Below, piece after piece: positions 1 to 42,839 of a DNA stretch of 42,839 bases. Location: IMG/VR virus record IMGVR_UViG_3300020815_000001; one strand, 5' to 3'. The translations under genes and the position numbers were made by a program. The notes under the pieces are model-generated. The model was not told the DNA's origin, ran no database searches, and saw only the letters and a list, made by a program, of their open reading frames with translations. Origin of the DNA: a virus. Each line of letters begins with the position of its first letter. Position 1 is the stretch's first letter.

Positions 1-141
1 ATAATTAAGGCCAACAAAGAGGATAGGGGATTTTTCCGGATTTATCCTGATGGCGAAGCTCCAGCGTATTATGATTTTGATGACGAGGTATGGTGCTGGA
101 GTGAATTTTCTGGATCGCCAATGCTTAGACCTGACTTTTGG
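1..141. repeat. Terminal direct duplication, copy 1 (identical to 42699..42839); indicates a circular or circularly permuted genome of 42,698 bp
   Basis: Read directly: ataattaaggccaacaaagagg...gacttttgg occurs at both window ends, 141/141 identical. Confidence 0.95.
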
Positions 142-159
142 AGAAAGCTTAAAAAATAA
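1..159 (+). CDS. 3' part of the DUF551-like gene that starts at 42600 (wraps across the window junction)
   Basis: Frame 1 is open from nt 1 to TAA at 157..159. It continues the 42600 ORF through the 141-bp duplication (...RPDFWRKLKK*). Confidence 0.8.
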   Translation: MIKANKEDRGFFRIYPDGEAPAYYDFDDEVWCWSEFSGSPMLRPDFWRKLKK

Positions 160-180
160 ATAAGCGCCCTACGGGGCGCT
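151..180 (-). terminator. Intrinsic terminator at the end of the late/lysis operon, between convergent genes
   Basis: Hairpin AGCGCCC-tacg-GGGCGCT (163..180). On the minus strand it is followed by a U-rich run (rc of aaaaaataaataa, 151..162). The Rz stop codon lies in the stem. Confidence 0.6.
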
Positions 181-621
181 GCGCTTCTTCAGTTCGGCCC
201 GGCAGAATTGTAGGAGTCGATATTGCTCGGCCAAGCCCCGCTCCAAGGCGAAATAATAGCCCGAAGCAATGGGGTCAAGTTCGGCGGCTCCGGTACCAGT
301 TCCGCCGGCATCGGTTCCGGCTCCGGGCACACTAACGGGACACTTGGCCTTGATGTACAGCCGCTCAGGGCCAGCAGTAACACGGCGCTCAAGATCGTCA
401 ATTTCACGATTGTCTTTCTCCTTTTCGGAAAGGTAAGTAGCGCGGATTGATTCGGTCTCGGAGCGGGACTGGATCAATTGACCGTTTATGGCGTCCACGG
501 CTGCGACAGTGGCGTTTGCTGAAGCAAGACTTATCGATCTGACGTCTTTGTCCCAGCGCAGTCCCTGCACATGCCACGCAGCAATGAACGCCGCCAAGGC
601 AACGGCGGCGTACCGGATCAT
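169..621 (-). CDS. Rz: i-spanin (Rz-like)
   Basis: N-terminal TM segment (IRYAAVALAAFIAAW), coiled-coil body and RLYIKAKCP-type motif. The start forms an ATGA overlap with the endolysin stop (618..621). A lipoprotein ORF is embedded in another frame. Confidence 0.8.
   Translation of the reverse strand: MIRYAAVALAAFIAAWHVQGLRWDKDVRSISLASANATVAAVDAINGQLIQSRSETESIRATYLSEKEKDNREIDDLERRVTAGPERLYIKAKCPVSVPGAGTDAGGTGTGAAELDPIASGYYFALERGLAEQYRLLQFCRAELKKRSAP
189..407 (-). CDS. Rz1: o-spanin (Rz1-like lipoprotein) embedded in Rz in another frame
   Basis: MKLTILSAVLLLALSGC lipobox signal followed by a Pro-rich mature part (PEPEPMPAELVPEPP). It lies entirely inside the Rz gene. Confidence 0.8.
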   Translation of the reverse strand: MKLTILSAVLLLALSGCTSRPSVPLVCPEPEPMPAELVPEPPNLTPLLRAIISPWSGAWPSNIDSYNSAGPN

Positions 622-1073
622 ACCGACAGCCCGAACTTCCATGATGCAGGCCATTCTTCAGGATGTGGCTTACCCGGACGCCAAGTGCGAAGGTACATCG
701 CCCAGCCTTCAGCCTCGTTAGTTGGAAGCTTGCCGGAGTCAGTCCACATCAGCAGACGGCAGAATGCGGCCGCAAGCACGTCATCTGTTTCAAGAGCCTC
801 CCATACAGTGCGACGAACGAACGGCACGCCACGCGCATGGCAAACCTTTCGGGCTAGATCAGCGGTAGACTTGTGCTCCATTACGCCTCTGACGCCGCCG
901 CCCTCTTCAAATTGCCAGTAGCCGCGTGCTGGGCCATTTCCGTATTGACGGCGGACAAGATATCCAGACTCTTGCTGGCCTATGGCTGCTTGATTTACCC
1001 TGGCAAAAGGTGAATCCATCTTGAGTGGTAGAAGCTTGTAGGATTCATTCACAGCCGCTGATGGATAGCTCAC
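618..1073 (-). CDS. Endolysin, lytic-transglycosylase (SLT)-like
   Basis: GQQESGY and ARGYWQFE motifs resemble the SLT catalytic Glu-Ser and GxxQ motifs. GTG start with SD GGGGGAG 5 nt upstream and a GTGA overlap with the upstream stop. It sits directly before Rz/Rz1. Confidence 0.6.
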   Translation of the reverse strand: MSYPSAAVNESYKLLPLKMDSPFARVNQAAIGQQESGYLVRRQYGNGPARGYWQFEEGGGVRGVMEHKSTADLARKVCHARGVPFVRRTVWEALETDDVLAAAFCRLLMWTDSGKLPTNEAEGWAMYLRTWRPGKPHPEEWPASWKFGLSV

Positions 1074-1330
1074 TTAATCTCCCCCTGTCTGATCTGCTGC
1101 ATCTGCACATCTTTGGCGTTCATCTGACGCATGTAGCGGCGGTGTAGCGCCTCGCGTTCGGCTGAGTGCGTCTGAGTCATCTCAATGAACGTGCTCTGAA
1201 AATGAATCGACGCAACCATGTAGCCAAAGCCGACCGCCAGCCCGATGGCCAGCGATGAAAGTGACATGAATATCAGCCGGTCCTTTGACCGGCGATTGTG
1301 TTTGCATTGGTCTTCTACTTGCTCAGACAT
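1070..1330 (-). CDS. Putative holin (single-TM small membrane protein)
   Basis: One TM segment (IFMSLSSLAIGLAVGFGYMVASI) with a charged C-terminus, immediately upstream of the endolysin. ATG at 1330 overlaps the upstream stop by 8 nt; an alternative GTG lies at 1339. Confidence 0.45.
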   Translation of the reverse strand: MSEQVEDQCKHNRRSKDRLIFMSLSSLAIGLAVGFGYMVASIHFQSTFIEMTQTHSAEREALHRRYMRQMNAKDVQMQQIRQGEIK

Positions 1331-1667
1331 TTTGCCCACCGCTAAGTTTTTGAATGCTGGCGCGAAGCTCTTCGTTTTCTTCGCGCATGTGCTTCATCTC
1401 AATGATGAGCACCGCGTTTTGCTGCTTAAGATCAGACAAGGATGCATTGATCTCGTTCAGTTTTGCCCGGTACTCATCAATCGCCTGCTCGGCCTTTTCG
1501 GCCCTGGCCTGCCACCTGTCACGATCTTCTGAGAGGATCGTCACCTGGGTTGTCTCGCTTCGCTGAAGCTTGAACCACTGATGAAAGGCGCCGCTGATCG
1601 CAAGGAAAACAGCAACCCCCGCCGATATAGCTCCCGCCAATCCTGTAGTGCTTGTAGGATCTTCCAT
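1323..1667 (-). CDS. Membrane-anchored coiled-coil protein (lysis-associated? holin, antiholin or regulator)
   Basis: N-terminal TM (GLAGAISAGVAVFLAISGAF) followed by a long heptad-like helix. SD AAGGA precedes ATG 1667. It lies between the tail fibre assembly gene and the lysis genes. Confidence 0.3.
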   Translation of the reverse strand: MEDPTSTTGLAGAISAGVAVFLAISGAFHQWFKLQRSETTQVTILSEDRDRWQARAEKAEQAIDEYRAKLNEINASLSDLKQQNAVLIIEMKHMREENEELRASIQKLSGGQNV

Positions 1668-1676
1668 GGTGCGTCC

Positions 1677-2054
1677 TTACTCGGATGGCCAAGGGTACTG
1701 AGCCTGGATCTCTTCAAAGCGGGAAATAGCTTTTGATCGCACATCCTGATAACCAGCTTCTCCCATAATCTGCATACGCATTGCCTCAGAAAAAAGTCGG
1801 TCGCTGCCGGCCAGAGGATCAGCGTAAGCGCGAAGCCGAGCCGACTCAATTTCTTCGCGATTTAGTTCTTTGGGGGCAATTGAAATGCTATTGATTTTAC
1901 CGTTTTCGTCAATGATCCACTGTACATCCTGAGCATTGAACATTTCGGTTTTCTTTGCCCGAGAAATCTTTATTGCACCTTCTGGAATATTATTTATACC
2001 TTCAATTAAGAAGGCAGACAGCTTGTTTTCACCATCGAAAATCACATAATCCAT
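1677..2054 (-). CDS. Tail fibre assembly/chaperone protein
   Basis: 125 aa, immediately downstream of the tail fibre gene. The region is AT-richer than its flanks. The C-terminal part resembles tail-fibre-assembly proteins. Confidence 0.5.
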   Translation of the reverse strand: MDYVIFDGENKLSAFLIEGINNIPEGAIKISRAKKTEMFNAQDVQWIIDENGKINSISIAPKELNREEIESARLRAYADPLAGSDRLFSEAMRMQIMGEAGYQDVRSKAISRFEEIQAQYPWPSE

Positions 2055-2055
2055 A

Positions 2056-3735
2056 TTATTTTCCTATTGCCAAGAAAAAGATTTTCATAGGCTGTGAGTT
2101 TGTGTTTTCCAAAGAAACCTGATTAAGACCAATCGGGTTTGCATGTGGAGCGTAGAGCTGTGAACTCGTTCCGATATATGAGTTGCCAGCAACTACAGAT
2201 CCAAACATCGAAGCAAAGGAAACAGCAAGCTGATAGGTAGCAGCGGTATTTGATGCAATTGTTTGGCTCCCCCACTGAATAATGATACGGCCAAGCCATG
2301 AAGGGAAAACAACATATCCTCCGCCAGCTTCTTGGTAAGTGGCAAAGCCAAGGCCCATTTTTTTTGGCGTGACTATTTTCGCGTCATCGGTAACCGCGTT
2401 AACTTCGGCCTGTGTTGCAATTGCCGCAATACCTGCAGAGCCTTCAGTTGCATTCTTTGAGAAAAAGAAGTCAGACAGAAGCTTTGGAGTTATTGCTGCG
2501 GATGTATTTGTTCCGGCCCCAGCTTCTTGAGAAGTCGCAATTCGTATAACACCAGCTACCGTGGTGGTTGCAGCTACAACTAATGCAGCAAATCTCGCGG
2601 CAAGCTTTTTAGGCGTTATAAATTTGTCGTCAATTGTCCCGTTGTTTGCTTCTGTCTGAGTAGCAACAGCAGAAATTCCCGGGGCACCCTCGCTAGCTGT
2701 TCTTGAATAGAAGAAGCTGGAAAGAGTTGATGGGGTAATAGCAACTGAAGTGTCGGTCCCGCCCCCAGCTTCTACTCCTGTTGCAATCCTTATGATGCCT
2801 TTGACTGTTGTTGATGCGTCAACAACAATAGCCGACAGTCGCTCAGAAAGGCGTCGAGGAGAGATTATTGTCGTGTTGTCAGTCCCCGCCTCGGCAATTG
2901 CCTGTGTTGCAATTGCCGCAATACCTTGAGCAGACTCAGATGCGCGCTTGGTAAAAAACCATGTTGATAGTTTTTGCGGCGTGACGGCAACAGTGTTATT
3001 TGATGAGTCTGCAACTTCAGCAAATGTAGCAAGCTTGACTACACCGGCAACCGACTCTGTTGCTACCTGGATTACGGACGCCAAGAAAATACTTGACCCA
3101 TCTCCATAAATTCCCTGAGTAACGCCAGTTGGAATTTCTGCCCCACTACCGGATGACGTTTTGCAGGTCACGGAAAAAGCGCCAGCGGCACGGTTAACAA
3201 TAAGCCAGTTCTTCCGATAACTAGGCAATATAATTTGTCTATTACCCGTTAGAGTACCTGTAATGATGATTATTGAGCGCGCAGCCTGCAAAGGCGTCAG
3301 CGTCACATTAGCTGTTGACATTACGACAGTGGTGGTTCCAGCGTCTTCCGGCTCCCATTCCGCGCCGCCCGATTCGGGATTGGTTGTATTTCCTGTGGTC
3401 GTGTTACGCCACAAGCCCATACGGTCAGACCTAGAAACTAGAGCGCCGAGAGGATAGCCGCCGTTTTTAGCGACATATGCCGATGACCATACATATTGGC
3501 CGCCAGCGCCGGTATAAACCACATGCTGGCTGATGGCATTAAGCACGCCATTGAAATCTTGCCCACGGGGAGGAATGCCGCCTGCGGGAAGAGGAGTCAT
3601 TGTTGCGAGCGGGAAGCCATAGGTCCACGTCGCCTTTTGAGGTGGATCTGATGGGCCGCGCACTTCGGGAATCGTGTCAATGGTCCCGGATTGAGCATCC
3701 TTTCCGAAGGGGGTAAGAATCAAGTCAGGCTGCAT
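2056..3735 (-). CDS. Tail fibre protein with six tandem ~35-45 aa repeats
   Basis: ATG 3735 is preceded by AAGGAG. There are six copies of G[IV]xxxAT..E...GT....[IV][TS]P..L. The C-terminal part is divergent and AT-richer. It follows the DUF2612/baseplate genes. Confidence 0.8.
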   Translation of the reverse strand: MQPDLILTPFGKDAQSGTIDTIPEVRGPSDPPQKATWTYGFPLATMTPLPAGGIPPRGQDFNGVLNAISQHVVYTGAGGQYVWSSAYVAKNGGYPLGALVSRSDRMGLWRNTTTGNTTNPESGGAEWEPEDAGTTTVVMSTANVTLTPLQAARSIIIITGTLTGNRQIILPSYRKNWLIVNRAAGAFSVTCKTSSGSGAEIPTGVTQGIYGDGSSIFLASVIQVATESVAGVVKLATFAEVADSSNNTVAVTPQKLSTWFFTKRASESAQGIAAIATQAIAEAGTDNTTIISPRRLSERLSAIVVDASTTVKGIIRIATGVEAGGGTDTSVAITPSTLSSFFYSRTASEGAPGISAVATQTEANNGTIDDKFITPKKLAARFAALVVAATTTVAGVIRIATSQEAGAGTNTSAAITPKLLSDFFFSKNATEGSAGIAAIATQAEVNAVTDDAKIVTPKKMGLGFATYQEAGGGYVVFPSWLGRIIIQWGSQTIASNTAATYQLAVSFASMFGSVVAGNSYIGTSSQLYAPHANPIGLNQVSLENTNSQPMKIFFLAIGK

Positions 3736-4351
3736 TGTAGAAAACTCCTTGGCCGAAAGGCTGTAAACCCGAGCCGTCAAAACCGAAAATTCCGCCAGTA
3801 TCGGCGTTTATAATAATGTCAATCTCCACCCCGCACGGCCTGGGCAGAATGTCGGTATTGTAAACCAAGTGAAGCTGATATGCAGACAGGTCGAACTCAA
3901 ACACATAACGCATTTTCATAGGGCCAGTCAAAAGGCAGTAACAAGGCTTTTCGAACATTGAGCGCATCAGGGCGTTTATGTTTGGCGCGGTAGCATAAAC
4001 TATGTTTGAGAGCGCCTTGAAAAGTATCAGCTCCCGATATGCGTCATCTGTAAGCTCCCAAGTATCAGAGCCTCCGCCAGGCGCGCTAAAAGGTCGCTCG
4101 TTGAACGGGAAGAAGCCTTGCTCAAATCCAAAATACTCGCCAGCCGGGTTTACGAATGTAACTGACCGGCCAATACCTACAATCCGCCCCCAAATATCGA
4201 GCCCGAAATTAACCGCAGTAGGCAGATTCATCACAAGATTATAAAAATCCGACGTGAATTTTGACGGGTCAATTGCAGAGGCAAGTGACTTGATAATTGC
4301 CATTAGCCTAGGGCTGTTGGCGTACTGACTCATAATCGTTTTTTCGATCAT
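3725..4351 (-). CDS. DUF2612-like baseplate/tail-fibre-attachment protein
   Basis: The N-terminus ...SQYANSPRLMAIIKSLASAIDP is typical of DUF2612. ATGA overlap with the baseplate J gene. Confidence 0.6.
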   Translation of the reverse strand: MIEKTIMSQYANSPRLMAIIKSLASAIDPSKFTSDFYNLVMNLPTAVNFGLDIWGRIVGIGRSVTFVNPAGEYFGFEQGFFPFNERPFSAPGGGSDTWELTDDAYRELILFKALSNIVYATAPNINALMRSMFEKPCYCLLTGPMKMRYVFEFDLSAYQLHLVYNTDILPRPCGVEIDIIINADTGGIFGFDGSGLQPFGQGVFYNAA

Positions 4352-5541
4352 AGCCCCACCAATGTCACATTAACAGGTGATGTTACTGGGTACTGGTCAA
4401 CACCAAAATTCAAGTAAGGAACCCATGTTGTACCGTTTGTTGAGAGCTCAAGTTTGACCGGCCTGATTGCTGCAGTATCCAGCGCACACATATAGTTTGC
4501 GCCAACGGCAAGGCCGCCAATTCTTGCCCTGTAGTCGCCAGACTGGAACTGTTCAACAATTGAAGCTTTCGCAGCTTCTGAATTTGTGTAGGAGATTGAT
4601 GCAACATCTACAACGGTGAGCCTAAGAAATGTTGTGACATTCGCAGGACGAAGGAAATTTACAACGTACTCAGGAGGAATAACGTTTCCGCTATCAACAT
4701 CTTTCCAGGTTACCGCTGTATTTCCAACGAATGAACAGCCAGTTCCGCCCTTTATGACAATCCATTTTGCTATATCTTGAGGGTCGCCGCCAACAACCGA
4801 AACAAGAAGGCTATTCCGTATCATGGAATAGTTTGTCGAGCCGACTGTAATGGTGTTGTCTGTAAAGTTGTCCTTTACAAAAACGTCGATTACTCCTGGC
4901 AGATTTCCGATTGCCCCGCGAACTGCTCCGTTCGTGTTCTTGCTATTTGCGGCAACAGAATCATATCGACGCGCCTCGAAAGCCGCTCTTGATTCCTGAT
5001 TTGATCCTACCGCCGCAGCGCTTGGATTTTCTACACGGTCAATTCCGTCTATGGTCTGCTTGAAGGTTCTTATTGTCCGCGGGGCGGCCTGTATCGGCCC
5101 TGGCGTATTGCAAGAGGCGTCAGCAGTACCGACCCCATTGGGTCCAATTTTAGAGTCGGCTATCACCGACCATTCAAAACCAGAATCATCAACAAGCAAG
5201 AAGTTTTCAGGAATAACAGTTCCCTGAATCCCGCTAAAGGAAAGCTGTGCGATAGACCGGGTTTCAAGTTTTCTTGTTAGGAAGTAGATCGCCCCTAAAG
5301 CATCCTGAAACAGATCCTTTGCATAGCGAGGGTCGAAATTATTTCCAAGCGCTATAGATGCAGCATCTCGATCGTTTATTATCGCCGTCAGAGACGTTAC
5401 AAGCTGCCCCTGAGGGGTTCTCGCGTCCTCGTTAAGGTCTGAGCCAAAGGCGTTTCGCATGATCTCCCACAGGCCAGCCGTAACCTCTTCGCGGGTAGGG
5501 GCGATCATGCCGATTTCTGTGAATTGAATAGGAGGGATCAT
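4348..5541 (-). CDS. Baseplate J-like protein
   Basis: 397 aa, positioned between the W-like and DUF2612 genes as in Mu/P2-type baseplates. ATGA overlaps on both sides. Confidence 0.65.
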   Translation of the reverse strand: MIPPIQFTEIGMIAPTREEVTAGLWEIMRNAFGSDLNEDARTPQGQLVTSLTAIINDRDAASIALGNNFDPRYAKDLFQDALGAIYFLTRKLETRSIAQLSFSGIQGTVIPENFLLVDDSGFEWSVIADSKIGPNGVGTADASCNTPGPIQAAPRTIRTFKQTIDGIDRVENPSAAAVGSNQESRAAFEARRYDSVAANSKNTNGAVRGAIGNLPGVIDVFVKDNFTDNTITVGSTNYSMIRNSLLVSVVGGDPQDIAKWIVIKGGTGCSFVGNTAVTWKDVDSGNVIPPEYVVNFLRPANVTTFLRLTVVDVASISYTNSEAAKASIVEQFQSGDYRARIGGLAVGANYMCALDTAAIRPVKLELSTNGTTWVPYLNFGVDQYPVTSPVNVTLVGL

Positions 5542-5888
5542 AAGTCTATTTGCCCGGTCTGGTTTTCGTTATTGGTGAACAGAATGGAGCCGGTTGCTGA
5601 TCTCCCGCGTATCTGTAGCTGAGCGTTTGCAGAAACTACGCCCGGGACAGATAGGGCCGCATCCTCAACGTACATTTTGTATAGAGACAGTGGAAAGCCA
5701 TGCTGCCCCAAAACCGCCTCAAAGTAAGGAATCCCAACCGATTGATCGTAATAAACATCGCGCCGAAATGTTCTGGCTGCGGTAGAAATATCCTGGGCCT
5801 GCTGGTAAATATCGCTCGCTACAGCAATATTCCCCGAAGAATCTAAGGCTAGGTCCCAAGTATCAGGCATAAGAAATAAAGTCTTCAT
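5538..5888 (-). CDS. Baseplate wedge protein (gpW/gp25-like position)
   Basis: 116 aa, between the V-like and J-like genes, ATGA coupled. Confidence 0.5.
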   Translation of the reverse strand: MKTLFLMPDTWDLALDSSGNIAVASDIYQQAQDISTAARTFRRDVYYDQSVGIPYFEAVLGQHGFPLSLYKMYVEDAALSVPGVVSANAQLQIRGRSATGSILFTNNENQTGQIDL

Positions 5889-6532
5889 TCCATTGGCACG
5901 CTTGGAGTGGCGCCGCCAGACGGAAGGTGTCCGGCATGCTGGTTATACTGATCGCGCATGTCCTGCATACTGCTCGTTTTGTCGGTAATGTCTGCTGTCG
6001 AGATTATAGGGCAGTTCACTTGCAAAACGGTTGCGTCAACGGATACCGGACCGGTCGAGGTGATATTTATTCCGCTGTCAAGAAAGCGTATCCACTGAGC
6101 CGGGGCTCCGTTAAGAAGGCCGCCGATATAAAGACCGTCAGAAACATCGTGCGTTCTCAAGCTTGGCGGTGGGCCTTCCTGCTTGTTTTGCTTGGCCACA
6201 GTAAGGTCCTGATTAGCAAAAATGGCAATCCCAATATCGCCCGGCTTCGGATCTATGACAATGGCATTCGCGCCTCCCTGAAGCCTGAAATAAGGCATGT
6301 TCTCCATAGGCACGTTGGGAACGCCTTCGTTGTTCCCGTTCGTTTGCTGAATAAGGTCTGTGGCCGACAAGAAGCCAACAGGACCTATACCGCCCGGCAG
6401 GACCTCATTCACCTTAACAAGCGTGGCCGTGTAAGCCTTGCCGATTAGGCGGCTTAGGATGTATTCCCATTGCAGCGGCCCGCCGACCGACTCTTCAGGG
6501 CGTACTGGCTTGTTAACGGCTGATTGCGGCAT
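5885..6532 (-). CDS. Baseplate assembly protein V / spike-like
   Basis: About 215 aa from ATG 6532. The ORF-track start at 6598 would overlap the upstream gene by 86 nt. OB-fold-like N-terminus (ATLVKVNEV...GDIGIAIFANQD), with position and size typical of gpV/Mu gp45. Confidence 0.55.
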   Translation of the reverse strand: MPQSAVNKPVRPEESVGGPLQWEYILSRLIGKAYTATLVKVNEVLPGGIGPVGFLSATDLIQQTNGNNEGVPNVPMENMPYFRLQGGANAIVIDPKPGDIGIAIFANQDLTVAKQNKQEGPPPSLRTHDVSDGLYIGGLLNGAPAQWIRFLDSGINITSTGPVSVDATVLQVNCPIISTADITDKTSSMQDMRDQYNQHAGHLPSGGATPSVPME

Positions 6533-7388
6533 TGTTTGGCTCGTTGTGAGTTGCGCGGAGGTCCATGAACCAGTTCCCGCCTGGCATTTCTGATTCAAGG
6601 TTCAGTGTAACGCCAAATACGCGCCAGTCGCCATTGCAACTCTCGATAACAGAGCCAGCAACACGTATGAGACCGCCAAAGGTGATGCCCGGGTTAAACA
6701 GGCATCGAACGTCAATACCCTGCATGGTGGGAACTGGATAACCAACAAGTCCAGATCCGGGGCGAAGGGTTGCAATACGGGTTTTCCGGGGCACTCCTTG
6801 CGGGGCAATGCTGATGCGGCGCTGTTCAATGTAAAGGTCAATTTGATAGCGCTTGCAGAGCGAGCGTATTTTGTTGAGGTCCGTATCGGCCAAGGTTACG
6901 TCGCTCATTTTCAGGCTTTCAGGAACGCCATTATTTTCAAGCTCGCAATTTATTTTACCGCACAGAACCTTTATCGCATCAACAACAGAGGTCTCACCCT
7001 TGAATGTAATAGGAGAGGCAGGTTGGTAAATGTTTAGCGCAGAGGTTGAACTAGAAATTCTAAATGCAACATCTGGCGCATTGCTCATATCTACATACCC
7101 AAAGGTTATGTTCCCCTCAAATACTGTAGTCAGCTCCTTTCCCTGCTCACCCGCCTCAATTTTTACGGTATTTAGCATGCTTTTAATGTCGCGCCAACGA
7201 ATGCGAGTAAGCTTAAGCATTGCCTCCATATTCAATCCAAAGATTGATATTTCGGCACTAGGAACCACGGAGCCGCCACCAAAATTAATAGTGCAAAGAG
7301 TTCTTAGGTCCTCGGTTACAAGAGGGTTTCCCTTTGCAAAGGTATCGCCAACTAAGGTTATTGTAGTTCTAATTATTTTTTTGTTCAT
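6513..7388 (-). CDS. Baseplate hub / tail protein (Mu gp44- or P2 gpD-like position)
   Basis: 291 aa from ATG 7388, which forms an ATGA overlap with the upstream stop. The call rests on gene order only. Confidence 0.4.
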   Translation of the reverse strand: MNKKIIRTTITLVGDTFAKGNPLVTEDLRTLCTINFGGGSVVPSAEISIFGLNMEAMLKLTRIRWRDIKSMLNTVKIEAGEQGKELTTVFEGNITFGYVDMSNAPDVAFRISSSTSALNIYQPASPITFKGETSVVDAIKVLCGKINCELENNGVPESLKMSDVTLADTDLNKIRSLCKRYQIDLYIEQRRISIAPQGVPRKTRIATLRPGSGLVGYPVPTMQGIDVRCLFNPGITFGGLIRVAGSVIESCNGDWRVFGVTLNLESEMPGGNWFMDLRATHNEPNNAAISR

Positions 7389-7657
7389 GCTTGAAGACCA
7401 AACAAAAACCACCTTTCACCGAGCCCTGTATACTCAGGATCTTCAGTACCTTGAGAGTCAATGAGTTGCAAATCAAAACCCACAGGCGCGTAAGATCGCA
7501 ATGCTCGATTCCTTAGAACGTAGGCGCCGGCTCGCCAGACGGAGATATAAAGATCGCCACGCATTGAATCAACATCAATCGTATAAGCCGTTTCATTCAG
7601 CATGAATGATACTGACTGGTTTGGAATTGCCTGAAGCGGTATTACTTGCAAGGTCAT
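7385..7657 (-). CDS. Small tail/baseplate protein
   Basis: 90 aa, ATGA coupled on both sides, between the post-TMP gene and the hub gene. Confidence 0.4.
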   Translation of the reverse strand: MTLQVIPLQAIPNQSVSFMLNETAYTIDVDSMRGDLYISVWRAGAYVLRNRALRSYAPVGFDLQLIDSQGTEDPEYTGLGERWFLFGLQA

Positions 7658-8361
7658 TGCGGAACCCCCGATTGAGCGCCGTTCACGAATCTTTCAAACA
7701 TAGTCATTGCTTTTTCGCCAACTGTTTCAAGCGTATTTAGAAGCCCGCCATCAGCGCTTATCGAATCGACGGCGCGACTCAAAAGAGATGTGCTTGCCTC
7801 GCCCGTCTGTTGCTCGCCAGTGTCTACCCGTGGTGAGTCTTCAGGGTTTTCCGCCTCTACTGCCTCATAGTTAACCTGGCCCTCCCGCACCTCTTCAAGA
7901 TAGAGGTTGGCAATAATCATGCGGGCGCCATCTTGCGGGCTTCTCGCATAGTCAAAGCCAGTTATTGCAGCATTTCGGTGCACGTACTCAGGTGTAACCA
8001 CGTTGAAAAGAAGCGTAGATTTAGAAAGCAGTTCAAGTTGAGCAATGAATGCCCCGCGCAGCGCAGCGCTTCCGCCACCCCTAGCCATAGTTACAACCGA
8101 CTGATAAGGGTTTTGAACCTTGTTGTAACTTGTGAAAGTTCCTTTCTCTACAGGTGCCTGAGAGATTTGGCTGTTATTCTGGTATTTGACAGAATAAACG
8201 GTATCAGCCAAAAGTATAGGAACCCCAAATTGATTGTAGACGCCCCATTGATTTCCAAAAATCATCCTGATTAAAGTGGCACCACCAAAGCTTATAATCG
8301 CGTCAGTTCCAGAGGAAACAAGGCCCTTGAAGTCTGGAATATCTGGTATACCCGGAATCAT
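7654..8361 (-). CDS. Tail protein following the tape measure (DNA-circulation-like position)
   Basis: 235 aa. The start shares 1 nt with the TMP stop (TAATG). The call rests on gene order only. Confidence 0.4.
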   Translation of the reverse strand: MIPGIPDIPDFKGLVSSGTDAIISFGGATLIRMIFGNQWGVYNQFGVPILLADTVYSVKYQNNSQISQAPVEKGTFTSYNKVQNPYQSVVTMARGGGSAALRGAFIAQLELLSKSTLLFNVVTPEYVHRNAAITGFDYARSPQDGARMIIANLYLEEVREGQVNYEAVEAENPEDSPRVDTGEQQTGEASTSLLSRAVDSISADGGLLNTLETVGEKAMTMFERFVNGAQSGVPQ

Positions 8362-10562
8362 TACATGCCCCCCCCTAGCTGATTTAATAGCTCGTTGCTT
8401 CGGGATATACCTGCAATAACCCCCTCCTTGGTTGCGTCAGGAAGAGTGCTTGCAGAGGTCTGAACCGTAAGCGATGCAATACTAACATCAATGCTCCCGG
8501 GGCTTATGGCGTTGCCAGGCGCAGGAACGGTCATTGCGTTTCTTGTCATCCGCTGGGCGGCAATGGCCGACATTTTCCCCGAAACCTCTGAGCTGTAGTT
8601 GGCGGTCTTTTCACCCCATAGAGCTCGGTTAGGTCCGGCGTGGTGATGCTTGAACGCATCTTCCATGGATTCCCCCGCGTCCAGCCGCTGACGAAGCTGC
8701 ATGGCCGCCGCATCAATTGCCTGCGCCGGGTTTAGCGGATCAATTCCAAGGCTTTTTGCTGTCGGATCAAGGTACTGCATGATTCCTCGGGCCTTGCCCC
8801 ATTTGGTTTGTGAGCCAACTGCGTTAGGGTCAAACCTAGACTCCTGATGCGCCAAGGCAATCACGGCCTCGACCGGAACGCCATGCCTTGCAGCTGCCTT
8901 TTCAAACTCTTGGGCAAGCTCGGGCGGCGGCGTAAGGCCTGAAGCAGAAGGCATGTTTCTTGATTTCCCGCGGCTCGACTTGTTACCGCTTGAATCTGGC
9001 GCGCCGATCCAGTCTGGAAGGTTGTTTTTTAGCCATTGAAAGGCGTCCTTTGTCGCACTGGTTATCGAGCCATCAGAATCAGGATCTTTGCCGGCCATGG
9101 TGTCTATTGCCTCTGCAGCTCGCCCAGCGGCCGCCGAGCTTGCTCCAAGAAGAGTCCCCGCCATCTGAGAGGGGATGGCCTTTGCCAGATCGAGAGCATC
9201 GCTCCACCGGCCTTCCATCACCGCGCCTAGAAGCTCTACCATTGTTTTAAGAGCTGGTATTGAATCGTAAATGTCGCGGCCGAGCTGCTTAAAGGCGTTC
9301 GCCAGCCCGCGCACAGATACTCCATTTTCGTCAATGATCCCGTTATCCTTTAGCCAACCTGAAAATTCCTTTTGAGCATCGGCAAGCGAGTCATACCCAG
9401 TCAAAAGCCTAGAAAATCCTTTCGCCAGGTTGCCAACTGAAAAATTTGTGTTTTTGATGTAGGTGTTGAATTTCTCCCAATCAAATAGCGATTTCCCGCC
9501 GCTGGCCCATGTTTTGTAATCGTCGTAAAGAACGGCAAAGCCAGCAGCAAGAATTGCAACAACTGCGGCGGTTCCAAGGATTGGAGAAATCAGCGCAAGC
9601 ATGGCCAGGCCGGCCTTAATCAAAATAGGCAGAAGAACAACGCCGATGGCGATGGCCAGGCCTTCAAAAAGATTTCTTACCGTTCTCTCGTTTCGCGCCA
9701 AATAATCGAACCATCCAGAAACTACCTTTGTCATTTTCAGTAGAGAGGGAATCAGCGCATTGGCCAATATTGTTTTTAGGCCTTCCCACTGCGCAGACAG
9801 GAACGCTTGAGCGCGCCCCAGCTCGCGACTGATGCGTATTTCTGCCTCGCTTGATACATAGGCCTTCTTCTGCAGGTCTATCATCTCCTGCATTGCGTCA
9901 CGCCCCTGAATGAGGGTGTTGGCCACCCCTTCATCCAGCCCCATGGCAGACGCCAAAGCGTAAGCCTGTTGAGGGTCCATTTTAGAAAGCGAGTCGGCCA
10001 TATCCAGCAACACGTCATCCATTTCACGGATGCGGCCAGATGCGTCGACAACCCCCACGCCCAGCGCGCCAAAAAATGGAATCAGGGCGTCATTGCCCAT
10101 AAGAACCATCTCTTGGATGCCTTGGTTCAGGTTTTTCAACGTGCTTGTTGCGGATGCCCCGGAACCGCCAAGCGCCGCGACGGCTGCGTCTACACCCTTA
10201 ATATCGCGAGCAGCCATCCCTAGCCGCTTGGAAAGGAATCCAAGCTGGTCATTTGCATCAGAGATGGCAAGCGTGAATTTCTGCAGCGCGTTTGAGCCCG
10301 CAATGATCCCAAGGAAAGAAATGAGCTTTCGCGTAGCTGCAGCAATCGCCTGAATCTGGTCGGCAAAGGCCTTGCTAGACTCAGAAACCTCGCCGGACAT
10401 ATCGCGTATGCCGTCTCCGGCGTTTTTTGCCGCTTCCTCAGTTCCTTTTAGCGCGCCGCGCAGGCGCCTTTCGATGATCTCGGCTTGCCCAGCATCGGAT
10501 CGAAACTGGTCTAGCTCGATCTCGATTCGCATTATCAGCTCATCGACTGTTACTGAGTTCAA
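8361..10562 (-). CDS. Tape measure protein with C-terminal lytic transglycosylase (SLT) domain
   Basis: 733 aa with a helical, Ala/Gly-rich body and central TM-like stretch. The C-terminus carries ALAHQESRFDPNAVG...ARGIMQY. TTG start at 10562 with SD AAGGA; an alternative ATG lies at 10532. Confidence 0.8.
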   Translation of the reverse strand: MNSVTVDELIMRIEIELDQFRSDAGQAEIIERRLRGALKGTEEAAKNAGDGIRDMSGEVSESSKAFADQIQAIAAATRKLISFLGIIAGSNALQKFTLAISDANDQLGFLSKRLGMAARDIKGVDAAVAALGGSGASATSTLKNLNQGIQEMVLMGNDALIPFFGALGVGVVDASGRIREMDDVLLDMADSLSKMDPQQAYALASAMGLDEGVANTLIQGRDAMQEMIDLQKKAYVSSEAEIRISRELGRAQAFLSAQWEGLKTILANALIPSLLKMTKVVSGWFDYLARNERTVRNLFEGLAIAIGVVLLPILIKAGLAMLALISPILGTAAVVAILAAGFAVLYDDYKTWASGGKSLFDWEKFNTYIKNTNFSVGNLAKGFSRLLTGYDSLADAQKEFSGWLKDNGIIDENGVSVRGLANAFKQLGRDIYDSIPALKTMVELLGAVMEGRWSDALDLAKAIPSQMAGTLLGASSAAAGRAAEAIDTMAGKDPDSDGSITSATKDAFQWLKNNLPDWIGAPDSSGNKSSRGKSRNMPSASGLTPPPELAQEFEKAAARHGVPVEAVIALAHQESRFDPNAVGSQTKWGKARGIMQYLDPTAKSLGIDPLNPAQAIDAAAMQLRQRLDAGESMEDAFKHHHAGPNRALWGEKTANYSSEVSGKMSAIAAQRMTRNAMTVPAPGNAISPGSIDVSIASLTVQTSASTLPDATKEGVIAGISRSNELLNQLGGGM

Positions 10563-10755
10563 TTTCTAATTCCTTGAGAAGTGCTTTGTTATGCTGCGAA
10601 ACCTGATGAAATTCTATCAAGTTCAGTGCGTCCTCAAGCGTCAGGTGCGTATCAAGATCGGCGTAAGTAGCCAGTCCATTATCAAGAACATAATAGGCCT
10701 GGCTACTTAGGTTTACACACCTTGCAAAAGCCTCTTGATTCAGAGGCATTTGCAA
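10540..10755 (-). CDS. Tail assembly chaperone, downstream frame (probably expressed as the -1 frameshift extension of 10770..11198)
   Basis: This frame stays open upstream across the stop of the preceding ORF back to the T_TTT_TTA heptamer at 10791..10797. Confidence 0.6.
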   Translation of the reverse strand: MQMPLNQEAFARCVNLSSQAYYVLDNGLATYADLDTHLTLEDALNLIEFHQVSQHNKALLKELEIELSNSR

Positions 10756-10769
10756 CCCTTCTTTTTTGA

Positions 10770-11198
10770 TTACTGGGTAACGCCTGCCGTTAAAAAATCC
10801 AAATTGACCTTGATGGATTCAATGCGCAGCTTCCACAGAGTATTGATGCTGCTAACGTCTGTCTCCAGCAAAAGGCCTCGCTCAGATCCATCGGGAAGAC
10901 GCAGCTTAACATCCTGCAAAACCTCTTCCAGCAGCCCCTGTGCAACGGAGTCATCGACGCCGCCCAGTGCCTTTAGGGCAATGTTCAGGACGCCAGACAT
11001 ATCCATAAGGCCGCGGAAAACCGTCTCGCCATCGTCGCCCCGGGTAATCAGCCCGGAAACATCTACCCCCGACTTGCACAAGGCAAGGGCGACGCGGTTC
11101 GCCCATCGGTCGCCGCGCAACAAAGGCATTTTCTTAACGACAAAGGTTTTGCCGGCGTCCGCGCCACTCTCAATGGTTACGTCCTTAGTGGTAATCAA
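10770..11198 (-). CDS. Tail assembly chaperone
   Basis: 142 aa between the tube and tape measure genes. TTG start overlaps the tube stop (TTGA). A slippery heptamer lies 21 nt before its stop. Confidence 0.65.
   Translation of the reverse strand: MITTKDVTIESGADAGKTFVVKKMPLLRGDRWANRVALALCKSGVDVSGLITRGDDGETVFRGLMDMSGVLNIALKALGGVDDSVAQGLLEEVLQDVKLRLPDGSERGLLLETDVSSINTLWKLRIESIKVNLDFLTAGVTQ
10791..10797 (-). promoter_or_regulatory. -1 programmed ribosomal frameshift heptamer T_TTT_TTA
   Basis: Zero frame reads GAT TTT TTA ACG. The -1 frame reads TTT TTT AAC GGC AGG ... CAA ATG CCT with no stop, running into ORF 10540..10755. Confidence 0.6.
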
Positions 11199-11644
11199 TT
11201 GATACCCTCTTCGCCGTTGATAACCATGTTAAACACGTACTGCGTGCCGTTAATGAGCTTCTGAGCGGACGGGCCGCCGCTCTGACTCACAAGAAAACCA
11301 CTTGCTTGGATGCGACGCCCAATAGAAGGGATCGTAACGTCAAGGGTGCACACCGCAGTTTCCTGGTTCGCGTTACACCATGCGCGGAAATCTTCCATGC
11401 TTGCGCGGCTTGGGCTGTTTGCCTCAAGGAAGACCGTAACCGGGATTTCGTGAGAAACCCAACCGCCCGACTGCTTGCCGTCAACACCAATGCGGGTCTC
11501 GCCCGTGGTCGCATCGCCAAAGCTGAATGCGTTATCAACCTGGTATCCCTGCAAGCGGATGGCCTGATCGAAATAACCCGCAGCCGTGAACAGAACTACG
11601 CTGTTGGCTGCCGTGATAGTGCGGGGATTTTGTCCCTGTGCCAT
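11195..11644 (-). CDS. Tail tube protein
   Basis: 149 aa directly after the sheath gene and before the chaperones. Confidence 0.65.
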   Translation of the reverse strand: MAQGQNPRTITAANSVVLFTAAGYFDQAIRLQGYQVDNAFSFGDATTGETRIGVDGKQSGGWVSHEIPVTVFLEANSPSRASMEDFRAWCNANQETAVCTLDVTIPSIGRRIQASGFLVSQSGGPSAQKLINGTQYVFNMVINGEEGIN

Positions 11645-11656
11645 GATAAATGCCCC

Positions 11657-13129
11657 TTATTGAACGTTGATGGATGCCATGTTTACGCTTTGAACGCTGC
11701 CGCCGTCCGTGTACCAGAAGGTAAACGGGAAGCTACCGCGAAGGCCTCGCGTCTGTGCGTCCGGGATCTTAATGTCAATGGCCCAACCCTTAGAAAGCAG
11801 GGTCGGGATAATGTCATATCCGGCCTGGGTGTTGATGATCGACTTCTGCTGATTGCTGAGCGCGGAAGGATCAACCAGCGGGACAATGCCGCCGAAGTTG
11901 AGCATTTCCTGAATAGGGTCAGCAGCCGCGGCGCGATGGTAGGCCAGGCCTTCTTGGTTGTACGGAATAAAACCGTAATTGGTAAGCATGGTCATCATGG
12001 CCAGCTGGAACTGAGCGTTCAGGTAAATCTGATTTACGTAGTTGTCGAGCCACTTGAACTGGCCAGACACAGCGCCGTTCACGTTAAAGCGGAACTCATC
12101 GTTCGCCGTTGCAAATTCGCCGTAGAAGGTGTAGCCGTTGCTCATCAGAGCGGTGTAATCAGCCTCATCGCTGATTGTGGCGGCGATGCCGGATTGCTTC
12201 ATAAACATGATGTTGCGACGGCCGTTGGTGCGCTTGAAGTCAATGGCCGCGATGCCGCCGCACAGTGCAGCAACCTGCTCAACTGTGCCGTAGTAAGGGG
12301 TTGTGCCGTTTTGCTCGGTCTCAGAAAGCCATGCGCCAAAGCTTGCCGCATTGTTCGCCACAAGCGCGGAACCCTGGTTATCCAAGCCAACAAAGGCAAA
12401 CCGGCTGTTTTGAAGCGTGGTCCATTCCGCGAAATCCTCAAGCTTTGCACGCTCTTGCTGAGACGCGTGGGTAATTACACCGAAGTTTTGCGTATTGTTT
12501 AGAGCCATGGCCATCAGCTCTGCGGCGGTAGCAACACCCCGGCCGCCTTCTTTTTTGGCGCCTGCCGCCTGATCCAGCTTGAGCGAAATTCCGGCCGGCC
12601 CCGATGCAAAGCTAATGTTGGCAGTGGTGCCAGTGTCGATTGTGTTGAGCTCAAAGCATTGCTGCTGCTCGTTGAAATCGCCTACAAAATTGCTCGTATC
12701 AGTCAGCAGCGCAGCGGCCTCAGAAAAGCTCGTTACCGCAGAGAAGTTTACAGGCACCGTGATAGGAGAGCCGTCTACAGTTACGATCAGATCGCCCGTG
12801 ACGGTCTTCAGTTGCTCAAGCGTCATAGAGCGAACGCTACCACCACGCAGAATGGCTGGAAGGGCGGCAGCAGGGCTCTCCGTAACGTACAGAGCGCTTG
12901 GAATGCGGGTTGCTCCGTCATAGCCAAGGAAGTATCGCCCTGCAAATTTGTACTCGGGCGAGGTAAGGCCGAAGAATGCGCCTACCTCTGCCGCGCTGCC
13001 GAATTGCTGTACGCCAATCACACGCTCGGTTGAGCCGGTAATTAGCAGCGTATTCATCGCCAGCGGATTCCCACCCGTACCGATAGCGGACGGGTTGATA
13101 GTGACAATGCGACTTGCCGGAATAGACAT
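11657..13129 (-). CDS. Tail sheath protein (DUF3383-type)
   Basis: 490 aa, the first gene of the tube-chaperone-TMP block, with size and order typical of a contractile tail. Confidence 0.7.
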   Translation of the reverse strand: MSIPASRIVTINPSAIGTGGNPLAMNTLLITGSTERVIGVQQFGSAAEVGAFFGLTSPEYKFAGRYFLGYDGATRIPSALYVTESPAAALPAILRGGSVRSMTLEQLKTVTGDLIVTVDGSPITVPVNFSAVTSFSEAAALLTDTSNFVGDFNEQQQCFELNTIDTGTTANISFASGPAGISLKLDQAAGAKKEGGRGVATAAELMAMALNNTQNFGVITHASQQERAKLEDFAEWTTLQNSRFAFVGLDNQGSALVANNAASFGAWLSETEQNGTTPYYGTVEQVAALCGGIAAIDFKRTNGRRNIMFMKQSGIAATISDEADYTALMSNGYTFYGEFATANDEFRFNVNGAVSGQFKWLDNYVNQIYLNAQFQLAMMTMLTNYGFIPYNQEGLAYHRAAAADPIQEMLNFGGIVPLVDPSALSNQQKSIINTQAGYDIIPTLLSKGWAIDIKIPDAQTRGLRGSFPFTFWYTDGGSVQSVNMASINVQ

Positions 13130-13131
13130 AT

Positions 13132-13638
13132 TCAGTCTCCAGGGACAGGTTTTATAGTGACGCCAGCACGATCAGTATAATCCTGCGCGACGTTTACTTG
13201 TGGATTGTATTGCAGGCCGAGGTCCGTTATCCAACGATCCTCATATTGTTTTGACTCGTTGATGTAGGGAAGTCGCCGATGAGACTGAACATATAGCGGC
13301 TGGCACAAATTAAGCCTTTCGCACGCGTAGCCGCTTCTCCACAGGTTTGCAACTACACGGCTCCTTTCGCCAGCCATTGCCCCGTAGAAGTCAATTTGAA
13401 AGCGAACCTCTGTCGAGTTCTGAATTGCCGCCTCGGTCGGGGGCAGGAATGTCACGCTTGGCTGATCTAGCGGCGTGTCAAAAAGGATTTGCATTACCAC
13501 GGCATTCACGGGAAGCGGGTTATCGTTTTCAAACTGAGCAGCTTGAACAACTTGAAGTTCTGAGCCCGGGAAAAGCCCGAGTAAAAACGATCGGACCTCC
13601 TTGTAAATTTCGGCATAGGTTATGTTCAGGACCGGCAT
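13132..13638 (-). CDS. Neck / tail terminator-like protein
   Basis: 168 aa from ATG 13638; the ORF-track start at 13656 is TTG. It lies between the head-tail joining genes and the sheath. Confidence 0.4.
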   Translation of the reverse strand: MPVLNITYAEIYKEVRSFLLGLFPGSELQVVQAAQFENDNPLPVNAVVMQILFDTPLDQPSVTFLPPTEAAIQNSTEVRFQIDFYGAMAGERSRVVANLWRSGYACERLNLCQPLYVQSHRRLPYINESKQYEDRWITDLGLQYNPQVNVAQDYTDRAGVTIKPVPGD

Positions 13639-14006
13639 GAAATCACCCGCGTCCAATTTGCAAAAGACTCAGCCACTTGATCTACAACCCATATTGCCGG
13701 ATCTTCTTCGCCATAAGCAGGAAAAATGAAGCGCGATGAACCTTTTTGAATCCAGCGGCGAATGCCGTCAATTGATCCGAAGGCGTAAAGTGAGATGAAC
13801 TCGCCCTGTTTGTTTATGAGGTCAAGATTGTATCGCTCTGTCGATGAAAGAGACTGAGTTTGAACCTCAATCAACTGAGATTCTCGGGCCGCAATTTGTT
13901 TGCCATATTCGTCAACCGTGAATCCGGTGCTCACTTCAAGTGTGACCACCTGATTAGGATTTACGTTCTGTGTGGCCATATTGGCCAGGCCACGAACATT
14001 AATCAT
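13626..14006 (-). CDS. Head-tail joining protein
   Basis: 126 aa, with an ATGA overlap with the upstream gene. The call rests on gene order. Confidence 0.4.
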   Translation of the reverse strand: MINVRGLANMATQNVNPNQVVTLEVSTGFTVDEYGKQIAARESQLIEVQTQSLSSTERYNLDLINKQGEFISLYAFGSIDGIRRWIQKGSSRFIFPAYGEEDPAIWVVDQVAESFANWTRVISCRS

Positions 14007-14407
14007 TGATCCACCTCGTAACTAAATGAATTGCGTAGAAGCTTGTCGTTTGCGCGCAGCGGCGCATCATATCCCTTTGCGTCAATCGTGCTCTGAGCGT
14101 TTCCCGGGTCGGCCCAAGTCATAACCGACTCTTTTAGCTCATCACTCATGTGCTCGCCAACAAGCCTTAGTACGACTTCAGGGTCATTCTCTTTCAAGAG
14201 AGATGCAATCATCTGCGGGAGAACATCCCTGTTTTTTGCGATTGCCGATCTGAAAAACGGCCTTGAGTATCGGCCGTATTCGTTGATGTAGCCTACCGTT
14301 GACACCTTCATTCCGTCAGGATAGGTGGCGGTTTTTATGATGCCGACTTTTACGCCAAGCGATCCTTTGGATCTGAACCTGTCGAGCATGTCGGTCAACT
14401 TTGTCAT
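14003..14407 (-). CDS. HK97 gp10-like head-closure/neck protein
   Basis: 134 aa from the internal ATG 14407, which forms an ATGA overlap with the DUF4054 gene stop. The longer ORF-track form would overlap that gene by about 300 nt. Confidence 0.5.
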   Translation of the reverse strand: MTKLTDMLDRFRSKGSLGVKVGIIKTATYPDGMKVSTVGYINEYGRYSRPFFRSAIAKNRDVLPQMIASLLKENDPEVVLRLVGEHMSDELKESVMTWADPGNAQSTIDAKGYDAPLRANDKLLRNSFSYEVDQ

Positions 14408-14847
14408 GTGATATACGTCCTTTGAACCGGCATAGGGGCGATGCCAAGCCGGTACATAGCAGAGCGGTACTTTTTGGTTAGCTGCCAGTACATGGCGCCC
14501 CATGGGGTTTGCAGATACCAGCGTTCGTTGTTGCCCATGGTCCCGTAGTCCAGCGACACGGAAACCGTTCCCTCCGTGGCACTTGAGATGCGCCCAACGA
14601 TGTTGTTTCCCTTTTCTGCCGATCCTGTAATCGTGGCAATGTGAGCAACCAACAGATAAAGCATGCGCTTGCGGGACTTCAGGTCTTTTACAAGGCTGCA
14701 CTTTGTATTATCGAGGAAGGTTTCCGCCATGGCGAAGTAATCCTCAAGCTGCTCATCAGTCGCTTTGACAGTCGGATACAGCCGCTTGAATTCGTCGGGG
14801 TAGAAAATAACCACGCCGTCAATCGCGAGAACTACTTCATCAGCCAT
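14404..14847 (-). CDS. DUF4054-like head-tail connector protein
   Basis: 147 aa. The pattern FKRLYPTVKATDEQLEDYFAMAETFLD is typical of DUF4054 adaptors. Confidence 0.5.
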   Translation of the reverse strand: MADEVVLAIDGVVIFYPDEFKRLYPTVKATDEQLEDYFAMAETFLDNTKCSLVKDLKSRKRMLYLLVAHIATITGSAEKGNNIVGRISSATEGTVSVSLDYGTMGNNERWYLQTPWGAMYWQLTKKYRSAMYRLGIAPMPVQRTYIT

Positions 14848-14849
14848 GG

Positions 14850-15182
14850 TTATGCGTCCGATTTTCCGAGTACGCCAGCCTTGTCAGTTTCTTTGATTTG
14901 TGGCAACTGCTCATGCCCGGACTTCTTTTCTTTTTCGTCTTTCGCTTTGTCAACGGCGCGCTTTTCGCCAGACTCGGCAAAGATGATGCCGCTTGTTACG
15001 AGCTTGGATTCCGCATGCTCTTTGCTCCAGGCATCCCAAAGGCTTTCAGGAACTTCGCGAGTGATGCCGTGCGAAAGCCCAGCAATCTCGTTGTTGTTCC
15101 AGCCATTGATGCGAACCCGGGTTTCGCCTTGCTGCATGATGATGCCGTTTGGAAGCTTGCAACCAATAGTTACCGTGGTCAT
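14850..15182 (-). CDS. Hypothetical head-associated protein
   Basis: 110 aa with a Lys/Glu-rich C-terminus, downstream of the major capsid gene. Confidence 0.4.
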   Translation of the reverse strand: MTTVTIGCKLPNGIIMQQGETRVRINGWNNNEIAGLSHGITREVPESLWDAWSKEHAESKLVTSGIIFAESGEKRAVDKAKDEKEKKSGHEQLPQIKETDKAGVLGKSDA

Positions 15183-15202
15183 CTATAAAACTCCTGAGTT
15201 AG

Positions 15203-15222
15203 GGCAGGGCCGAAGCCCTGCC
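15203..15222 (-). promoter_or_regulatory. GC-rich UUCG-tetraloop hairpin just after the major capsid gene (mRNA stabiliser or partial terminator)
   Basis: Minus-sense GGCAGGGC-UUCG-GCCCUGCC, an 8-bp perfect stem 8 nt after the capsid stop. No U-tract follows. Confidence 0.5.
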
Positions 15223-15229
15223 GCAAAGT

Positions 15230-16246
15230 TTAGATTGTTACCAGAGCGCTGGCTACAAACATCGGGCGATAGATGATTGTCCCCACGGTGCCTTGGGAAC
15301 GCTTCTGGCGCCAGGAAGACAAGCCAAGCACCATAGGGTGCACACGCATTTTTTCGGTAAAGGTCGGCTCTACGGTATCAACACCCTCATAGTTCTTCAC
15401 TACAAGCTTGATCGCCTCGCCAGCATCCGTAGACATTTCCGGCGCGGTTTCAACCGTCAGGCGCGGGAAGTTTTTGCGGATCTGATCGCTCACGTTCACG
15501 TTGTACATGTTGGTGCGCGTGAAAGCAGCTTCGGCTTGCGGGGAAAGAACGAGGATCATTTCCGAGTTGCGATCTACCAAACCGCCTGTTTGACTGACCA
15601 ACTCAGTGTAAAGCTTGGCGATGCCGTCATATACAACCTGTCCGTCTTGGTTGAGCCAAGTTGGCAGGGTGATAGACGCCAGCAACGAAGGGTCGTTCAG
15701 GAAGCCCCAGTTGCGCAGACCAGATACGCCGTAAAAGTAGGACTTGTTCTGAAACTTGTTCAAAGCCAGAGCCGCACTGATTTGCTTGCGAGTTACCCAG
15801 TCCAGCTTAGCCGCGCCAGCACGGGCAACCTCACGCTCGCCCAGCTCTACAATGGTCTGGTAGAAGTACGTGTCGCGAACTTCCCAGTTCACGTTGGCGT
15901 TGCTCATGCCGTTTTCAGAGAAGTCATCGTAAGACGACGTTTCGCCGGTCGATTCTGCAATCGGGAACTGCAGGTAATCGTCAGTCCATGAACCTTTTTT
16001 GGTTTCGCCAAAAATCTGCGCAGCCTTCATTGGCTCGACCAGTACCTCGATAACCCGAGGGTCAACGTAGGTCGTGAAGGTCGAGAGGATACCGGCGTTA
16101 GGCGCTGTCAGAAGGGGCGCAGAGTCGCCAACCGTGCCGCGAATTTCCTGGTTCAGTCGAGCTCGGTCCTGCTCGCTCAGAACGCTCGGGGCGTAACCGG
16201 TGGCAAACACGATGCCCGCGTTTTGATTCAAATCGTGCAGATTCAT
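15230..16246 (-). CDS. Major capsid protein (DUF2184-type)
   Basis: 338 aa, following the protease/scaffold and decoration-like genes. Its size and position fit a major capsid protein. Confidence 0.7.
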   Translation of the reverse strand: MNLHDLNQNAGIVFATGYAPSVLSEQDRARLNQEIRGTVGDSAPLLTAPNAGILSTFTTYVDPRVIEVLVEPMKAAQIFGETKKGSWTDDYLQFPIAESTGETSSYDDFSENGMSNANVNWEVRDTYFYQTIVELGEREVARAGAAKLDWVTRKQISAALALNKFQNKSYFYGVSGLRNWGFLNDPSLLASITLPTWLNQDGQVVYDGIAKLYTELVSQTGGLVDRNSEMILVLSPQAEAAFTRTNMYNVNVSDQIRKNFPRLTVETAPEMSTDAGEAIKLVVKNYEGVDTVEPTFTEKMRVHPMVLGLSSWRQKRSQGTVGTIIYRPMFVASALVTI

Positions 16247-16255
16247 GCTGCCCCC

Positions 16256-16723
16256 TTAGATCGAGAATCGAGTGATTTTGACAAGAGCGCCAGCTTCGGC
16301 GGCCTCGGCAAAAACAAAGTTGGTTGCTTGTGCGCTGGTAGCAGCGGCAGCAACGGCGCCCGTAGCGTCCAGAGCGTAGACCGGATCGTTTGGCTCTACC
16401 GCAGCAGGAGCAACCGCATAGAAGTCGCCAGCAGAGAACAAGTCTACTTCCTTACCTGTCGGGATAATCATGCTTGCAGATTGACCCAGCGACACAACGG
16501 CTTGGTTGTTGCGATGAACGAAACCGACGCGCAGCCCAGCAGTGAAAGTGCCTGCAACCTTACCGGTTTTTAAGTCGGCAAATGCGAACTGACCAACTGT
16601 CAGGGGCTGGCCAGCCACAAGAGAGCCTTCGCCAGCAAGCATGCTATTGCGAGGGTTGGTCGATGCAAAGTCGCCGGCCACGCCGCGGGGCAGGTCTCGG
16701 TTCAATGTTTTTTGAAAGCTCAT
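16256..16723 (-). CDS. Capsid decoration/cement-like structural protein
   Basis: 155 aa, Ala/Gly-rich, between the DUF2213-like and capsid genes. Confidence 0.4.
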   Translation of the reverse strand: MSFQKTLNRDLPRGVAGDFASTNPRNSMLAGEGSLVAGQPLTVGQFAFADLKTGKVAGTFTAGLRVGFVHRNNQAVVSLGQSASMIIPTGKEVDLFSAGDFYAVAPAAVEPNDPVYALDATGAVAAAATSAQATNFVFAEAAEAGALVKITRFSI

Positions 16724-16727
16724 GTTG

Positions 16728-17924
16728 TTACCCCTGCTTGAAACGGTTGGTAAGAGTGGATGGCGCGGAGTCGGCCACAGTGGTGCGAACGATCTTCGCT
16801 TCGCGTTGCATGGAGACCAGCGCCTTCAAGCCCGCCTCGTTAACGCCATCGCAAGCGACACCACGCTGTTTCAGAGCGTAGGTGTAGATCGCAGCGGCAT
16901 CAGGGAAGCTATCGCAGGCAATGCGGCCGACGATGCTTTCAACCGCATCACGCGCTGCATACTTCGCTTCCAGCTTTTTACCTACAGCATCGGCGATTGC
17001 ATCGGCGTCCATTGCGGTGGATCGCTTATCGTCGCGCTTTTCATCGCGGTCGTCGCGGTCGGTTTCTTCCAGCTTTTTGCGTTGAGCTTCGGCGACCGGG
17101 CCTTTGTCTTCGTCCATGGCGGGTGGAGTGGTGCCATCTTCATCACGGGCAACAGCCTCGCCGCCGATCAGCTTAACAACCTCATCAAAGTTGTCGCCAA
17201 CCAGTGCGCGCAAAGCGTCTTCGTCAAATGCAGGCTTGTGCTCGATGTTTTCCGCAACCTCGCGAATAACTTCTTCCTCAACACCGTCCGTCATGCCATC
17301 TTGCGCAATGGAGCGCAGGCGGGCAGTAACCAGCGCCAGGGCGCCTTTTTTAAGTTTCATATTCAGCCTCATTTCAAGGGGTAGTGAATCGCTAATTACT
17401 GCGTCCCTGCCGATTCTACCACGCTCGACGAGCGCAGTATGATTTCCGTGGATGTTGCGCATTACGCCATCAAAAGGCTTGCCTTCAAACTCGCCGGGCG
17501 TCATGTCCGGATCGAAGTAATAAGACGATGACAGTTGCTCCATCTTTCCGGATTCAATTAAGCCTATCGCTTCCTCATCCCAAAAAGTGAGGTCCGCATA
17601 AAGCTTTCCATCAAGATATTCAATGTCAGAGCCGATGGCGCCAACCGTATGTTCTTTGCCAGGGCTTTTAGCGTCGACATAGACGTGCTTAAAAAGAAGT
17701 TGCTTGCCCTTGAATGTATCGGCTGATTTCTCAAGCTCTTCAGGGTCGCGCAACATTTGATAGATGCGGTCGGGATCAAGGCCAAGCTTTTCAAAGCCTG
17801 GTATCTCTCGCCCAAAATACGGGTCTATCTGCGCCTTGCTGATAACTGTCCGCGCAACGCGCAAGTGTCCGCTTTCGTCTATTGAGCGGACAGATGAATC
17901 AAAAGCAATGCTTCGGACTACCAT
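16728..17924 (-). CDS. DUF2213-like prohead protease/scaffold protein
   Basis: The N-terminal part (..DESGHLRVARTVISKAQIDPYFGREIPGFEKLGLDP..) is typical of DUF2213, and the C-terminus is acidic and helical. ATG at 17924; the ORF-track TTG lies at 17948. Confidence 0.6.
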   Translation of the reverse strand: MVVRSIAFDSSVRSIDESGHLRVARTVISKAQIDPYFGREIPGFEKLGLDPDRIYQMLRDPEELEKSADTFKGKQLLFKHVYVDAKSPGKEHTVGAIGSDIEYLDGKLYADLTFWDEEAIGLIESGKMEQLSSSYYFDPDMTPGEFEGKPFDGVMRNIHGNHTALVERGRIGRDAVISDSLPLEMRLNMKLKKGALALVTARLRSIAQDGMTDGVEEEVIREVAENIEHKPAFDEDALRALVGDNFDEVVKLIGGEAVARDEDGTTPPAMDEDKGPVAEAQRKKLEETDRDDRDEKRDDKRSTAMDADAIADAVGKKLEAKYAARDAVESIVGRIACDSFPDAAAIYTYALKQRGVACDGVNEAGLKALVSMQREAKIVRTTVADSAPSTLTNRFKQG

Positions 17925-18694
17925 TCTATTACTGCCCTTGATGTGCAACCGCAGTTAATTTCTTCGCCGGGCAAAACCCACTTTCCGTCGAGATACATTC
18001 CTTTATCAACTTCGAACTCCTTCCCATTGGCCTCAACGTGGGATTTCCTCGGCTCTTTTGCCGCCGCAGAGTGTCGCCATATTGCTTTTTTAATTCCAAG
18101 CTCTTGGCGTCTCGCTTGCTCAATAGCAGCATGGGCCTTGTTTGCTTGGTCCCGAGCAATTAACTTGCAACGATTTCTGCCGATATGATATGCGTGCTCC
18201 AAGTTGTCGGTCAACGTCTTGAGGTCAAAGCCGCCCTCTACCGCCTCCCAAACATATTTAGACACATCACCGAGGTATTCGACCGGTATCGACTTTATAA
18301 GCCCGACATTCATACCCACAGACGCCCGCACAGCCTTTCGCGTGTATTCAGTCATCTGCAGGTTAACGGTAAAGCCTGATTTCTTTAGAGCTGCGCTAAG
18401 CCTTCGATCATAGGCGCCAGCAGTCTGCCCAACAAACTTCCTTGCCATTTTTTTCGGAATTTCATTCAGAGCACCAAGCCAGCGGCCAAGGATAGAATCG
18501 ATAACCCGGGCTAGGATGTCGGTCGCGTTATCCATCGCAACCGGCTGGGGCCTTTCCCAATATTGGCCGACAGCCTCCATAACTTCGTTGCGATAGGTTC
18601 GCAGAAGCCGGTTAAGTTCGGCGCGATACGCGGCCCGAATCCCGGCGTTTGGCCGGAAGTCGGGGAGTACAGTTCGCTTACGACTGGCTTTCAT
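17918..18694 (-). CDS. Head morphogenesis protein (Mu F / SPP1 gp7 family)
   Basis: The C-terminal motif ...IWRHSAAAKEPRKSHVEANGKEF...INCGC is typical of the Mu F domain. It lies after the portal gene. Confidence 0.7.
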   Translation of the reverse strand: MKASRKRTVLPDFRPNAGIRAAYRAELNRLLRTYRNEVMEAVGQYWERPQPVAMDNATDILARVIDSILGRWLGALNEIPKKMARKFVGQTAGAYDRRLSAALKKSGFTVNLQMTEYTRKAVRASVGMNVGLIKSIPVEYLGDVSKYVWEAVEGGFDLKTLTDNLEHAYHIGRNRCKLIARDQANKAHAAIEQARRQELGIKKAIWRHSAAAKEPRKSHVEANGKEFEVDKGMYLDGKWVLPGEEINCGCTSRAVIEW

Positions 18695-18869
18695 TTGCAG
18701 TCAGAACTTCTGAATAAAAGTCTTCGCTTTCAAACTGAGAGTTTCTATCTGAGAACCATACCACCATCACAGTAACTCGCCCCTTTTCGTCAGAGCCAGC
18801 CCCGCATACCGTCATGCTTGGGCTGCCAGACTTCAGCACAACAACATCGCCAACTTTAAAATAGCTCAT
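18678..18869 (-). CDS. DUF2158-like small protein
   Basis: The FKVGDVVVLKSGSPSMTV motif. 63 aa, between the portal and Mu F-like genes. Confidence 0.5.
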   Translation of the reverse strand: MSYFKVGDVVVLKSGSPSMTVCGAGSDEKGRVTVMVVWFSDRNSQFESEDFYSEVLTANESQS

Positions 18870-18892
18870 TTTGTAAATCCCTTGGGGTTTAA

Positions 18893-20488
18893 TTATTCGA
18901 CAGTATAGGCGGTATCAAGCGAATCATCATAAATTGCCTGCCCATCAGGAGTGTCATCAACATCAATTCCGTTGAACGGGCTTTGCTCATCACCGGAAAG
19001 TGCCTTCCGGGCTTCTTGAGGCGATACGATAGCACCGGATACCAATTGAAAGGCGTTACGCCCCTTGATCTCCTGAACCTCTGCAAGCTCTTTTTCGTTT
19101 AGCTGATACAGCGGGTTGAAATGCCAGACGATAGCTGGGTCAATTTCACCGAACATGCTCAACTGGAAAAGGTCAGATATGCCCTTGATGATCGGTCGTA
19201 TATGCGCCTCATTCTGAGCCATGATGTAATCATAATAGACGCGGATCTCTCCGTCGCTATTCGCATTAAGCCCTGAAGGAGTTATGCCCAAGAGCTTAAC
19301 CATCGGCGTATGGCTTGGCCCGGCCATCTGCTCTTGGCTCTTTGTCAGAAGCTCAGGAAGGCTGGTGAGAGGGGTATTAACCTGGCCGATTTCCTCGCTT
19401 TCCTTGTCGAGCATCATCATGCCCGTGTTGTCGCGGTATCGGTTGAATATGCCGGCGCGCAGCCAGAGCCCAGCATCGCTACCGCCATCGGACAGCACCG
19501 AGCTCATGTCGGTTGATAGCGTGGTGAGGCTGAAGGAGTGAACCACCTGAGAAACGCTGTCCGCTGTCCTCTGATAGCGCTCAACATATGGCTTCATCAA
19601 CTGATAGATCGAAATCCCGCCAAAGTTATAGGCGGGCTTCAGAATGTCAGGCACCGGGCGCATTATCAGCGTCAACAGACGGTCGGCGTGCACTTCTTTG
19701 CCCAGCACAAACCACTTGGTAGGTACGTAGAAGTCATCGTCGGTTGGGTCGTTTGCGTTGTAAACGCTCGGCGTGGACCACATGGGCTCAATCAATTTGA
19801 AGCCCTTGAGCGCGCCAACCTTTACGCCGATCTTGTCCGTAACGAACGGCAGAGATTCGTCTGAGTGGTCGAGCTTAATGTAAATCTGAGCGCGCCCCAT
19901 GCTCATCTCAACCTCGACTGCGCGCCGTATCAGGCTGCGGATTCCGTGCGACTCAAACGCATTCGTGAGGCTGTTGATTTTTTCCTGGCGAATAGTCGCG
20001 ACCTTCTCTCGCTCAACCTTAAGCGCCTCAATCTCAACGCTGGAAAGGTTTGAGCCGGCGCCCGTGTCGGGATCATCAATTTTGAAAGATCCCCATTCCC
20101 TGGTCATCTCCGTCGCAGTCGTCTCGGCCGCGGACCGATAGTCACTGGATTGACCCATGGCCGCCAAGACCGGGTAGCCGAGGAATGAACCGTAAAAGCT
20201 TGGGATGCCTTCGGACGCGTAGTCGTATATTGACTGGCAGCTATCCATAGCCACGACAGGGGAAACGTTTTCCGGGACCACGGACTTCATTAGCACCGGG
20301 GCTTGAAGCTTAAGCGGGGCGCTTCCAGCGGCCTCCCTAGATTGCTCTTCCTGCATCATGCGAATGATTGTCCGCTGCTGCTTAAGCTTGCGGTCTTCAA
20401 TTTCGGCCTGTTTCTCGGCCAATGTCAGCTCGCGCTCTTTGCGCTCCGCCTCTTGCTTGCGACGTTTACGGCCGAGTAGGTCGATCAT
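18893..20488 (-). CDS. Portal protein (DUF1073-type)
   Basis: 531 aa immediately after TerL, sharing 1 nt with its stop (TAATG). Confidence 0.75.
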   Translation of the reverse strand: MIDLLGRKRRKQEAERKERELTLAEKQAEIEDRKLKQQRTIIRMMQEEQSREAAGSAPLKLQAPVLMKSVVPENVSPVVAMDSCQSIYDYASEGIPSFYGSFLGYPVLAAMGQSSDYRSAAETTATEMTREWGSFKIDDPDTGAGSNLSSVEIEALKVEREKVATIRQEKINSLTNAFESHGIRSLIRRAVEVEMSMGRAQIYIKLDHSDESLPFVTDKIGVKVGALKGFKLIEPMWSTPSVYNANDPTDDDFYVPTKWFVLGKEVHADRLLTLIMRPVPDILKPAYNFGGISIYQLMKPYVERYQRTADSVSQVVHSFSLTTLSTDMSSVLSDGGSDAGLWLRAGIFNRYRDNTGMMMLDKESEEIGQVNTPLTSLPELLTKSQEQMAGPSHTPMVKLLGITPSGLNANSDGEIRVYYDYIMAQNEAHIRPIIKGISDLFQLSMFGEIDPAIVWHFNPLYQLNEKELAEVQEIKGRNAFQLVSGAIVSPQEARKALSGDEQSPFNGIDVDDTPDGQAIYDDSLDTAYTVE

Positions 20489-21900
20489 TAACGCAGGTTC
20501 TCCGGGTTGATGTTTAGGCCTCGACGGATCGGGGCATAGGCCATGATGAATGCATCACCCAGGTTGGGGGATGCAACTTCGCGCTTCTTCATGTCTTTTT
20601 TCGATTCTACCTTGACGCGCCCGTTATTGTCGAAATCGCGCAGCGGAGTGCACAACTCCATTTTCAGCTTAGGCAAATGCTTTATGTTGCCGTCGATACT
20701 TATCAGGTCCTCAATCTTGAACTTCGGCGGCGGCGTTCCGTTCTTTATTGAATCAATAACCATGTGGGTAAGTAAGAACCGATCAGCAACGTCCCACCAC
20801 ATTTGCGCCTTGATATTGGCGAAAAAGTCTTTGTTCTTAATCTTGGTCTGCCCGTAGTAGGCGTCAGGGCGAAGAACCTTACCGCCTGCGTTAAAACCAT
20901 CGTGCGTGACCTTGCTATTCGGGTGGTCTTTGTTCAGGACGTTAAAGTTTGACCCGCACCCGGCACCTACGCCAATGCTGTCATAGATCAAGTGTGCGCC
21001 AGAAAGCTGCGCCTCGTGGTAGGCCCGTGTACAGGATTTAAACAGCTCATCTTCTCTGCCGTGCCATTCGTCAGCACTCCGCGCCACGGAACCCTTGCGT
21101 AAAATCGTGGCGCACAAGTCGGCGCCATCGTCGGCAACGTCAAAGCCAAGACTTGCCCGGCCGCTTTCCAGCTCGGTTATTAGCAGGTGCGCATCAATAG
21201 CCGACTCGACCCACGCCGATTTGATTACGGAGGTGTCATCGTCAAGCAGGTAGGCTCCTTCCCATATGTGGTTGTAAAGGTTGGCCGGCATGTTCGCCTT
21301 GTCGTGCTGGCGCTGCTCTTCAAGCTCCTTGCTGAACCATGGGTTATCAGAGTGGTTTACGGTGGCCAGCACTGTGCGCGGTGGCGGTGTACCGTCGAAG
21401 TTTTCAGCTACCCAGCTATTTGGGCGCTTGGGGTTCCAGATAACCCAAACCTCTGACTTGGAAGCCCGGATAGTTGGAAGCAGGTCAACCCAGCTTGAGT
21501 GTGGGACCGTCTCGGCTTCCTCAACAATCAGAAGGTCAATCTGAGCCATCGACTTAACCGCGGTGATGTTGTGCCGCAGCCCCTTAAAAATGAACTCCGT
21601 CCCGTTGGTCTTGTGCCGAATGTAGTCAACCCCGACATCGTATTGAGTCACCAGCCACGCGCACGACTCAATGGCGTTCTTCAGCTCGGCGTGGAAGGAC
21701 TCCTTGATTGAGTTCTGTAACTCCCGCGTGCACAAGATCCGAAGGGTCTCAACCGCGCCCCATATGCCAGCCATCTTCGCCGCGGTAAATGACTTGCCAG
21801 AACCTCGGCCGCCGCGCATGGCTCGGTAACGCACCGAACCCCGCGCAGGGGCAAAGACAGGAATCAGCTTCTCTGGCATCTCAATGCGAAGCGTGCTCAA
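20488..21900 (-). CDS. terL: Terminase large subunit
   Basis: Walker A GGRGSGKS near the N-terminus, about 470 aa, followed by the portal. TTG start overlaps the TerS stop (TTGA); an alternative ATG lies at 21879. Confidence 0.85.
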   Translation of the reverse strand: MSTLRIEMPEKLIPVFAPARGSVRYRAMRGGRGSGKSFTAAKMAGIWGAVETLRILCTRELQNSIKESFHAELKNAIESCAWLVTQYDVGVDYIRHKTNGTEFIFKGLRHNITAVKSMAQIDLLIVEEAETVPHSSWVDLLPTIRASKSEVWVIWNPKRPNSWVAENFDGTPPPRTVLATVNHSDNPWFSKELEEQRQHDKANMPANLYNHIWEGAYLLDDDTSVIKSAWVESAIDAHLLITELESGRASLGFDVADDGADLCATILRKGSVARSADEWHGREDELFKSCTRAYHEAQLSGAHLIYDSIGVGAGCGSNFNVLNKDHPNSKVTHDGFNAGGKVLRPDAYYGQTKIKNKDFFANIKAQMWWDVADRFLLTHMVIDSIKNGTPPPKFKIEDLISIDGNIKHLPKLKMELCTPLRDFDNNGRVKVESKKDMKKREVASPNLGDAFIMAYAPIRRGLNINPENLR

Positions 21901-22556
21901 TCCTCCGTCTCTTCACGCTTGAACATGGAAGGCGCGACGATCTCAATTCGTGTCGGCCCGCTGCTTAGGCTTCCATCGCTGTTAGTGTGGTCAACCTTCA
22001 TGTCGGAAGTGATGCCAAGCGCGTCCCGCTCCAGGGTGATGAGCGTCTTCATTGTCTCGGCCAGTTCTTTCATGGTCTTGGTTCTGGCGGGCAGGTCGAT
22101 AACCTTTTGATACAGGTCGTTGCGTCGGTCCTGGCCCTTGTCGTCTTCGGACCTCAGAAGCTCGCCAAGCTCCGCGAATAGATCGCGGTTATCGGTCATC
22201 CCCTCAAGCTCATCCAGCAGCTTGTTGGTGAGGTTGCGGCCCCGTGCAATATCTTTTCTATGGCTGAGCCGAACCTCAGCGATGGATTGCGCGTTTGCCT
22301 CAATGACGGCCCGATCTGTAACAGCGCGCTTTTCTGTTACATCGGGTGTTACAACCTGCCTTGTTACAATGTCTTCAGCCCGCGCTTTGATCTTTGCGGA
22401 CAGGTCTTGAACCCATCCGTATTTCTTCGCCCGCCTGGCGATGGCTACGTGATTTGCCCCCGGGCAAGCGAGTGCGATCTCTCGCAAGGAAAGAAGGCCG
22501 GCCCGGTAGTGCTGCTCGATCCTCTCCCAGTCTGGACCTTTGGTCTCAACCGTCAT
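21897..22556 (-). CDS. terS: Terminase small subunit
   Basis: N-terminal HTH-like WERIEQHYRAGLLSLREIA...IARRAKKYGW followed by a helical oligomerisation region. It lies directly upstream of TerL. Confidence 0.7.
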   Translation of the reverse strand: MTVETKGPDWERIEQHYRAGLLSLREIALACPGANHVAIARRAKKYGWVQDLSAKIKARAEDIVTRQVVTPDVTEKRAVTDRAVIEANAQSIAEVRLSHRKDIARGRNLTNKLLDELEGMTDNRDLFAELGELLRSEDDKGQDRRNDLYQKVIDLPARTKTMKELAETMKTLITLERDALGITSDMKVDHTNSDGSLSSGPTRIEIVAPSMFKREETED

Positions 22557-22568
22557 AAGTGATATTCC

Positions 22569-22916
22569 TTAACTCTTAGGCTTCAGGCCTTCCAGGCAGC
22601 GCTGGTAGATCCATTGGGAGAACTCCTTTACTGGCACTGGTCCTGAGCTGTGATTGGCAAACTGCGCGGCCATGGTGGCCGTCTCATTCAGGTAGGCGCC
22701 CATCTGCTTATTGGAAAGGTTGTTGGTTTCCCTGTAAATGACTTCTAGGGGCATCCCAACGTTGACGCGCTCCATGATGCTTGCGGACATAACGCCAGCA
22801 ACGAAGCAAAACTTCTCGGGCGCGTGGTTGAGATCGGTGGGAATTCCCGTGGACGCCAAAGCAGGCTGACAGGAAACGGAAACGAGCATTGCGGTTATTG
22901 CAAAAAGCCTTTTCAT
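22569..22916 (-). CDS. Secreted/periplasmic small protein (first gene of the late operon)
   Basis: Signal peptide MKRLFAITAMLVSVSCQPALA|ST, 115 aa, 12 nt upstream of terS. Confidence 0.6.
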   Translation of the reverse strand: MKRLFAITAMLVSVSCQPALASTGIPTDLNHAPEKFCFVAGVMSASIMERVNVGMPLEVIYRETNNLSNKQMGAYLNETATMAAQFANHSSGPVPVKEFSQWIYQRCLEGLKPKS

Positions 22917-22966
22917 GTCCTTACCCCCGGCCTGGTCTATTAGGCGTCCAGTTTAAACCCTCACGC

Positions 22967-22998
22967 ATAAAAAAGCCCCAGCGTTTTAAACTGAGGCT
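22967..22998 (-). terminator. Intrinsic terminator downstream of the tRNA block
   Basis: Minus-sense AGCCUCAG-uuuaaaacg-CUGGGGCU followed by UUUUUUA. The G.U pair exists only in the minus-sense transcript; it is C.A on the plus strand. Confidence 0.7.
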
Positions 22999-23077
22999 TA
23001 GTCCGAACTCTTAGCTGTCGGCGCTGTTACCCGCACTTCCCGGGCCGGACATGGTTTTATACGCCCCATGCAGAGTT

Positions 23078-23136
23078 TGGCTTAGGCGGGGGGCAGATCA
23101 ATTCCCCTCTTGGATATTACGCTGCCGCAACCTAAG
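23078..23136 (-). other. tRNA-like minihelix or degenerate tRNA remnant ending in CCA
   Basis: Minus-sense CUUAGGU...GCCUAAG-CCA (7-bp acceptor-like stem including one G.U) encloses 42 nt with a GGGG/CCCC arm. It starts 2 nt after the tRNA-Gly 3' end. It is too short and lacks a canonical T-loop. Confidence 0.3.
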
Positions 23137-23138
23137 TT

Positions 23139-23212
23139 TGGAGCAGGCAGGGAGAATCGAACTCCGCTGTGCTAAGCATGGAAGGCTTGCCGCGCACCTT
23201 GCGCTTACCTGC
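23139..23212 (-). tRNA. tRNA-Gly(UCC)-like, 74 nt with encoded CCA and a compact D-arm
   Basis: Acceptor GCAGGUA/UGCCUGC, discriminator U, CCA. Anticodon loop CUUCCAU and T-loop UUCGAUU. The 3' end resembles E. coli tRNA-Gly(UCC). The D-loop is only about 5 nt, with C.A and C.C mismatches at the stem ends. Confidence 0.7.
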
Positions 23213-23217
23213 GTAAC

Positions 23218-23301
23218 TGGTGCCACCTGATGGAATCGAACCACATAGCCTCGGCAGCGGATTTACAGTCCGCCGTGCGTCCCAGCGCACTATCAGTTGG
23301 C
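23218..23301 (-). tRNA. tRNA-Tyr(GUA), 84 nt, class II-like with encoded CCA and an atypical D-arm
   Basis: Acceptor GCCAACU/AGGUGGC (one A.G mismatch), A73, CCA. Anticodon arm GCGGA-CUGUAAA-UCCGC, an 11-nt variable region and T-loop UUCGAUU. The D region is a 5-bp GUGCG/CGCAC stem preceded by 4 nt. Confidence 0.75.
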
Positions 23302-23308
23302 AAAAACT

Positions 23309-23384
23309 TGGTAGGCCCGTAGGGGCTTGAACCCTCTTCCACCGGTTATGAGCCGGTCGCATCAACCATTAATGCTTCGGGCCT
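23309..23384 (-). tRNA. tRNA with CAU anticodon (elongator Met or lysidine-dependent Ile2), 76 nt with encoded CCA
   Basis: Perfect acceptor AGGCCCG/CGGGCCU (A1:U72), D-arm GCAU-uaaugguug-AUGC, anticodon arm ACCGG-CUCAUAA-CCGGU and T-loop UUCAAGC. Confidence 0.85.
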
Positions 23385-23848
23385 AGTTGATGCAGATGGC
23401 CGGTGCTGATCTCCGGCATATCGGGCTGCCTCTTTCGTCACCCGAAAATCTCATTTTATCGCATCAGCCTGCGCATTCATCTGCATCGGTAAATCAATCG
23501 GTCGAATCAGGTTAATTCGTGGTTCCCCTGATGCTGCCTTGCTTAACCGCCCTATCCAAAGCCACGAGTCTGGAATTAGGTGTACCGCGTCGGCCCGATT
23601 GATTTCCGATAAAGACGATTCCAACACCCGAGGATTCCTCGGCAGTTCCGCATGTGCGGGATGGCGGCGGACTCTGGTCTAGCAGAAATACTCATGCCGC
23701 GTCTTTGGCGCTGGTTGTTCGCGTAGTCCGCATGACGTTTGATTTCCTTATGAATCTCTTCGCGGGATATCGGTACTCGGCCTACACGCAAACAATATCA
23801 CAACCTATCGTATTGTCCGGCGCTCTCCTTCACTCCCGGGAAGATCAT
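23385..23848 (-). ncRNA. Candidate large structured non-coding RNA / structured tRNA-operon leader (no family recognised)
   Basis: 464 nt without a convincing ORF, co-oriented with the flanking genes. Two adjacent perfect long-range helices (10 bp, 23389-98/23478-87; 11 bp, 23491-501/23595-605) plus several local hairpins. Confidence 0.4.
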
Positions 23849-24049
23849 CTATCCCTGCTCAACCCCAATGATCCGCCGGACAGTTGCAGTCTCTTTAAGG
23901 TCAGTCAGGATTGATTGCGCGTGCTCGTCACTGACTGCGTGAAGGTAGGCGCTGAATGTTCCGTCTGCGGTCTTGAAGTCTACTGCGTAAAGACTCCATG
24001 CCACTCCATCGACTACCGCGCTAAGGCTTAGGGTTAGAACCTGGCTCAT
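23849..24049 (-). CDS. Hypothetical early protein (66 aa)
   Basis: The internal ATG 24049 forms an ATGA overlap with the upstream stop. It is the last gene of the early operon. Confidence 0.5.
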   Translation of the reverse strand: MSQVLTLSLSAVVDGVAWSLYAVDFKTADGTFSAYLHAVSDEHAQSILTDLKETATVRRIIGVEQG

Positions 24050-24387
24050 GGCTTCGCCTCGTTCAATGCCTGAGCAAGCGCATGGCATTGGCCAGAAGTA
24101 AGCACGGTGTAGCAGCGAGAGGCCTCTACCGCTTCCATGATCGACTTCATGGTGTGAGTCACCGCTACCGGCGCGGGCTGCTCTTTGAATAGCAACTCCA
24201 TTTCATAGCAGGCAGGATCATTTCGGAGAGGGTCTGTCACTGCTCGCCCATATTCAATCGAACCCGGCTCCCATTCAGACCATGCGGTGAAGTGGTCTTT
24301 CCCATCTACAGCGACACTCGCCTGCGTGAGTATGTTGCGACTCCTGGTCAAGCACGCCACCGGCTCTTGTTTTTTCATGTCGGTCAT
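24046..24387 (-). CDS. Hypothetical early protein (113 aa)
   Basis: ORF in the operon context, starting 1 nt after the upstream stop. Confidence 0.5.
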   Translation of the reverse strand: MTDMKKQEPVACLTRSRNILTQASVAVDGKDHFTAWSEWEPGSIEYGRAVTDPLRNDPACYEMELLFKEQPAPVAVTHTMKSIMEAVEASRCYTVLTSGQCHALAQALNEAKP

Positions 24388-24388
24388 T

Positions 24389-25159
24389 TCAAACCTCTAT
24401 CGTTATTCTGTAGTTGATCGCGTCTTCTAGAATAAGCCTTGCTCTAGCCAGTAGAGCGCGGCCGACCTTGTCGCTTGGGTCTTTTCCTGACTTGTAATCA
24501 ATCGCCGCCTCCTGAATCACTAACGTCTTCTCGCGCTGCCATGCGCGATGGGCTTCAGCTGGGCCGTCGAAGTGCCCAAGGTGTTTTAGCCGGCCATTAG
24601 AGTTGCAATAGGCGCGATACTTGCCGCGCTTCTCCATGAATGAGACACCAAGAGGAAGATCGCCGCGCGAAGCCCTGCATGACGTAAATAGCGAGTTGAT
24701 TCGACGAGGAACGAAGCAGCAATGTTCTGGCGAATAAACCTTGTTCCCAAGGCTAATAATGTCCTTGTCAATCTCAAAGAACATGCCGAACGAATCTTTA
24801 TCGCTATATCCTTGCTGCTGATTGCACCATTCCGCGAATTCCTGAAATCCAGAGAAGCCATTCGTAACGCCGATGTAGGACGGCCCGTACATCTGGTATT
24901 TCCCGCCCGGAAGGCAGCGCGCATTGATCTTGTTCCAGAGGCCTGATGCTCGACTGTGATGCGTTATGGTTTTCCCTGGCTGGCGCTCCTTCCAGGTCTT
25001 CATCCATAGCCCTGATTCCGACTTTCGATCTGGCTGACCATGGATATTCAGCCTTTTCAGATCAGCATAAAGAATTTTGCCTGCCTCCCGCTCAACGCTC
25101 AACATCGGTTTATTGGTCATGGCTGCGCCCCGGCTTAGATCTAAAGGCAAGCCACACAT
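24389..25159 (-). CDS. AP2-domain protein with a degenerate HNH-like module (homing-endonuclease-like)
   Basis: C-terminal LPLGVSFMEKRGKYRAYCNSNGRLKHLGHFDGPAEAHRAW is AP2-like. The central EIDKDI..YSPEHCCFVPRRIN resembles the HNH_3 layout, but the His residues are replaced. SD AAGGGGGG precedes ATG 25159; an alternative ATG lies at 25120. Confidence 0.55.
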   Translation of the reverse strand: MCGLPLDLSRGAAMTNKPMLSVEREAGKILYADLKRLNIHGQPDRKSESGLWMKTWKERQPGKTITHHSRASGLWNKINARCLPGGKYQMYGPSYIGVTNGFSGFQEFAEWCNQQQGYSDKDSFGMFFEIDKDIISLGNKVYSPEHCCFVPRRINSLFTSCRASRGDLPLGVSFMEKRGKYRAYCNSNGRLKHLGHFDGPAEAHRAWQREKTLVIQEAAIDYKSGKDPSDKVGRALLARARLILEDAINYRITIEV

Positions 25160-25418
25160 AGTGCCCCCCTTTCGCTGTAAGTTTTGTTTTTCCTTTCTGT
25201 CTATTCCATGTGATTAACTGAAGCTCCTCAAGGATGCAGGTTATCGTGTGCCCTTGGTGCCATCCCGCCAAAACCGTGATACAGCCTTGAGAGAGTAAGC
25301 CCCTGAAGTCAGAGTGACCAAAGTTAGTATTTGAAAAAGATGCGAGCATATCCTGCTCAGTCACCAGGTCCGTGCAATCCTTTATCGCCACGTTCATGCG
25401 GTAATCTTTCGGCTTCAC
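25110..25418 (-). CDS. Hypothetical early protein
   Basis: 102 aa. GTG start with a GTGA overlap with the upstream stop; an alternative ATG lies at 25397. Confidence 0.45.
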   Translation of the reverse strand: MKPKDYRMNVAIKDCTDLVTEQDMLASFSNTNFGHSDFRGLLSQGCITVLAGWHQGHTITCILEELQLITWNRQKGKTKLTAKGGHYVWLAFRSKPGRSHDQ

Positions 25419-25699
25419 GACCCTTCCCCCTCTGCGGCTGGCTTGAGTGCGGCCTTGGCCAGTTTCGAAAAATACGGCTCGCCTTGCTGGCGTTCAATCT
25501 GCTGGGCGAATGCCGTGAGTCTTTCAACCCGCTGCTCTGCGACGGTCAGGCGCTGTTGCAGGGCAATCGCCAGCTTTGCGTTAAGTCCAGCCAGCTCCTG
25601 GGTGCTGGCCAGATCTTCCCGCAACGAATCCTCACTGGCTAGCGCGGATTCAAGCTCTTTCAGTAACGATTCTTCCTTGTAACGCTTAACTTCACTCAT
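25415..25699 (-). CDS. Coiled-coil early protein (94 aa)
   Basis: Internal ATG 25699 overlaps the upstream stop by 8 nt (ATGAGTGA). The longer ORF-track form would overlap the upstream gene by about 280 nt. Confidence 0.5.
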   Translation of the reverse strand: MSEVKRYKEESLLKELESALASEDSLREDLASTQELAGLNAKLAIALQQRLTVAEQRVERLTAFAQQIERQQGEPYFSKLAKAALKPAAEGEGS

Positions 25700-26570
25700 C
25701 GCCTTTACCCTCTTTGGTGGCGGATAGGGCGGCGTCCGCATCGAACATCGCGTAGTACAGCCGGTGATGGATCGCGCAGCTTGGGTCTTCGTGATCGTCG
25801 CCGCCGTGCTCTTCAACGCCGTCAATGCACCCGCTGTAGCTGCTTGCGATTTGGTAGCAGCCATGCGCAACGTCACGTAGCTTTTTGAATGCCAGCTCCA
25901 TCTTGGCCAACTGTGCGCGCAGGTTGTCGCGCTCCAGCTCGGCGTTAACTGCCCGCAAGTGCTGAGCATCTGCGGAGGCTATGCATTTGCGCTCACTCTC
26001 CCGCAACCGCTCAACCTCCCCCGCATCGGAGTGGGTGAATAGCGGAATTAGGCTTCCCTTCGGGTTTTGCGATCCGAAGGCGTAGCAGCATTCGTCACGG
26101 GTAAGCGTCGCAGCTACATCAGCCTTGATCCAAGCCACCGGCTGCGCCTCTACTTGCGGCGGAACAGGGGCGTAGTCAATCATGGCTGTATAGACGCTTG
26201 AAATGCCACTTCCTGGCTTATTGAATTCCTCAAGCCCAGCGGCAAGCTGCTCTCTTGCAGCCTCAACCGGCACCAACTTAAACCCTTCTGGCGCAACAAC
26301 CGATGTTCTCTTTAGATTATCCCCGCCATCCCACTCAAGCGATCCAGGGATAGTGAGGTGCTGTGCATCTACTTGCGGCGGAGCTGGGGCGGCCATTGAG
26401 CCGCACCGATCCAGCTCTTCCCGCAACGCATCTTCGCGCTTATAACTTGCCTCACGTTCCCTGTTCGAACGATTTACAAGCGAGTCATAAAGTCGGCCTA
26501 CCTCGGCCTCACGGGTCAGCGCGGCGTCACGCTCAGCAACCAAATCCTCGTACTTTTTAGCGATATTCAT
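25692..26570 (-). CDS. Hypothetical early protein with coiled-coil segments (292 aa)
   Basis: Long ORF, with its start sharing 1 nt with the upstream stop (TAATG). Confidence 0.55.
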   Translation of the reverse strand: MNIAKKYEDLVAERDAALTREAEVGRLYDSLVNRSNREREASYKREDALREELDRCGSMAAPAPPQVDAQHLTIPGSLEWDGGDNLKRTSVVAPEGFKLVPVEAAREQLAAGLEEFNKPGSGISSVYTAMIDYAPVPPQVEAQPVAWIKADVAATLTRDECCYAFGSQNPKGSLIPLFTHSDAGEVERLRESERKCIASADAQHLRAVNAELERDNLRAQLAKMELAFKKLRDVAHGCYQIASSYSGCIDGVEEHGGDDHEDPSCAIHHRLYYAMFDADAALSATKEGKGDE

Positions 26571-26950
26571 TATTCAGCACTCCGGGCGCTGGATTTGGAT
26601 TCGGCGCAGGCGTCAATACCCTCTAAAAGTTCTAGCTGTTCGGCTACGCACTTATTTCGATCATCCTCGCAGCTGTAACCGTTAGGGCTGTTCTGTCCGT
26701 CTCCATAACCCCATTCGTAGGCGTTAGCCAAAACTTCTTCCAGTGATATTCCGACTTCTGAGGTCTCAGCTTTTAATTTTTCGATGCAGGACTTAGCCTC
26801 AACCATGTATTCATGCATTTCCCCGGCAGCGTACAATTGCTCCGACGATCTTCCTTTCCCCCTCTCCGACTCAATTAACTCCTCAAGCCACTCTGCATGC
26901 CACAAAAGATTTTCAAGGGACTCTAGAGGATCTTTATTATATTTAGACAT
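26570..26950 (-). CDS. Acidic hypothetical early protein (126 aa)
   Basis: Start taken at ATG 26950 (MSKYNKDPLES...). The ORF-track extension runs through the structured intergenic element. Confidence 0.5.
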   Translation of the reverse strand: MSKYNKDPLESLENLLWHAEWLEELIESERGKGRSSEQLYAAGEMHEYMVEAKSCIEKLKAETSEVGISLEEVLANAYEWGYGDGQNSPNGYSCEDDRNKCVAEQLELLEGIDACAESKSSARSAE

Positions 26951-26960
26951 TCCAATCACC

Positions 26961-27077
26961 CACAAAAAAAGCGCTTTGGGGTTTACCGGTGGAACTCTGT
27001 GCAAGGCTAGGATAGACGGCAAGTCAGCCCAGCACAGAACGGTAAACTCCAAAACGCTTTGTTAGCCGTCTATCCTA
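26961..27077 (-). promoter_or_regulatory. Structured intergenic element: 13-bp perfect stem, loop-flank complementarity and a U7 tract
   Basis: TAGGATAGACGGC 27008..27020 pairs with GCCGTCTATCCTA 27065..27077 (44-nt loop). Loop CGGTAAAC 27040..27047 is complementary to GTTTACCG 26981..26988. The A7 run 26964..26970 gives U7 on the minus strand. Confidence 0.45.
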
Positions 27078-27148
27078 ATTTTGCCTAGTCGTTCCACGGA
27101 CATCAGCGGGATTGATATTGCAGCATATTCGCATGGTGCGCAAGCTGG

Positions 27149-27340
27149 TTATTTGGACAGCTCTTTTGCTTTCTTCTTTGCCCACGCCAAAACATCCGCT
27201 AGTGCGCTCTTGCTGAAGACACTGCGCTGCTTGTAGTAGTCGACCGCCTGCCTGGATACATGGAAGCAAGTCGAATCCGAAAACCCCTGCTTCTTCAGCT
27301 CTGCGCCAACGTTCTTTTCGATAAATTCATGCGGAGTCAT
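27149..27340 (-). CDS. Hypothetical early protein (63 aa)
   Basis: ATG 27340 forms an ATGA overlap with the upstream stop. Basic C-terminus. Confidence 0.5.
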   Translation of the reverse strand: MTPHEFIEKNVGAELKKQGFSDSTCFHVSRQAVDYYKQRSVFSKSALADVLAWAKKKAKELSK

Positions 27341-27537
27341 ATTTGTACCCATTTGTTTTCTGAGTCGTAGAATCCCCTGAATTCGCCAACGCTGAATATT
27401 AGCGTCCCCGGGGTGCATAGCCATGCGTGAGTTATAGGGCCTCCGTCCAGGCTATAGCGAAGCTTTCTGCATGTCAGTCGCCTGCGGCGAACCCTGTATT
27501 TTGACAGGTCGATCTTCTTTATTTTCGGGATTGCCAT
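27337..27537 (-). CDS. Hypothetical basic early protein (66 aa)
   Basis: ATG 27537 lies 1 nt after the upstream stop. An Arg-rich stretch RVRRRRL is present. Confidence 0.45.
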   Translation of the reverse strand: MAIPKIKKIDLSKYRVRRRRLTCRKLRYSLDGGPITHAWLCTPGTLIFSVGEFRGFYDSENKWVQI

Positions 27538-27538
27538 G

Positions 27539-28069
27539 TCATTCACTCTCCTCGATCAATATAGATTCTTTCCTTCCGGCATGCATTAACTTTCGCGCCA
27601 CGTTTTCGCTTATTTCATATCTGTGGAGTGGAGGGGACAGCAAAGGAATCGACTTTGCATTTCCCATCGAGTGAAGCCGCTTGATCAGAGCTTCGACAAA
27701 CTCCCCGCGATCCGATATGCAGGCCCACTCCATCAATTCAGCCATTGCCTGCATGGTGCCAGGCCGTGCCCGCATGCGGATCTCTTCAGGGCGATCTGTC
27801 TCTCCTATCGAAACCTGATACTCCAGAGTCTGAAGCGCACCGTGCCGGCCTTTCTCGTGAAGATGATGGATTGCCAAGGTGATCGCTTCGGCCCGCTCTT
27901 CGATACCTGACCACTCCATAAGCTCGCAAAGTAGGGCGCGAGTGCCAGCAACAACAGAAAGCCTTAGCTCGATCTCTTTCAATGCCTTGCGTTTCTCTGC
28001 TGACCTTGCAGAGCGCTCCTGCTGGGTCATCGGCGACTTCTTCCTTCCGATCCTGGCTACGGCGCTCAT
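27539..28069 (-). CDS. CopB/RepB-like regulatory protein with internal domain duplication
   Basis: RKKSPMTQQERSARSAEKRKALKEIELRLSV..ALLCELMEWSGIEERAEAITLAIHHLH resembles plasmid R1 CopB (..GKPMTDSEKQ..RKR..KEI..). A second copy is EIRMRARPGTMQAMAELMEWACISDRGEFVEALIKRLH. Confidence 0.5.
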   Translation of the reverse strand: MSAVARIGRKKSPMTQQERSARSAEKRKALKEIELRLSVVAGTRALLCELMEWSGIEERAEAITLAIHHLHEKGRHGALQTLEYQVSIGETDRPEEIRMRARPGTMQAMAELMEWACISDRGEFVEALIKRLHSMGNAKSIPLLSPPLHRYEISENVARKLMHAGRKESILIEESE

Positions 28070-28287
28070 AGCGATTCATCCTTGCAGATATTTTCTGCCC
28101 ATTTGGTCGGAGAGCTGCAACGTATAACCTGATTGATCACCGGCCGGCAGCGGGCGGCCACCTTATCGCGGACGTTGTGCGCGGCTGCGCGAATCGCTTC
28201 ATCAGTACCGTGAATGCGGTAGGCGAGCAGCATAATCAGAATGGCGTCCATCATGCTGTACGGGTTGGTGCGTGCTGGCAGGTTCAT
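28066..28287 (-). CDS. Hypothetical early protein (73 aa)
   Basis: ORF whose stop forms an ATGA overlap with the start of the downstream gene (28066..28069). Confidence 0.45.
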   Translation of the reverse strand: MNLPARTNPYSMMDAILIMLLAYRIHGTDEAIRAAAHNVRDKVAARCRPVINQVIRCSSPTKWAENICKDESL

Positions 28288-28359
28288 GTTTTATTCCACT
28301 CGGTGGTAGGTCAAGGTGAGATTGGCGGCGGCGTGCGGTTACTCGGGCGCTAACTCTCT

Positions 28360-28857
28360 TCACTTTTTAATAGCCACAAAAACTATTCCGTGCTGGTCAA
28401 TCAGCCGATTCATTCTGTCGGCGCCCATGCCGATTTGAGTGATAGCCTTGCTCTTACTGATCCCTATTTCTGCCAGGGCCTTGATGCGCTCTACCATTAG
28501 ACGGTCAGCCTCTGGATCGTATCGAGTCACCTTGCGGCTGTTCGGGTGCATTCCCGCTGCCTGCTTTGGCGTTATCGAGAACTTTCGGCATATTGCGGCC
28601 ACGCGCTCGTATGAAATACCCAGCTCTTTCTGGATTTCTGCCCGATTCATTTCCGGAGCAAGGGCGCGGATCTTTTCTGCGAGTTCGCGCTGCTTGATCT
28701 CTTCTTTCGAGAGGCTTGGCTCTTTTCGTGATGGCATCGGCACATACCGGAATTCTGATCCGATGACATCCACCTTCCCGCCATGTCTAAAAAACTCTGA
28801 CTTGGCGGCGTCAATACTTGCTTGGTTCTTCTGGTTGATCTGAATTTGATTGTCCAT
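28360..28857 (-). CDS. Double-HTH DNA-binding protein, paralogue B
   Basis: N-terminal F..HGGKVDVI motif followed by two HTH-like repeats (NRAEIQKELGISYERVAAICRKF; ISKSKAITQIGMGADRMNRLIDQHGI). The architecture matches the upstream gene. Confidence 0.55.
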   Translation of the reverse strand: MDNQIQINQKNQASIDAAKSEFFRHGGKVDVIGSEFRYVPMPSRKEPSLSKEEIKQRELAEKIRALAPEMNRAEIQKELGISYERVAAICRKFSITPKQAAGMHPNSRKVTRYDPEADRLMVERIKALAEIGISKSKAITQIGMGADRMNRLIDQHGIVFVAIKK

Positions 28858-29315
28858 TACTTGGCCCTACTGTTTATATTTATCCCGTGCCGCTCGGCAA
28901 TGCCGCGCAGCACTATTCTGGTTATTCCAAGAGCGAGGCATATTTTCGCCTGGCTCATCCCTTTCTTATTCAGCGCAACTATTTGCGGAACCAGCTTCAC
29001 TCTATCCGCCCAGCGTTCAGCAACGTTTGCCGCTGTGTTGGTGCTGAACATGATCCCGTGCCGCTCGGCGATCCGGTTAAGCGTCTCGGGCTTCTTGCCG
29101 ATTGCTCTGGAAGCCGCATAAACACCCTGATCAATGAAGCCACGCAATCGCTCAACAAGCTCAGGCGGATACTCCCTTGGCGGCTTCACCTCTTTTGGCT
29201 TTTTCGGGACATGGCCGCGATATGCAGCCACACCCTCAAAGCCCTTAACAACTTCGACCGTTCCGCCATTCGCCTCAAACTGGCGCATGGCCTGCTCAAG
29301 ATCGGCTGGAGTCAT
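28857..29315 (-). CDS. Double-HTH DNA-binding protein, paralogue A
   Basis: ATG 29315 forms an ATGA overlap with the exonuclease stop. N-terminal F.ANGGTVEVV motif followed by two HTH-like repeats (..AASRAIGKKPETLNRIAERHGI; MSQAKICLALGITRIVLRGIAERHGI). Confidence 0.55.
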   Translation of the reverse strand: MTPADLEQAMRQFEANGGTVEVVKGFEGVAAYRGHVPKKPKEVKPPREYPPELVERLRGFIDQGVYAASRAIGKKPETLNRIAERHGIMFSTNTAANVAERWADRVKLVPQIVALNKKGMSQAKICLALGITRIVLRGIAERHGININSRAK

Positions 29316-30097
29316 GGCGCAATCAGACCGATAGTTGAAGTGGCACGAAGCTGCTGCTCGTACTTGTCCACGATCTTTTTGAATTCCCACAGATCGGACT
29401 CAAGCTGTTCAATGTAATCGTCGTCGCGCTTGAACTCTCGCAGCCATAGCTGGCGGCCTACCGGCTTTAGCAAAGGGCAGTACATCCCGATATGCCACCA
29501 CTTGCGCCCCGTGATCCACATGCAGCCCTGAACCTGATCGATCACTTCGCTGGCATCGTTGTCGATGTGGAATGAGCGGAGCTTATCCGGCGCCAAGAAG
29601 CACTTGTACTCAGAGCCGCCATCATCGCCAATGAATCCGTCTGCGCTTGCGCCAAAGGCATCGTCATCGGTTTTAACAAGGCCTACCTGAGTAACGATGA
29701 GGCCGGTCTGAATCTCATGCTCCATCCGAGCTTCTGGCTCCATCTCATGGCCACGGCGCATCTGCCAAGTTTCAAAACCTCCGTCCAGCGGTGCGCCGCC
29801 GATCCTCTCCACGGCCAGTTCGAACGCATAGGACAATGCCGCGCTGGATGGCTCGCCAACTGATTCACCATCCAGTGCGCGACGAACCACCTCAGCTTTA
29901 GGGCCGGCCTTGTACGCGGCAAGCTCCATAGCCTTGGTCTCACCTTTGCCAGCAAGCATTGCCTCTACGTAGATAGCCTGCTGCTTGGTTAGCCCATTAA
30001 CCTTTGATCGGGCAGTAGAGAACATGCTGGCTGTGATAGCCCCTGCTCGCCCCTGCAGCCAATCGGCCGATCCTTGGGCGCAGTTAATAATCTTCAT
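29312..30097 (-). CDS. YqaJ-like (lambda Exo-type) recombination exonuclease
   Basis: The N-terminal QGSADWLQGRAGAITASMF motif is typical of YqaJ. ATGA coupled to recT. Confidence 0.8.
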   Translation of the reverse strand: MKIINCAQGSADWLQGRAGAITASMFSTARSKVNGLTKQQAIYVEAMLAGKGETKAMELAAYKAGPKAEVVRRALDGESVGEPSSAALSYAFELAVERIGGAPLDGGFETWQMRRGHEMEPEARMEHEIQTGLIVTQVGLVKTDDDAFGASADGFIGDDGGSEYKCFLAPDKLRSFHIDNDASEVIDQVQGCMWITGRKWWHIGMYCPLLKPVGRQLWLREFKRDDDYIEQLESDLWEFKKIVDKYEQQLRATSTIGLIAP

Positions 30098-31008
30098 TGC
30101 TTGGACTCCTGCTGATTCTTGAGATTTGCGCCAATCGCCCCGACTGCCGACTTAAAAGATTCATATGACGGCATGTCTTTAGCGTCGCGAATAGCTGCAG
30201 CTCCGGCCTTCCAGACTTCGGTTAGCTCTGCCTGCGTAGTTGCCGCCTCGGCTTTGGCAATCCAGATAGCAGCCAATTCAGGATTGGTTTCCGGCTCTGA
30301 GTTTGAAGGCTTGAATCCTTCGTCAGTTTCGGTATTCAGGAAGTGAATAGCCTTTTCCAGTCGATCGGTCTTCGGCCAGTATTTGTAAGCCTGCTTTACG
30401 CAGGTTTTCTTCCACATTTCACCCGGGTCAGTAACCCACGGACATAGCTTTGAGCTGTCCTTGACATAGGCCTTCCATGCTTCCGATCGGTCACGGATGG
30501 CAATCACCTCGCTGGCGCTCATGGTGTGCGTCAGGTAGTCGCCATCTGCGGTCTTGATGACCACATACACACCAACCACCAGCCCGCGATCTGCAGCGAA
30601 TGGCTTGGTCTTGTGAGTAGGCGGCTGGTCTACGCCATTCAGCTCAAAGGTGTCGTTGTCGTAAACCAGCTTTGCCTGTCCCCAGCGAACCGATCCGGTC
30701 GACATGGCCAGATCCATTAGGCCCATGTAGGAAATATCGAGACAGACCTTTCCTTTGCGCGGCACCAGATACGCTTGCTTCTTTGCAGGGTTAAAGCTAA
30801 GTCCGATAGCTGAGATGTTGGTAACTGCGTTAACCAGTGCCTGACGATTCTGCATCGCCACTTTCAGAAGGTAGTTGTTAGCTTCGATGATCTGGACTGC
30901 GAATCCCGCTTCGCGATCAAAGTTAAGCGAAGGCTCGGATTGAACTGAAACAAATGATTCGCGGCATGCGTAAATGTCATCTGTGATTACCTGAAGATCG
31001 TTGCTCAT
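30094..31008 (-). CDS. recT: RecT-family single-strand annealing protein
   Basis: AIGLSFNPAKKQAYLVPRKGKVCLDISYMGLMDLA and KQAYKYWPK motifs. Start taken at ATG 31008 (MSNDLQV...). Confidence 0.85.
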   Translation of the reverse strand: MSNDLQVITDDIYACRESFVSVQSEPSLNFDREAGFAVQIIEANNYLLKVAMQNRQALVNAVTNISAIGLSFNPAKKQAYLVPRKGKVCLDISYMGLMDLAMSTGSVRWGQAKLVYDNDTFELNGVDQPPTHKTKPFAADRGLVVGVYVVIKTADGDYLTHTMSASEVIAIRDRSEAWKAYVKDSSKLCPWVTDPGEMWKKTCVKQAYKYWPKTDRLEKAIHFLNTETDEGFKPSNSEPETNPELAAIWIAKAEAATTQAELTEVWKAGAAAIRDAKDMPSYESFKSAVGAIGANLKNQQESKQ

Positions 31009-31020
31009 TTTCTTGCGCCC

Positions 31021-31132
31021 ATAAAAAAATCGCTCTGCATATCCCTGGTGAGACTGGTGACTTGATCGGACAAAGCCGGGGAAGCTACGATCAAGAACCA
31101 ACAGGGATATGCACAACGATTTTGGCCCCGGC
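31021..31132 (-). promoter_or_regulatory. Structured recT leader: nested long hairpin, loop-flank complementarity and a U7 tract
   Basis: Outer 12-bp stem 31036..31047/31102..31113 and inner 8-bp stem 31061..31068/31088..31095. Loop GCCGGGG 31075..31081 is complementary to CCCCGGC 31126..31132. The A7 run 31023..31029 gives U7 on the minus strand. Confidence 0.5.
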
Positions 31133-31215
31133 ATTTGTCAATTTGTTTTCGCTGTCTCACGAGCTCCAACAGGGCGAACTATACGAAACAAACAGTCCGC
31201 CGTAAACCTGTAAAT

Positions 31216-31329
31216 TCATCCAGCTACACGATCAGCAAATCCGTAAAGCGTGACCACGGCAACCCAAAACAAGGTCGCGTACAGGGCGCCGCGAAGGATC
31301 GCTAGGCGGCGGAGTTGTTGGCGGTTCAC
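31216..31329 (-). CDS. Micro-ORF: 37-aa single-TM peptide
   Basis: VNRQQLRRLAILRGALYATLFWVAVVTLYGFADRVAG. GTG start with a GTGA overlap with the upstream stop. Below the ORF-track cut-off. Confidence 0.45.
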   Translation of the reverse strand: MNRQQLRRLAILRGALYATLFWVAVVTLYGFADRVAG

Positions 31330-31613
31330 GGCATTTTCCTCCAGATTTCTGCAGCGGCTCTCACAATTACCCTTCGGCATGCCTCATCAACTTTTCCGAC
31401 GAAAAGCTCCCTGATGACCGGATGCTTAATATCTGTACTCAAGTAGGCCTCGACGTATCCGCTTTCATGATTCCACTGAACATCAATCCTTAGCCTGCAC
31501 GCAAGCCTGAAAGATGATCCATCGTCATGCAGTGGCTGCCACCAAGACAGATCTTTGTCGTCTTGAAGCTGGTAGGCTTTTGCGGCTAGCGCAGTCAACT
31601 CTCGATTTTCCAT
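31326..31613 (-). CDS. Hypothetical early protein (95 aa)
   Basis: ATG 31613 shares 1 nt with the upstream stop (TGATG). Confidence 0.5.
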   Translation of the reverse strand: MENRELTALAAKAYQLQDDKDLSWWQPLHDDGSSFRLACRLRIDVQWNHESGYVEAYLSTDIKHPVIRELFVGKVDEACRRVIVRAAAEIWRKMP

Positions 31614-31789
31614 CACTTATTCCCCTTGTAAGTGCGCCCCGGATGCTGGCAGCGCTTTTGTGTGCCGCAGCACATGACAATGCGTAGGTCTGCGCCTCGT
31701 GCCATGCGAGTGGCCGTGGCGAGCTCTTCGGTGATATTGAAGCCTTGCGATTGAAGGCTGGCTACTGTGAATTGCTGGGGTTTTGTCAT
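31613..31789 (-). CDS. Micro-ORF: 58-aa Cys-containing basic protein
   Basis: MTKPQQFTVASLQSQGFNITEELATATRMARGADLRIVMCCGTQKRCQHPGRTYKGNK. ATGA overlap at its start. Below the ORF-track cut-off. Confidence 0.5.
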   Translation of the reverse strand: MTKPQQFTVASLQSQGFNITEELATATRMARGADLRIVMCCGTQKRCQHPGRTYKGNK

Positions 31790-32100
31790 GGCAGTCTCCC
31801 GGTTTCGACGAAGTGCTGCAGGATAGGAATCAGCTCAGCTACCTGATCTTGCGTTAGGTGCATGCGGGTCGACAGCAAGACCTCTTTCGGGATCGGGTAC
31901 GGAACCCAGCCACAGGTAGCATCGGTTTCCACGCCAGCAGCCTTTGCGTCTGCCCACATGATCTGAGGGTTAGCATCATCCACGCCAAGCCAGATGGCCG
32001 CCTCAGTTGCAAGGCTAGACTCTTGGATACTGCACTGATCTCCGTATCGGTCTGCGAATGCGATACATGGAAATACGCGATCTGTCTTTGTGCTAATCAT
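31786..32100 (-). CDS. Hypothetical early protein (104 aa)
   Basis: ATGA overlaps on both sides. Confidence 0.5.
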   Translation of the reverse strand: MISTKTDRVFPCIAFADRYGDQCSIQESSLATEAAIWLGVDDANPQIMWADAKAAGVETDATCGWVPYPIPKEVLLSTRMHLTQDQVAELIPILQHFVETGRLP

Positions 32101-32285
32101 GGCCTCAACTCCACTGTCCGCACGCCACCCTGAAGCGTCACAGCAATGCGGATAGGCATGGCTGATACGTTGATGTAAGCCGGAAGGCCTAGCGCCTCAT
32201 GCAGAGGCACGGAAGATCCTGAGAAGTGATGAATCGACTCTTCGATCTGCTCATCGATTAGCGATTTCACCATTGGCGTTGTCAT
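32097..32285 (-). CDS. Hypothetical early protein (62 aa)
   Basis: ATG 32285 forms an ATGA overlap with the upstream micro-ORF stop. Confidence 0.5.
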   Translation of the reverse strand: MTTPMVKSLIDEQIEESIHHFSGSSVPLHEALGLPAYINVSAMPIRIAVTLQGGVRTVELRP

Positions 32286-32422
32286 GCTTTCACCTCGTAA
32301 GCGACAGTCCATTCACCACACAAACAAGCGCGGCGGCTCCATGCGTGGACGTTTTCGATACCAGCGTCGTAAGCCATTGATAGCGCTCCGAGCCAGGTTG
32401 AAGCTGTGAATGCTAGAGTCAT
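32282..32422 (-). CDS. Micro-ORF: 46-aa protein
   Basis: MTLAFTASTWLGALSMAYDAGIENVHAWSRRACLCGEWTVAYEVKA. ATGA overlaps at both ends fill an otherwise empty 106-nt gap. Confidence 0.5.
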   Translation of the reverse strand: MTLAFTASTWLGALSMAYDAGIENVHAWSRRACLCGEWTVAYEVKA

Positions 32423-32946
32423 TTTTCCACCTGCTTGGCATAGCCTGCGTCAATCATTGCTTCGATCACAGATAGCGCTGCTCCTCCGCCCGGAATGTCA
32501 TTATTGAAACGATCAAGTGTTTTCGAGATCGAAGTACATGCATTTCGGATTTTGTGCTCGCGCTCATCCGCCGCGATCTGCTCGGCGGTTCGCACCGGCC
32601 GCAAAAAAGCCATATGTCGGCAAGTTTTCGGATGCTCTTCCCCTAAGACTCGATACCAAGTATCAGAGCCGTCTCGACCAAGGATTTTAACTTTTACTCT
32701 GCCAGCAGCAGTTGGGAACCATTCACACTCTATGCCAACGGGAGGATCCCCCTCACCATCCCACTCGACGACCTTCGTAGCCTTCAGATCAATAACTTCA
32801 TCCTTGATATGCGTGTAAAGGTGCGTACAAGGCGATTTAACGATTACCCAGTCGCCGCCTGCATATTGCCGCCAATAACCGCCGAGCAGCATTCTATAAG
32901 TGCCATCTGGAGCAGTATGCGTTGCACCCTCTGGAATGTTTTTCAT
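32419..32946 (-). CDS. Hypothetical early protein sharing a C-terminal domain with 39887..40459
   Basis: VVEWDGEGDPPVGIECEW...FLRPVRTAEQIAADEREHKIRN...IDAGYAKQVEK aligns with VVEWDGKGMPPVGVDCEY...FRPIRTPEQITADAREKAVRE...YDAGRKQVAK. Confidence 0.55.
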   Translation of the reverse strand: MKNIPEGATHTAPDGTYRMLLGGYWRQYAGGDWVIVKSPCTHLYTHIKDEVIDLKATKVVEWDGEGDPPVGIECEWFPTAAGRVKVKILGRDGSDTWYRVLGEEHPKTCRHMAFLRPVRTAEQIAADEREHKIRNACTSISKTLDRFNNDIPGGGAALSVIEAMIDAGYAKQVEK

Positions 32947-33170
32947 TTTAAAAGTCTCATTTTATCCATGAATTCTTGCTGCGCCCGCTCCACGATCTTG
33001 TTGATTCGTCGGACGTAGTGCGTGTGCTCTTGGCAGTTAATGGCGCCAAGCGCGTAAGCCATCTCAATGGCCATGCGCGTTTCGGCTTCCAGCGTAGACG
33101 TGGTGTCACCGGCCAGCATCTTATCAATGCGTGACTCGATTATTCCGCTTGCTATTACGTGCTTGCTCAT
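32943..33170 (-). CDS. Hypothetical early protein (75 aa)
   Basis: ATGA overlaps on both sides. Confidence 0.5.
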   Translation of the reverse strand: MSKHVIASGIIESRIDKMLAGDTTSTLEAETRMAIEMAYALGAINCQEHTHYVRRINKIVERAQQEFMDKMRLLK

Positions 33171-33301
33171 AGATCGCCGCCATAGTCGTTATCTGGTGGG
33201 TCGAAGTCGTCGAATGCTTTCTGGCGCCGCTCGGCGTCGGTTAGGCCATCTTCTGGCTCATCGTCGTCATCTGGCTCTAGCCATCGGTCATGCGGGGTCA
33301 T
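33167..33301 (-). CDS. Micro-ORF: 44-aa highly acidic protein
   Basis: MTPHDRWLEPDDDDEPEDGLTDAERRQKAFDDFDPPDNDYGGDL. ATGA overlaps at both ends. Below the ORF-track cut-off. Confidence 0.55.
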   Translation of the reverse strand: MTPHDRWLEPDDDDEPEDGLTDAERRQKAFDDFDPPDNDYGGDL

Positions 33302-33537
33302 TTCGACAGATCCTCAAAATGAAATTTAAATGCACCATCTGCGAAAGTTACCGGACTGGCTGCACATACCGGCTTTCCATCGACAGTGAACAAGCCGCCA
33401 GTACATGCTAGCCTTTTTGAGGCTAGCCCCTCCCATGCTGAGCAGCCAAGGTTTCTTTCCACGCACTCCTTTACAAGCGCTTCAAACTTTTCGTGCGCCT
33501 GCTTCTGAATATCTGTAGCCATATCATTACGCATCAT
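33298..33537 (-). CDS. Hypothetical early protein (79 aa)
   Basis: ORF in the operon context. Confidence 0.5.
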   Translation of the reverse strand: MMRNDMATDIQKQAHEKFEALVKECVERNLGCSAWEGLASKRLACTGGLFTVDGKPVCAASPVTFADGAFKFHFEDLSK

Positions 33538-33547
33538 CTCAACCCCA

Positions 33548-33760
33548 TTATTTCATATCTCTAGTGATATCTTTAAGATTGTCAAGGATGCCTATAAGAC
33601 CCATGCCTATCTCTCTAACAGTCGGAGCTTGAACCTCTCCAGCCATAACCATCTTTCGGCTATCTCTTAACTCATCATCAGTCATTCCGCCTCTGATAAT
33701 TGCTAATGTATCCCCATTTTCTTCAATATCTTTAAGTGCGAAATCTCTGATTAAGCTCAT
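33548..33760 (-). CDS. Hypothetical early protein (70 aa) in an AT-rich islet
   Basis: Its composition is visibly AT-richer than the flanking genes. Confidence 0.5.
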   Translation of the reverse strand: MSLIRDFALKDIEENGDTLAIIRGGMTDDELRDSRKMVMAGEVQAPTVREIGMGLIGILDNLKDITRDMK

Positions 33761-33772
33761 AATAATTCAACC

Positions 33773-34195
33773 TTACTTCGGCTGGTGCTTGGCGCGCTCG
33801 GCCATCATGGCCTTGGCGATTACGTATGCGCGTTCGGCGATGTAGTCCGGACTCTTTGCGGCAAACGTGGTAAACGTTGCCACGATGTTAAGCGCCGCAA
33901 TCGCGAAGTCATCCAGCAGGTCGCTGTCGTGGCTTTCTCGGTCAATCACCTCAACCGCTGGAACCGGATCAACCGGCGCACGGAACACCTGAATCAGCGC
34001 GTCGAACTCGACCGGCGATGTAACGACACCTTTGGCGTTGTGGCAAAAAGCCTTCCAGCCCTTGTCGGTGATGTCCTGCACCTGAAGCGACTGCCACTCG
34101 CCTTTCCCGTCCCGGCACTTGAACCCGCGAGCCTCAAGGAACTTTCTGAATGCTGGGATTTCTTTGGCGATCAGCCTGGATTGTATTTTAGTCAT
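33773..34195 (-). CDS. Hypothetical early protein (140 aa)
   Basis: ORF in the operon context. Confidence 0.5.
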   Translation of the reverse strand: MTKIQSRLIAKEIPAFRKFLEARGFKCRDGKGEWQSLQVQDITDKGWKAFCHNAKGVVTSPVEFDALIQVFRAPVDPVPAVEVIDRESHDSDLLDDFAIAALNIVATFTTFAAKSPDYIAERAYVIAKAMMAERAKHQPK

Positions 34196-34217
34196 TTCAT
34201 TTCCCCGATTTGGTCGA

Positions 34218-34301
34218 TTACAAAACAGTCCAGAGTGTCCAGGCTGTCACGGTTAAGGCGACTGTAAGAGCGCCGATGAATGCTGCGGATGGATTAGTCA
34301 T
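34218..34301 (-). CDS. Micro-ORF: 27-aa hydrophobic single-TM peptide
   Basis: MTNPSAAFIGALTVALTVTAWTLWTVL. The ATG immediately follows the upstream TAA. Confidence 0.45.
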   Translation of the reverse strand: MTNPSAAFIGALTVALTVTAWTLWTVL

Positions 34302-34589
34302 TTAGTCGTCATGCCCGATTGCTTTAAGTTTGCTGATCCGGTCGATCAGGATGTTTTGTCGGCTCTGACTTTCAGCGCGATCCTTGCGAAGCTCTTCTTC
34401 AAGCCCTTCAATCTCAAGCGTTTCAAGATTGAACGATGGAACATCTTGCTCAATCGTAAAGGCCTTCAGCAGCTTCTTGTCTGTGATATGCGAGGACGTC
34501 GAGGCATCAAACGACAGGATCTGAATGTCGCCCTTGCTGTAGCCATGAGTAGTGACATGCATGTAAAGCGTGAACTGTTGAACGGCCAT
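34302..34589 (-). CDS. Hypothetical early protein (95 aa)
   Basis: SD AAGGAAA precedes ATG 34589. Confidence 0.5.
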   Translation of the reverse strand: MAVQQFTLYMHVTTHGYSKGDIQILSFDASTSSHITDKKLLKAFTIEQDVPSFNLETLEIEGLEEELRKDRAESQSRQNILIDRISKLKAIGHDD

Positions 34590-34602
34590 CTGATATTTCC
34601 TT

Positions 34603-34716
34603 TTAGTTAAGTGTGATTAGGCAGGCTGCTAGCGCCGACCATGCAATAACGCTTGCGAAGATCCAGGCGAAGAGTGCGCCGCCTGAGCTGGGTTCCTGAT
34701 ATTCGATTTCGTTCAC
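34603..34716 (-). CDS. Micro-ORF: 37-aa single-TM peptide, first gene of the leftward operon
   Basis: VNEIEYQEPSSGGALFAWIFASVIAWSALAACLITLN. GTG start with AGGAG 7 nt upstream. Confidence 0.6.
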   Translation of the reverse strand: MNEIEYQEPSSGGALFAWIFASVIAWSALAACLITLN

Positions 34717-34836
34717 GATGATTCTCCTGTGATTTCCACGTCAGGCCCTGTCGCCAAGGCCTGCTATGAAAATTCAAGATTGTTTCTGTCGAGTTGTTAA
34801 AGAGCGGCTGGTTCGGTGTTCGTGTTGCTGAGACGA

Positions 34837-34865
34837 ACTATAAGATCCATCCTTTCCTACGTCAA
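34837..34865 (-). promoter_or_regulatory. Leftward early promoter (sigma70-like)
   Basis: Minus-sense TTGACG-17 nt-TATAGT. Confidence 0.65.
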
Positions 34866-34889
34866 CATAATTCTTAAGTTATTTTTAGG

Positions 34890-34918
34890 TTGACTCGCGC
34901 AAGAATAGCCGCAACAAT
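34890..34918 (+). promoter_or_regulatory. Rightward early promoter (sigma70-like)
   Basis: TTGACT-17 nt-AACAAT, 28 nt upstream of the cro-like ATG. It is back-to-back with the leftward promoter, with 24 nt between the -35 boxes. Confidence 0.5.
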
Positions 34919-34945
34919 GCGCACACATTCACGGAGACACCTTAT

Positions 34946-35149
34946 ATGATGAACCTCGGAAAATCACTAAAAGTCGCATTGGCTAAGAACGCAATGACCC
35001 AATCAGACCTGGCTCGCGCTCAGAGCTGGTCTTTGCGCACCATTAACAAGCTAGCCAACCGTGAGGGCGGATCGGTCAGTGACATTAACAAGCTGTCCAA
35101 AGCGCTCGGCATGAAGGCCAGCGAATTCGTGGCTCTCGGGGAGGACTGA
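34946..35149 (+). CDS. XRE-family HTH regulator (Cro-like position)
   Basis: MTQSDLARAQSWSLRTINKLAN helix-turn-helix. It is the first gene of the rightward operon. Confidence 0.75.
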   Translation: MMNLGKSLKVALAKNAMTQSDLARAQSWSLRTINKLANREGGSVSDINKLSKALGMKASEFVALGED

Positions 35150-35151
35150 TC

Positions 35152-35511
35152 ATGGCTGAATATGGTTTTGTTTACTGCATGAGCAATGTGTGCATGCCGG
35201 GGATTTACAAGATTGGATTTACTCGATCATCCCCTCACCAGAGAGCCGAACAACTTTCATCGTCAACGAGCGTGCCGTCCCCATTTGAGGTTGAGTGGTA
35301 TGTTGAAAGCGACGAGGCCGACTATCTAGAAAAGGCCCTGCATGAATCATTCAAAGGTAAGCGTGTCAGCGTAAATCGCGAATTCTTTAAGGAGTGCCCA
35401 ATCACAATATTTAATGTGATGGATCGTTGCTATCTATCAGAGTGGCTAAGCCCAGATCATTTGTTCCGGCTCGAAAGGATGAAAAAAACATCCGAAGGAT
35501 TGGTGATCTGA
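35152..35511 (+). CDS. T5orf172 / GIY-YIG-superfamily domain protein
   Basis: GFVYCMSNVCMPGIYKIGFTRSSPHQRAEQLSSSTSVPSPFEVEWYV...NREFF matches the T5orf172 motif pattern. It starts 2 nt after the cro-like stop. Confidence 0.7.
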   Translation: MAEYGFVYCMSNVCMPGIYKIGFTRSSPHQRAEQLSSSTSVPSPFEVEWYVESDEADYLEKALHESFKGKRVSVNREFFKECPITIFNVMDRCYLSEWLSPDHLFRLERMKKTSEGLVI

Positions 35512-35512
35512 C

Positions 35513-36367
35513 ATGGCTGCCCTCCCGTACATGCAACTGTACGTGGCTGATTACCTGGCAGATACCGCGCACCTGACCACCGAGGAGCATGGGGCGTATC
35601 TATTGCTGCTATTCAGCTACTGGCAAACCGGAAAACCATTGAGAGGTGATCGATTAGCGTCCGTTGCACGACTGCCTAACGATCGTTGGATTGGCGTTGA
35701 GCCGACGCTAAAAGAGTTTTTCCATGTCGACGAAGGCATGTGGATGCACTTCAGAGTAGAGGCGGATCTTGAAAAAGTAGACAGCAAGTCGAAAAAGAAC
35801 AGCGATGCAGGCAAGGCGTCAGCTAAAGCCAAGGCCCTTGCAAAACAAGCACTTAAGGATTCTCCGACAACGAACGATGAAACGACTGTTGCAACGAACG
35901 TTGAACGAACGAACCAACGAATAGGCAACCACACGCGCTCAGGAGATACAGATACAGATACAGATACAGAACAAGATCAAAAACACTTGTCACCCAGCGA
36001 GCTGGATTCCGAATTGCCGTTGGCGACCGGTAAGCGGACGACTGGGAATATCACCATCAAGCAGCTAATCGCTGAAGGATGTGATGAGCAGCATGCAAAG
36101 GACTGGCTTGCAGTACGCAAGACCAAGAAGGCACCACTAACCATGACTGCCTGGAACGGCGTAAAGGCCGAGGCCGAGAAAGCGTCCATGACTCCAGCGC
36201 AGGCTGTAGAGATGTCAGCTGCGAACGGATGGCAGGGATTCAAGGCGGCATGGGCAGCAAACGAAATATCAAAGAAATCGCCAGCCCAAACCAAACATAA
36301 CGGATTTGCTGATCGCGACTACCACGATGGACTAATTGAGAGGGGAGATGGCAGCTATGGCTTCTGA
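35513..36367 (+). CDS. DUF1376 (YdaU-like) replication initiation-associated protein
   Basis: The N-terminus YMQLYVADYLADTAHLTTEEHGAYLLLLFSYWQTGKPL is typical of DUF1376. A low-complexity central linker carries DNA repeats. It is followed by a DnaC-like gene. Confidence 0.7.
   Translation: MAALPYMQLYVADYLADTAHLTTEEHGAYLLLLFSYWQTGKPLRGDRLASVARLPNDRWIGVEPTLKEFFHVDEGMWMHFRVEADLEKVDSKSKKNSDAGKASAKAKALAKQALKDSPTTNDETTVATNVERTNQRIGNHTRSGDTDTDTDTEQDQKHLSPSELDSELPLATGKRTTGNITIKQLIAEGCDEQHAKDWLAVRKTKKAPLTMTAWNGVKAEAEKASMTPAQAVEMSAANGWQGFKAAWAANEISKKSPAQTKHNGFADRDYHDGLIERGDGSYGF
35867..35922. repeat. Cluster of ACGAAC(G) iteron-like repeats inside the replication gene
   Basis: acaACGAACGatgaaacgactgttgcaACGAACGttgAACGAACGAACcaACGAAtagg. 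Confidence 0.6.
35945..35968. repeat. (GATACA)x4 hexanucleotide microsatellite encoding DTDTDTDT
   Basis: Read directly: gatacagatacagatacagataca. Confidence 0.95.
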
Positions 36368-37145
36368 GCTTACAGACGAAAACGGAACTTATGAAATGGC
36401 CACGTGTGCCGTTCATGGCGAGTACAAGTGCAGACTGAACAAAATATTCAATCGAGTTATGCGCTTAGGGTGCACTGAGTGCAATCGAATCAAAAACGAG
36501 GAAGAGGCTCGGCAGGCGCTTGAAAGCAAAATCGTTCTTGAGCGGTATCAGTTGAGCGTCAAGCTTGGCGCAGCCTTGATCCCTAAGCGGTTCAAGAACA
36601 AAACATTTGACGCATACGAGACGGAAACCCCGCAGCAAGAAGCGGCCTTGGCAAAGTGCATCGCTTACGCTGAGGACTTTGAGGATCACAAGCGCGTCGG
36701 GCGTTGCATGTTGCTTCTCGGGAAGCCAGGAACAGGGAAAACACATCTCGCAATTGCAATCGCCAACGACATCATGACCCATACACAGCACACGGCTGTC
36801 TACAGAACGCTTGGCGGGGTTTTGCATGATATTCGTGAGTCGTATGACTCTGGCGCGCAAACAAGCGAGGCGTGGATCATCAAGGGCCTTGTGACGCCAA
36901 GCCTTTTGGTTCTCGATGAGATTGGAGTTTCGAAGGAAAAGCCAAGTGATTTTGAGCTGACAACCTTGTTTTCAATAATCAATGGACGCTATGAGCGAGA
37001 GTTGCCCACGGTGATCGTGTCTAACCTCGGCCCGAAAGAGCTGGCCCTTTCGATTGGAGAGCGTTCGGCGGATCGCTTGCGAGAAGGTGGCGTTATCGTC
37101 CTCCCCTTCACATGGGAGTCGCAGCGCGGAAAAGAGGGTTTCTGA
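36357..37145 (+). CDS. DnaC/IstB-like AAA+ helicase loader
   Basis: Walker A GKPGTGKTHLA and Walker B LLVLDEIG. An N-terminal CxxC...CxxC is present. ATG 36357 lies 9 nt after GAGGGGAG. Confidence 0.8.
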   Translation: MASELTDENGTYEMATCAVHGEYKCRLNKIFNRVMRLGCTECNRIKNEEEARQALESKIVLERYQLSVKLGAALIPKRFKNKTFDAYETETPQQEAALAKCIAYAEDFEDHKRVGRCMLLLGKPGTGKTHLAIAIANDIMTHTQHTAVYRTLGGVLHDIRESYDSGAQTSEAWIIKGLVTPSLLVLDEIGVSKEKPSDFELTTLFSIINGRYERELPTVIVSNLGPKELALSIGERSADRLREGGVIVLPFTWESQRGKEGF

Positions 37146-37148
37146 TCC

Positions 37149-37283
37149 ATGAAAAAGCGAAACTGGATCGTTCATGTACCGGGGTACAAGCCATTCCCGA
37201 TGGTGGTAATGGATGGCCCGCTAACCCAGTCCGAGGCGCTGGCTGAAGCCCGTGCGATCTGGCCACTTTGTACCGTGAGTTGA
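37149..37283 (+). CDS. Micro-ORF: 44-aa protein
   Basis: MKKRNWIVHVPGYKPFPMVVMDGPLTQSEALAEARAIWPLCTVS. It fills the gap between the dnaC-like gene and the next gene. Confidence 0.55.
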   Translation: MKKRNWIVHVPGYKPFPMVVMDGPLTQSEALAEARAIWPLCTVS

Positions 37284-37291
37284 GGTGATAT

Positions 37292-37555
37292 ATGAAGCTT
37301 TCCCCATTGCAAGAAAATGAAATTCGCATCCGAAAGGATTATCGAACCCTTTCAATTACTGGTCTTGAGCAAAGTATTTTTATGGTGGTTGCTAGGTATC
37401 TCGCAGATCATCCGGCCTGCACATATCGGATTGCCCTGCACATGAAAACCGACTGCCACCACATACGCCCAAAACTTCGCCGCATGGAGAAGATGGGATA
37501 TCTGGTTTCTGAGTCGAACGGATCAAACAACATCGTCTGGAGCCTAACCAAATGA
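37292..37555 (+). CDS. Winged-helix (MarR-like) DNA-binding protein
   Basis: ..IFMVVARYLADHPACTYRIALHMKTDCHHIRPKLRRMEKMGYLVSE... SD GAGGTG. Confidence 0.5.
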   Translation: MKLSPLQENEIRIRKDYRTLSITGLEQSIFMVVARYLADHPACTYRIALHMKTDCHHIRPKLRRMEKMGYLVSESNGSNNIVWSLTK

Positions 37556-37830
37556 ACCGCCAACCAGCCTTCGAAGCCATCTACGCCAAGCAACACGGAG
37601 TACCAGCAGAAAGCCTTGTGCAGTACCGGCACAAATCGAAGGAGGGGTACAACCTTCCGGGGATTGCGAGCCACTATCGGACGTATTGCGACACCCTGGA
37701 TTCGATTGTGGTTGAGATGCCAATGATAAGTTTCTCAATGTTTTCCACAGCGCGAGATGCAAGAGCAGCACAAGAAGGGGTAGACATGGCAAAGACGGCA
37801 CTCACAGCAGCAGGAGTTAAATACAAATGA
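37552..37830 (+). CDS. Hypothetical protein (92 aa)
   Basis: ATGA overlap with the upstream gene. Confidence 0.5.
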   Translation: MNRQPAFEAIYAKQHGVPAESLVQYRHKSKEGYNLPGIASHYRTYCDTLDSIVVEMPMISFSMFSTARDARAAQEGVDMAKTALTAAGVKYK

Positions 37831-37934
37831 TCGCCGGACTTGAGAACCCAGAAAACATTGCATTTGCAATTGGGGCTGGCGCTGGCGCTATTTTCACATA
37901 TACGTGGTATCGAATTAAGGAGATTTTCAAATGA
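37827..37934 (+). CDS. Micro-ORF: 35-aa single-TM peptide
   Basis: MIAGLENPENIAFAIGAGAGAIFTYTWYRIKEIFK. ATGA overlaps at both ends. Confidence 0.55.
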   Translation: MIAGLENPENIAFAIGAGAGAIFTYTWYRIKEIFK

Positions 37935-38080
37935 CCATGCGATCCCACATCCCACGCCCATCCCCTTGGCTGGCGCAGAAAACCAACTGCGCAGAGTGCG
38001 GGCGCAAGCGTAGCTCGGGGAATCACGCGAAGTGCAGCCGGGCGCGGCAGGCTCGGTTTGCGGCGGAGAACTCGAAATGA
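37931..38080 (+). CDS. Micro-ORF: 49-aa basic Cys-containing protein
   Basis: MTMRSHIPRPSPWLAQKTNCAECGRKRSSGNHAKCSRARQARFAAENSK. ATGA overlaps at both ends. Confidence 0.5.
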   Translation: MTMRSHIPRPSPWLAQKTNCAECGRKRSSGNHAKCSRARQARFAAENSK

Positions 38081-38481
38081 GCCTTCCATCATTCCCGCTG
38101 CGCACGGAGCAGGATCGGGCGAGAGCAATCCAGATCCTGCACAAAGTCGACCTGAACCAAGGCATCACATGGACGATGCGCGAGGAAGTCCGCAGTGACG
38201 CGCAGAACCGCCGGATGTGGGCCATGCTGCGCGATGTGTCCAAACAGGTTGTATGGCACGGCAAGAAACTGTCTGACGAGGACTGGAAGCACGTTTTTAG
38301 CGCTTCCGTGGAGCAACAAAGGGCAGTGCCAGGGTTAGACGGAGGATTCGTCGTGCTGGGCGTCTCAACGCGAAAGAAGAGCAAGAAGTGGTTTAACGAT
38401 ATGTTTGAGGTGATGGAGGCTTTCGCGGCTGAGCATCAGGTGAAATTCCAGACGGCGGATCATTGGGGCATTTGCGAATAG
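38077..38481 (+). CDS. ninB: NinB (Orf-family recombination mediator)
   Basis: RSDAQNRRMWAMLRDVSKQVVWHGKKLSDEDWKHVF...GGFVVLGVSTRK closely parallels lambda NinB (RSLDQNRKLWACLGDVSRQVEWHGRWL..WKCVF..GFVVIGQST). Confidence 0.9.
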   Translation: MSLPSFPLRTEQDRARAIQILHKVDLNQGITWTMREEVRSDAQNRRMWAMLRDVSKQVVWHGKKLSDEDWKHVFSASVEQQRAVPGLDGGFVVLGVSTRKKSKKWFNDMFEVMEAFAAEHQVKFQTADHWGICE

Positions 38482-38542
38482 CGCTTTACCGATGCGCCAG
38501 AATCGGTATACTCAGCGAACGGGAGTCGAAACCCGGATGTAA

Positions 38543-38651
38543 TGGATCGAGGGTAACAAAGGTTTTGATTTGCGCTGTTCCTGTTGGGTTGAGTTCCCCC
38601 TCGATCCAGACCCTTCAGGATTTCGACCAGCGCAAATCAAAGCCTTTTTTT
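38543..38651 (+). terminator. Long rod-like terminator hairpin with an upstream segment complementary to its apical loop (candidate regulated terminator)
   Basis: 20-bp stem 38558..38577/38628..38647 (one G.U), extended by 5-bp and 4-bp inner stems, then T7 at 38645..38651. TGGATCGAGGG 38543..38553 is complementary to CCCTCGATCCA 38598..38608 in the loop. Confidence 0.55.
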
Positions 38652-38665
38652 GTGGGTGATCGAAA

Positions 38666-39034
38666 ATGGAAATGTTCGAAGCTAAAACCGCAGAGCTTAT
38701 CGGGCCTGCGCTGGACTGGGCTACCGCCAAAGCATCTGGAACAAAAATTGATGATTCTCGCGGGAAAGAATTGCGGATTGATATTGCACCAGGCTTCCAG
38801 TCTCCATGGGTTCCAAGCGTTAACTGGTATCAGGGTGGCCCTTTGATCGAGAAATATAAGGTTCGATTTGATTATAGAATTGCAGATTTTGGACTTGTTA
38901 TGGCTTCCGCATGCGGGCTTTTATACGACCACGCATACAAAGGATGTGATTCTTACCTTGTGGCGGCATGCCGGGCAATTGTTCATGCCAAGCTAGGCTA
39001 TACCGTCAGCGTGCCAAAGGATCTGATGCAATGA
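38666..39034 (+). CDS. DUF2591 (NinX-like) protein
   Basis: LIGPALDWATAKASG and the C-terminal LVAACRAIV pattern are typical of DUF2591. Confidence 0.65.
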   Translation: MEMFEAKTAELIGPALDWATAKASGTKIDDSRGKELRIDIAPGFQSPWVPSVNWYQGGPLIEKYKVRFDYRIADFGLVMASACGLLYDHAYKGCDSYLVAACRAIVHAKLGYTVSVPKDLMQ

Positions 39035-39222
39035 GCGAATGGATTAAGTGCGAGGATCGGCTACCCGAAGAAACAAAGGGCGAAAGCTTCTTGTGTATTT
39101 TTGAAGGAGGCGGAATGCAAGTTACAGAATGGGTTGAAGATCAGCATCAAGGGTGGTGCTTCTGGTATGGAGACCCAACCCACTGGATGCCACTCCCGTC
39201 GCCGCCGGAGGATTCGCAATGA
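39031..39222 (+). CDS. DUF551 protein
   Basis: MSEWIKCEDRLPEE...HWMPLPSPP. ATGA overlap with the upstream gene. Confidence 0.7.
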   Translation: MSEWIKCEDRLPEETKGESFLCIFEGGGMQVTEWVEDQHQGWCFWYGDPTHWMPLPSPPEDSQ

Positions 39223-39890
39223 ACCTCGCAATCAGCAGCGCCATAACGATGAGCAGCCAGCAGATTGCCGATCTGGTCAATTCACGGCACGACAGCGTAA
39301 GGAGAACGATTGAACGCTTGGCAGAAAAGGGCGTGATCCAACTCCCACCGTTGGTGGAAGTTAAAAACCATCTCGGCCAAACCGTTTGGCTGTTCCAAGT
39401 TTGCAAACGTGACAGCTTTGTGGTGGTCGCCCAGCTTTCTCCAGAGTTCACTGCGGCTCTGGTTGATCGCTGGCAGGAACTGGAAAACGGACAGTCTGTT
39501 GCGCTGCCTAAGTCTTTCGCTGACGCCCTGCGCCTAGCCGCCGACCAGCAGGAGCAGATCGAACAGCAGGCCCAGCAACTGGCAATCGCCGCGCCAAAGG
39601 TTGAGTTCGTCGACAAGTACGTCGAGGCGACCGGCCTAAAGGGTTTTCGTCAGGTGGCAAAGCTGCTGAGCGCCAAGGAGAACGACTTCCGCGAGTTTCT
39701 GTGTGACAACAAGATCATGTACCGGCTTGGCGCAGAGTGGGTGCCGTACGCTAACCACATCGACGCAGGGCGTTTTGAGGTGAAGGCCGGCGCCAGCGAT
39801 ACCGGCCACGCATTCAATCAAGCCAAGTTCACGCCCAAGGGTGTCGCGTACGTCGCCGGGCTTTGGAATAAATCAGGGGAATCGAAATGA
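39219..39890 (+). CDS. Rha-family regulator with KilAC/antirepressor-like C-terminal domain
   Basis: MSSQQIADLVNSRHDSVRRTIERL (Rha N-terminus) and APKVEFVDKYVEATGLKGFRQVAKLL (KilAC-like). ATG 39219 forms an ATGA overlap, with GGAG upstream. Confidence 0.7.
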   Translation: MNLAISSAITMSSQQIADLVNSRHDSVRRTIERLAEKGVIQLPPLVEVKNHLGQTVWLFQVCKRDSFVVVAQLSPEFTAALVDRWQELENGQSVALPKSFADALRLAADQQEQIEQQAQQLAIAAPKVEFVDKYVEATGLKGFRQVAKLLSAKENDFREFLCDNKIMYRLGAEWVPYANHIDAGRFEVKAGASDTGHAFNQAKFTPKGVAYVAGLWNKSGESK

Positions 39891-40459
39891 AACTTGTCGA
39901 TATTTTGGCGCGGGAATTGAAGGTTTGGCCGGAAGGTTATGGCGACATAGGTCAGGCTGAATCAGGAAAACTGCATGTTGTTACGGGGTGGAATTACCGG
40001 ATAGGCTGGACATCTGAGTCTTACACTCAAGCCGAAGACTGGGCTTCCGCAGTTATCACCCGCACCGAATGGCAGGCCGCAGTCGATGCTCTGAATGCGC
40101 CGAAGGTTGTTGAGTGGGATGGCAAAGGAATGCCGCCAGTTGGGGTGGACTGCGAGTACCGTGTCGGCGGTGGCACTTGGTTCGAGTGCAACATCCGCTA
40201 CGTCACCAAGCCATATATCGACTGCCCTGTGGAGGTCGTGATGTTCGCACGGCACCTCAAGGGCGAGCAAACCGGCGTGGCCGGGGAAGGAGAAGGCGAG
40301 GTTTCGTTCCGCCCCATCCGCACGCCCGAGCAGATCACGGCGGATGCTCGGGAGAAGGCAGTGCGCGAGGTATATGACTCTTGCAGCGGCCAAGGGCGTA
40401 GCGTGTTGGAAATGCTCGGCGAAGCCTACGACGCAGGACGTAAGCAGGTGGCGAAATGA
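39887..40459 (+). CDS. Hypothetical protein sharing a C-terminal domain with 32419..32946
   Basis: See the alignment under 32419..32946. ATGA coupled. Confidence 0.55.
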   Translation: MKLVDILARELKVWPEGYGDIGQAESGKLHVVTGWNYRIGWTSESYTQAEDWASAVITRTEWQAAVDALNAPKVVEWDGKGMPPVGVDCEYRVGGGTWFECNIRYVTKPYIDCPVEVVMFARHLKGEQTGVAGEGEGEVSFRPIRTPEQITADAREKAVREVYDSCSGQGRSVLEMLGEAYDAGRKQVAK

Positions 40460-40692
40460 GCATACCAGTCGTTAAGTGGATTCCAGGCGCGCCGAAGCAG
40501 CTCAAGGTCGGAATGGTGTTGAAGTCGGGCGCCGAGGTTAATCTGATCGGGACTGCGGACGTAGATCCAGAGTTCGCGCTTAGCATCGAGATGCGCAGCG
40601 GAAATCAAATCGAAGCCCATGGCCACCTAGTAGACGCCTACGTCCTAGAATGGATTGGGAATGACGGGATTGTTAAGGGGGTGTCGAGATGA
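40456..40692 (+). CDS. Hypothetical protein (78 aa)
   Basis: ATGA coupled on both sides. Confidence 0.5.
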   Translation: MSIPVVKWIPGAPKQLKVGMVLKSGAEVNLIGTADVDPEFALSIEMRSGNQIEAHGHLVDAYVLEWIGNDGIVKGVSR

Positions 40693-40943
40693 AGGTTTAC
40701 ATTACGAAGTATGCATTAACTGCCGGTATATTTTCTGTCGAGGCAAAGATTACCGATGGCAGCGACATGATCAGCTATCGCCCGGACGAAAAGAGTTTTT
40801 TGTGCCATGCGCATAAAGGTGAATGGCACTCCTGCGCCGACAAGGCCATAGCTCGCGCAGAAGAAATGCGCATTGCAAAGCTGAAGTCCTTGGATAAACA
40901 GGCAAAGAAAGTGTCGGCTATGGTCTTTGAGATAGCGCCATGA
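40689..40943 (+). CDS. Hypothetical protein (84 aa)
   Basis: ATGA coupled on both sides. Confidence 0.5.
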   Translation: MKVYITKYALTAGIFSVEAKITDGSDMISYRPDEKSFLCHAHKGEWHSCADKAIARAEEMRIAKLKSLDKQAKKVSAMVFEIAP

Positions 40944-41116
40944 CCGACACACCAAAGGGCCGCCCTTGCGCGGCCTGCGGTTCGCCGCTTTCTGATATCC
41001 GAAGCCAGTTTGTGCGAATCTGCTCAAATGGAAAGTGCGGGAAAACCGAACAATGGAATTTAGATCCGGGTCAGGCTCCTTTGCTGGGCGAGTCTCGGGA
41101 TAGGGGGATGGCATGA
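40940..41116 (+). CDS. Micro-ORF: 58-aa zinc-ribbon-like protein
   Basis: MTDTPKGRPCAACGSPLSDIRSQFVRICSNGKCGK... (CxxC...CxxxxC). ATGA overlaps at both ends. Confidence 0.6.
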   Translation: MTDTPKGRPCAACGSPLSDIRSQFVRICSNGKCGKTEQWNLDPGQAPLLGESRDRGMA

Positions 41117-41349
41117 GTAGATTTTTAGCGGTAGTTCACGGATGGCACGTCGAAAGCAAAGGCTTTGATGTTCATGAGCTGAAGGCGGACAACAAAAAAG
41201 ACGCGGATCGAGAGGCATGCTGGCTGATGCATGAGCGCGATAAAACCTTCGACCGATGCGCCTACACCCTGATTGAGATTGAAGTGGGTGATCGCCTTGT
41301 TCGCCGACTTACTTGGCGAGAGCGCATTACGGGATGGCTGAACCCATGA
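41113..41349 (+). CDS. Hypothetical protein (78 aa)
   Basis: ATGA coupled. Confidence 0.5.
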   Translation: MSRFLAVVHGWHVESKGFDVHELKADNKKDADREACWLMHERDKTFDRCAYTLIEIEVGDRLVRRLTWRERITGWLNP

Positions 41350-41948
41350 TAGCCAAGCCTCCTCGACCAAAGAAATGCAGAAACCCAGCGTGCGGCCAGT
41401 CATTCGCGCCGCAACGCATTGGGCAGCACGTATGTAGTCCATTGTGCGGCCTTGCAATCAAGGATGTGAATCAGGACAAGGCCAAGAAGGCGATGGCTCA
41501 CACGGAGCGTCTGGAGCATAGAGAGGCAAAGAAAGGACTCAAGAAAAGATCCGACTACATGCGAGAGGCACAGACCGCTTGGAATCGATATGTTCGGGCG
41601 CGGGATTTAGGACTTCCCTGTGCAAGCTGTGGGGCGACGCCAAGTCAAAAGCTTGGCGGGACAATGGACTGCTCTCATTATCGAAGTGTAGGTAGCGCTC
41701 CGCATCTCAGGTTTCATCTGCACAATGCTGCAGCTGCATGCGTTCGTTGCAACCGAAATCTAAGCGGTAACATCGTAGAACTGCGCAAAGGGATGATAGA
41801 CAGGATTGGATCAGAAAAGATTGAGGCGGTAGAGCGGGATCAGTCCGTAAAGAAATTCACCATTGAATATCTGGTTAGACTGAAAAAAATCTTTTATAAG
41901 AAAGCAAGAATACTTGAATCAAGGAAAAATAATTATGAGCACCAATAG
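41346..41948 (+). CDS. ninG: NinG/Rap-family recombination endonuclease
   Basis: PKKCRNPACGQSF...CSPLCG and LPCASCGA...DCSHYRSVGSAPHLRFHLHNAAAACVRCNRNLSGN parallel lambda NinG. ATG 41346 forms an ATGA overlap. Confidence 0.85.
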   Translation: MIAKPPRPKKCRNPACGQSFAPQRIGQHVCSPLCGLAIKDVNQDKAKKAMAHTERLEHREAKKGLKKRSDYMREAQTAWNRYVRARDLGLPCASCGATPSQKLGGTMDCSHYRSVGSAPHLRFHLHNAAAACVRCNRNLSGNIVELRKGMIDRIGSEKIEAVERDQSVKKFTIEYLVRLKKIFYKKARILESRKNNYEHQ

Positions 41949-42474
41949 TGCATCCCTGACGGCCGATAGACTAAGAGAGATCCTAGATTATTGTAAGGAT
42001 GGCGGTGTTTTTTATTGGCGCGATGAGGTCAGAATTGGCTTTAATAAATCGGTTGTTTCCCACAGGTCTGGTGATCGAGCGGGAACAAAAAGAAAGACGG
42101 ATGGCAGGATAATAATAAGGATTGATGGGAAGACTTATCTGGGATACAGGCTTGCATGGCTTTGGGTAACTGGAGGATGGCCTTTATCCGAAATCGATCA
42201 TATTGATGGAGATCCGACTAATGATCGATTCTCAAACCTTAGAGATGCCAGCAGAACCAAGAATCAGGAGAACATGAGGCTTCCACAAAAGACGAAGGAG
42301 TCAAGCGCTTTCCTAGGGGTTTATGCAAATAAGAAAGGTAGAAAAAAGCGTTGGCGGTCGGCTATTTCTGTAGCGGGCAAGCAAATAAGCCTAGGGGCTT
42401 TCTATAATGAGATAGACGCCTACGAAGCTTATGTACACGCAAAAAGAAATCTCCATGAAGGATGTACTATTTAA
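41935..42474 (+). CDS. HNH (HNH_3-type) homing endonuclease with C-terminal AP2 domain
   Basis: EIDHIDGDPTNDRFSNLRDASRTKNQEN plus FLGVYANKKGRKKRWRSAISVAGKQISLGAFYNEIDAYEAY. The segment is AT-rich. It overlaps the ninG 3' end by 14 nt. Confidence 0.8.
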   Translation: MSTNSASLTADRLREILDYCKDGGVFYWRDEVRIGFNKSVVSHRSGDRAGTKRKTDGRIIIRIDGKTYLGYRLAWLWVTGGWPLSEIDHIDGDPTNDRFSNLRDASRTKNQENMRLPQKTKESSAFLGVYANKKGRKKRWRSAISVAGKQISLGAFYNEIDAYEAYVHAKRNLHEGCTI

Positions 42475-42520
42475 GCACTACCGGGCGCTTGTCCGGGAGA
42501 TGAAAAAGCACATGTGAAAC

Positions 42521-42568
42521 CGCGCCACGTTTTTACTTTAATAGTAAATCGTGGCGCGACTTATTTTT
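42521..42568 (+). terminator. Intrinsic terminator after the HNH gene
   Basis: CGCGCCACG/CGTGGCGCG 9-bp stem extended by a TTTACT/AGTAAA inner stem, followed by acTTaTTTTTa. Confidence 0.65.
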
Positions 42569-42599
42569 ACGGCGTGGACTACCGAAAGCAGGTGAGAAA

Positions 42600-42839
42600 A
42601 TGAGCGAATGGATCAAGTGTAGTGAAAGGCTGCCAGAAAAACTTGAACGGTCTGAATTTTCAGACAGCGATCTAGATTATAATTTTTCTGCCGATGTAAT
42701 AATTAAGGCCAACAAAGAGGATAGGGGATTTTTCCGGATTTATCCTGATGGCGAAGCTCCAGCGTATTATGATTTTGATGACGAGGTATGGTGCTGGAGT
42801 GAATTTTCTGGATCGCCAATGCTTAGACCTGACTTTTGG
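42600..42839 (+). CDS. DUF551-like protein, 5' part (continues at 142..159 after the duplicated 141 nt; full product 85 aa)
   Basis: MSEWIKCSERLPEK..., a paralogue of 39031..39222. SD AGGTGAG. The ORF is open to the window end. Confidence 0.75.
   Translation, partial: MSEWIKCSERLPEKLERSEFSDSDLDYNFSADVIIKANKEDRGFFRIYPDGEAPAYYDFDDEVWCWSEFSGSPMLRPDFW
42699..42839. repeat. Terminal direct duplication, copy 2 (identical to 1..141)
   Basis: Read directly. Confidence 0.95.

What the first reader, a model, noticed from the sequence alone, without database searches (positions are those of the whole stretch)
23385..23848. A ~460-nt ORF-poor, helix-dense segment fused to the 5' side of the phage tRNA cluster: candidate undescribed large structured RNA
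This is by far the longest non-coding stretch in an otherwise tightly packed genome, where most genes overlap by ATGA. It lies between the stop of the last early gene (23849) and the 5' end of the CAU tRNA (23384), and is co-oriented with both.

The only ORFs here are unconvincing. One is a TTG-initiated, Arg-rich 71-aa frame without an SD. The other is an antisense frame that runs into the neighbouring gene.

The sequence contains two adjacent perfect long-range helices:
- GATGCAGATG 23389..23398 pairs with CATCTGCATC 23478..23487. This closes about 80 nt holding three local hairpins, including GCCGG/CCGGC at 23399..23417 and AAAAT-gag-ATTTT, in a cloverleaf-like arrangement ending 4 nt from the tRNA.
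- AAATCAATCGG 23491..23501 pairs with CCGATTGATTT 23595..23605. This closes 93 nt holding a nested TCGTGG/CCACGA helix (23517..23522/23562..23567) and permuted GGTTAA/TTAACC and ATCAGG/CCTGAT complementarities with pseudoknot potential.

Further hairpins are CCGAGG-att-CCTCGG (23628..23642) and CCGC-atgt-GCGG (23648..23659). Direct repeats TCCGCATG and TTGATTTCC also occur.

Known giant ornate RNAs (GOLLD, ROOL) are characteristically found next to tRNA genes in phage genomes. This element is shorter and I recognise no known family in it.
Basis: partly seen in the sequence, partly recalled or inferred. Interest (0 to 1): 0.8.

Follow-up and report, generated by a model that had tools for sequence, protein, structure and literature searches.

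The report
Conserved tRNA-shaped phage RNA module
The half of this gap next to the tRNA genes encodes a ~100-nt tRNA-shaped RNA preceded by a long hairpin; this module recurs almost letter for letter in hundreds of phages and prophages (phage HK620 has it, lambda keeps a relic) but is in no RNA database, so it looks like a real, widespread and undescribed phage RNA of unknown function.

Summary
Both perfect long-range helices are at the stated coordinates, and both are evolutionarily conserved RNA helices.

The 464-nt gap is not one large RNA. It is a composite, read here 5'->3' on the - strand:
- 23848-23798: a 16-codon relic of a deleted gene.
- About 180 nt with no homologues and no significant folding, apart from a small conserved hairpin at 23660-23648.
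- 23616-23480: a ~137-nt long hairpin ("helix A").
- 23487-23389: a ~100-nt cloverleaf, ending 4 nt before tRNA-Met.

The cloverleaf has a 7-10-bp closing stem, a hairpin with loop GGCUGA, a variable arm, and a hairpin with loop AGAUCAGCA stacked directly on the closing stem.

Carriers include HK620, a 46-kb lytic coliphage (Bas77) and an N4-like phage. Lambda keeps helix A and a degenerate remnant just after tR'.

Covariation is strong for the closing stem and for helix A, and G-U pairs place the RNA on the tRNA strand. Rfam 15, RefSeq annotation and the literature searches gave nothing.

Best reading: a processed, stable, tRNA-body-like small RNA whose middle arm is an exchangeable payload. 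Its function is unknown.

The parts
23389..23487 (-). Cloverleaf RNA, the conserved family member. It consists of closing stem P1, hairpin 1, a variable arm and hairpin 3.
   Evidence: Covariance model R1 gives its single window hit at 23388-23488(-): 82.8 bits, E 2e-21. Fold z = -3.55. BLAST similarity to other loci is confined to 23493-23386.
23478..23487 (-). P1 5' arm, GAUGCAGAUG. It pairs with 23389-23398.
   Evidence: Perfect 10-bp repeat. Across the family the 7 inner pairs are paired in 95-100% of 93 anchor-defined arm pairs, with up to 4 Watson-Crick pair types per position. 0 of 500 shuffles reach the observed covariation.
23389..23398 (-). P1 3' arm, CAUCUGCAUC. tRNA-Met starts 4 nt downstream.
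23460..23479 (-). Ultra-conserved 20-mer UGAAUGCGCAGGCUGAUGCG. It covers the last 2 nt of P1, the AAU linker and hairpin 1 (stem 23470-23473/23460-23463, loop GGCUGA 23464-23469).
   Evidence: Exact matches in more than 120 viral contigs and more than 120 species genomes, both scans capped. The stem shows compensatory changes in diverged copies, GCGUA/UACGC and GCACA/UGUGC.
23418..23459 (-). Variable ('payload') arm, at the anticodon-arm position. It holds AAAAU-GAG-AUUUU and CGGG...CCCG.
   Evidence: This segment is 30-170 nt long and unrelated in sequence between family members. In HK620 it is 34/34 identical to the anticodon-arm position of a tRNA-like gene of Salmonella phage SW16-7.
23399..23417 (-). 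Hairpin 3, GCCGG-AGAUCAGCA-CCGGC. It abuts the P1 3' arm with no spacer, giving a 5+7-bp coaxial stack. Its loop is complementary to the hairpin 1 loop.
   Evidence: Loop-loop complementarity is GCUGAU/AUCAGC, and one diverged copy carries the compensated pair GGUGAU/AUCACC.
23480..23616 (-). Helix A, a long hairpin. The 5' strand is 23595-23616, the variable apical region is 23502-23594, and the 3' strand is 23480-23501, running straight into and overlapping the P1 5' arm.
   Evidence: Perfect 11-bp core. Fold z = -3.28. In 11 unique loci of the window's sub-lineage, the 10 nt inside two sequence anchors are 99% paired, with up to 5 pair types per position. An analogous helix occurs in about a third to a half of all loci, and lambda has one just after tR'.
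23648..23660 (-). Small hairpin CCCGC-ACAU-GCGG, upstream of helix A.
   Evidence: A hairpin at the same position, with covarying stem (CCGC/GCGG, CAGC/GCUG, CCGA/UCGG, GCCGC/GCGGC), is seen in 8 related metagenome and viral loci.
23705..23716 (-). Linear box AACCAGCGCCAA.
   Evidence: AACCAACGCCAA lies at the corresponding place in L279, L282 and L284. This is weak evidence and its meaning is unknown.
23628..23642 (-). Hairpin CCGAGG-AAU-CCUCGG, specific to this window.
   Evidence: Present in the window but absent from the related loci.
23798..23848 (-). 16-codon relic ORF (MIFPGVKESAGQYDRL*). It is a remnant of the 3' end of a gene that is intact in a relative.
   Evidence: 23826-23789 matches L010 6343-6379, the end of a 79-aa gene there. 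L010 carries ~2.1 kb of genes that are missing here.
23309..23384 (-). tRNA-Met(CAU), co-transcribed neighbour. RNase P cleavage at its 5' end would define the 3' end of the cloverleaf.
23218..23301 (-). tRNA-Tyr(GUA)
23139..23212 (-). Degenerate tRNA-Gly(UCC)-like gene.
   Evidence: Found by ARAGORN only at a relaxed threshold. BLAST similarity to a phage tRNA.
22973..22999 (-). Intrinsic terminator that closes the non-coding RNA/tRNA unit, ahead of the packaging genes.
   Evidence: Conserved in relative L010 with a stem change on one side.

Best explanation
**What it is.** The tRNA-proximal ~230 nt of the gap encode a two-domain non-coding RNA module on the - strand.
- Helix A (23616-23480) is a long hairpin.
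- It runs straight into a ~100-nt cloverleaf (23487-23389) that copies the body plan of a tRNA: a 7-bp (here 10-bp) 'acceptor' stem, a 3-nt linker, a 'D-like' hairpin, a variable arm at the anticodon-arm position, and a 5-bp 'T-like' hairpin stacked directly on the acceptor stem.
- The two invariant hairpin loops (GCUGAU and AUCAGC) are complementary. They probably kiss, taking the place of the tRNA elbow.

**What is shown.** The module belongs to a very widespread, extremely conserved and unannotated family of phages and prophages of Proteobacteria.

**What is inferred.**
- In this phage it is transcribed as the tail of the leftward early operon together with three tRNAs, and ends at the terminator at 22999-22973.
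- tRNA-processing enzymes cut it out. RNase P at the tRNA-Met 5' end, 4 nt downstream, would make its 3' end. Cleavage in or at the foot of helix A, by RNase III or RNase P, would make its 5' end.
- The product is a stable small RNA acting in trans.
- The conserved body gives stability and docks on some highly conserved host component. The variable arm is an exchangeable payload.
For: **Family membership (shown).**
- The exact 20-mer occurs in more than 120 viral contigs and more than 120 species genomes, both scans capped.
- Model R1 finds 109 copies in 100 loci and exactly one in the window, at 82.8 bits.

**RNA structure (shown).**
- With P1 arms defined only by flanking sequence anchors, the 7 inner pairs are 95-100% paired, with GC, CG, AU and UA all seen at a single position.
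- On a MAFFT alignment, 7 P1 pairs change on both sides and 0 of 500 shuffles match; sliding the partner columns drops pairing from 95% to 23-51%.
- Both hairpin stems show compensatory changes in diverged copies.
- Helix A's inner 10 bp are 99% paired in 11 unique lineage members, against a shuffle mean of 56%. Family-wide, 33 of 112 loci have at least 15 of 21 Watson-Crick pairs, against 5 of 1120 shuffles.

**Strand (shown).**
- G-U versus A-C counts are 25 to 4 in P1 and 59 to 10 in helix A.
- Nearby tRNAs are co-oriented in 20 of 22 loci.

**A discrete RNA gene rather than a mere leader.**
- L110 and L122 have TTGACA-18-TACATT ending about 10 nt before P1, and an intrinsic terminator right after the element.
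- In lytic coliphage Bas77 the module lies antisense to the flanking tail genes, between a + strand promoter-like site and a terminator hairpin.
- 17 of 97 loci have a terminator within 90 nt 3' of P1, against 8 in control windows.

**tRNA analogy.**
- The dimensions are 7 bp + 5 bp stacked with no spacer.
- A tRNA starts within about 5 nt of P1 in the window, L027 and L104.
- Whole or partial tRNAs sit inside the variable arm in L106, L125, L092 and L042.
- The HK620 variable arm is 34/34 identical to the arm that replaces the anticodon arm in a tRNA-like gene of Salmonella phage SW16-7.

**Horizontal spread.** The same variant, including its variable arm, is found in a prophage with a P22-type nutL, a 46-kb lytic coliphage and an N4-like phage.

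**Not coding.** No gene was called. The 71-aa ORF has no Pfam or PHROG hit and no homologue among 5.8 billion proteins.
Against: - There are no expression or end-mapping data, so the transcript, its processing sites and its stability are all inferred.
- No promoter-like site was found in 22500-24500. Transcription here depends on read-through from the early operon.
- Most family members sit in leaders of antiterminated operons, after Q/qut/tR' or after nutL, often between terminators. That also fits a cis-acting role.
- Evidence for the kissing loops is thin. There is one compensated variant. Single loop-1 mutants are rare, and most are uncompensated or only wobble-compatible.
- Sampling was anchored on the exact 20-mer, so the invariance of hairpin 1 in the main set is by construction.
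- In the lambda-type class, helix A sequesters the whole P1 5' arm. The two folds may therefore be alternatives rather than neighbours.
- No partner or target has been identified.
Confidence: 0.6

Rival explanations
1. It is a cis-acting leader element that controls transcription elongation or termination. It could work like a put-type processive antiterminator RNA, or like a riboswitch in which P1 and helix A are alternative folds. It would act on the terminators that follow it; here that is 22999-22973, in front of the late genes.
For: - Typical positions are after Q/qut/tR' and before the holin, or after nutL and before an N-like gene.
- Terminators often follow within 90 nt.
- L110 and L122 read promoter, element, terminator, hairpin, gene.
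- In the lambda-type class the helix A 3' strand and the P1 5' arm are the same nucleotides, giving an X...X'...X layout.
- Extreme conservation across alpha-, beta- and gammaproteobacterial hosts would suit binding to RNA polymerase.
- In the window the module lies between the early operon and a terminator that precedes the packaging genes.
Against: - In Bas77 the module is antisense to all neighbouring genes, so there is nothing co-oriented to antiterminate.
- It often occurs in phages that already encode Q or N.
- It is absent from HK022 and differs in architecture from put, which is two stem-loops of ~70 nt.
- A payload arm shared with a tRNA-like gene, and tRNAs nested in or abutting the element, point to a tRNA-type processed RNA.
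- In the window's lineage, helix A and the 7-bp P1 core overlap by only 3 nt, so both can form together.
Confidence: 0.2
2. It is pure processing or stability punctuation. Helix A would be an RNase III site and the cloverleaf an RNase P/E-recognised fold. Together they only cut the long untranslated leader and protect the ends of the neighbouring tRNAs or mRNA, with no function for the released RNA.
For: - Helix A is a ~20-bp duplex with small internal loops.
- tRNAs abut the element.
- Similar hairpins flank tRNA remnants elsewhere, with T-arm-like sequence inside the helix A loop in L024, L060 and L078.
- From my own knowledge, the lambda N leader has a known RNase III hairpin.
Against: - Letter-perfect conservation of two loops across classes of bacteria is far more than a cleavage signal needs.
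- Stand-alone promoter-element-terminator units exist.
- Conserved payload arms are shared across unrelated phages.
Confidence: 0.12
3. It is a DNA-level element, such as a miniature mobile element, a recombination site or a protein-binding site, with inverted repeats. Its wide spread would reflect mobility rather than RNA function.
For: - Near-identical copies occur in unrelated phages.
- The ends are conserved and the middle is variable.
- An HNH endonuclease gene lies ~900 nt upstream in the window.
Against: - The outermost arms (P1, inner helix A) are the variable, compensating parts, whereas transposon ends would be conserved.
- Non-Watson-Crick positions are strongly G-U rather than A-C, which indicates pairing in a transcript of one strand.
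- No recurrent endonuclease or transposase neighbour appears in the context survey.
Confidence: 0.04
4. It is a small protein-coding gene (the 71-aa TTG ORF 23576-23791 or the 58-aa ORF 23451-23627), or the helices arose by chance.
For: The ORFs exist.
Against: - No family hit and no homologue.
- No gene was called.
- Conservation follows helices, not reading frames.
- The chance expectation for more than 240 exact 20-mer hits is negligible.
Confidence: 0.01

Closest known systems
tRNA (and engineered 'tRNA scaffolds' used to stabilise recombinant RNAs; the latter from my own knowledge)
   Same: - A four-way cloverleaf with a 7-bp closing stem.
- A 5-bp 3' hairpin stacked directly on that stem, giving a 12-bp minihelix.
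- A short linker to a 5' hairpin.
- Loop-loop contact between the two side hairpins.
- The middle arm is the variable part.
- It sits in tRNA clusters and can abut or enclose tRNAs.
- One payload arm is shared with a tRNA-like gene.
   Different: - It has no D-loop or T-loop consensus, no anticodon loop and no CCA.
- ARAGORN and Rfam tRNA models do not recognise it.
- The elbow would be a Watson-Crick kissing complex rather than a T-loop/D-loop interaction.
Bacterial and phage Y RNAs (YrlA), which are tRNA-like domains tethered to Ro60 (PMC4201824)
   Same: A modular non-coding RNA with a tRNA-mimicking domain closed by a 5'/3' stem, found in bacteria and phages.
   Different: - YrlA carries real D- and T-loop consensus, a GNCGAA(N)G Ro-binding motif and a neighbouring Ro60 gene.
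- Here the motif is absent.
- No Ro60-like family appears among the 25 commonest families of the neighbouring genes.
HK022 put RNA, a cis-acting processive antiterminator (PMC9378689)
   Same: A phage RNA element in the untranslated leader of an operon with downstream terminators, and highly conserved.
   Different: - put is ~70 nt, two stem-loops in a V shape, and has no closing stem.
- HK022 has no match to the model.
- The element also occurs antisense to its neighbouring genes.
Phage lambda late leader just 3' of tR', and the HK620 pR'-'tQ' interval
   Same: It is homologous. Lambda 44.79-44.87 kb carries helix A (CACAACAGGUAAGAGCAUUG/CAGUGCUCUUUCCGUUGUG) followed by a degenerate cloverleaf. 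HK620 15.99-16.25 kb carries the full module.
   Different: - These regions have only been annotated as promoter, qut and terminators.
- No RNA element is annotated there.
- The window's phage has no recognisable Q among the 30 proteins scanned (the leftward early genes, the first rightward genes and the packaging/head genes), and places the module at the end of the early-left operon.
GOLLD, ROOL and other large ornate RNAs near phage tRNAs; T4 'species 1/2' stable RNAs in the tRNA cluster (the latter from my own knowledge)
   Same: Orphan structured RNAs encoded next to tRNA genes in phages, with unknown function.
   Different: - No Rfam match.
- The conserved unit is ~100 nt plus a hairpin, not 500-800 nt.
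- The hosts are Proteobacteria.
- Homology to the T4 RNAs could not be tested.

Membership tests
New family defined here (covariance model R1) | P1 (at least 7 bp), AAU linker, hairpin GCGCA-GGCUGA-UGCGC, variable arm, hairpin GCCGG-AGAUCAGCA-CCGGC abutting the P1 3' arm | tested here: met
   Window 23388-23488(-): 82.8 bits, E 2e-21, full-length match. The only deviation is one G.A at the base of hairpin 1.
New family defined here | Long hairpin (helix A) whose 3' strand runs into the P1 5' arm | tested here: met
   23616-23480. Covariation in the sub-lineage. Present in roughly a third to a half of family loci, so it is a frequent companion rather than an obligatory part.
tRNA (RF00005) | D-loop and T-loop consensus, anticodon arm, recognised by tRNA models | tested here: not met
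   ARAGORN and Rfam hit only 23309-23384 and 23218-23301. At relaxed ARAGORN thresholds no tRNA is called in the part of the element scanned (23389-23420).
YrlA / bacterial Y RNA | GNCGAA(N)G motif near the 5' end and tRNA-consensus D/T loops | tested here: not met
   The motif, as described in PMC4201824, is absent from the window element and from the consensus.
YrlA / bacterial Y RNA | Ro60 (Rsr) gene within a few kb on the same strand | tested here: not met
   No Ro60-like family appears in the window's neighbouring proteins or among the 25 commonest PHROG families of ~100 upstream and ~100 downstream genes.
HK022 put RNA | ~70-nt pair of stem-loops just downstream of early promoters; present in HK022 | tested here: not met
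   The best R1 score in HK022 24-40.7 kb is 14.8 bits, at L291 9580-9695, several kb downstream of the immunity region where put sites lie. The architecture differs.
HK022 put RNA | Confers terminator read-through in cis through the RNA polymerase beta' zinc-binding domain | not testable with these tools
   Needs in vitro or in vivo transcription assays.
C4 antisense RNA clan (RF01695 and relatives) | Match to the Rfam models | tested here: not met
   No hit in the window. In L019 a genuine C4 lies 2.4 kb away from the element and on the other strand.
GOLLD / ROOL | Match to the Rfam models; 500-800-nt multi-domain RNA | tested here: not met
   No hit at E<=10. The conserved structure here spans about 230-270 nt in separable modules.
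RNase III / RNase P substrate | Cleavage at helix A and at the foot of P1 or the tRNA-Met 5' end | not testable with these tools
   Inferred from geometry only: a ~20-bp duplex, a 12-bp minihelix and a 4-nt spacer to the tRNA.

The most novel reading that the evidence does not exclude
This is a previously unrecognised class of phage RNA: a tRNA-body surrogate that displays interchangeable 'payload' arms.
- Its elbow is built from an invariant Watson-Crick kissing pair.
- It moves horizontally among temperate and lytic phages of alpha-, beta- and gammaproteobacteria.
- Its invariant loops dock on a universally conserved host machine (RNase P, ribosome, RNA polymerase or a tRNA-binding enzyme), or link copies into multimers.
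- It would serve as a decoy or delivery vehicle in host takeover or counter-defence, for instance against tRNA-targeting immunity.
Probability: 0.25. Interest if true: 0.9.

Novelty: new variant of a known kind. Interest (0 to 1): 0.8.

Why it matters
If this RNA is as undescribed as the databases suggest, it is one of the most widespread and best-conserved orphan RNAs of phages of Proteobacteria.
- It is present in tractable systems: HK620, lytic coliphage Bas77, N4-like coliphages and about 2% of complete E. coli genomes for one variant alone. Lambda carries a relic in its late leader.
- A 20-nt core that is letter-perfect from Rhizobium to Pseudomonas to Escherichia implies contact with something universal.
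- The payload arm shared with a true tRNA-like gene suggests that phages use tRNA-shaped chassis to present other RNA modules.
- It also explains a stretch of the lambdoid 'moron' region that has only been read as promoters and terminators.
- It would correct spurious small ORF annotations in several phage records.

Tried and rejected
**Known RNA families.** Rfam 15 was run on the window at gathering thresholds, on 22900-24000 at E<=10, and on 15 family loci. It found only tRNAs, plus C4 and isrK elsewhere.

**Close relatives at the DNA level.**
- Megablast and blastn of the region against 50,697 phage records matched only the tRNAs.
- The source contig and a Logan contig are 100% identical here, so they give no variation.
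- Relatives found through the small terminase subunit lack tRNAs and lack the gap.
- Relatives found through the 66-aa gene showed that the gap plus tRNAs replaces ~120 nt in L010, but carry no homologue of the element.

**Coding.** PHROG and Pfam scans and a 5.8-billion-protein search with the 71-aa ORF were negative.

**Other candidate identities.**
- YrlA/Y RNA was rejected on its motif and on gene context.
- AgvB/AsxR anti-sRNAs share the same 'moron' region and a CACAACA motif, but they are 51-60-nt convergent Hfq sRNAs with their own terminators.
- Pas sRNAs are Hfq sRNAs with terminators next to structural genes.
- put RNA was rejected because HK022 is negative.
- P22 does not carry the element.

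**Association with the 66-aa gene (phrog_10509).** It is adjacent in only 3 of ~250 loci.

**Loop-loop covariation by targeted scans.** Variants are rare and mostly uncompensated, so the test is inconclusive.

**Literature.** Searches by sequence and by topic found no description. Subscription-only papers were not searchable.

**boxA resemblance.** The lambda-type helix A 3' strand contains UGCUCUUU, like rrn boxA. The resemblance is class-specific and absent from the window, so I did not pursue it.
Full report
**1. The observation**

Genes in this part of the window run on the - strand. ARAGORN and Rfam place tRNA-Met(CAU) at 23309-23384 and tRNA-Tyr(GUA) at 23218-23301. A third, degenerate tRNA-Gly(UCC) at 23139-23212 appears only at a relaxed threshold. 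An intrinsic terminator lies at 22999-22973.

Upstream, a 66/79-aa gene (phrog_10509) ends at 23849. Before it come an HNH endonuclease gene and the leftward early genes (RecT, exonuclease). Downstream are a 115-aa secreted protein, the small and large terminase subunits and the portal.

The whole 464 nt does not fold unusually well (z = -1.67). The two helix-bounded pieces do: 23389-23487 has z = -3.55 and 23480-23616 has z = -3.28. The 5' part, 23617-23797, does not (z = -1.76).

**2. Close relatives**

The source contig (JGI Ga0226662_10000091) and a Logan contig are identical here, and no gene was called in the gap. A relative with an 86%-identical 66-aa gene (L010) shares only two segments with this region: 23826-23789 and the terminator segment 23028-22968.
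- In L010 those two segments are ~120 nt apart. Here they are ~760 nt apart. So the stretch 23789-23030, leader plus tRNAs, is an inserted module.
- The shared segment 23826-23789 is the end of a 79-aa gene in L010.
- In the window it survives as a 16-codon relic ORF at 23848-23798.

**3. A widespread family**

A 20-nt identity between the window and an otherwise unrelated non-coding region (L012) led to the core UGAAUGCGCAGGCUGAUGCG, at window 23479-23460 on the - strand. The species are gamma-, beta- and alphaproteobacteria, plus a few MAGs from other phyla.

The instances share one architecture:
- closing stem P1;
- an AAU linker;
- hairpin GCGCA-GGCUGA-UGCGC;
- a variable arm of 30-170 nt;
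- hairpin GCCGG-AGAUCAGCA-CCGGC, joined without spacer to the P1 3' arm.

A covariance model built from 34 of them scores the window once, at 23388-23488(-), with 82.8 bits and E 2e-21. It finds 109 copies in 100 loci.

No Rfam family matches any tested instance. RefSeq annotates nothing under the HK620-type copy in 108 E. coli genomes. Five literature searches found no description.

**4. Evidence for RNA structure and strand**

I defined the two P1 arms only by their positions next to conserved sequence, so complementarity played no part in choosing them.
- The seven inner pairs are paired in 95-100% of 93 distinct arm pairs. Position 6, for example, is GC 51, CG 15, AU 11 and UA 12.
- On a MAFFT alignment, 7 P1 pairs show changes on both sides and no shuffle out of 500 reaches the observed covariation. 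Sliding the partner columns drops pairing from 95% to 23-51%.
- Diverged second copies show compensatory changes in hairpin 1 (GCGUA/UACGC, GCACA/UGUGC) and in hairpin 3.
- Non-Watson-Crick positions are G-U far more often than A-C: 25 to 4 in P1 and 59 to 10 in helix A. So the pairing is in a transcript of the strand that also carries the tRNAs.

The two invariant loops are mutually complementary (GCUGAU/AUCAGC). One diverged copy has GGUGAU with AUCACC. Targeted scans found only rare single mutants, mostly uncompensated. I therefore treat the kissing contact as an inference.

**5. Helix A**

In many loci the P1 5' arm is preceded by, and partly or wholly shared with, the 3' strand of a long hairpin. 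A metagenome scan for the window's own sub-lineage returned 14 loci.
- In the 11 unique ones that keep both sequence anchors (GUCU[UG][UC]AUCGG and ACCGAUGCAGA), the 10 nt just inside the anchors are 99% paired, with up to five pair types per position. The shuffle mean is 56% and the shuffle maximum 80%.
- The window's 11-bp perfect repeat is this inner helix.
- The apical 24-150 nt are not conserved.
- The same loci conserve a small covarying hairpin (window 23660-23648), and three of them also conserve a box AACCAACGCCAA (window 23716-23705).

**6. Where the family lives**

- Lambda has helix A and a degenerate cloverleaf immediately after tR'.
- HK620 has the full module between qut/tR' and its annotated 'tQ' terminator, ahead of the holin gene.
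- Among ~100 viral loci, the nearest co-oriented upstream genes are often Q-like antiterminators or CI-type repressors. The nearest downstream genes are often holins or N-like proteins.
- One group has a boxA and a boxB hairpin of the type I recall from P22 nutL (the boxB identification is from memory) just upstream of the element.
- tRNAs lie within 1.5 kb in 22 of 122 loci, and are co-oriented in 20 of those 22.
- The module also occurs in lytic coliphage Bas77 and an N4-like phage, with the same variable arm as in a prophage.
- In Bas77 it is antisense to the flanking tail genes, between a promoter-like site and a terminator hairpin.
- L110 and L122 have a strong promoter-like site ending ~10 nt before P1 and a terminator right after the element.
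- P22 and HK022 lack it.

**7. The tRNA analogy**

The dimensions reproduce the upper half of a tRNA: a 7-bp closing stem, a 5-bp 3' hairpin stacked on it, a short linker to the 5' hairpin, and the variable arm in the middle.
- tRNAs abut the element in the window (4 nt), L027 and L104. Some variable arms contain a whole tRNA or tRNA arms (L106, L125, L092, L042).
- The HK620 variable arm, GCAGGAGAGCUUCGGAAGAACAAGGUGCCUG, is identical over 34 nt to the arm that replaces the anticodon arm in a tRNA-like gene of Salmonella phage SW16-7. The same 34-nt match occurs in four other large Salmonella phages (SKML-39, P46FS4, SP-9-14). The SW16-7 gene has a normal acceptor stem, D arm, T arm and CCA.
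- So the same payload is mounted either on a real tRNA body or on this cloverleaf.

**8. Interpretation**

Shown:
- The tRNA-proximal ~230-270 nt are conserved RNA structure on the - strand.
- They belong to a large unannotated family.
- The rest of the gap is a gene relic plus lineage-specific sequence.
- There is no evidence for coding.

Inferred:
- The module is co-transcribed with the tRNAs from the early-left operon. No promoter-like site or terminator intervenes.
- It is excised by tRNA-type processing, and the product is a stable trans-acting RNA.
- The conserved body docks on a conserved host component, and the middle arm is the payload.

The main rival is a cis-acting role in elongation or termination control. 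The leader locations and the helix A/P1 overlap favour that reading. The antisense stand-alone copies and the tRNA-linked features count against it.

**9. Verdict**

The finding is real and more interesting than a leader sequence, but it is not a GOLLD-like giant RNA. It is a new family of tRNA-shaped phage RNA plus a companion hairpin. Its function is unknown, and it can be tested directly in HK620, Bas77 or E. coli lysogens.

Noticed in passing
window 23139-23212 (-): A third, degenerate tRNA-Gly(UCC)-like gene with a reduced D arm follows tRNA-Tyr. Default ARAGORN and Rfam miss it; aragorn -ps85 finds it. It has BLAST similarity to a 'tRNA-Cys' of Pseudomonas phage PPSC2.
   Followed up: partly
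window 23798-23848 (-) versus L010 4201-6379: Relative L010 carries ~2.1 kb with five genes between the 66-aa gene and the conserved segment. The window keeps only the last ~11 codons of the final gene, as a 16-codon ORF that starts on the stop codon of the 66-aa gene. This is a deletion scar.
   Followed up: partly
L292 378-466 (Salmonella phage SW16-7, OR228402 152193-152278): This is annotated 'tRNA-Pro', but ARAGORN calls it tRNA-??? with a 2-nt 'anticodon'. It is a tRNA-like gene whose anticodon arm is replaced by a 31-nt arm identical to the HK620 cloverleaf payload. The same 34-nt match is in SKML-39, P46FS4 and SP-9-14.
   Followed up: partly
L134 990-1110 (lambda J02459 ~44790-44910): The 3' strand of lambda's helix A reads CAGUGCUCUUUCCGUUGUG. 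Its UGCUCUUU resembles the rrn/nut boxA core, and the GU-rich tail resembles boxC. Several other classes have CGCUCUU-type strands. The window's helix A does not.
   Followed up: no
L072 7670-7779 (-): In this diverged second copy, the hairpin 3 loop reads GGGAUCACCUCC, identical to the 3' end (anti-Shine-Dalgarno region) of 16S rRNA. It is paired with a loop 1 of GUGGUGA.
   Followed up: no
L275 2000-3320 (Escherichia phage nithesis, PV252060 ~34.9-36.2 kb) and L274 2088-2708 (Bas77): Strings of 32-46-aa 'hypothetical proteins', and a 160-aa ORF in Bas77, are annotated over and around the RNA module in a ~1.3-kb ORF-poor stretch. They are probably spurious calls.
   Followed up: no
L012 2643-3658: A ~1-kb untranslated leader follows a strong promoter-like site (TTGACA-17-TACAGT) next to a Cro-like gene. 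It contains the cloverleaf (3374-3563) upstream of a homologue of the window's 66-aa gene. That gene is also directly followed by helix A in L286.
   Followed up: partly
L094 11276-12093 (-), L068 3141-3694, L133 1240-1700 (HK620): Modules are often tandem. Two or three cloverleaves and several helix-A-type hairpins occur in a row, and the P1 3' arm of one unit serves as the 5' strand of the next hairpin.
   Followed up: partly
Genome-contig loci L172, L176, L187, L201, L203, L210, L228: The exact 20-mer also turns up in MAGs labelled Flavobacterium, Coriobacteriia, Geobacteraceae, Acidobacteriota, Phycisphaerales and Pontiellaceae. This is either real spread beyond Proteobacteria or binning contamination.
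   Followed up: no
window 24389-25159 (-): An HNH endonuclease with an AP2-like DNA-binding region (phrog_953, E 8e-54) lies ~900 nt upstream of the RNA/tRNA module. No such neighbour recurs in other loci.
   Followed up: partly
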